From the NCBI RefSeq assembly GCF_009914755.1, contig NC_060932.1: a DNA stretch of 64,000 nucleotides. One strand, given 5' to 3'. This document shows positions 1 through 64,000 of the stretch, piece after piece (the first letter of the stretch is position 1; each line of letters opens with the position of its first letter). The DNA is from the human T2T-CHM13v2.0 reference genome, Homo sapiens. The notes beneath the pieces were generated by a model. The model ran no database searches. It had not been told where the DNA came from and was given only the letters and a program-made list of their open reading frames with translations. The position numbers and the translations under genes are program-made.

Positions 1-924
1 AACTGTACCCTAATGAGGGGGCTGTTGCCTCTGGGGAGTAGGTATGAGAAAGGGGACTGTTCACCTCCAGGTCATCGTTGCACAGGCTGCGAGTCTCTGA
101 CGACCCGCAACACCACTCCAGACAGCTGCCCGGGCTCTGCCAGTAAGTGCCTGGTCCTCCGGGAGCTGTTGAGGGGACCAGGCCATCACCATCACAATGG
201 CCTGGGGGAGGCAGTCTCCAGGACCAAGCGCACTTTGAATGGACAGAAATTGGTTCTTAAAGCCCTAGGTTGAATTACTGGCAGCTGGGGGTGGGAGGGT
301 CTAGTTTCTCGTGCTATTATTCTACTGTTTTTCCAACCACTCCAATCACTCTCAGAATAAATGCAATCGCCTAACAAATTGCAATAACTGTTTTGAGATT
401 TCGTCCCCTCTGAAATGCCTCATGAAGCTATGCGCACAACAGCTAACTTCAAAGTAACCCCACTTCATTCTTTCTGGCTTTAAGTTTTTGTCTTTTTCAG
501 TTGGGTGCTTTAAATTGATTTTCCAATTTATAAAATTGGAAACTGATTAAAATAATCATGAGAGAAAAGGAAGAAAAAAACAACTAATCATCCTATTACC
601 CAAACACAGCTGTTAACATTTGACATATTTCCTTTCCATCTTTTCCACTTGGGTGGTGTAATCTCTTAACACATGACATTTTAAGGATTTTCTATGTTGT
701 TGCATAATCTTCATAATCATATGCAAATGTATGCAATAGTTTATTAAATAAGAATTTAATAATTTATTCTTATTATAGGTCATCAAATTGCTTCCAAATT
801 TTTATTCCTACCAATAACTTAGCAATGAATAGATGAATAATGTTTATATGGCATCTTTCACATTCTAAATTAATTTGGTAGGTTAGGTTCCCCTAAAGTC
901 AATTTTAACATTACAATATAGATT

Positions 925-1296
<372 letters not shown>

Positions 1297-1843
1297 TAAA
1301 TATTGCTTCCCCTCTCATTCAATCTTCTCTTCAAAATAAATACTAGTGCAAAGCAACAAGAAATGAAACAAAGTTCATTTGCAAGTATGGACCAGACTAG
1401 ACTATTTGTGCCAACCTGCAAGTCAATAGTGGTTTTTTTTTTAATGTCAGTACAGCTTAATGGTTCACAGGGATTACAATTTTCAGATAAACTTAGGAAA
1501 ATTTGGTGTTATATCCTTGCCTCTTCGGTGAAACTTTAAGACCCCAAATCTCTTTTTTACTTACTTTTTTTTTCTTCTAGAGCCCTCTGTGGCCCCCTAA
1601 GCCTGTAGGTCTGTGTTTTTCAGTTTTGCTGGCCGAGAAAAAAGACCCAAGGGAGTAACATATTATTTTCTACAAGGATGTTCTAAAACTGCTCAGGCCT
1701 GTGAGTGAAATGATTTGCTGCACTGCAAGGGAGGTGAGTGAGACCAAGGAACTACACCCACCAAGATCCCTTCCAAGGGTCTAAGTTGCTTCTCTAATCA
1801 GAAACCTCTCAAACCTTTGCGACTGTGCACATAGGTCCCATGA

Positions 1844-2315
<472 letters not shown>

Positions 2316-2319
2316 TTCA

Positions 2320-3940
<1,621 letters not shown>

Positions 3941-4249
3941 GTCATCTTTTAAAGGTGTTATAGTAGCATGGTAGCTTTTCTTACTCTGTGAATTTATGCT
4001 TAGATAATTTACTGGATTTAGGTTATTTTTGTAATCAAGAAACAGAGCAATCTTTTCCATTTTCATTATAATTCTGTTAGGTACCCGTGCAGGTATTTCT
4101 GTTTGACAGATAAACTTTTTAAAAACAGAGACTGCAAGAGGTAAAATGTCTTGCCCAAATTTATATACAAAGGACCATTGTCAGACTAGGTCCTAGGGCA
4201 TCAGTTCAATTACATTTATTGTAAACCTAATACTCATAATATGATTGAA

Positions 4250-4520
4250 CCCCTATGTGCCAGGCACTATAGCTGCTTTACATGTTTGTGTTATTTAATG
4301 CTCAAAACATAGCTATGCTGTTACCATAGAGATTTGCTCAGTCCCTGTTATGGACTGCATGTTTGTGTCCTCCCAAAATTCATAAGTTGAAGCCCTAACC
4401 CCTAATGTTTTACAAATGATTATACCAAACCTTAGAGAGGCTGTATAACTTGACTATGGTCACACTACTAGCAAGTGGTAGCAAGTGATTTGGACCTAGA
4501 CAAAGATCTTGCTCTTGACA
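4250..4520. mobile_element. MIR relic carrying a ~97-bp inserted duplicate (4312-4408)
   Basis: gtgccaggcact...ttatttaatgctca and tttacaaatga...ggtcacact...caagtgg MIR motifs. Confidence 0.6.
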
Positions 4521-5261
4521 ACCACCTAGTGTCAACTCCTATGCCAGGTTCTGCAGCTACAAAGATGAATAAGACTCAGTCCCATCCCTTAAGGAGCACA
4601 CAGTCCATCAGGGGAAACAATCATATTCATAGCTTGATTCCTGAAGAAGCAGCAACCCCAGGTGGTAAAATGCCTTACCAATATTAGAGGCACTCAGTAA
4701 TATTTGTTGACTGAATGGCTAAGTGGAATGGCTGGCTTCTTGGACAGATCTAATGTTTGTCATACCTTATGTAAAAGATAATTCTTTCTAGCAGAAAGTA
4801 GAAAGAGTTCCTTAAACCCAATCATCCACCTGCCTCCAGTTATCCTGATCAGTTTGCACAACTGTGCCAGACAATAATGACTAAAAACTCTTAAATATAA
4901 AGAAAGAGACTGCCATATCATGGAATATCAAAAGAGAAAAGATGGCATAAACTGGTCATCCAGAAAGAATAGCAAACTGTTCACTCACAGCTCCATGAAA
5001 TAGTCAAGTTCAGCTACAGCTGCTGCCCAGGGCAGCTGTGATCTCAATGTTTCCAAAACTCCCACCATTTCACAAGACCTCCAACACCAAGCTCACCTCC
5101 CCTTCTTCCCACAGGGCAGAGACTCCAGGAGATGTTGTGGAGGGATGCTCTCCCTTCCCACTTATGACCTTCTTCTTTCGTGGCTCCTCATAGGCCTCCA
5201 TTTACTCCTCTTCCTGTTTTTCCATTCTGCTATGCTATTACCACTGGATTTACTCAGTCCC

Positions 5262-5621
5262 TGCTATGAACTGCATGTCTGTGTCGTCCAAAAAATCATA
5301 TGTTGAAGCCCCCACCCTTAATGTGATGGTATTAGGAAGTGGGGCCTTTGGGGGGTGATTAGTTTTAGATGAGGTTATGAAGGTGGGGCCCCCGTGGTGG
5401 GATTAGTGCCCTTACAATGGAGATAAGGGACCAGAGCACTCTATCTCTACCACGTGAACACACAGTAAGAAGTTGGCTGCCTGCCAGCAGGGAAGAGCGC
5501 CTTCACCAGGAACTGAATCATCTGGGGGCTTGGTTTTGGAATTCCCAACTTCTAAAACTGTAAGAAATGGATAGTAAGCAACCCAGGTTATGGGTTATAG
5601 CAGTCCAAGCTAACTAAGACA
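5262..5621. mobile_element. MaLR solo LTR (MLT1A/B-like)
   Basis: TG...CA termini, ~360 bp, 5-bp target-site duplication GTCCC on both sides. Confidence 0.85.
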
Positions 5622-5859
5622 GTCCCAAAGAGGAAAAAGAGAAATATGAGTTAACATTGATGCAATGTAGATTACACACGTTCTATTCTAAGCACTTTAC
5701 ATATTTTTCAACCTTGTCATTTCAACAACCTTATGAGTTATTATCACACCTTCCTCTTCACCCCAAACACACAGACACACTCGCATGCCCCTTGATTCAG
5801 GCCCTCCACTTCTCACCTGGATTACTGCAATTGGCTTCCTAACATTTTCACTGCTTCCC

Positions 5860-6172
5860 TTTTTTTTTTTTTTTTTTTTTTTTTTGAGACGGAGTTTCAC
5901 TCTTGTTGCCCAGGCTGGAGTGTAATGGCGCGATCCCGGCTCACTGCAACCTCCTCCGCCTCCCAGGTTGAAGTGATTCTCCTGCTTCAGCCTCCCTAGT
6001 AGCTGGGATTACAGGCATGTGCCACCACACCTGGCTAATTTTGTATTTTTTTTAGTAAAGACGGGGTTTCTCCATGTTGATCAGGCTGGTCTCGAACTCC
6101 CAACCTCAGGTGATCCGCCCGCCTCGGTCTCCCAAAGTTCTGGGATTACAGGCATGAGCCACTGCGCCCGGC
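5860..6172 (-). mobile_element. Alu (AluS-like)
   Basis: Full-length antisense Alu, TSD ctgcttcc. Confidence 0.92.
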
Positions 6173-6993
6173 CTGCTGCTTCCATTTCTTAACCTCCTGC
6201 AATCCATTCTCCACCCTGCATCCAGGAGGGTTTTGATAAAAGATGAATTGTCTGACCACAGCTTTTCCTTACTGAAAAATCCCTCAGTGGCTTCTCATTG
6301 ACTTCAAGAGAAGGTACATGGCCCCATCAGACAGGCAGGGCCAGCATAGTTTAGCCTCTTCCCCCATTTTCAGCCTCCTGTCTCCCCAGCTTCACACTCC
6401 CTCAGGAACCATCTCAGGCCTCCATAGCTTTGTTCAGGCTCTTACCTGTGCCTGAAATAACCTTCCAAACCTCATGGCAAACTCCTGCCCATTCTTCACT
6501 CCTTAGCCCTGTCACCTCTTCACCACCCTTCTCTCCAGGGAAGTCAAGGAACCCTAATTTGAGGTCTCCTCTGAGCTCTCAGAACATCCTCTGCAGGCCT
6601 CCACTTACCACTCCGTGCTGTAAACACATCTTACAAGCATTTGTGTTTTTGTCTATCTCCCCATCTAATCTATTAAGAGGGGGAGACTGTCTTAATCATC
6701 TCAGATCCTTATCATCTAGCATGATAGCTGCCATATACAGCAGTACATTAAGTATTTGCAGAATAGAATGAAAAAGAGAGCAACACAACCAGTCTTATTT
6801 CTTTTTCTTACAGATAACCTGATTTTTCATTGGCTAAAGTCTCTAATTTTTTTGAGAAAATAAATGTGAAGCCTGCATGCCCCCAGATACTCAGCTATAA
6901 CCAATGAATGATGACACCAAGGTCTCTTGCCTGTTACATCCTGATATAAAACCAATCTGGCAAAAAGAAAAAAGCATCCAAGGTCCACTTTTA

Positions 6994-7326
<333 letters not shown>

Positions 7327-8379
7327 TTTACGGTCCATAGTCCATTGAGAATGTTGGGAGGGCAGCCTGGGGGATCCACAGAACTGAGGAACCTCCTTTT
7401 ACAAATCAGTGTACAGAGAACCCACTAGCTAAACCAAAGAGGAACAACTTTATAAGAACAGACAGCTATTTATCCACACAAAAGAAAATCTTCCTACCAG
7501 TAGTAACGCTATTAACATCTCAGCAGCTTTTCCATTATAAATCTGACATTTCCTCCTTCTTCAAAGCCTAGTTTGAGTGCTTGTGATTTTTTGAAATGAG
7601 ATAATAAAGCCATCAACACACAATAAACGCTATGCACTATCTATAATCGGGGGTCTCCAGAGTATATTTTATGTTAAAGAAAATATTGAATTACTAGGCC
7701 TTTCTTTTTAAATCCCTTAAAGCCTTCAGCTTTAGAATGAAAGACTCAAACTCTTCTCTGGGATCTTAATTTTTATGTGGCTTCTTATTACTTTTTTATC
7801 CCTTCTAAAACTCTAAATCCCTTCAACATAGCTTTGGCCCCTTCCACAGCTGAACTGGCAGCAGGCTGATCTTTTTATTGGTGGGTAATGGATTTAGTTT
7901 GATTGCTGACACGGGAACAATGAGAGGATAAACAATTCCATTTGTGGCCATGAAATTTCCCATCTGTTGAGTGCGTTCAGGACTGCAGAGCACTGGGCAG
8001 AGACAGATGAATGAGCCCGCCACGCCTGATGTTAAGGACATCCGTCATACAAGCTGAACATGTGGCTTCATAAATCAACAGCTAATAGCAACTCTGGTTG
8101 CTCCTGTCATTAACAAGCCATCCGTTTAAATACATAAGAGTTTGCCATAACATTCAGCCTAGAGACCTGACTTGCAATTCTGATCTCACCAAAAAACCAG
8201 AAGTAGTAAAGAAAGCCAAAAAAGCATAAGTAAAAAAAAAAAAAAAAAGTTCAGATCCACACTAAAATACTTACAGATGTAATCATACGATGTCTGGAAT
8301 TGGTTACAAAATAAAATGGGATGAGGGAGTGGGTGGACACATAGATGAAAAAGCTTGGGTGGTGTGTAGATTAGGGTGT

Positions 8380-10543
<2,164 letters not shown>

Positions 10544-11717
10544 CTATGGAATATGCCGCTCTAGAAGTTCAGCATGAGCTAGGAAAGAGTAAGGGTTGCA
10601 AGCCACCTTGAAGGAACTCAGAGGCTGTGCTGGCCCTTGGAGTCAGCAGAAAAGGGACAAGAGTCACTTAGCATCCCCCCTTGACTATCTAGGGGCCATC
10701 TCAAACTTCCTGGGTACAAAACTGAGCGCCTGATCTGTAATGGACGCCATAGTCACTACCCAGATTCTCTGGGACCAAGGCACCCTTTCCCCAGCTGCTG
10801 AGAGTGTTGGTGACTGACAACCCAACCCCACTCCAGAGCTTGATTTCCATGGAGAGCCACCTTGCCTGAGGCCTAACCCTTCCCAGAACTGCCTCCACTC
10901 AGCGACAGTCAGTTAGAAGGTCAAGTATGAGACCTGGCTGACTTGCCCCATTGGAGTAACTCTGAAGGGCCTGCCCAACTTCAGAGTTGCCCCATGGGGT
11001 TGGTTAAGTCCCTTCTTGGGACCAAGTGGCTACCCAGCAACTTCCTCCACCACATCCTTCTTGTTCCGTTTCTCTCTCAGGTATTGATCACAAGAGCACT
11101 GGCCAGCAAACCTCCTGCATGCTCATTTCATCTGGTTCTGCTTCCTGTGAACTTAACCTGCAACATGATCTTCCTCCCAAATCTTTTCCTCTTTCCATTT
11201 TCCGCTGGTGCCATCTTTTACTCCTGTCTTTCTCTCACACCCGTAGCCTAGTATGGGTCAGAAATCCTGTTGGTTCTACCTTCAAATTATATCCATAATT
11301 TGACCAGTTTTCAGGGCCCCTTTGCCATTGCCCCCGATCTGCGCCCCCATCCTCTCTCACTTTGGGTGTTGTGATGGCCCCCCCAGCTACTCTCCCTGCT
11401 TCAGCCTTGCTGCCCTTGAGTCCCTTTCAGCAGAGTAATCAAAACAGAGGTCTCGAGTCAGGTCATGTTGCAGCTCTGCCCAAAGCCAAGTCACTCAGAG
11501 TAATGACTAAATCCTTACTAACCCAGCACGCCTGGGATAATCCTAGTTTATATCTGTTGTCCCAGCATAATTTTAACAGTGACCACTTAGCCCCATTTGG
11601 ATTACAAATTATGTGGTCACCCTACCTCCTGCTACCTCTTGGAAATCACCTCCTACTACCATCCCCGTCCCCACTCACCCCATTCCAGTGACTCCAGAAT
11701 AGTCCTCAAAGAGATAG

Positions 11718-13123
<1,406 letters not shown>

Positions 13124-13307
13124 CTATTTTTTTAAAAGGATTATTAAGTTCAGGCTGTGTCTGATTGTCTCAGTCATTGCAGAGCCTAACAAGTAAGTTT
13201 TAATTCTGCTCCTTCTCAAGCCCTGGCCGCATCTTCTAACACATGAGCATCCCTGGTTGCAGAAGAATGAGGCAGGTTCATTACCAGAGCCAGAAAACTC
13301 ACTGCAA

Positions 13308-13501
13308 TAGGCTTGCCTGATTTAGCAAATAAAAATACAGGATGCTCAGTTAGATTTGAATCTCTGTTAATAAAAAAATAATTTTTAGTATAAATATGCC
13401 TCATGCAGTATTTGGGACATACTTATAACTTTTTAAACCTATTTTCTATTTATTGTAAAGTCAAATTTAACTGGATATCCTGTATTTTTTCTAACAACCT
13501 G
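13308..13501. mobile_element. MER53-like palindromic hAT MITE
   Basis: aaaatacaggatgctcagttagatttga ... tcaaatttaactggatatcctgtatttt inverted arms. Confidence 0.8.
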
Positions 13502-14029
13502 ACATACCAAGCACCTGCTCTCTGATTAAAGGAGTTCTCTTCACAGACAAAGAACATCACTTTGCATAAATTAAAGATTGAAACCACCTCTCTTTCCCTC
13601 AGAGGAACTGAAAGGAGAATGTTATGCTTGCTAAAATTACAAATATATCTCCAATTTCACAAAATAAGCCACTGAAGATTACACAACAGAGGCTTCTCAG
13701 AGGCCCACAGCCCGGTGCCCCACTAATCTGCCAAAACTGGTACTCTGAGATGGTGGATAGCCCAGGTTTTGGAGTCATGACTGGCTTGGGTTAGAGACTC
13801 GCTTTCGTAAAACCATGATAGGAGCACCTTGCACGGTTGTTGTAGGGCTCATGTATAAAGTGCCTGGTACATAGCAAGTGTTCGACAGTAACATTGTCAG
13901 CATCTTGTCTGGGTTTGACCCCTGTGAGGTGATGGATGAACACTGTACAGCATGAGCCAGGAGGCCATACATAGGCCATCACTCATGTTGAGAGCTGCCA
14001 CCCCTCTGCTCAGCCACTGAATCAGCACC

Positions 14030-14700
14030 CTATGGGTGCTTTTAAAGCCACATACTTCTGGGAACCACTCCAAGATTTTGGAATTAGAAAGAATGAGGCT
14101 GGGATCCAGGCTTGTGAATGTTTATCAAGATGCTCCATTCACCAGTGGTGAGGATAAGCATCCCCTAAAGAGCTTGTTTAAACAGACGCTGGGCCCTGTC
14201 CCACAGTTCCTGCTTTGGCAGACGGGATGGGGCCAAGAACTCGCATGTCTAACAAGTTCCCAGAGATGCTGATGCTGCTCTCTGGGGACAATTTGAGAAT
14301 TACTGTGCCACATCCGTGGCTCTCAACCCCAGCATTTTTTTTTTTTTTTTTGAGACAGAGTCTTGCTATGTTGCCCAGGCTGGAGTGCTGTGGTGTGATC
14401 ACAGCTCACTGCAGCCTCAACCTCCCGCAACCCTAGCATATTTTAACCACCAAAGGTGTTTTTAAATACCTGTGCCTGGGCCCTTAGTAACTGGATTTAA
14501 ATAGTCTAGGGGAGGACCTGAGCTGCTTACAATTCTAATGTATCCTGGTCAGGAACTTCTGCTCTCCTTAAGGCGATTCTGCTCTAACTCCACAGTGTGC
14601 CCAGGACCAGTCACACTCCATCCCAGAACTTCAGAACCAGAATCTGCATTTTGACAAGATCCCCTGGTGATTTGTACCCATGCTAGAGTCTGAGCGCTGC
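14030..14700. mobile_element. MER5-like hAT fragments with an Alu fragment at 14335-14427
   Basis: gcatgtctaacaagttcccagagatgctgatgctgct and aatctgcattttgacaagatcccctggtgatt motifs. Confidence 0.65.
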
Positions 14701-14737
14701 TTAGGTTTCAGCCTAAAGGTAGCTTCCTCAGACAGGG

Positions 14738-15490
<753 letters not shown>

Positions 15491-15869
15491 AGTCTTCCAT
15501 TGACATCAATTGACTGTCCTTTCTGTAAATGTAGAAGCCAAATGTAAAAACAGCAGTAAGTGAGCACTGGTGTGCAGTCAGCGTGAAACCCTCAGCAGTG
15601 AGTTCCCTGGACCTGGGAAAAGAGGAACCCAGATCAGAACAGAGTTGACCTTAGGCTTAGCCTCATCCTGGACAGGAGCTGTCACCAGTACTCACAGGTG
15701 TAGCATATACTTACTGCTGCATATGGGTTACACTGTTTGCATTCCAAAATGAGGCCTCAGCCATCCACCTCTCCACGAACTGCAAAGCACCTGGGCTAAG
15801 ACGACCCTAATTGTCAAATATGATCAAGATTCTGGGCTCTGAGCACAAAAGCCAAACAAGATCATTTCA

Positions 15870-16480
15870 GCAAAAAATTAAGACTGATAATATCAAATAT
15901 TGCCAAGGGTGTAAGGAATAAGCCCCTCATGGCCTATTACTGAAAGTGTCAACAGATGAAGAAATTTTGGAAGGCAATTTGGAAAAAAAAAAAACCCTCA
16001 AAATTTAAAACATGCATATGCTATGACCTGCACTTCTGCAGCTAGTAATGTAACCTATAAAAATATTAGAAGACATGTATAAAGATACATCACAAGGGTG
16101 TACTTTGCTGCATTGTGTCTAATTTTAAATAATGGAAGTAAGCCATGGATCTATCAAGAAGAGTGGATAAATTTCTATAACACAGTGATCTCCTACATAT
16201 CTGCTAAAAGAACTATAAATGTCCACACACATGTGTGTGCATAGTGTGACTCCATTTCTATTGTTTAAAAATCTCATTCATGTATATGTAAATATATGTG
16301 TGACTAAGCATGAAAAATATCTGCAAAAAAACCTCCAATCTGTAAACAATGATTGCTTTTAGGAAGTGATACTAGGTTGGGGGAAGTGGGTTTCACTTTT
16401 TCTGTATACTCCTGTATAATTTTTGAGTTTGTTATAATAAGTGTGTACTATTTTTACTATTTAAAAAATATTTCAAACAG
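15870..16480 (+). mobile_element. Old L1 (L1ME-like) 3' fragment
   Basis: A-rich with degenerate L1 3' motifs. Confidence 0.55.
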
Positions 16481-16509
16481 GTAAAAATGATCTCTTGAGA
16501 ACTGTTTCT

Positions 16510-17773
16510 CTTTTTTTTCTTTTCTTTTTTTTTTTTTTTTTTTGTTGTTGTTGTTGCTGAGGCTGGAGGGCAGTGGCACAATCCCTTTATGCTCTGTCTC
16601 AATCCCCATTGCAGCCTTGACCTCCCAGGCTCAAGCGATTCTCCCACCTCAGCCTCCCAAGTAGCTGGGACCACAGGCACGTGCCACCATGCTCAGCTAA
16701 TTTTTGTATTTTTAGTACAAACAAAGTTTTGCAGTGTTACCCAGGCTGGTCTCGAACTCCTGGGTTCAAGTGATCCACCCATCTCAGCCTCCCAAAGTGT
16801 TGGGATTACAGGTGTGAGCCACTGCAGCCCGCCAAGAACTGTTTTGCTCTGGACATGCTTCTTCACATTATTGAGCCTGTTTCAGGCTCAATAACTGTGA
16901 TTGATTAAATTTGGGTTTTCTTAGCTAACACCTAATCCAGTCTAGATCCCTTGGAATTAAGTCCAAGTAATCCTGATGGGCTTTTGGGTTTCCCTGAGTG
17001 TTCTTAATTTCAGTTTAGCATCATGTCTTTGAAACGTTGTGTCTTTTAGGCCCTGCCCTTTAATATTGGCTATATTAAGCACGTGGTTAACCAAAACCCT
17101 AGATTCCTTTTTATTAATTTGCTGCTAAAGCATGTCACCCCCATTCTGTACCAAATCAATTATTTGTGTTAATGTAAAGATGGATGATTACATTTAGTTT
17201 TGTTAAATTTCATCTTGTAGATGTTGGTACAATAGTCCAGTCTGTTAAAACAATTTTAGATCTCCACTTCTATTGCAGTAGGTACTCGTCTAAACTTTAC
17301 ATTATCTAAAAATGTATCACTGGGGAGATCATAAAATTTATAGACAGCAGGCACAAAGAAGACTTTTAGACGCTATCCTTTTTATTTATTGTTATTATTA
17401 TTTTAGAGACAGTGTTTCACTCTGTGTCCCAGGCTGGAGTCCAGTGGCACAATAATGTAATAGCTCACTGCAGCCTCGAACTCATGAGCTCGAGGGATCC
17501 TCCCACCTCAGCCTCCCAAAGTGTTGAGATTACAGGCATGTGCCACTACACCCAGCTAATCTTTATTTTATTTTATTTTATTTTATTTTATTTTATTTTA
17601 TTTTATTTATTTTATTTTATTTTATTTTATTTTATTTTATTTTATTTTATTTTATTTTGTAGAGAGGTCTTGATGTGTTGCCCAGGCTGGTCTCAAACTC
17701 TTGGCCTCAAGTGATCCTCCCACCTCAACCTCCCAAAGTGCTGGGATAACAGATGTAAGCCACCACACCCAGC
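16510..17773 (-). mobile_element. Two antisense Alus (16510-16830; 17380-17773, with (ATTTT)n expansion at 17563-17658 in the linker)
   Basis: Alu consensus; pentanucleotide microsatellite. Confidence 0.9.
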
Positions 17774-18499
17774 CCTCCTTTTTAGTTGAAAATGACCAAA
17801 ACCTATGTACACTTAAGCCAACAGGAACTTTATCAGATGGAGACTGAGCTATCTCACTATCTCACTGACTCCAAGATAGGCATGGCATTGGCCTGAGAGA
17901 GGTAAGGCGGGAGACGTGCAATCCTCCCTCCCTCCTGAGCTGGGCCTCTTTATTCTCTGTCTCAATCCCCAACACCCTTTCTCACTCTCCCAACACTCCC
18001 TTCACCCACAGTCCACCCTCCCATCCCACTGGCCCTTACTGGCGTGTGTACATGACCACAGACCCACCAAGTATGGACCATGGTAAAAGCACTTGTGCCC
18101 GCTTCCAGCTAAAACTCTTTACACTGGATGTGCATTCAGGCCCCAGGCCTCTGCCAGACCACCAGTTTCACTTATTTATACTGACTTCCCTTCAATTTTA
18201 CCCCCTGGGCCCTGAGAAACATCCCAGATATTCAGAGTTTACACCTTTCCTCTGGCCCCAGACCAAAGCCCAATTTCTGTTTCCACAAGGCAGTAGTTTG
18301 GGTTAGATGTCCACTGTGGTCCAGACAAAGGTGGCAAGAGGACAAGTTCAAGGAGAATAAACATGGCTTCCCAGAGCCATCCTCTGTGACTGGGTGCAAT
18401 TCTCAAAGAAAGAGGTATATAATATTGACGACTACCTGATGAGTAAATGCCTCAATTTGTTTACTATAGAGATATCAATGGATGCCAACTCCAGGTCTA

Positions 18500-18974
18500 A
18501 GACATATGGATCAGGTCCACTCAAGTTCAAAGTAATGGAAGGCTTTGCAGTGGGAAAGTTGTCAGAATCAAAATTGGGTCACTTATGTCAGCCTTAACAA
18601 AATAGAGCCAGGAGGTCATGGAGGTAGGGGGAGGCTCTCAGGCATGATTTGCCTGATAAAAGGAACTATCACAGGAAATGTTATCAAACCATAGTTTGCT
18701 ACATGAGTCACACAAAGACAGCTAGCGGCTTGTACAAGAACACTTGCCTGACACACTGTCTCCACTAAAGAACTGACAACAACTCCTGTCATAAACCCTT
18801 GTAACCAATGTTCTGTTTGTTTCAAAACAATCTATATGTACTCTTTTGCCTTTAAAACTTCCCCTTACCTTAGCCTCCCTGGATGTGCCTAAGATTTGTC
18901 ATAGCATCTGTGTCCTGCAATTCCCAATTAAACTACATATTTTTAGAGAGCTTCTCTCTGTTATTTGGGTTGAC
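18500..18974 (+). mobile_element. ERV1 solo LTR (MER67-like)
   Basis: tgtcagaatcaaaattgggtcact...gcctgataaaaggaactatcaca...aattaaact...gttgaca. Confidence 0.65.
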
Positions 18975-19009
18975 AGGAGATAAAGAATAGAGTAAAATTT
19001 ACTGGTTAA

Positions 19010-19308
<299 letters not shown>

Positions 19309-19718
19309 GGTTAAGTACATTTGACTTTGGAGTCAAACTAGGGATTAAATCCTAATTCTACCACAAACTAGATATTTTAATCTCACAAGAGTTACTCAGT
19401 GGCTTTATGCCTCAGTTTTCTCACCTATAAGATGGCAAATATAATAGCTAGTCTTATTGGGTATTCGTAGATATTAAATGAAATTATATATCAGACTACC
19501 TAACTTATAGCAAGCATTTAATAAGTGGCAACTCTCATTATTATTATTTCATCACCATCAGTATTAGTATGAAGAAATGAAGCTGTAACAGTGTAATAAA
19601 ATGCAGTGGGTTTGGCATGATACATATGTTTCAACCATAACCTTATTTGTGTGTATATACATAGAGAATATATAAAATACAGGGCATACATAGGATATCA
19701 TATGCATATGATATCGTA

Positions 19719-20220
19719 TATCTAGCTGCCCTGAGATTTTGTTTTCACCTGTGTCTGTAGCAATGGCTTGCTGTCACTTCCATTGGTGTACTGGACTGTT
19801 GGTACTGAATTAAATGAGACAGGGAGTATTTAGCTGCTCTCGCCTTCCCTCTGATGGATTGTTTCTCAGTGATTGATGTTTATCCTTGTGCCTCTTTCCC
19901 CCCTCCAAAAAAATCAAATACCATCAAAACCAAGAGTCCATCAGACCCCAGAGACCTGAGGATAAACCGTAGTAAGGCAGCACGTGACTGTCCTTCCCCT
20001 CCTGCCTAAGACGCCACGTTAAGGAAACAGTCAAGGACAATTTCACTCACCCTTGGAAGGAATCACGGTGGTGAAAACTTCTATGTTCTCGTCACTGCAG
20101 CTGTAAATCTGATGCATCATTTCAGCCTCCTCTTCCCAAAGTGCCTGGGAACTGGAGGCCTCTGTCTCTGGACCCCTAGTCTCGAGGCATCCTAATCCAG
20201 TCCGGCTCAGGGATCATTGT
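19719..20220 (-). repeat. Inverted duplicate of VXN exon 1 plus 5' part of intron 1 (partner 21315-21815)
   Basis: Manual alignment to the reverse complement of 21315-21815: about 13 substitutions and one 1-bp indel in ~502 bp. Confidence 0.97.
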
Positions 20221-20716
20221 ACATGTATCACATATACGATATCATATATACAGATGATATATATGATATCATATAAACACATGATATATATGATATATAT
20301 ACACATGATATATATGATATATACACATGATATATATGATATTATATACACATGATATATATGATATATGGAACAGTATATAACCTGTGACCTCTATATG
20401 TAGCATAATAGGATTTATAAGATAATAAATATATAGGATAAATGTATTAGGATATATAGGGTAATACAAATATATATAGGGTAATACAAATATATACATA
20501 TGCTATATATACATATATCATATATACAAATATATATGATATATATACATACACAAATATATATGATATATATATATACACATACATATATACATATGAT
20601 ATACATACATATATAATAAATATGATATACGGGACAGTATATAATCTGTAACCTGTATATGTAGCATAATAGGGTTTATATAATATATTAGGATATATAG
20701 GGTAATACAAATATAA
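20221..20716. repeat. TA-rich (CATATA/GATATA) low-complexity tract with internal tandem duplication
   Basis: Block ggaacagtatataacctgtg...tagcataatagg...ggatatatagggtaatacaaatat occurs at ~20369-20493 and again at ~20631-20714. Confidence 0.9.
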
Positions 20717-20849
20717 CTTTCTATAATTTGCTCCTTGAACATGGGGCACTGCCTGTTGCCATGTCTCTGTGAGCACCTAAGGGTTATACGCGGAGGTACC
20801 AAACACAGGACCCTTGAGAAATGTCAGCCTTGTCATGTAATGGCATGAG

Positions 20850-21414
20850 GGGAAAACACTGGAGAAACAGTCCTTTTGTTTAAAATAGAAACTTCTAAGA
20901 GAGCCAAGTTAGCACATGACAAATTACTGAATATCCCGTTCTCCTGGAGGGGAGAAAAAAAAAAAAGCCCCTTCATTTCTGAAATGAGAAAGGGAATTGC
21001 TGGTACCAAAATTCACGTTTCCTTTTTGGTGGAAATTCTCCAGCCAAGCTTGGCGCTAACAGAGTAGGCGATTTCACTTCGTCGTCACCTCACAAAAGGC
21101 TTCCAAATTCACTGCGGCAGACACCGCAAAATAAAAATGTTAAATACATCCTAGCTGGGAGGGGATTGAAGCCTCCAGGCTCAATCAAAGGTTTGCAATA
21201 ATAGGATTCATTTAAAAAAAAAAAAAAAAAAAGGACAGATGGGTTTAGAAAATGTTGCAGTGAAGACTGGAACGAGATGAGCTCATAGCACCAGCCTGTC
21301 TTTTGTGGACCCGCACAATGATCCCTGAGCCAGACTGGATTAGGATGCCTCGCGACTAGGGGTCCAGAGACAGAGGCCTCCAGTTCCCAGGCACTTCGGG
21401 AAGAGGAGGCTGAA
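20850..21414 (+). promoter_or_regulatory. VXN: VXN promoter / 5' UTR region
   Basis: Unique sequence upstream of the ATG with retained CpGs, CGTCA half-CRE (~21083), ATCAAAG TCF-like motif (21184-21190) and CAGATG E-box (21236-21241); TSS cannot be placed from sequence. Confidence 0.6.
21318..21359 (+). other. Candidate uORF (MIPEPDWIRMPRD*) upstream of the VXN ATG
   Basis: acaATGa with A at -3, TAG ending at 21359, 55 nt before the main ATG. Confidence 0.5.
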
Positions 21415-21484
21415 ATGATGCATCAGATTTACAGCTGCAGTGACGAGAACATAGAAGTTTTCACCACCGTGATTCCTTCCAAGG
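21415..21484 (+). CDS. VXN: Vexin coding exon 1 (MMHQIYSCSDENIEVFTTVIPSK+G)
   Basis: ATG at 21415, 70 coding nt, donor AAGG|GTGAGT at 21485; matches the vexin/C8orf46 N-terminus as I recall it. Confidence 0.95.
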
Positions 21485-22579
21485 GTGAGTGAAATTGCCC
21501 TTGACTGTTTCCTTAACGTGGCATCTTAGGCAGGAGGGGAAGGACAGTCACGTGCTGCCTTACTACGGTTTATCCTCAGGTCTCTGGGGTCTGATGGACT
21601 CTCGGTTTTGATGGTATTTGATTTTTTGGAGGGGGGAAAGAGGCACAAGGATAAACATCAATCACTGAGAAACAATCCATCAAGGGGAAGGCGAGAGCAG
21701 CTAAATACTCCCTGTCTCATTTAATTCAGTACCAACAGTCCAGTACACCAATGGAAGTGACAGCAAGCCATTGCTATGCACACAGGTGAAAACAAAATCC
21801 CAGGGTAGCTAGATAGAGACTTTCATTTTTTCCAGTGAGCAAGTGGGTTCTGAAATGAGAACAGCTGGCTTAAAAGTATGATTTCTAACTGTGCCATGCA
21901 AAGTGCGGAGAAATACTCCCGGTGGCTGCTTGAAGTCCAGTGAAGCCGTCAGAGAGCGCCCTGACCCTGGGCTGGCTTCTCCACAGAACCCAGGGCCACC
22001 TTGCAAACTTAACCCGGAACTAATGCTGCCAGAGAATGCGACACGAGAGTCTTGACTTTATAAGCTCTTGTGGTCCTCAGTGAACGGTGTTAAGGGCTTT
22101 GTGTGAGGGTTCTGATGACTCCAAGTGTCTGGTTCCTGGTCAGTCCCCTCAGCCTCTCCTAAGCATGGCCCCCTCTCCTGCCGCCTCTGTTCTCTGCCTG
22201 CGCTCCTGTCTTGCCCCCTCCCATCCACCTCCATGACTCAGGCTTAGCCCCTGGTCTCATTGTCAGCCTTGAATGAAGTAGGCTGGGTGTTTGCTGGTGT
22301 TGTGAGCCCACATTCAAACAATTCCTTTCTTCCCCTGTGTCAGCCGCTGACAGGGCCATTGCACAGTGGGGCAGGGAGAGATTCCGTTTGGCCACAAAGA
22401 GACAGCCTGCAGGACATAAATTAAGCTTTAGACATTTACTGCCAGATCCAGAGAGAGGGAAAAGAGCTGGGAGTCTGCTGCCCACGTGCAGGAGTTGGAA
22501 TTCCCTCTGGAAACTCTGAAAGTCCAAGTTGACCCTCGGAATCAGCAGTTTCGCTTTTGGGTGGAACTCCTCTTACCCC

Positions 22580-24035
22580 TGGATGTTCACGGTGGCATTG
22601 ATTCTAAGAAGGCACAACTGAAAATAACCTGAGTGTCCATGAAGAGGGGAATGGTTAAAATGTGGTGCTGTCATGCTGTGGAATACTATACAATGTCAAC
22701 AGGAATAAACTAGATGTATGCCTGTGAACATAGGTAGATCTAAGCATAATGCTGAGTGCCAAATAAGCAGGCTGAAAAATTATATATGTAAGATAGCATT
22801 TCTGTAAATTTGAAAATATAAACCAATACTATATATTGTTTATGGATATGTATCTAGAGAAAAATACAAAAACATAGACCAGAAAGATACAGATAAAATT
22901 AGTGATCTCAGTAGTCTTGGGAAGGTAGGGAAGGAGAATTAGGGAAGGGTAGAAAGAGAACCAAAACATTGCCTCTGATTTTGTATTTCTTGTATATGAG
23001 AAGAAAACAAAGTAGAAGGAAATATGAAAATGTTACATGTGTTTATTTTCTATCATTTACTTCCATTTACAAAATTTTTAAAGGAAGAAAAAGTCAAAAC
23101 GAAGTGGTTAAGAGACTGCTGCCACTTCTGCACTGTGTGACCTTGGGCAAGCTACTTAACCTCTCTGGGCCTGAGTTTCCACTGCTGTAAATGGGAGAAA
23201 CAACTTATCTTCCAGGATCATATGGGGAATAAATGAGTAAATATATAAAGCATCTAGAACAGTAGCTGGCATGTAGTAAGCACCATTAAATACATCACTT
23301 AAAAAGTGATTTCCAATTTTATTTTGTATTTAGAATAATCAACATGATCAGTCAAAGATAAATATTTAATCTTATCTTTTTTCCCTTCCCATTTTCATTC
23401 ATGGCCACTTCCTTGTGGTACAAGAGTAGCTATCTTGTGAAGTTGCTGTAAAACCTTTTCCCAACCAAGTAACATGTTTAATGGTTAATTTCTTTAAGCT
23501 TTTTTATAATTGTGGCAAAATATGCATAACAAAATGTACCATTTTAAAAACTATTTTTAAGTGTACAGGTCAGTGGCATTAAGTCTATTCACATTGTTGT
23601 GCAACCATCACCCCCATCCATCCTAGCACTTCTTCATTATCCCAAACTAAAACTCTGAATCCGTTGAACACTAACTCATTCCCCCACTCTTCCAGCCACC
23701 AGTAACCACCATTCTACTTTTTGTCCTACAAATTTGGTTTTTTGTCCTTTTGTTTGTTTGTTTTTCTGTCTCTATGAATTTGACTACTCTAGGAACCCCA
23801 TATTAAGAGGAATTGTAGACTATGTGACATTTTGTGTCCGGCTTATTTCACTTAGTACCATGTTTTCAAGGTTCATCCATGTGTGGCATGTATCAGAATT
23901 CCATTCCTTTTCAAGGCTGAGTAATATTCCATCACATACAGACACCATATTTTGTTTATTCATTCATCTGTTGGTGGACATTTGGGTTGTTCCCAAACTT
24001 CAGCTCTTGTGAGTAATGCAGCTATGAACTTTGTA
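22580..24035. mobile_element. Intron 1 repeats: L1ME-like 22580-23000 (+), MIR 23100-23300, L1MB-like 3' end 23500-24035 (-)
   Basis: tgtgaccttgggcaagctacttaacctctctg (MIR); ttcacattgttgtgcaaccatcac (L1 3' end). Confidence 0.7.
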
Positions 24036-24202
24036 CTCAAGCCAAGTAACATCTTCAATCGCAACGACCCTGTCTCTTTTTCCCGTCCCCTCCTCTATGC
24101 CCCTGCCTCGCCACAGATTCAGACCTTCTCAGTGTTGTTACTGTAGCTATGTCAGCCTCGCTGATGTTGTCTAAAACCATTTCTTTCTCTCTGTCTTTGC
24201 AG

Positions 24203-24258
24203 TATCCAGTCCAGCCAGAAGAAGAGCCAAAAGCTCTCAGCACCTCTTGACCAAGAAT
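24203..24258 (+). CDS. VXN: Vexin coding exon 2 (VSSPARRRAKSSQHLLTKN)
   Basis: Acceptor ttctttctctctgtctttgcag, 56 nt, donor AAT|GTAAGG; frame continues from exon 1. Confidence 0.95.
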
Positions 24259-24627
24259 GTAAGGAAACTTTAGTTTTGATGTTCTTTGGTTGACTTTCAT
24301 TTAAAAAGCAATGCCAGGCTTCTTCTTCACTCTCGCTCCCCAGCTCTCAGTGGCCAGGAGGGTTTCAGTGTTCCATGTGGTGCGTGCTGCACTCTCCGTT
24401 CTCCACTTAACCAAAATAATTGACAAATGTCAACCAGACACCAAGTGACCCTGAACTGGACCACTTATTCTGCCATTTTCTCCAGGCACAGAGAGTAAGA
24501 CTTGTTTTATGCACACTTTTTTTTTCTTGTTTAAACAGAGTTCACGATGTGGACATAGCATTCCTGATCTAGGTGTTTTCCTATTGTTGGCATTCGTAAT
24601 GTTCCATTTTTTTACTATTATTAATAG

Positions 24628-24947
<320 letters not shown>

Positions 24948-25509
24948 CAAAATACTATTCTTTTGGATTAATTCCTCAGAGCATAGGCCTCAAAGTAGAA
25001 AAAAAAGGTAAAAGGATAAGAACAATTTCATCCATCCATCTACTCCTTCATCAAATATTTGCATTCCTACTGTGTGTGACAAACATTGTGCTAGATGTAG
25101 AGAATTGTGATTTGCTCAAACTAGTTCTTTTTACAGTTTTGTCACATACTGTCAGGAATTCTGAACAATTTGGGGGCTTCCAGTAATGCTTGTCCATTTA
25201 CCACCAACATCACCAGCATCGGCTTTCCTCTTTTTGTATTATGTTTTGCTGCTTTAACATGCATATGCATTACTCTAAAATTAGCTTACATGTCTTTAGA
25301 GCCTAATAATGCTGTGCAATTCCCATTTTATATATAAATTTCTTTACATAAAACTGGCAGTACATCTTTGCACTTTAAAGTTGAAACTGAGTTGTCTCCT
25401 CTTGGTTGTACTGGAGTTTCTATTTCTATGACAATTTTTCATAGGATAGCATTTCAATTTTTGAAGTATCTCAATTTTCAAAAGCCTATTCTCCATTAAA
25501 AATTTTTTT

Positions 25510-26110
<601 letters not shown>

Positions 26111-26266
26111 ATAATAATAATGTCCTTTGAATGAGATGGAGTTTTACTAGTTGTTGTTTCTATATAACATGTACATATACTATACATGTAAATGTATACA
26201 TGTATATAAATGTATTACCTTTTTATTTCCAAAAGCAGTATATGCTATATAAAATTTTATACAATA

Positions 26267-26640
26267 CAGTAGTCCCCCCCTTATCTGCAGGAAATATGTT
26301 CCAAAACCTCCAGCGGATGCCTGAAACCATGGATAGTACTGAACCCTGTATCACTATATCCTTTAAATCTTTTGTGTGTGTGTGTGTGTCCTTTAAATCT
26401 AATAACCAAGATGGCTACTAAGCGACTAACAGGTGGGGGTTGTCCACAGAATGGAGACCCTGGACAAAGGGATGATTCATGCCCCGGGAGGGGATATGCA
26501 GATTGGTGTGAGATTTCATCACACTGCTCAGAATAGTGCAAAATTTAAAACCTATGAAATATTTCTGGAATTTTCCATTTAATATTTACAGACTCTACTT
26601 GACCAAGGGTAACTGAAACCATAGATGAAAGGGACTACTG
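26267..26640. mobile_element. TcMar-Tigger MITE (MER82-like)
   Basis: TA|CAGTAGTCCC...GGGACTACTG|TA terminal inverted repeats with TA TSD. Confidence 0.85.
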
Positions 26641-26988
26641 TATACTATCAGCAAATCCTGAGAAGCTGCAGAAGAGAGGGGTTAGGTATGTAGACTTCAG
26701 AGTCAAATGGCCTGGGTTTAAATCCCAGTTCTATCCATTTCTAGCTATGTGACCTTGAGCAAGTTGCTTAGCTATTGTGGAATTCAACTTCCTTAGCATT
26801 AAATGAGGATAATAAGAGAACATTTCTCAAGAACCATGGGAAGGAGCAATGATTTTTTTTCTTCTGCAACAAAAGCCACATTTATTTTTTTCTTTTTTTC
26901 TCTTTTTTTTTTGGCAAATGATTTAATGCATATAAAATGTTTAGTCCAGAGCCTGACACATATAAGCATTCAATAAGTATTGGGTTGG

Positions 26989-27791
<803 letters not shown>

Positions 27792-28303
27792 CTACCTCAT
27801 TCTTTATAGCGGCTGTATAATACAACATTGTATGAATGCTCTATAATTTTTTTTACCCAAACCAAACCTGAAGTTTTCTAGATTCATTATTTAACCAAAT
27901 TATCGATAAATAGGGTTCCCCATTTTTTCTATTAAACAATGCCACAACAAATTCTTGAACATATTTTTATGTTCTTAAATGATTCCGAGGATAAATTCAT
28001 AGATATGAAAATCCCAGGCCAAAGGAGATACACATTGAAACAATTTTATAGCCACTGACAAATTCCTAGCAATTACATTTTAAAATACCTTTTCCAGAAC
28101 AGCTGAGCCTATACTGTGTGGCATCAATGTTGTTAGTCTTTGACAATCAGATAGGTAAACATATCCTGTTTAATTTTATTTCTATAATTATTGATGTGAT
28201 TCTTCATCTTTTCATAGATGTATTGATCATTTCAACATTTTTTCCCCTACGGTTTCTTACTCATGACTTTTGCCTATATTTCTCTCAGTTATACGCCTTT
28301 TTC

Positions 28304-28970
<667 letters not shown>

Positions 28971-29077
28971 AAAAATACAGAATACTTCATGAATTTGCGT
29001 GTTACCCTTGCACAGTGGCCATGCTAATCTTCTCTGTATCATTTCAATTTTAGTGTATGTGTTGCTGAGGCAAGCAC
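28971..29077 (-). pseudogene. Full-length U6 snRNA pseudogene (5' part of a U6/L1 chimera)
   Basis: Minus strand reads GTGCTTGCCTCAGCAACACATACACTAAAATTGAAATGATACAGAGAAGATTAGCATGGCC...GCAAATTCATGAAGTATTCTGTATTTTT, a diverged U6 with the ACAGAGA box. Confidence 0.95.
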
Positions 29078-30231
29078 TGTATGCCTTTTTCGAGAACCTT
29101 TTGTATGTTAAGAAAGAGAAGTGTTTTTAATGGATGGAAAATTTGATTGTAGGGCAACTGATTCTGATCCTTCTCATGGTCCCTGAAAACTCAATCCCAA
29201 AGTCTAGAAGGAAAATGCTCCCAACTTTCAAGGAGCAATGGGTGAGGTGTTCTCAAAAATGGAAAGAGAAGGGGTTGTCTGTGGGTAATTTGGAGTTTAA
29301 GAAAGTTTCACCACAGATCTTTCAGTCTTTTGGTCAGGAAGTTTGGCTCTTGTCTTCCCATATTCAGTCTTCCTCCAGGTGGACAGCACAGGAGTGCTCT
29401 CTGGCTTTTTGCACTTTCCTCTGAATTTCTAATTTCCCCTAACAGTTTAGCTTAGCCCAGCCTCTGCTTGTAAAACTCAGCCCCAGCCACACAGACCATT
29501 CAAATTAGAAGAGAGGCAAGGTCTCTTAGTCCACCTCCTACTTTTGCAGATGGGAAAAGTGAGTCCCAAAAAGGAAAGAATTGTCTCTGGTCTCTTGTGT
29601 CCCCAACCAACTGACCCTTGGCTTCCCTTTGAGTCTTTGTCTTCTCCAACTTGGTGATCTAAAAGCAATTGTGATTGATTATCTTGATGAGGAAAATAAT
29701 TCTTATTTTGCAACTGTACCATATTTACAACTTCCTATGTCCTCAAATTTGTATTTGTATCTCTTCTTATCCCTTAGACTACCATGTGAATGGATGTCAG
29801 GTTCCTTCTTCTCAAATACCTCTTTCCTCCCTGAGCAATCCTTAATATCAGCTTTCCTTCTTCTCTGATTCCTCTTGAATTGTATTTCTTCCAAATTCAA
29901 GGCAAAGCCTCACACTGTTCCTTCTCTAGACGGCCTCTCCAGTCTTTAATTTTTTTAATTCTTAGACAATTTTATGGACATTTTGACCATCCTGATGCCC
30001 ACTATCATAGGAGTAACTCAAGGGGATAAACTTACACAAAGGTATGAGTCAGTTAAGCCTTCTGGCATGGAGCCACGACAATGAAGATTCGTGGCCCCTT
30101 CAGAATAAGCAGGCGGTCAGCCATCAGAAAAGATGGATAAATGAGATTGCAAAGGTCACATTCTTCTCAGATTTCAAGCTTGTAAGGAGGAATATATGTG
30201 GGGTTCTCCTGATTTTTTGAAATGCACAGAG

Positions 30232-30911
30232 CGCCGTGCACAGTGGCTCGCACCTGTAATCCTAGCACTTTGGGAGGCCGAGGCAGGTGGATTGCCTGAG
30301 GTCAGAGTTTGAGATCAGCCTGACCAATATGGTGAAACCCCATCTCTACTAAAAATACAAAAATTAGCCAGGCGTGGTGGCAGGCGCCTGTAGTCCTAGC
30401 TACTTGAGAGGCTGAGGCAGGAGAATTGCCTGAACCCAGGAGGCAGAGGTTGTGGTGAGCCAAGATCATGCCACACTGCACTCCAGCCTGGGTGACAGAG
30501 TGAGACTCCGTCTCAAAATAAACAAAAAAAGAAAAAGAAAAAGAAAAGAAATGCACAGAGCAACCAATTGCACTTGCACTTGTAAATTCCTATCTGGATG
30601 TAGGCTGTTCTTCTTCCTTTTTTTTTTTTTAAGATGGGGTCTCACTCTGTCCCCCATGCTGGAGTGCAGTGGCATGATCAAAGCTCACTACAGCCCCCAC
30701 CTCCTGGGCTCAGGTGATCCTCCCATTTCAGCCTCCCAAGTAGGTGGGACTACAGGCATGTGGCACCACACCCAGCTAGTTTTTGTATTTTTTTGTAGAG
30801 ACAGGGTTTTGCCATGTTGCCCAGGCTGGTCTTGAACTCCTGGGTTCAATGATCCGCCACCTCATCCTCCCAAAGTGCTGGGATTACAGGCATAAGCCAC
30901 TGCGCCCAGCC
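30232..30911. mobile_element. Closely spaced inverted Alu pair: 30232-30550 (+) and 30617-30911 (-)
   Basis: TSDs aaatgcacagagc and atgtaggc. Confidence 0.9.
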
Positions 30912-33039
30912 TGAATGTAGGCACTTCTATATTCAGGTTTACCAAGAGCACCCACTTAGGAGGCACGAAACCATGGTTCTCATCCTGGCTCTGTCCCTTA
31001 CAGTTCTGTGGTCTTGAGTAAGACACATGGCCTCTCTTGGCCTCAGTTTCCCTATGTATAAAATTAGGCTAGAATTGGGCTAGAACATTTCTGTGAATCC
31101 CCTCAGCCCCAAAGCATTGTAATTCTCTATTATCTCCGTCTTCTTGACTGTCTTTCTAACTGTCTATCAGAGATCTAGGTGACAAATAAGGAGAAGTGTG
31201 AATCAAAGACGTCAGCAGATGGGATCCTGAGGCTTGTGTGTTAGCCCGTGTCTTCTGCTTTTCCTATCTTGACCTCTCTATGACCAGCAAGGAAGTATTA
31301 CTTTATTGTGATAATGCTTGTTACTCTAATACATTCCCCAACTTCAGCTGGCAGTTTGCTGACCTAAGAAAGGAAAATTCCAGCATTCAACCCTTCTCTC
31401 TCCTCCTCCCTGCTCATTAACATCCCATACCACCATCCTAATTCTCTAATCTTGCTCCTATACTCAGGATGCTAAAGAGCCTCTACTCAGACCAGTGTGT
31501 TCTAAGACCATCAGCAGCAAGCCCAGACTGTGTCCTATAGTCCAGAAAATAAACCAGGCTGTCAGGAGCCTCTCAGGAGGCCACATCCCATCCATTCAGC
31601 CGTCTGTTCCCTGGGACGGGCCTAACACACTGAGCTGCAACCATCTCAGAGCCTCCATTATTGTGGAAAATGAGAACCAAGTATCAGGCCCAGCTAAGAA
31701 ACAGGAAGGCTCAGAGCTGGGCTCTTCTCCTCTTTCATTTCCTGCTACTGGCATCCTTTGGTGGGCTGGAGAAGAGGAGGCACTGTCCCCAGTCGCGACC
31801 TGGGAAATAACTGGCCTCCTTGCCACCCCCAGGAAACCTCCTACATCCATCTGGCTGCTGGGCTGAGCAGCTAATGCCACTCCACTCTCTCCCTCCCCAT
31901 TCTCCCTCCCCACTGTGCAGAGAAGAGATGGGGAGGTGGTGGTTCTTGTTCCTGAAAGGGAACATTTGTCTCCCTTTCAGAGAAGGAAATATTGGAAGGC
32001 AGCGGCAGTCTTCCTGTGGACTCCAGGCTTCACATCCTGCCTTACTTCCTCCTTCTACAAAGTGGGTCTGAAAACTCCACAGCAGCCCTCACTCCTCCTT
32101 TCCGAGAGCGATGCTGAGAGAATGAAAATAAAATCAGGAACAGCTGTGATGAAAGGGCTGCCCACCACCGCCCCCCCACCCCCAGAATGAATGACCCAGT
32201 GTCCTGCCTATGTATAAACATGCAGGATCGAAGCCCAAACTACCAAGATTCCCCTTCACGACTCTCCATAGTAAGATAAAATGGCTACTATTTGTCTCAA
32301 GTTTTTACACTTAAATTATCTCAATGATTTAAGTATTTTTATTACAATTTTTTCCAAAAAAATACCATTTTTAAGGCCCATTTTGGTGGACTCTAACAGA
32401 GTAATTTCCCAGTATAACTACTCAGCAGGTGGTGATGACTGAAAACATTTTAGCATTGGGACCTTTGTTCCAGCTTATCAAGATTTCCGTGCACAGAACC
32501 ACACACAGTGGAAATTCATCTCCCAGCTCCACCCTGACCCAGGCACTCTGCACTGGGAAGTGGGGACGCGGGTAGGAGAGCACCCCGTGCCCCCTGCTCC
32601 ATTTTGCCAGCAGCTTCTTTATTTTTAAAAATCTGAGACTAAGTTGGGCCTGAGCCCTCTCCCTAGGTCTTCGCTCTGCTAGAGCATCCAAAAAGTTGTC
32701 CTCTGCATGAACAAGGGCGTTGTCCACTCAGCTACAAAGACTGTAAGACCTCGATCTCCAGAACTGTCCTGTTTCATTGCCTGTCCTGTTGTCAAAACAC
32801 GTCAGGCGACCGGGCAGCTGGCCTGCCCGTATCTCTGGCCTGATGGCCCAGGCTCCTGACCCTGTGAAGGGCCTGCTGTTGAGGAACACCCCTGCCCGCT
32901 CCAGAACCCTCATTTGCTTGCCCCATGGCACCATTTGGCAGTCTGAAGTCAAATAAAACAGTCACTTCTGGCCGGTTTCCTGCCCAGATTTTGTCGCTGT
33001 TCCTAGAATTCACTGGAATCACGAAGGATCCAGAAACTC

Positions 33040-33420
33040 CCTCGATGCGAGCTCCATCTGCAAAGCTCCTGCCCTGGGGTTCCATGGGTCCCTAGGCCCG
33101 AGCAGAGGAGTGGGCTAACCGCGTTTCCCCCGCCCGGCAGGTGGTGATCGAGTCGGACCTGTACACGCACCAGCCCCTGGAGCTGCTGCCCCACCGCGGA
33201 GACCGCAGGGACCCTGGCGACCGCCGCAGGTTTGGGCGGCTCCAGACCGCGCGGCCGCCCACAGCCCACCCGGCCAAAGCCTCTGCCAGACCCGGTACGT
33301 GAGTCCCGGCCCCAGCTCCCCGCACCTCCCTGGGCGCAGAGACCCACTCAGAGCCACCACAAGCCCAGGTCAGGGCAGCGTTGGCGGTGGCTGCGGCCTC
33401 AGTCGCGCCAGGTGACCAAG
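33040..33420. promoter_or_regulatory. Small intragenic CpG-rich island over exon 3
   Basis: High GC and dense CpG relative to the CpG-depleted flanks. Confidence 0.7.
33141..33294 (+). CDS. VXN: Vexin coding exon 3 (VVIESDLYTHQPLELLPHRGDRRDPGDRRRFGRLQTARPPTAHPAKASARP)
   Basis: Branch-like GGCTAAC at ~33113, acceptor cccggcag, 154 nt, donor CCG|GTACGT; in frame. Confidence 0.95.
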
Positions 33421-33562
33421 CACCTGTGCTTTCCCAAGTAAATGCTGTTTCCACCACAAAAGCACCTGCTCTCAGGCCTCACCTTAGCCTCACACAGCAT
33501 CTTCTACCTATAAAACAGTCACTCCTAGGTTTGCGTAATGAGCAAAGATGCTCTTATCTAAT

Positions 33563-33848
33563 CTTTTTTTTCTTTTCTTTCATTGAGACAGGGTCTCACT
33601 GTGTTACCTAGGCTGGAGTGCAGTGGCAGCAATCACGGCTCACTGCCCTGGGCTCAAGCCATCCTCCCGCCTCAGCCTCCCTGGGACTACAGGTTCACAG
33701 CCACCATGGTCAACCAATTTTTTTTATCTTTAAAAGATGGGGTCTTGCTGTGTTGCCCAGGCTGGTCTCGAACTCCTGAACGCAAGTGATCCACTGGCTG
33801 AGGCCTCCCAAAGTGCTGGGATTACAGGCATGACCCACTGAGATGGGC
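33563..33848 (-). mobile_element. Alu (AluJ-like)
   Basis: Degenerate Alu. Confidence 0.85.
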
Positions 33849-33972
33849 TGTTATCTGCTGTCTTCCTCCACAGGAGGCCCTACTGTATTCTAGAGAGAGT
33901 GTAAATCAGAATGCTGTGGGGGAGAGAAAATCATGACCCATGAAGCAAAGGAGGATCACATAATTTATTTAA

Positions 33973-33996
33973 CAGAGAGAGAGAGAGAGAGAGAGA

Positions 33997-34038
<42 letters not shown>
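33973..34038. repeat. (GA)n(GT)n compound microsatellite
   Basis: Seen directly. Confidence 0.95.
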
Positions 34039-34043
<5 letters not shown>

Positions 34044-34676
34044 TGTACAGGCTCTTCATAAACTGCCATCATAAAATCTTACCATTCTAAATTTGAATAA
34101 CCTAAACAACAATCTATAACAAGAGTGTAGGAGTAAGTTTGTCTTGAAAACTGGAAACATTATAGTTTTACCTTGGATGCTATTTTTTTTTAATGGCTTC
34201 CACCCCAAGCAGATAACCAGGAATCTGCCTCTAGCCCACCCAAGTCTATGGTGGTATTGTGCCTTTAATTGCTGGTTTAGGTTATTTCTGTTATGCCCAC
34301 AACCTAAAGTTATTCATATTTTACCTCCAAAAATACACAATAGAAAGTCCAGGGTGTCCTTCTGAAAGCCTTCGGGCGTTGGCAACTTTGCATATTATAA
34401 GGACTGAAATAAGACTCTACTGCGTATAGTCCCTTCCTCCATCCAACTTTGAGTTTTCCATTTGTAGATGCTAGACCAGGCCACCAAGATTTCTTTGATT
34501 GCTAAGAACCTAATCCTGCTCCTCTGATCCTTTGCATAAGAACTCATACATCAAGCTATATTCTCTATTAAGTGGTTACATACACATATATGTATGCAGA
34601 GTTTGAAAGCATTAGGAAAACCACAATCTGCCTTGCAAATTAAGACGAGATAGATTTTTCTCTGTGTCTATATATA

Positions 34677-34700
34677 GGTGGGTGGGTGGGTGGGTGGGTG
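34677..34700 (+). repeat. (GGGT)n tract, G-quadruplex motif
   Basis: Five G3 runs with 1-nt loops. Confidence 0.9.
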
Positions 34701-34769
34701 CATGTGTGTGTGGAAAGAAGAAGAGACAGAATATTTATCTTTTCTATAAAATCATAAAGTGAATTTAGA

Positions 34770-35140
34770 GCCATGCTTCTCAAATTTTAATATGCAAAAG
34801 AATCACCTAGGAATCTTATTTTTATGCAGATTCAAATTTAGTAGGACTGGGTAGGCCCCAAGATTTTATGTTTCTAACAAGCTTCCAGATGCTGCTGCTC
34901 TGGGCACAACATATTGAGCAGCAAGGATTTAGAGAGGATCTAATGTGGTGTTTCTCAAAGTGGAGTCCCAGGAGCAGCAGCAGCAGTCTCTGGAAAATTG
35001 TTGGAAATGCAAATTTTATTGAATTAGAAGCTCCAGGTTTAGGGAACATTAATCTGTATTTTAACAACCCTCTCCCCACCATCCCTCACTGCCTCCGCCC
35101 CACGTGATTCTAATGCACCCTGAACGTAGAGAGCCTCTGA
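34770..35140. mobile_element. MER5-like hAT elements (two adjacent)
   Basis: gcttctcaaattttaatatgcaaaagaatcacctagg; tttctcaaagtggagtcccaggagcagcagc. Confidence 0.7.
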
Positions 35141-36562
35141 TTTACTGTAACTGCCCCTCTGCCAATTTCCAGAAGAAACCGAAACCATAGAAACTGTTTG
35201 ACCTACCCAAGGTCGCATTGCTTGTGAGCAACAGAGCCAAGATTGAATCTCCGGTCTTTTGATTCCCTAGCTAGTGCCTCTTCCCCACAGGGAATGTCTT
35301 TCCAACTGTCGAGTTTTAAGGATCACTTTCATTCCTTTCTAAGTAGTTTGTGGAAGCTTGGGCTGCCTGAGTCAGTCTTTTATTCTGAAAGACAAGAGCA
35401 ATAAGTTATGATATGGAGAGAATCTGCCCAGCACGTGACAGTCAGCTCATGCAGGAAATATGCCAGCGAGGTTTCAAAAAAAGAGAGAGAGAGAGAGACT
35501 GAGCTGGGGATTGGTTCAATTCCTTCACCTCCTCCAATCTGATAGATTCCAGAGTGGGTGGGAGGGAGGGAATGTTTCTGAGTCAAAGCCAGACCATCCT
35601 CCTGTCAAGAAAGGTGCCTGTTTCCAGGGAGCTCAGATTTTGGAACTGCTTTTTTCCTGGGCCATAGAAGGCACCTGGATGCAGTAGCCGTCTCACCTGG
35701 GAGAAAGATGCTCTGGGGAATCCTGGGAATTGTAGGAACTCTAAATGCAGAGACCTGACTGAGAAACTCTCAGGTGCCTGGAAATGGGGCAGTCCCCAGT
35801 CCTGGGCCTGGGAGAATTGGCTGCCTCCAGGACTTCTTCAGAGATGTCCTCAGGCACCTCAGAACCAACTTGTTCAAGCCTTTCCTCTTTTCTCAGTGGG
35901 GGCCATTATCCACCGTCCCAGCAAATCCCTGGGATGTTTCCCCTAATGCCTCCTTGTCCTCCCCACACCTTCGACATGAAACACTGACGGCATCCACTCC
36001 TAGGTATTTCTCTCCTAGCCCTCTTGGTACCTACCTCAAGCCACCCTGGCTCCCACTCCCTTCATCTCGGCTGTGTAGAGAACATCGTCAGTGAAGGGCC
36101 CAGCCTCCAGCCCCTCCCACCAGGCTACCAGAGAGGTCCACTTGGAGCAGAAATCTGCCCCTGTGCTCCCTCAGCTTTAAGTGCTGTGTCCGTTCCTGGC
36201 CCCTGCCCTCCAGACCACACTGACCTCTCCAAGGCTACCTCCTATGACACCCCTGTCCCCACCGTTCTATCACGTAGAACAGCCCTGAGCTGGGGGTAGT
36301 TCTGTGACAGCTCCATGATATCCTGCTTCCCAGCACTTTCCCTGACACTGTTCTCTCAGCAGATTGCCTTCCCTGTGTCTCTCCACCTGGCAAACTCCAC
36401 CTTCTCCTAGCCGGGGTAGAGGGTTACTCAGTCAAGCCTCCTTAACCCTGCAAGACCACCCAAAGTCAGTTTGCTACTCCCTAAATCACCCTTACCTGGC
36501 TTCATCATAACTGTTATGTATCTCTAAAGCCTCGTTTCCTTGACTAGAAAGTGCGGACTATT

Positions 36563-36780
36563 CCAAACCAGCCTGGGCAACATGGCGAAACCCTATCTCC
36601 ACAAACAAAAATTAGCCGGGCGTGGTGGTGTGCACCTGTGGTCCCAGCTACTCTGGAAGCTGAGGTAGGAGAATTGATTGAGCTCAGGAGGTCAAGGCTG
36701 CAGTGAGCCAGAGATTACGCATGCCACTGCACTCCAGCCTGAATGACAGAGTGAGACCCCGTCTCAAAAGAAAAGAAAGA
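36563..36780 (+). mobile_element. 5'-truncated Alu within a MIR
   Basis: Alu consensus. Confidence 0.85.
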
Positions 36781-37861
36781 TTGTGGTGAGGATTAAATGA
36801 GATAATACTTTTACGGTTTATGCTCAGCACAGTGCCTGGCGTACAGACAAAAATGTGAGCTGCTATTATTATTAGTTACGCCAGGGCTCCATTCATTATA
36901 GTTTAATCTTGGTAGTCTTGTAATACTTTATTTTATTTGCATTGAGGTGTTTTCTTGTGGAAGGGGAGTTATTTCTAGATGCTGTAGTACAATCAGATGG
37001 GGCTTGTCCTGGGACATCTGCCCCCAGAGAGACCTGTGCTGAAAGCCAGCTTTCCCCTACGTTTTATCAGCTACCTCAGCTCAACACTTGAATCCTTAGA
37101 AGCTTCAGAGTAAAAAGTACTCAGAATTAGGTTGGGGCATCAGGAATAAAGGCATTAGAAAGAAGGTTCTCTAAGGTTCTCCACCCATACATCTCGTAAA
37201 GCCAGTGTCCCAGGATTCTGATCTGATACACTCCAGTCCTTCCATGTTATGGGGCTGCACTTCCTTCCCAGCACAGGCATGACTTCTCTGCTCATTTTTA
37301 GAGGGGTGTCCACAGCACCGTGTTAAATAACTGATCCCAGCTATAAAGACTTAATTCCAAGAACCTGTTTAATCTCTTGTGATCTGAGGCCTTGGGAAGG
37401 AAGGAAGAGCTGAAGGCACATTCTGAGCACCTACTGCATGCAGACACAGTGCTAAATGATCCACATGTGTGATCTTATTTTTAAATAGACTTTATTTTTA
37501 GAGCAGTTTTAGGTATACAGCAAAATTGAGCTGAAGGTACAGAGGTTTCCCATATACCTCCTGCCCCCTCATACAAGCACAGCCTCCCCCCATCAACATC
37601 CCCCACCAGAGGGATATGTTTGTGATAGTCAATGAACCTACATAGACACACTGATCTTATTTAGGCCTTAGTTCCAGCTCCCCTAGAAGAGTGACAGTTG
37701 CCTTGTGGCCTGACCCTCCTGCCTGGTTTTGCTGCTTGGTACAAAGGCCTTTAGAAATTCCCTGGCGTGGTTGATTGGCTAACAAGGTAATTGATGCAGG
37801 GCCAGTGGGAGGCAGAACACAGAGTACCACTGAGTAATATCTCCTCTGTTCAACATTGCAG

Positions 37862-37923
37862 TGGGGATTTCTGAACCCAAAACATCAAATCTGTGTGGGA
37901 ATCGAGCATATGGAAAATCTCTG
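37862..37923 (+). CDS. VXN: Vexin coding exon 4 (VGISEPKTSNLCGNRAYGKSL)
   Basis: Acceptor cattgcag, 62 nt, donor CTG|GTAAGT; overlaps ORF-track 37861..38043. Confidence 0.95.
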
Positions 37924-38335
37924 GTAAGTAAAATAAGCCTGCTTAGTTGTATCTGTTGTGCATTAAACTTCTGGTCATGTCTGATTCTCCTGTGCCATGA
38001 AGAGAGACTCAGTGTTCTTTGTTCCAGGCCTGAGGATTATTAGAAAAGCATAACTGGCAGTTCTTTGCTCCCAAAAGCTCTCAGTTGGCCCTAATTTGTA
38101 CCCTTGTGGAATATCCCTGGCTGCTTCTCTCTTTCTTGTGAGAAATTCCGCTCTTAGGCAAACAAAAGAAGCTATTATCCAATAGACATCTTATACATGG
38201 TGAGGGGTGGGGGCAGGATGGACTGGTTTCTATCACAGGACCCCGCCAGGTAGAAATGCCTGACTAATTCCCAGGCACAGCCACAGGGGAAAAGAGAGGC
38301 GAGGCTCTCGAGCACTATGAAACACAAAACACCAG

Positions 38336-38950
38336 TGTCTTAGTTAGCACAGGCTGCTGTAAGAAAATACCATAGACTGGGTGGCTAAAACAACAATTTC
38401 TCACAGTTCTGGAGGCTGGGAAGTCCAAGATCAAGGTGCCAGCAGATTCAGTGACTGGCGACGGCTCTCTTTCTGGCTTGCAGATGACCACCTTCTCACT
38501 GTGGGTTCACATGGCCTTCCCTCTGTGCATGTGGGGAGAGGGAGATACCTGGCATCTCTTCCTTTTGTTATAAGGGCACTGATCTTATCATAGAGTCTCC
38601 ACCATCATGACCTCATCTAAACCTAATCACCTCCCAAAGGTCCTGCTCCCAATACCATACATCCAGGACTAGGGTTTCAACACCTTGTAGGGGGCTCCGG
38701 AACAAGCATTACCCACTCAGACTGGTCTGAGTCAGGCTGAAATGACCAAGCTTTTATGTTCCCTTCTCACTCCATCAAGGCATGTGGGCTGTCCCAGGAA
38801 GGGTGTGACCTTGACAAGGTGGCCCTCTACAGCCAAGCCCACCTGAAGGAGCTAAGAGCTTTCTGCTACCCACCCTGCTGTCCTCCCTCCCACAGCTGGG
38901 CAGCTGTCCTTCCTTGAAGGGGATGGGGTGGCACATTTTCAGGCCTATCA
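38336..38950. mobile_element. MaLR LTRs (MLT1A-like 38336-38685 plus an older MLT1 fragment)
   Basis: tgtcttagttagcacaggctgctgtaagaaaataccatagactgggtggc...ctcacagttctggaggctgggaagtccaagatcaagg. Confidence 0.8.
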
Positions 38951-39550
38951 GTACATCTCCCTCATCTCTGGGCAGGAATGTCGGGTTCCCTCTTGGTTAG
39001 CAGAGTCAGCAGTGGCTGGAGGTGAGGTCAGCTCAGGCATCCTAGACTCTTTGAGTATCCGCTGTCAAGATCCATAGGTGGTGCAATGTGAGAACCGGAA
39101 GAGACCCAAGTTATTGTGCCAGGCCCTCATCGTCACAAACAAATTGGACAGAGATATGGGTGCTTCGCTCCTGGTCTGGGCAGGAGACCTAATCCAGGGA
39201 ATCTCATTTAGGCCATCACTATTCTAGGAAAGCCACACACAGGGCTGTTTCCCCTTCCCCAACCTGGTACTTAGGGGAAACCAGGAGGTCTGGGCAGTTG
39301 ATGTCAAGGGAAGATTATCAGGCTATGACAGCTCCAACAGCTGCCCTCACCTGAGCCAGAGAAAAAGCAAGGTCAAGAGGAGGCAGGTAGCTTATGATCT
39401 TTGACTGCCTGGCCCCAGCCCTTAAGCTGGCTTCAGACAGTGCCCTTGGCAGACAGGCAGTGACAGCAGGAGTCCAGAGGAAGCTGGGAGGGGATAGGGT
39501 GGTGATGGGGATGTAGTTACAAAGAGGAGGAATAAGAATGAAGAGGAAGA

Positions 39551-39850
39551 GGCCAGGCACAGTGGCTCACAGCTGTAATCCCAGCACTTTGGGAGGCGGA
39601 GGCAGGTGGTCACCTGAGGCCAAGAGTTTGAGACCAGCCTGGCCAACATGGCGAAACCCCATCTCTACTAAAAATACAAAAATTAGCCGAGCGTGGTGAG
39701 CCATGCCTGTGATCCCAGCTACTCGGGAGGCTGAGGCAAGAGAATCACTTGAACACAGGAGGCAGAGTTTGCAGTGAGCCAAAATCTGCCACTGCACTCC
39801 AGCCTGGGAAACAAGAGTGAAACTCAGTTTCAAAAAAAAAAAAAAAAAAA
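39551..39850 (+). mobile_element. Alu (AluS-like), TSD aagaatgaagaggaaga
   Basis: Alu consensus with long TSD. Confidence 0.93.
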
Positions 39851-41306
39851 GAATGAAGAGGAAGAGGAGGCAGCACAACAGACCCTTCCTCAGGCCTGGA
39901 GATAGTGGGGCTAGGGTCTCACAGCTTATCAGAAATCTGTGACACCAGCATGGGAGAGCAATCCAGGGCCCACACAGCTAAATCCAAGTCCGTGCAAAGT
40001 GTGCTGGGTGAGATTGGCCTAAGGAAAGGGGAAAAGAGTGGGAACAAGTCCTTTCACCCAGAGATAAGGGGGTGCAAGTGTTCACCGGCCCATGGCATAA
40101 TGGGAAGGAAGCGTTTGCACGGACCACAAGGTGGCACAGCAGCTCTGCCCACAGTCGGCCAGCTTGGGATGGGAGGAGGGGTGAAGAAGGTGCCCTTGAC
40201 CGGGAATTTCCAGCAATTTTAGGAATGTGGTGACTTGAAGCCTTGGATAGGGCTTAGGGGGAAGAACACAGCACAGAGTGTGTCTATTGTCTAAGCAGCC
40301 TCTGGACTTAGCCCTGTTTAGGCCATTGGTTAATTTTCAGTTAACTCTCCATGTTCCTGAGTACTTGTCACTCCTTTGGGAGGGCTGAGGAGGGCTGCCA
40401 AGGGGTCCAGTCCCAGACCCTGTTACCCACATAGACACTCAGTGCTGTGGGGACCTGAGGACAGAGAAAGATCAACTTGGGCCACCAGCCTCAGGGAAGG
40501 CTTCCTAGAGGAAACAGCCTTGAAGGGGAGACAGATGAGGCCTCAAGTCAGAGGGTGAAAGAGGAGATATTGCTGTGCCAGCATCAGAGAAGGGAGCACC
40601 CGCTGCTGGGAGCAGAGCTACTGACACACGGGACCAATGGGAGGCCGAGCTGCGTAGATAGAGGGCGTCCTGTGCTGAGGAGCCTGGAGGAGCAGCTGCA
40701 GAGTCAATCTGCCCTGCAAGGTGGGTGGGCGGGGTTGGAGTGCCTTATGCTTCTACAGTCCAAGGAGGGGCATGAGGAATGTGGTGGATCTGGTCGGAAG
40801 CAAGGAGGTCCGAGGTCACTGTCCCTTGAAGGCTGCAGCGGAGGAAACGGAGAGGCTGGGCTGGCCCTACCCTACGTAGCCTAATCAAAGCAAGAATCTG
40901 CAGGATTTAGTAACAAACTGGACACCAGTGATGATGGAGGTGTGAGGGTGGCAGTTGCCATATAAGACTGAGCTGCGCGGTCTCCAGTTTCTCATTTCTC
41001 TCTCCTGAGTTTCTCTAGGTCAGTGGCTCAAAGTGGAGTCCCAGGACTAGCAGCACCAGCACACCTGGGGAATTGTTAGCAATGCAGATTCTCAGGCCCA
41101 CAGCAGACCCACGGACTCAGAAGCTGGGGTGGGGCCTGGCACTGTTTATCAAGCCCTCCAGGGCAGTCCCACACCTGCTGAATGATGAGGACTATGCCCA
41201 GGCGGTGGTGGTTCCATTCAGTCCCCCCACTTGCAGACAGCCTCAGTCAGGGCCAGAGTGGGAAGGCAGATGCATCCTCACACTCCCTCCCGCTTCCTCA
41301 TGACAG

Positions 41307-41404
41307 ATACCGCCAGTGCCCCGGATCTCAGTGAAAACTTCAGCCTCTGCCTCATTGGAGGCGACAGCCATGGGCACAGAGAAGGGAGCTGTTCTGATGA
41401 GAGG
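41307..41404 (+). CDS. VXN: Vexin coding exon 5 (IPPVPRISVKTSASASLEATAMGTEKGAVLMR+GG)
   Basis: Acceptor catgacag, 98 nt, donor AGG|GTAAGT; in frame. Confidence 0.93.
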
Positions 41405-42173
41405 GTAAGTGCTGCGTCTCTGGCCCCACTGCCTGTGGCCTCCCACTGTCCTGATCCTTCCTTCCCCAGAAGAGCACCAGGCCGCCTGGTTGACAGACCC
41501 TCGAGAGGCCAACACAAACCCATGCCAGCTGCAAATTATCTTTTAATGAGGCCAATAATCCTGGGTCTCTGCAGCGCCTCATCAACTGTTTCCCTAGGAT
41601 TAAGCAGGAGGGTTTTTCATGGTTTCCACTTCATTAACGCCACTCTTTAGGCTTGGAGAAGTCATTTGGGAGGTTTTTTGGTTAATTAGATGAATGTAAT
41701 CACGAGCCATATTCAGAACCTCCCATAGGCATGCAGGCGTCAGAAATATCTCATGAGTAAGTTCAAGATCCCCTGCCCACCGGTTAAGAAGTGTGTCAAG
41801 TACAAAGGTTTCAAACCACACTTGAAACTGCAGTGAGACTGCTCGCTTTCATCCAGAACCGGCAGCTAGGGAGGCAGGAGCGGATAACCCCCGACACCCC
41901 TCAGTGACACTGCCTTCTGCCTTGTACCAAGACAGTGAGTCTTCAACTCGATTCAGCACATACCTGTATGCCCTGGACTACATCCTCCACACCGCAGGCA
42001 GCAGAAAAGGCGTTTCAGGGTGGTGAAGGGTTGGGTTATTTTCTCAGATCTGCTTTCTAGCCTGGAACTGCCACCAACCCACCACGACTTCAGGCAAGTT
42101 ATTCAGCCTTCCTGTCCCCATCTGTTCAAAAACAAAAAGGTAAAACAGGAATCACAGGGGGTACCCATCTTAG

Positions 42174-42503
<330 letters not shown>

Positions 42504-43659
42504 TGAAAGAGATAATATGTGGAGAGCTTAGCACAAGCTGTTGTCAACGTGTTTCAGGAAACTTATCTAGTAGTTGGGAAGCTATGCACTTGGGAACATG
42601 TTGGATGCAAGCAGGCGGGGCTCCAGACTACACTGTCAGCCTGAGCGCTGCACACTTTGAAAGCACTGGGAGGTCAGAGCAAGAACAGGCTAGTGGGGAG
42701 CACTTCTGAATGACAGAAGATTGGCTAGAAAGAATTATAAAAACCAAGTCATGTGTTACTCAATGTATGGGGACTTAATTGAAGAAAACAAACAAAAAAA
42801 TTTTCTTTGATTCTGTTATATCCAATAAATATCCAAAAAGATTGGATCATATTTATTTTACCTTAATGAGGTACAATTTTTAAGTGGCAATAGCTGTTGC
42901 TGGCTGCTGGTGTAAACCAGCAAAAATTTCACTGTGCCATGACAGAGGCCAACCTTTCAGTCCACGTGGCTGCGTTGCAAAGGGTTCTAAATGGCTCCCT
43001 TCTCTCTAAACTCAGTCATTGTCATTTCAATTTGTTCCTGGACCCTAGTTACAGAAAAGAAAATTAAGCCCACCATTTCTTTCACCTAAGGGGAGCAGGG
43101 GTTAAGGCATGAACACATGTTGAGGCCCACAATGTGCCAGATGCTTCACTCTTTCATTTGCCTCCTCCAAAAAGCCCCATGAGTTAGATGAGATTATCCC
43201 CATTTTGCACATGAAGAAACTGAGGCTGGTAAAGGTTAAGTCACTTGCCTGAGGTCACACAGCAGATGGGAAGCAGGATTCCATCCCAGACCTCATGCTC
43301 TTTCAATAGCTACTGTTTGGGGAACTGTCCTTTCCAGCAAGTTTGTTCACATAGAGGCTGAAGGGGTAGGTATGCAGAGCCTTTGGCAAGACCAGACCCA
43401 GAGCAGGGGGACAGTAGCAGAACTTGAGATCCCATGAACCAGTGTGTTCAGGGTCACCTCCTCCATTCATGCCATGGGAAGCTTTCCCCAAGGGAAGACG
43501 TTCCTGTGAGGGTCCCAACAGTGACCTTACAGCTACGTGGATCCCGGTCACTGAGGAGGAGCAGAGGAGAGAGAGCTCTGGCCACTCTTCTTAAGGGCAA
43601 AAATGAAGTTTGGCTTGTGAGCAGACCACCCTCCCCACCCACTCCTGGCTTTTCTTTAG

Positions 43660-43843
43660 ATCCAGACATCTCAAGAAGATGACTGAAGAGTATCCAGCCC
43701 TTCCCCAAGGAGCAGAAGCCTCTCTACCACTGACAGGCAGTGCTTCCTGCGGCGTCCCCGGCATCCTCCGGAAAATGTGGACAAGGCACAAGAAGAAGTC
43801 TGAATATGTGGGAGCCACCAACAGCGCCTTTGAGGCCGACTAA
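43660..43843 (+). CDS. VXN: Vexin coding exon 6 (SRHLKKMTEEYPALPQG...VGATNSAFEAD*)
   Basis: Acceptor ttttctttag, stop TAA ending 43843; exon lengths 70+56+154+62+98+184 = 624 nt = 207 aa + stop. Confidence 0.96.
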
Positions 43844-44439
43844 AGGTGACCCTCTTCAAGTGCCCTGTGTTGGCCAAGGTTCCCCGGACAAGAGGAAAAA
43901 CCTTCAGGATTGAAACTGAGCCACACGCACCTCTGCTAGTAGCTGGTCCAAACCCATTATCCTCCCTCACTCATTGATTACCCTGGGATAGGGCACAGGA
44001 AAGAAATGTCCCTCGAAGGCAATATAAAACTGCCCCTTCTTAGAATTGCTAAAGCCATTGGTCTGAAAGTGACTTTGGGAGGTCATAAAGTTTGTATCTC
44101 TATCTTTAAGCAAAAAATTAAACTTTCCCAGCTCATTTTAAAGACCTCCAAGGAAGGAAAAAAGCAATTCCTCTGTCTTCCTTGTGAGTTGCTCTAAAGT
44201 GTGTGATTTTCTAGTGTAAATGGACTTTGAGGCACTTGTAAACACAATGGTTCTTACTGTTTCCATTACTGCATTTACTTCACCTTGACAAGGTACAATT
44301 TTCAAGGACAAAGCACTATATATAAAGTTAGTAGTTCTAATATCCACTTGAGAGTATACTCAAGATTGATTTTCATGGCCATTTGGCATGATTGCATGAA
44401 TTCTCTATTCTTTTATGTGCAGTTTTTCTATAGAAAAAC

Positions 44440-44445
44440 ATTAAA
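44440..44445 (+). terminator. Candidate proximal polyadenylation signal ATTAAA
   Basis: ATTAAA with upstream TGTA motifs and downstream GT/T-rich sequence. Confidence 0.4.
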
Positions 44446-44846
44446 AGTTAAATGTTGACTGCTAATGTTTTCTGAAGTGGCATAGTCTAGTGGAATCAAT
44501 AATCCCTTGCTTTGGTATAATAATTTGAACTTTTGAAAGTGCTTTCTCATCCGTTATCTCTTATCTTCACAAAACCCCTGTGGAAGAAAGCACAATTATT
44601 CCCAATCTGCAGAGGGGGAAATGGAGGCCTTCAGAGATTACAGGACCAGATACCAGGTAGTGGAACCAGACAGCAGGTCCTTAACTTCTCTCCAGTGGAC
44701 TCCCTGCTTTGCCTACTCTCTAGCAACTGACTTGGGGAAGTTTTTAAATGGTGAGAGTGTGTCTCTGGGGGCAACCATTGAAAAGAAGACTCTGATATGT
44801 TGGAACAAGTAAGGGATTTGAATGAAATACACTATTATATCTTATA

Positions 44847-44927
44847 TGTTAGCTTGAACCAGAAAAAGTTGACATTTTTGTAGGTCAAAAACAATTGAGC
44901 ATCAATTTCATATGGTTCAACCTCATA
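44847..44927. mobile_element. MADE2-like mariner MITE (~80-bp palindrome) in the VXN 3' UTR
   Basis: ttagcttgaaccagaaaaagttgacatttttgtaggtcaaaaac...caatttcatatggttcaacctca. Confidence 0.75.
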
Positions 44928-45954
44928 TATGATACTATGCTTTTCTTCTATCAGTGAAAATGTCATCATCAATTCCATTGTCAACATTAGTAGCCTTAAA
45001 ACAATAACATAATAATAATGATGATAATGATACTTATAGCTATCATCTATTAAATGCCTATGTTTCAGGCATGATACTAGGCAATTTATATATATCATCC
45101 TAATCTTTCTAAAAACTCTATTAGGTGGCCCTATCCACTTAATAGATGCCAATTCAAAGAGGTTAAATGATTAGACTAAGGCACCTAACTTATGTGAGTG
45201 TCAGGCTTCAATGCCTGTGTTAGAGCTACTCCTTCACACAAAATAGTTCAGAACATAGAGAAGGACCAAGGTTAATAAATGATTTTCATCCCAAACACTA
45301 AACATGATTGATGGGTAGAGGCTGCCCGAAGTACTGTGTAAAGATGGAATCTGAGATAGAAGAATGCTGTGGTCAATTAGTAATTCTTGCCCATGGAGGG
45401 ATTAGTGACACATGCCTTGTATATTTGTCATCTGTGGCCTAAACTCTGCCCCTGAAGGTTTGTTTTCTAATTCAGAGGTTTAAATTAATCTAGCCCACTT
45501 AATAAAACCAGAGATCCTATGGGAAATTTAGCCTAAGACAGTGCTGGAAATTGCCATATGTTGATACAAAGAAGTGTTTGGCCACATTACAGGTCTCAGA
45601 CTCAACTGCTATGTGTGACTGCCGCTCTGTGCCTATGTCTTGCTTTTTTGCTGAGTTCCCTATTTCCATATCTCCAGGTGAATCCATGAGAAGCGAGAGG
45701 GTGGCTGAGAGGCCTGGGCCTCTGGGATTCCACCTTGCTATCTCTGCTCTTCAACCATTGTTTTAGACTCTGAACACCAGATCCTCATATCTGAAAGTGA
45801 TTTGGAGACCTGGGCATCAAGTGCTCTTTTAAGAAGGGGCTATCCCAGAGGACTGTTCAAAAGTCTCATTCAATAGAGATGTTGGAGTCCAGAACAAAGT
45901 TAGGGAGCAAACCAGTAACCTATGCTGGTCGTAACAGAGGATCCTACAATTACG

Positions 45955-46082
45955 TTTGTTTTTAAGACAGGATTTTGCTGTGTTGCCCAGACTGGTCTCA
46001 AACTCCTGGGTTCAAGAGATCCATCCTCCCACCTCAGTCTCCTGAAAGCTGGGATGACAGGCACATGCCACCACACCTAGCT
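45955..46082 (-). mobile_element. Alu monomer (FLAM-like) in the VXN 3' UTR
   Basis: Antisense single Alu arm. Confidence 0.8.
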
Positions 46083-46243
46083 CCTTACAACCATTTATTT
46101 TAACTTATTTCATTTATAACTGGTATCTTTCATTTGTATGTGGCAGCTAGAGATTTATATAGGATGGAAGTAATTTATTTTTAATTTAAATATTTCATGT
46201 TGAACTGTTTGCCTTGTATGGAACATTTTACTTGGCCAATTCA

Positions 46244-46255
46244 AATAAAAATAAA
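46244..46255 (+). terminator. Distal polyadenylation signal (AATAAA x2)
   Basis: tcaAATAAAAATAAAgtcagctttgtttgt. Confidence 0.75.
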
Positions 46256-48333
46256 GTCAGCTTTGTTTGTGACATTCATGCACCACCATAAGAGCATGCC
46301 TGAGGCTCCCTTGTTGAATAAAAGAGGCGACTTTCACGAAGGGAAAGAATTAGGAGCCTGTACCTCACTGCTCCTTTAAATGAGAGGGATGGTAAGAAAG
46401 AACCCAGCGTGTTCTTTCCATCCTAAGGCAAAGTCTGGTTTTGATATTACGGGCACTGCTCAGCAGTTAACAGGAGGGTCACTTCTGTCAGGGCCTGGAC
46501 TGGCCTGACCTGTCCCCCCTGGGGTCAACCTCCTCCTGCTGATGCTGACTCCTTGGTCCCCACCATAAGCCCCAGGGGGTCCAGTGGTTATTGCCAGCCT
46601 GCTAGTCTCTCACCCTTGATGGGAGGAAGATGCAACCTTCCTGCTCTGTGCCCACCTCTTGTTCAGCCTCGCTAGAGACTGCCCCCATGACTCATGTCAC
46701 AGCCACTTGCAGAAGGACGCCAAGGCTCGCTGCAGCAGGCCGTCCGGGAATGGCCAAGCCTGGAGTCTTCTCGAGCCAGAGGCAACAGGGTTTCCAGGAC
46801 ATTTAGGGTAATAAAATCGCCTCTGTTAGGACCCAGTCCAGTCAAATATTTCTGTTCTTACTTGAGCACTCACTGTGGCGGTTCCCCCACCCCACCCAGC
46901 ACTCAGGTTGTCTTTTGAGCTGGCAGATGGGCAGTGGGTAGGAAAAGCAGCACCAGCCAGAGCCTGACTTTAAAAGGAATCATGTGACACGTTGTCTCCT
47001 TGAAATTGGCAGAGACCGAAGGACAAGCAAGGAAAAAACACAGGCAGAAAGATGACTCTCCTAAGGATTAGAATTTGCATTGAGTTTTGCAAACCACTGA
47101 GAGCTTTGTGATTGAATCCATCACCACAATGCGCAGCAAGAAGGCTCTCATTCTGCAGACCAGGCCACATGCCTAGAAATTTATTTAAATTTTTTGTTAC
47201 TTTGGACCTGGGACAATATTCATACCTTTTAATACCCTTGGTCGGGAGGGAGCAGGGAGGGTGAGAAATGGCAGCAGAAGGAGCCTGACATGCAGCAGGT
47301 CATCCGTTGGGTAGCTGAGCTGCACCAGCCACGTCCCTATGTCCTCGTCGGGGAGCCAAGCCAAGAGGATCCCACTGCCCCCATTGTGGGCCCTTCCCAC
47401 ACCCCTCAGACTTCTCAGGACCTGGGCAGTTTTGGAGAGCCAAGCGCCATCTCCCCAGGCCTGGGCTGGCCCCTTGGAGCACAGTTGCCATAAGGCTCAT
47501 CTGCCTTCCCCGGAAAAGTTGCCCAGAGGAGCCCAAAGGGGGATAGGAGGGACCTCACTTTTCCAGGAAGGACCAGGATCTGGACCCTGCCTGGCCCAAA
47601 TTAGGCAGGAGTACCCAGAGTTCTGAGCAAATGCTGACCAACGTTTTGGACTGGATCCACAGAGAAGCACACTGAGTTTTCTATTCAGCTGCCTGAGCCC
47701 TGGGCATTCTTCAGAGAGAGGCCCCAGTTCATCTTCAACCAGACTCCTCCGAGCTCAGGATTCACCTCAGTCAGGCAATTGAATGATTGGCACAGGGTCT
47801 GGGGACATCAGGAGTTAATCAGCAGCCCCCAGTGGACAAGACACAGCTATTTCTAAAATCACAAATGCCCCAGTGACTGTTCCAAGTGTGACCACACTTC
47901 CCAGGTGACAACATTCAGATAAAGGCAAGCAGGAAAGCAAACAGTGGGAATGGTTTTATTGCCTCACCAGGACTAGTTTGGCCACAACAAACCCTGCTGA
48001 GGGTAGGCTTGCTCTCAGTTTCTCAGTGTCTTCACCCACACCCCACAGTCCCCCATCTTCCCTGTTCAAAACACACACACACCCCTTTTCTTTCTGTTCC
48101 TTTCCCTGGTTTCCCCCACATTCTGCTCCTTGACCTCTGGCAGGGCCTGAGTCCTCACCATGTCCTCTGCCTGCCAGGGCTCCCACCTCCTCCTTCCCAC
48201 TCGGGGCCTCCGTCCTGGGTGCCCCAGGCTCTGACCTTTCTTCCAACTGCCAGAAACACTCACTGGCTCTGAGAGGTTCAGATGCTGTTGAACCTCATGG
48301 AAACCCAGTTTCCTCAGTAGTTGAAAAGAATGA

Positions 48334-48685
<352 letters not shown>

Positions 48686-49555
48686 TAAAAAAATCAATGC
48701 TGACATGCAGCTGGTATGCACCAGGACGACTGCACATGTGTGAAAATGTCCGTATGCCTCAACACTGTCTGGTACCAGCCAATCCCAGAGCTCCCTGAAG
48801 CATCCCCTGTCCCCTATTGGCCTGATTACCCAAGCCCTCCCCAGGACTCTTCGCTGACCTCCCCAGGGATCAGCAGCTGTGGGTAATGCCTGACACTGTA
48901 TTGGGGGGGTGGGCAGCAGCAGGGTGAGGGTGGTTTCAGGACCTGCCCAGCATGGTGGCTGGCATTTATCCTCATTGGTCATTTGTCCATGCTCTTCCTG
49001 TTAAAAATTTGGACTGTCCTCTGGAAGCAATGCATTTGGGTGCACCTGTCTTGTAAGTTGAATTATAGACCACATAAGTAACAGGCAGGCTAAGATAGAG
49101 AGGGATCACCCCTTAAACTGTCATCAGTCATTTATGCCTTAGAGTAAGTGAATGAAGGAATGGAGAGGAGGTTTTCGTAGGGACTGGCAGGTAAGGGGAA
49201 AGGAAGGAGGTGTAATACCAAGGGAAGGAAGTGTTAGGAGCCCAAATGGGGAAACAACTTCAGGCTATTTCTCCTCACTGCCTAGAGCCCTACTTATCCT
49301 CCAAGCCCTACATGTTCCCCACCAGCATTTTAAATTCCTTGGATTCAAGGTGCAATACTCCCTGGAAGCAGATGTCCTCCATGAAGAAGAAGGGAAATGG
49401 GCCCCACAGGTGGTGCTGCAGAGTCCCACTCGCCAGCCACGGACACCACGGACACCCAGGACAGTGTAGACGGGTGGGACAATGGACCCTGGATGGTGAA
49501 GGAGCACCAGATTCAAGGCAGAATGCCTGGCCCCAAGACTCAGCCCCACACTTAC

Positions 49556-49557
<2 letters not shown>

Positions 49558-49642
<85 letters not shown>
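49558..49642. repeat. (GA)~29(GT)~13 compound microsatellite
   Basis: Seen directly. Confidence 0.95.
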
Positions 49643-49643
<1 letters not shown>

Positions 49644-51643
49644 CATTGGTCAAGCTGCCTGAGTTTCTTTGAGTCTCTATTTCCCCTCATCTGTGAAATG
49701 TGGATTAAATTACCTGCCCAGCCAACCTCACAGGCTGATGAAAGATCAGAAGAGAGCTGGTGTATAAAAGGACTTTGTAAATTGTGAATTGCACTTCTAA
49801 CATATGGTGTTATGCTAATCCACTCCATTCAGAAAGAAGCAGATCTGGGCGTGGGGAGAAGTGACTCAGGCAGCTGAAGACAGGAGTGAGGGCTGAAAAG
49901 CTAGGCGGTGACTGAAAATAGAACCGTTTTCAGAGCTCCCGTGCCAGGTTCCTGGGACCGGGCTCGCCAGCAGCTGGCAGGCAGGGGCTCCAGGCTGGCC
50001 AGGCCCCAGCTACCTGCTCCCCAGTGCTGCAGCCCGAGGTGGCCAGACGCCCCACCTGGTCAGTGCAGTCCAGCGACCTCTGCTCACAAGCAAGAAGTGG
50101 AGGATGAGGACCAGTTTTTTGAATTCAAATGACTCTCTCTCCTGGAGCCGCCTGCTTGCTGCCAAATGCAGCTTTTGGCTTCTTGCCTGCATTCCTACCA
50201 GCAAAATTAGCCCACAGATGAAACCTACAAAGCACATTGGCCCAGGAGACCAGAGGCCCTGCCTGCATGCTCCAGCCCCACGAGGGAAGTGTCCCCTGCC
50301 CATCCTGCCTTAGCTGAGCCCCAGCCCTCCTATTTTGAGGCAGGTAACAGGGCCGGTACCCACAGGACTAAGCACTACTAAGCCATCAAGGTCCGGGGCA
50401 AGCTGACCTGTGTGGGTGTAACTAGGCACAGACTTGATGTTTCATAAACAAACATTCCTTCAAGGCATTTCTGCTGCTAGCTCAGGCCAAGGAAAGCAAG
50501 GTAATAACTCAAGGAACAGTGACCTCACCAGGAAAGCAGGCTCCTCAGTCTCACACACAAATCCCACATCCCCATATATCCCAGACTCAGTGTGTCATGA
50601 AAAATCCCCAAGAGGCACTCCCCTGTAAAGGGAGCAGGTAGCCAGTTGAGAAGCAGGCTGGGAGCAGGGAGGGAGCTTTTTTCCAGCTGCCTAGAGATAC
50701 CACCATCTCAGGAGCAAGGAGTGGGCAGTGCAGAGGGTCTCTGCCCTCTGTGGGTCCTGCCCTCTTGCCACCACAGAAAGAAAGCAGAACAAAGCCGAAA
50801 CTATTTGTCATTTTGGCTCTTTCAGGTCCTGGCCAGGCTCTGTGACAGCATGCTGCCTCGGCAGCCACTGGGAGCTGGAGCTGGAGCTGGGAACTGGGAG
50901 CCAAGCACTGGGCCCTGTTGTGAAACCACTCAGCCTGGTCCTGTTTCATTTCCCCCATCTGCTGCTTTGTTCTTCCTCAGGATGTGGTGAGAGGTGGAGA
51001 CTGGGGAAGGAAGTAGGAAGAAGAGAGGCCTGGAAGTCCTGGCTGTTTATTCCCTGATCCTCCACCCTGAGAAGAGAGAGGGCAGAAAGCCACCCTGTCT
51101 CTGAACCTGGGTAAATGCACCCCCCAGGTACCCACCTGTGTGCTGGAGGCTACTTGAAGCTACAGGCTAAACCCACACATCTTCCTGGGCCCTCCAGTTG
51201 GGCCGCAGTGGACTTTAACACATTAAGACAAATACAACTGTATTAACAGAAGCTAACATTTATGCTTTACATGTGCTGGACACTGTGCTAAGTGCATCAA
51301 GTACCTCAGCTCATGCAATCCTCCAAACAACACCATGGGATGGCTCTTTCATTTACCCTATTGGTTTACAGAGGCTTAGAGAGTTCATGAGGTTGCTTGA
51401 GGTCACATAGCTATGGGTGGCGGCCCAGAGATGGACTCAGGCAGTTGGACTGCAGAGCCCACTGCAGGTAGATGTCCAATTTGTACACTGCCCGAAGGTG
51501 CCCTACTAGCGACAAGTACTGTGTGCATGGGCACTGCCTCCACTCAAAGACAGCACTGTCCACTTGCTTCGAGGGGTCAGCTTCCTAAAGTGGCAAAATT
51601 CACTTGAATATTTCAGTTAAAAGTTGAGTTCTCTTTGGCAGTG

Positions 51644-51777
51644 TTAGTATCAAAACACCAATAGCTATATGTAACTATGTAACTATATGTAACTAGTTAT
51701 ATACATACACTCTATAACTATATGTAATTGTTATGTAGTCATATAATTACATATAGTTATTGGTGTCATGGTACTAA
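51644..51777. repeat. Imperfect inverted repeat (31-bp arms) around a TA-rich core
   Basis: ttagtatcaaaacaccaatagctatatgtaa vs ttacatatagttattggtgtcatggtactaa, 27/31 complementary. Confidence 0.85.
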
Positions 51778-51787
51778 TTTAATATTC

Positions 51788-52201
51788 TGTTAAATTGAGT
51801 TAAATTGAGTTTAGCCTAAAGCTGCCTCCTTACATCTTCCTAAAGGTTTCTCCCTACACAGTGAACTGTACCCTAAACTGGACGTATAAACAGACTGTAA
51901 CCTACTCTTGTTTCAGCCCGTCACAGACGGCCAACTGTTCGTACTGTGTTCAAGTAAGGCAAAAGCCCAGCTGTACCCTGTGCAGCTGTACCAGGCAAGA
52001 ATCCAGCTGTGTCTGGTCCTCACTCCCACTTTCTGTATATCACTTTCCTTTTTTCTCTCCATAAATGCCCTCCGACCACACAGCAATACCAATAGAGTCT
52101 CTCCAAACCTATTCTGGTGTGGAGGACTGCCCGATTCACAAACAGTTTTTTGCTCAATTAAACTCTGTTAAATTTAATTTGTCTAAAGTTTTTGTGTTAA
52201 C
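51788..52201 (+). mobile_element. ERV1 solo LTR (MER57-like)
   Basis: tgttaaattgagtttagcctaaagctgcctccttacat...tgctcaattaaactctgttaaatttaatttgtctaaagtttt. Confidence 0.8.
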
Positions 52202-54086
52202 GCCTTCAATTTCAGCCCCTTTCTCAAAGGTCACCGCTACTATCAAAGTGGTATTTTTATAGAATACAAACACGTATATGATTGACTTTCAAATGGCTCA
52301 GATGGGAAAAAGTTATTTGAACTATACTTTCAATTTATCTGTAAGCTTAGGATTGCTTCAAAGTTAGCTTTTTTTTTAAGTTAACAAGAAAACAAATCAG
52401 AAAAAAAAAAAAAGTCTTCAAAGAAAAGTTGCTCCTAGGTTGAACCCCCCAGGGTATATCTTCTCTGCTGTTAGAGGCACTAAAGTAAAAAGGTGTGGGA
52501 AGTGTGCCCAAGCCAAGCTGCCTGGAAACGCTCCAATCCCTATTTATGCTCTGAGCTCCCTGGGAGTGGTGGGGTCCACCCCCAGGTCTCCTTCCTCCCC
52601 CAGCCCTGCACCTTGAAGTTCCAACTGCAGATTCTCTACCTCCTAGACACTCACCGCCCTGCACCCACACACCATCCCCCAGGCAAAAATGCCTGCCAGG
52701 GTCTCATCACATTTTATTGATTGCAATAGAAAACCACTCTAAAAAAGAACTGGTTCTGTACTCTGGGTTCCCTGTCCATAACGCAGGGGCTTTTCTGGCC
52801 TTGGTTAATAGTGGTGGAGAAATGTGGCAGGGATAGAGGGGTGAGAACGTGCCAAGTCCAACAGCGGCATCCCCAGCCCAAGAATGTCCAGGCTATCAGA
52901 GTGTGGTCCCTGCACAACTTCCACATCATGAAGGTTGTGCCTACCTGCTCTTGAATTGTTTTAGGTCTCTCTTGACTCAGGACAAAGGCCACAAATATTT
53001 TCCCCATTTTCAATGATCTGTTACTATTGCACAATTTTTCATTCTAAGGACCAAAAGAAGGGTGGAGACTTCAGTGTTCCTGACCAGAACTACAGCTCAT
53101 GTTCAGAAGGAGGAAATGCTGCCTGTGGCTTCAGGGAGGCAGGAGGACCAGGCAGGCCCTCAGCCAGCCCCTTACTCGGCAGGTGAGCTGCTTGCGAAAG
53201 ACAGTAGCTCACTTGTCATCCCAGTGTCCGGGGCAACAGCACAACAGTGCAGAGCCATACAGGTCAGCGCCCTGGCCTCCCCAACATAAAATCTCCCCGG
53301 CCTGTGCAGTGGGAGGGGCAGGGCACAGGGGAAAAAGACAGGTAGGCTTCTTGATGTGAGAAACTTTCTCCAGCCTGGGGGCATTTCTAGTCTCTTTCCT
53401 CTGCCTGAAAGTGCAGTCAATAAAACCATGAGCCTAATTCCCACCCAAGTGATTATTTTAGTCCTGGGTACCTCCAGAATGAGAGGTCCTTTCCCCCACC
53501 ATGAAACCTAGATTTATGACAAGGATTTAAGAAACACACCCTCCTCCACAATTTAATATTGTGTTTTGAAATGCAAACCCTGTGTTTCCTACAACAAAAA
53601 GCAAAAGTCATCCTCCGGAAACACAGAATTCAGCAGTGCCTAAGTTGGACTTATGGGGCAGGCAAAAGGAAGAGGAGGTTATGTACTAGAAGAAGTGAGC
53701 TGGGAATTAGATGTGGGAATTTGAGTTGGCAATCAGAAAGAAAAAGAGAAAAGGGAAGAGCTTGAAGCAGCTTAGATGATTTCAGACACAATTAACTCAT
53801 TATTCAGTAAACCATGCTGCACACTGGGAATGTAAACATGAAATGCTCCTGCTCCTGGCCAGTGTGACAGTCTAATGGAAGATACTGACAGAAACAAACA
53901 AGAAAACCATGTGATCTGTGTTAGACATGTTTACCTTGCAAAGGGAAAATACAGTAAGTCTCTGACTGGGAGATTCAGGGATATTTGAGCTAGGTATTGA
54001 AAGATAAGTACAAGTTTTGCCAAGAAAAGAAAGGGCAAGGGCCTAAGGGCATTCCAAAGACAAGTCACTTAGAAAGCACTAGAAGA

Positions 54087-54450
<364 letters not shown>

Positions 54451-54679
54451 TTACTGTGAGAACAGGGAGCATCCCTGGGCAAAATGCCTGGGCCCTTCGG
54501 CAAGGGGCTTGCGAAATGGCAATACAGGTCAGCCAGAACTCAAGGGGATGTGGGCCAGGGAATAGAGAGAGAATGGTTTTGACTGTACTTTGCATATAGG
54601 CTCTCATCTTAGATTACTTACCCATAAAATGTGGATAATAATTGCCCTTCTGCAAAGTTAGAGTAAGAATATACATATG

Positions 54680-54905
54680 GTTGAGGTATCTTAAGCAGTC
54701 AAACTCATAGAAACAGAAAATAGAATGGTGGTAGCCAGGGGCTGGGGAAGTGGTGAAATGGAGAGTTGTTATTCAATGGGTATAGAGTTTCAGTTTTACC
54801 AGATGAAAAAGTTCTAGAGGTCTTTTGCACAACAAAATGAAAATACTTGGCCAGGCATGGTGACTCATGACTGTAATCCCAGAACTTTGGGAGGCTGAGG
54901 CTGAG
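54680..54905 (+). mobile_element. L1M 3' fragment followed by a 3'-truncated Alu head
   Basis: agtcaaactcatagaaacagaaaatagaatggtggtagccagggg. Confidence 0.75.
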
Positions 54906-54909
54906 AACA

Positions 54910-58805
<3,896 letters not shown>

Positions 58806-59963
58806 TAATTTTATTTATGTTCCAAGTTTTTCCCTGCACGTTTCATGGGTGTACATTTACTCCCTTCCCAACCAAAATGAAAGCTCTTCATGCACAGAGG
58901 TGAGGCCTTTCATCCATTTATTCACCTAGTATTTATTGAGAATTTACTATGTGCCAATGCTATTCTAAGTACATAAGTAAACAAAACAAAGATCTCTGAC
59001 TTCTTGGAGCTTATATTTTAGTGGGTGGAGTAGGGGGCTGGGGTAGGGGTAAGGAGAGACAGATAATGACTAATAAACAAATAAATAAGTACATTGTCTA
59101 TTGTCTAAGTGTATTCAACAGCTTCACATGACTGGTAGCAATAGTATTGGACAACACAGGTCTAATGTCTTCATTCCCTGGATTTCATTTAATTAATTTG
59201 GAAAAAATGTCACAAGTAAATCAAGCTGACGTATTTGTATTCATTTTCTCAAATGCAAAGCAATCCTCTGAATCTGCATTTTTCATACCACATTGCAGGT
59301 GGTGGGAGTAGGCTAGGATGGTTGATTTGTTTGCTTTTTATGTAACAAGAAAAGCAAATAACAGAATGACCACATTGGCAAATTCAGGTGCACAAGCAGA
59401 TCTACCAGGTGTCTCAGGGCTTGCGCTCTTAGGGTCTAAAAGGGCTTTGCTATTTAAAAAACTGCAAGAAAACAAATTGTTCTGCAGACTCTGAAGGGCA
59501 ATTACTAAGGAGAGGTTCCAAAGACATTTGGGAGATGACGTCACCGGAATGAATGGACTGCTTGCCACGGTTTTAAAGAGAACAGCCCTCATTAGACCCC
59601 ACAGGTTTCATACAATCCCCATACGACTCTCTAATCAGAGACGGAGCAGGCTGTTTACAGTGTTTGTGGTGCAGTTATTTTGACAGGACAGCTATTTTGA
59701 CAGAGCCTCATGGAAACTGCTCCATGAAATGGAGCCTCCTTCTGTCTGGTATCACAGAACCCTGTAAGCATCCCTGATGCTTGCTCTGCCTCTGGCCACC
59801 ATGGTTTATAGGGAATTTTTGCTCCTTCTATTGCTTTTGGTTCCATATTAGTCATCTAATTTATTTATTCTTAATGAAATATATAAATAACATGCAACAT
59901 TCGTGTGAAAAAAAGGTAGGCTATCACGCTGATGTGTACTTAGAGAAACTCCCTAGATGGATA

Positions 59964-61090
<1,127 letters not shown>

Positions 61091-62427
61091 GATTTTTGTT
61101 TTAACCATGTGCATTTTTACTTATTTAAAAAAATTGTTTTAATCTTAAGAATATTTTTGAAAAGTCCATTCAAACTAGGTTAGCTTTTCAGGGGATGCCC
61201 CTCCTCCAAACCGTCATCATAAAGGAATGTAACCTATTAACTAATGCCAATACAAAATATGTTGAGAAAACTGTTAGAAATGTAATTGAGCATTCTCTGG
61301 GCAGCCTGTTGCTAAGGAAAAAGGATCACATTGTCTCCAGTATCCTCGCCTCCTACCCCCTGCCCCCTCTAGCGTCTGAAAAATAATTCCACTGACATAT
61401 TCAAGAAACTTAGAAAAAATAGACAGATTTGCAAATCTGTCATAAAATATGGGTGTTGCAACTCAAAGAGCAAAATCAGAGGACGTGAGATGTAGAATTC
61501 TCAGGACTCAAGCAGATTCTCAGAAAAGAAACAACCCTCACCAAGCATAATGATGCACTTCCTGAGGGCCCGCATGTGGTAAACACAATCATGGTGTTGT
61601 TATTCGTGGTTTTCCATCAGCGACTGCCTGCCCCGGGGACCTGACACAGCCTTGGTCCCCGCCTTCCCCGATCCCTGTCTCAGAGGCATCCAGGGCACTG
61701 GCATGGAGGGGAGGTTCAGCGACCAAATGGAGCTTGGGATGGATGAAGCTCTTCCTTTATTGATAATAAAGTCAGTTGAAAAAATCAGTGTTGTGTGGGG
61801 TTTTTTAATGACTTTTTTAGGCTTCTTTTAAAAGGCTGTATCAAATATGCTTATGCCAAAATGATAATGTCAAAATGCCAGGTGCCCTCCCAGACTTAAT
61901 GAGATGCTAGCCCACCTGTCACTCCAAGGAGAGGGAACAGAGGCATGCACAGGGGGAAGGACCTTTCACAGGGGGAAGCCAGCGTGCAGCAGAGGGGATC
62001 AAACATTCAGTTATACTGTGGCGCCATAATATGTGTCGTATTTTACACACACACAGGATTAAATGCTCACCTCAACAGAGCAGATTTACTCATTATGCAT
62101 TCCCTCTAGAGACTATCAGAATTTCTGAATTATCAAAATCAACACCAGATATCAATACCAGAATTATCAAACTCAATCTTTTTCTTGCTTTTACTTATAT
62201 ACTGTGCTTTAAAACCCTGGTGCTGTAGGCAGCCATGGTGATTAGAGATCAGTTCTACAGCTCCATGATCTTCCCATCAAAACACATGTCAGTTAACTCC
62301 CTTCAGGACTGAAAGGTTTGTCTCCAGAAACCTGCAAGGGGTATGACAAGTGCCAAATGTGGGTCTGGGGTCTCCTAAAGAAAGGGCTGTGACATGACCA
62401 GAGCAAGGAGATTGGCTCTCTGGAATA

Positions 62428-62754
62428 GCACGCGCGCGCGCATGTGTGTGTGGGTGTGTGTGTGTGACTGGGTTTTGCTCTGTTGCCCAGGCTGGAGTGC
62501 AGTGTTGCAATCATAGCTCACTGCAGCCCTGAACTCTCGGGCTCAAGGAATACTTTCAACTCAGCCTCCCAAGTAACTTGAAATACAGCCACAAACCATC
62601 ACAATCGGCTAATTTTGTGTTGTTGTTGTTGTTGTTGTTGAGGCCAGGTCTCACCACGTTGCCTAAGCTGTTCTCAAACTCCTGGGCTCAAGCAATCCTC
62701 CCACCTCAGCCCCCCAAAGTGTTGGGATTACAGATGTGAGCCATCATGCCCAGC
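62428..62754 (-). mobile_element. AluJ-like element whose tail became a (CG)n/(TG)n alternating tract
   Basis: gcacgcgcgcgcgcatgtgtgtg followed by antisense Alu. Confidence 0.85.
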
Positions 62755-64000
62755 CTATAGCACCTTTTGTTAGTGAGTTTAGGAAAAGCAATTGAGTCAC
62801 CCTAAAGCCTTAATCTTTACAAGAATCACCTGATGAGTTTGTAGAAATACAAATTCCTGGGTCCCTATCTCAGATTACCATAGGTTAGGGTAGAGGAAAA
62901 AAAAAAAAAACACAGGGAATTCAGATGCTATCAGTCCAATTGGCCCTAAATTGTCAGTGAGTGAGTGAATTTCACTTGACTTCCTTTCACTTTCACTTCA
63001 TTTCACACTTTCACTTCATTTCACAATGGCCCATGTTTTTCTGGAGAAGAAGCTGAATCCTAAAGGGCAGCCTTATTTAAATAGTGAGACACATCATTGA
63101 ATATTTACTTGTAATTTATATATTGCCTGTTTCTGGAATTGCTGAAGCAGTCAATGCTTGAGCAGGATTGCAAGGAGAGATACATATTAGGGAAAACTAG
63201 AAGATGGGGGACCTTACATTTGTGAGTGGCTGGTATCGGCTCATCCCCGGTTTTCACAAATACACATTCTCATGTAGTCCTCCCAGCAACCTCATTTTCT
63301 AAATGAGAAATTGGAGGCTTAGAGAGGTTCAATAACTTGCTCAAGGTCACACAGACACTAAGTGTGTTTCTGTCTGCTTTGATCCCATATCGGTCCAATA
63401 CCCTACAGCTGCAACCTATCTGAAACTCTAAACAAGAAAGCGTGAAATCACTTGTATTTAAAATTAACAGAAAAAGAAGAAAAAAAAAAAAAACCTTTTG
63501 AAAATGTTTGCACCAGATGACTACATGAGCATGGCCAGCAAAACCTCTCTTGAAAGGGGAAATAATTTGGCTGCTTGTGGTTTAGAAACATTGCCCCACC
63601 CTCAATGCTGTACCTATCAAGTCAGCAAGCTCCCTACTAACTGTGCCCTCCACTTGAGTCATGAATATGCCAGCAACAGGAAAGGAAGGGGAAATTCCAT
63701 TAAACATCTGAAGTCTTGTTTCAGGAATGAGTGACTCAGAGGCCACTGACAGCTCCCGGCCCTTATGAAGAAGCCACAGGCAATCAGTGAGCACTTGACG
63801 GAACTTGGGCTTCCAGAGCACCAACTTCTAGAGGATGGTTGATTTCTGGGCCCCAAGTCTGCAGTCAAACATTTCAGAAACCTCTGGGGCAAGTGCTTTA
63901 ACTTCCCTAACTCTCGGTGTCTTTGTGTAAAATGAAGATAACACCTACTGCACAGAGAAATTGTGAGGCACAAAATAAGATAGGGAGGTAATGACATTGG

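What the first reader, a model, noticed from the sequence alone, without database searches (positions are those of the whole stretch)
20041..20220. Inverted copy keeps an intact exon-1 module (uORF, ATG, identical 70-nt CDS, splice donor) on the divergent strand
Seen: on the minus strand the ATG at 20120 and all 70 coding nt (20051-20120) are identical to VXN exon 1, and the donor AAGG|GTGAGT is intact. The two substitutions in the uORF copy (20176-20217) are both synonymous (CCA>CCG, CGC>CGA), which could be chance with n=2. Unspliced, it encodes a 25-aa peptide (MMHQ...PSKGE*). Known: upstream antisense transcripts are usually unstable because they lack U1 sites and meet early poly(A) signals. 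Inference: the copy supplies a strong U1 site, which could stabilise a spliced divergent lncRNA or a micro-protein sharing the vexin N-terminus, i.e. a gene-birth intermediate.
Basis: partly seen in the sequence, partly recalled or inferred. Interest (0 to 1): 0.7.

Follow-up and report, generated by a model that had tools for sequence, protein, structure and literature searches.

The report
Inverted half-kilobase copy of VXN exon 1
A 0.5-kb piece of the human VXN gene (first exon plus the start of its first intron) was copied in reverse orientation 1.1 kb upstream of the gene, and its intact start codon and splice site look like the result of the copy being young, not of its being used.

Summary
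Window 19719-20220 (minus strand) is a 97.2% identical inverted copy of 21315-21815, which is VXN exon 1 plus the first 331 nt of intron 1. There are 13 mismatches and 1 indel, and these are the only two copies in the genome. The 70 coding nt, the ATG, the donor AGG|GTGAGT and the 25-aa unspliced ORF are identical.

This intactness is what chance predicts at 2.6% divergence: P(0 changes in 70 nt) is 0.16-0.24, and Fisher p is 0.23. The "uORF" ATG (21318) lies 14 nt upstream of the annotated start of transcription (21332). The copy carries only 17 nt of upstream sequence, so it has no VXN promoter. The VXN promoter is not a CpG island.

The copy sits inside an AT-rich repeat, between two halves of a short hairpin-forming motif. 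That points to template-switch or break repair as its origin.

My best reading is a neutral, ape-age partial duplicate. A spliced divergent RNA, a hairpin dsRNA or a repeat-mediated flip of the promoter remain possible, but none can be tested here. The 100-nt identical tract will produce false "antisense" reads in stranded RNA-seq.

The parts
19719..20220 (-). Inverted partial copy of VXN: 17 nt upstream of the annotated start of transcription, all of exon 1, and the first 331 nt of intron 1 (502 nt).
   Evidence: 97.2% identical to 21315-21815, 13 mismatches + 1 indel; only two copies in the genome.
20051..20120 (-). Copy of the 70 coding nt of VXN exon 1, starting with ATG at 20120.
   Evidence: 70 of 70 identical to 21415-21484.
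20045..20053 (-). Copy of the exon 1 splice donor AGG|GTGAGT (intron begins at 20050).
   Evidence: the 9-mer is identical to 21482-21490; the only GTGAGT on the minus strand between 21314 and 18000.
20043..20120 (-). 25-codon ORF if unspliced (the same peptide as VXN exon 1 read into intron 1).
20176..20217 (-). Copy of a 14-codon ORF. In VXN its ATG (21318) lies upstream of the annotated start of transcription. The two differences (20203, 20182) are both synonymous.
   Evidence: annotated exon 1 start 21332 from the hub table.
19719..20050 (-). Copy of the first 331 nt of VXN intron 1. It carries 10 of the 13 mismatches and the indel.
21315..21815 (+). Source arm: VXN exon 1 (21332-21484) with 17 nt upstream and 331 nt of intron 1.
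   Evidence: hub annotation.
20221..20720 (.). AT-rich low-complexity part of the spacer (GC 0.17-0.34). It consists of 22-27-nt tandem units arranged as two units of about 261 nt.
   Evidence: (D13). Not a long palindrome (z = -1.5).
20721..21314 (+). Single-copy VXN upstream (promoter) region. It is the other part of the 1094-nt spacer enclosed by the two arms.
   Evidence: Not a CpG island. No TATA motif.
19706..19718 (.). Left half of a 13-nt inverted repeat that brackets the copy (16 nt if the 3 outermost arm bases are counted).
   Evidence: perfect inverted match to 20235-20247. Core 8-mers are unique in the window. 1 of 2000 shuffles reach 13 nt.
20235..20247 (.). Right half of the bracketing 13-nt inverted repeat, 14 nt from the inner end of the copy.

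Best explanation
This is a neutral, promoter-less partial duplicate of VXN, an unprocessed pseudo-exon fragment. A 501-nt piece running from 17 nt upstream of the start of transcription to 331 nt into intron 1 was copied in inverted orientation into an AT-rich repeat 1.1 kb upstream.

The most likely origin is a replication template switch, or repair of a break, at a short hairpin-forming AT-rich motif. The sequence 1.1 kb away on the same or the sister molecule served as template.

The intact ATG, coding stretch and splice donor reflect the low divergence of the whole copy (2.6%), not selection on these parts.

Shown: the anatomy, the copy number, the divergence, the lack of excess conservation, the lack of a copied promoter and the bracketing hairpin motif. 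Inferred: the mechanism of origin, the age (roughly 10-25 million years, so shared with other apes) and the lack of function.

Practical consequences: it is a mapping hazard for VXN exon-1 reads, and it is a 0.5-kb inverted repeat enclosing the VXN promoter.
For: - Whole-arm identity is 97.2%, with mismatches spread over the arm: 3 in exon 1 and 10 in the intron part.
- The module is not conserved above background: Fisher p=0.23 and 0.76; P(0 changes in 70 nt) is 0.16-0.24.
- 5 of the 13 mismatches are at CpG sites. The CpG is missing in the copy at 3 and in the VXN arm at 2. CpG counts are 9 and 10, with 7 shared. That is symmetric decay, as expected of two methylated, unconstrained sequences.
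- There are 11 transitions and 2 transversions; K2P is 0.0265.
- Homology starts only 17 nt upstream of the annotated start of transcription, and both ends abut AT-rich sequence.
- The left flank resembles the AT-rich spacer in direct orientation (local score 43, against 32 in inverted orientation). This fits insertion into a pre-existing AT-rich array.
- The copy is bracketed by a 13-nt inverted repeat whose cores are unique in the 64-kb window. Without the copy, the flanks would fold into a 13-bp stem with a 14-nt loop. Three nt of microhomology lie at the outer junction.
- The genome holds only two copies, so this is not a transposon.
- No minus-strand gene is annotated there (hub table).
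- No paper names a VXN antisense or divergent transcript: 0 papers.
Against: - Neutrality is inferred from a lack of signal in a 501-nt comparison with 13 differences. The power to detect weak constraint is low.
- Both changes in the 14-codon ORF are synonymous. Only 22 of 126 possible single changes are synonymous, so the nominal joint chance is roughly 0.03-0.07.
- No canonical poly(A) hexamer lies on the minus strand from the VXN promoter to the donor (0 in 1264 nt). A divergent transcript would therefore not be cut early by a canonical signal.
- The AT-rich flank places a TATA-like run about 30-35 nt upstream of the copy's equivalent of the start of transcription (printout).
- Gene conversion between the arms could mimic youth.
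- No expression, methylation, population or cross-species data could be consulted.
Confidence: 0.65

Rival explanations
1. Upstream antisense transcription from the VXN promoter, or initiation in the AT-rich flank, runs into the copy. The copy's strong U1 site protects the transcript from early cleavage and lets it splice, giving a young spliced divergent lncRNA or a micro-protein that starts like vexin.
For: - The donor is identical to one that VXN itself uses (hub exon end 21484).
- It is the only GTGAGT on the minus strand from 21314 to 18000.
- There are 0 canonical poly(A) hexamers between the promoter and the donor, and the first ATTAAA lies 528 nt past the donor.
- PMC4697840 (passages) reports a gain of U1 sites downstream of the starts of de novo transcripts, and treats poly(A) signals less than 500 nt after a U1 site as neutralised.
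- Acceptor-like sites exist on the minus strand from 4.6 kb onward, and reading the exon-1 frame into six crude candidates gives ORFs of 35-91 codons.
Against: - No promoter was copied.
- The donor is about 1.28 kb from the VXN start of transcription, while bidirectional pairs peak at about 100 nt (PMC4697840).
- The promoter is not a CpG island, and PMC3882496 ties bidirectional transcription mainly to CpG-island promoters.
- The lack of poly(A) signals is not significant (P=0.39), and 9 variant hexamers are present.
- There is no conservation signal.
- There is no RefSeq model on that strand (hub table).
- No paper names such a transcript.
Confidence: 0.12
2. Hairpin or antisense regulator. 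A transcript that spans both arms, on either strand, folds into a double-stranded RNA of about 490 bp containing the VXN 5'UTR, ATG and donor. Such an RNA would be a substrate for ADAR editing or small-RNA production. Alternatively, a plus-strand transcript through the copy alone would act as an antisense RNA to the 5' end of VXN mRNA.
For: Folding the plus-strand RNA 19700-21835 gives -1297 kcal/mol with 492 arm-to-arm pairs. The duplex of the arms alone gives -1002 kcal/mol.
Against: - The reference VXN mRNA starts inside the right arm and so contains only one arm (hub table).
- No annotated transcript on either strand spans 19719-21815 (hub table).
- Rfam gave only Alu-derived or sub-threshold low-complexity hits in 18500-23000: 9 hits at E<=1, none reaching its gathering score.
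Confidence: 0.06
3. Invertible promoter cassette. Homologous recombination between the two inverted arms flips the 1094-nt spacer. Because homology starts 17 nt upstream of the start of transcription, the flipped state joins the VXN upstream region to the copy exactly as it is joined to VXN now. The promoter would then drive the copy on the minus strand and VXN would lose its promoter, as a rare polymorphism, a null allele or a somatic event.
For: - The geometry follows directly from the sequence.
- Inverted repeats are known to mediate recurrent human inversions, including one that swaps the first exons of AQP12A and AQP12B (PMC3961182, passages).
- Intrachromosomal repeats of 200 nt or more at 80% identity or more are considered substrates for ectopic recombination (PMC11794170, abstract).
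Against: - The arms are short, and their longest perfect tract is 100 nt.
- The inversions in PMC3961182 were 5.1-226 kb with kb-scale repeats.
- Most human inversions under 2 kb are ascribed to L1 twin priming (abstract of 10.1101/2021.12.20.472354, search listing only).
- VXN or C8orf46 is not named in the readable supplements of PMC11794170 (0 hits in 2 files; a third file was unreadable).
- No coordinate hit in the supplements of PMC13721702 (0 hits in 2 files).
Confidence: 0.06
4. Duplicated cis-regulatory module. The copy adds a second, mirror-image set of the protein-binding sites found in VXN exon 1 and proximal intron 1, and so acts as part of the VXN promoter or enhancer.
For: CACGTG (21549 / 19981), CAGCTG (21432 / 20098) and a CRE half-site (21441 / 20090) are kept in both arms. 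The motif names are recalled, not tested. The VXN locus and promoter show brain-specific H3K27 acetylation (PMC7722677, passages).
Against: At 2.6% divergence, keeping three 5-6-nt motifs is what chance predicts. No binding or reporter data were available. ChIP reads in the identical tract multi-map.
Confidence: 0.07
5. An assembly artefact, or a rearrangement private to the CHM13 genome.
For: Only one assembly could be examined.
Against: 13 mismatches and an indel between the arms are far more than an assembly collapse or duplication error, or an event within the age of human variation, would give. Both junctions are clean.
Confidence: 0.02

Closest known systems
Small intrachromosomal inverted repeat pairs, as mapped genome-wide by Fernandez-Luna et al. 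2024 (PMC11794170; 200 nt or more, 80% identity or more)
   Same: Two copies on one chromosome in inverted orientation, 501 nt, 97.2% identical, overlapping a protein-coding gene's first exon and flanking its promoter.
   Different: It is not made of Alu or other dispersed repeats, since the genome holds exactly two copies. It is too short for classical segmental-duplication catalogues (1 kb or more). This pair is not named in the parts of that paper I could read.
Partial (unprocessed) gene duplicates and pseudogene fragments
   Same: It keeps intron sequence next to the exon, lacks the rest of the gene and lacks the parent's promoter.
   Different: It lies head-to-head with its parent only 1.1 kb away, so parent and copy share one intervening promoter region. 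The ATG and donor are still intact.
U1-poly(A) control of promoter direction, and new genes from divergent transcription (Almada et al. 2013; Wu and Sharp 2013; seen only as reference-list entries, content recalled)
   Same: A consensus-like 5' splice site lies on the upstream antisense side of a promoter, with no canonical poly(A) hexamer before it.
   Different: In that model U1 sites are gained by point mutation, close to the antisense start of transcription. Here a whole exon-plus-donor module arrived in one step by duplication. It lies about 1.28 kb away, next to a promoter that is not a CpG island. No transcript is known.
Inverted-repeat-mediated inversions (e.g. HsInv0241, which swaps the first exons of AQP12A and AQP12B; PMC3961182)
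   Same: Inverted repeats containing a first exon flank a segment whose inversion would re-pair promoter and exon.
   Different: The repeats here are 0.5 kb with a perfect tract of at most 100 nt. The enclosed segment is 1.1 kb, and only one of the two arms belongs to a complete gene. No inverted allele is known.
Hairpin-RNA loci born from inverted gene duplication (e.g. maize Mu killer, PMC3440606, and young plant miRNA genes, 10.1101/2024.07.25.605110; search-listing abstracts only)
   Same: An inverted duplicate of part of a gene lies next to its target, and a spanning transcript would form a long perfect hairpin.
   Different: There is no evidence that both arms are ever on one transcript, and long hairpin silencing is not a general somatic pathway in mammals (recalled).
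Palindromic AT-rich repeats (PATRRs; recalled, no paper read)
   Same: The insertion site is AT-rich and carries a short hairpin-forming inverted motif.
   Different: The AT-rich tract is not a long near-perfect palindrome (DNA fold z = -1.5, with 4 of 100 shuffles folding as well). The stem is only 13-16 bp.

Membership tests
Intrachromosomal inverted repeat pair / micro segmental duplication | Two copies on the same chromosome in opposite orientation, 200 nt or more and 80% identity or more (criteria of PMC11794170) | tested here: met
   501 nt, 97.2%, inverted, 1094 nt apart.
Intrachromosomal inverted repeat pair / micro segmental duplication | Not a member of a dispersed repeat family | tested here: met
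   Exactly 2 matches in the 3.1-Gb assembly. That tool's counts are lower bounds for very common words.
Classical segmental duplication | Length 1 kb or more at 90% identity or more (threshold recalled) | tested here: not met
   The arms are 501-502 nt, and homology stops sharply at both ends.
Unprocessed partial pseudogene | Contains parental intron sequence contiguous with the exon | tested here: met
   331 nt of intron 1 follow the exon-1 copy.
Unprocessed partial pseudogene | Cannot encode the parental protein (the rest of the gene is missing) | tested here: met
   Only exon 1 is duplicated. No other pair of 90% identity or more and 120 nt or more in the window involves VXN exons.
Divergent (upstream antisense) lncRNA stabilised by a U1 site | An antisense start of transcription sharing the promoter (typically within about 100 nt to 1 kb) | not testable with these tools
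   No CAGE or RNA data. The copy's start-equivalent (20203) is 1129 nt, and its donor 1281 nt, from the VXN start.
Divergent (upstream antisense) lncRNA stabilised by a U1 site | A 5' splice site present and poly(A) signals depleted downstream of the antisense start | tested here: inconclusive
   The donor is present. There are 0 canonical hexamers in 1264 nt, but 39% of shuffles also give 0, and 9 variant hexamers are present.
Divergent (upstream antisense) lncRNA stabilised by a U1 site | A spliced, stable transcript is observed | not testable with these tools
   None in the RefSeq table supplied. 0 papers for VXN-DT, VXN-AS1, VXN-AS or C8orf46-AS1.
CpG-island bidirectional promoter | GC above 0.5 and CpG observed/expected above 0.6 over 200 nt or more around the start of transcription (criteria recalled) | tested here: not met
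   In the 200-nt windows from 20800 to 21999, GC is 0.40-0.52 and o/e is 0.13-0.68. No window meets both criteria.
   The ATG is at 21318 and annotated exon 1 starts at 21332 (hub table). Only the nested 5-codon ORF from 21345 is inside.
Palindromic AT-rich repeat (PATRR) | A long, near-perfect AT-rich palindrome | tested here: not met
   Spacer 20221-20720 folded as DNA: z = -1.5, with 4 of 100 shuffles folding as well. Only a 13-nt stem brackets the copy.
Inverted-repeat-mediated polymorphic inversion | Both orientations of the enclosed segment are found in a population | not testable with these tools
   Only one assembly is held. No hit in the readable supplements.
Known structured RNA family (Rfam 15) | A match at the family's gathering score | tested here: not met
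   9 hits at E<=1 in 18500-23000, all below their gathering scores. The best are Alu-derived at 19023-19172.

The most novel reading that the evidence does not exclude
One promoter sits between two mirror-image first exons. Either VXN's upstream antisense transcripts acquire VXN's own ATG and donor and become an ape-specific spliced divergent RNA or micro-protein, or recombination between the arms flips the 1.1-kb promoter cassette so that it drives the copy instead of VXN. In the first case a ready-made U1 module would have been delivered by duplication in one step. In the second, the locus would be a eukaryotic analogue of a bacterial invertible promoter switch and a hidden source of VXN null alleles or mosaicism.
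Probability: 0.1. Interest if true: 0.65.

Novelty: new member of a known kind. Interest (0 to 1): 0.3.

Why it matters
As a neutral duplicate it matters mainly in practice. A 100-nt tract (21398-21497 = 20038-20137 on the other strand) is identical in both arms. It covers the end of the VXN 5'UTR, the ATG, all exon-1 coding bases and the donor. Short RNA-seq, ChIP, ATAC, bisulfite or array probes placed there cannot tell the two places apart. In a stranded library, genuine VXN mRNA reads can be reported as 'antisense' transcription 1.2 kb upstream.

If the copy were transcribed and spliced, it would be a natural experiment on the U1/poly(A) rule of promoter direction. It would also be a one-step route to a divergent gene. 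The structure further shows a clean case of an inverted templated insertion at a short AT-rich hairpin.

Tried and rejected
- Rfam on 18500-23000, both strands: only Alu-derived or sub-threshold low-complexity hits.
- A PATRR-like long palindrome in the AT-rich spacer: rejected.
- Depletion of canonical poly(A) hexamers on the antisense path: real (0 hexamers) but not significant.
- Excess conservation of the exon-1 module: rejected.
- Other VXN-derived duplicates in the window: none. The only other pair of 90% identity or more and 120 nt or more is an Alu pair.
- Literature, VXN itself: the search for vexin or C8orf46 returned 3,562 papers, most of them matches to the word 'vexing'. None of the 25 listed deals with the promoter structure.
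- Literature, transcript names: 0 papers for VXN-DT, VXN-AS1, VXN-AS or C8orf46-AS1.
- Literature, structure: a search on inverted duplication, first exon, promoter, hairpin and human-specific gave nothing on this locus.
- Supplements: 0 hits for VXN or C8orf46 in the two readable files of PMC11794170, with a third file too large to read. 0 hits for T2T coordinates or VXN in the two files of PMC13721702. These blanks do not show that the pair is absent from the authors' full repeat or inversion maps.
- Papers not held: PMC5899665 (Xenopus vexin), PMC3720719 (Almada 2013) and PMC3899942 (Wu and Sharp 2013). Their content is recalled only.
- Cross-species and cross-assembly comparison: no tool here holds another human or primate genome. 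The age, the direction of each substitution and the choice between simple insertion and inversion with a staggered break remain inferred.
- The crude acceptor scan is a home-made filter, not a validated splice-site model. Treat it as a lead only.

Full report
**1. What is there**

Reading the window and the repeat searches show a two-arm inverted repeat. A local alignment and a self-BLAST of the window fix the arms at 19719-20220 and 21315-21815. There are 501 aligned positions, 13 mismatches (11 transitions, 2 transversions), one single-base indel in a T run, and 97.2% identity.

According to the supplied RefSeq table, the right arm is VXN exon 1 (21332-21484) with 17 nt upstream and the first 331 nt of intron 1. 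The left arm is its reverse complement. The arms are 1094 nt apart.

A search of the whole 3.1-Gb assembly with the left arm finds exactly these two places. The repeat is therefore a local duplication, not a transposon. Within the window the only other pair at 90% identity or more over 120 nt or more is a pair of Alus.

**2.

Every sequence statement checks out:
- The 70 coding nt are identical.
- The ATG is at 20120 on the minus strand.
- The donor 9-mer AGG|GTGAGT is identical.
- The unspliced reading gives the same 25-residue peptide in both arms.
- The 42-nt ORF copy (20217-20176) differs at two positions, both synonymous.

Two corrections are needed. First, the ATG of that 42-nt ORF in VXN is at 21318, 14 nt upstream of the annotated first base of NM_152765.4 (21332). 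It is therefore not an upstream ORF of the reference mRNA unless transcription also starts further upstream. The first 'uORF substitution' (21332 A against G) is the annotated +1 base itself. Second, without an outgroup, none of the 13 differences can be assigned to the copy or to VXN.

**3. Is the intact module more than chance?**

No.
- With 13 differences in 501 positions, the chance that a given 70-nt stretch has none is 0.16. It is 0.24 if the clustered mismatches (21683-84 and 21777-79) are counted as single events.
- Fisher's test of 0 of 70 against 13 of 431 gives p=0.23.
- For exon 1 plus donor, 3 of 159 against 10 of 342 gives p=0.76.
- Two synonymous changes out of two has a nominal chance of about 0.03-0.07, since 22 of 126 possible changes are synonymous, and 11 of 42 transitions. 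But this is post hoc, n=2, concerns a frame whose start is outside the annotated transcript, and both sites lie in CpG contexts.
- Five of the 13 mismatches are at CpG sites. The CpG is missing from the copy at three and from the VXN arm at two. The arms have 9 and 10 CpGs, 7 of them shared. This symmetric decay is what two unconstrained, methylated sequences would show.

**4. Surroundings and origin**

Homology ends sharply at both ends. The copy is embedded in AT-rich, low-complexity DNA.
- To its right lie 500 nt of 22-27-nt AT-rich tandem units, arranged as two units of about 261 nt (GC 0.17-0.34).
- To its left lie about 100 nt of similar sequence, which aligns weakly with the right tract in direct orientation (score 43 against 32 inverted).

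The remaining 594 nt of the spacer (20721-21314) are the single-copy VXN upstream region.

The copy is bracketed by a perfect 13-nt inverted repeat, 19706-19718 against 20235-20247. It is 16 nt if the three outermost arm bases are included, which means 3 nt of microhomology at the outer junction. Its CG-containing cores occur once each in the 64-kb window. Only 1 of 2000 shuffles of the flanks reaches 13 nt. With the copy removed, the flanks would fold as a 13-bp stem with a 14-nt loop.

The AT-rich tract as a whole is not a long palindrome (z = -1.5).

I infer that a replication fork stalled, or a break formed, at a small AT-rich hairpin. It was resolved by copying 501 nt from 1.1 kb away on the complementary strand, by fold-back or template switch, before returning at a microhomology. 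An inversion with a staggered break is an alternative that only an outgroup can exclude.

**5. Age**

The K2P distance is 0.0265, and the Poisson range for 13 events is wide. With recalled substitution rates of 0.5-1.2e-9 per site per year, this gives about 11-27 million years. That is too old to be private to one human genome or to be an assembly error. It is young enough that an intact 160-nt module is unremarkable. Gene conversion between the arms would make the copy look younger than it is.

**6.

The copy brings no promoter. A minus-strand transcript would have to start in the AT-rich flank or come from upstream antisense initiation at the VXN promoter.

Against this:
- The VXN promoter region fails CpG-island criteria in every 200-nt window from 20800 to 21999 and has no TATA motif.
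- Passages of PMC3882496 tie bidirectional transcription essentially to CpG-island promoters.
- Passages of PMC4697840 put the usual distance between paired divergent starts near 100 nt. The copy's donor is 1281 nt from the VXN start.
- RefSeq has no minus-strand model here (hub table), and no paper uses a name for one.

For this:
- The donor is the only GTGAGT on the minus strand between 21314 and 18000.
- No AATAAA or ATTAAA lies on the minus strand between the promoter and the donor. However, 39% of shuffles also have none, and nine variant hexamers are present.
- The first ATTAAA follows 528 nt after the donor. That is just beyond the 500 nt within which PMC4697840 treats poly(A) signals as neutralised by U1.
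- The AT-rich flank supplies a TATA-like run some 30-35 nt upstream of the copy's start-equivalent (printout).
- A crude scan finds acceptor-like sites on the minus strand only from 4.6 kb onward, the nearest two in Alu poly-T tracts.

None of this can settle the matter. Expression data are decisive and were not available.

**7. Other consequences of the structure**

(a) Any RNA spanning both arms would fold into a duplex of about 490 bp (-1297 kcal/mol, 492 arm-to-arm pairs). The reference mRNA contains only one arm, though, and no annotated transcript spans both.

(b) The arms enclose the VXN upstream region, and homology begins 17 nt before the start of transcription. Recombination between the arms would invert the 1094-nt spacer. 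That would rejoin the promoter to the copy exactly as it is joined to VXN now, leaving VXN behind the AT-rich tract. Inverted repeats do mediate recurrent human inversions, one of which swaps the first exons of AQP12A and AQP12B (PMC3961182, passages). Those repeats are kilobases long, however, and here the longest perfect tract is 100 nt. I found no record of such an inversion. Those searches covered only small supplementary files.

(c) The 100-nt perfect tract covers the VXN ATG, the exon-1 coding bases and the donor. Short reads or probes from VXN mRNA can therefore be placed on the minus strand at 20038-20137. This mimics the very 'divergent transcript' one would be looking for.

**8. Verdict**

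The interpretation as a gene-birth intermediate is neither supported nor excluded.

The best-supported account (about 0.65) is a neutral, ape-age, promoter-less inverted partial duplicate of VXN. It was created by template switching at an AT-rich hairpin, and its intact start codon and splice donor reflect low overall divergence.

It is a new example of a known kind of feature: a small inverted duplication, or partial unprocessed pseudogene. Its interest is modest. The head-to-head arrangement around a single promoter makes it a neat, cheaply testable case for ideas on promoter direction and on repeat-mediated promoter inversion.

Noticed in passing
window 19706-19718 and 20235-20247: A perfect 13-nt inverted repeat brackets the inverted VXN copy (16 nt with 3 arm bases). 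Its cores are unique in the window. Without the copy the flanks would form a small hairpin, which suggests the insertion hit an AT-rich quasi-palindrome.
   Followed up: partly
window 20221-20720: An AT-rich minisatellite-like tract (GC 0.17-0.34) of 22-27-nt units, organised as two units of about 261 nt (20344-20424 against 20605-20685, 84% identical). It gives weak, sub-threshold Rfam hits to the mir-297 and mir-466 families, which I take to be low-complexity matches.
   Followed up: partly
window 21214-21232: An uninterrupted run of 19 A about 100 nt upstream of the annotated VXN start of transcription. It is likely length-polymorphic. Its origin (for example the tail of an old retroposed element) was not examined.
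   Followed up: no
window 17567-17661 (minus strand): A pentanucleotide (AATAA)n array that gives about 19 overlapping AATAAA hexamers on the minus strand. It would be a dense poly(A)-signal block for any minus-strand transcript coming from the VXN side.
   Followed up: no
window 11850-12141 and 12792-13080: An inverted pair of Alu-like repeats, 90.4% identical over 292 nt and about 650 nt apart. It is the only other repeat pair in the window at 90% identity or more over 120 nt or more.
   Followed up: no
window 21398-21497 = 20038-20137 (opposite strand): A 100-nt perfectly identical tract covers the VXN ATG, the exon-1 coding bases and the donor. Reads or probes within it cannot be assigned to a locus or a strand. 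A 450K-array probe annotated to C8orf46 (cg15444185) was reported as differentially methylated in ALS (PMC6547746, passages). I could not determine where that probe lies.
   Followed up: partly
window 19023-19172: An Alu element, sense on the minus strand, lies just beyond the copy. It gives Rfam hits to SRP RNA and mir-1268 below their gathering scores.
   Followed up: no
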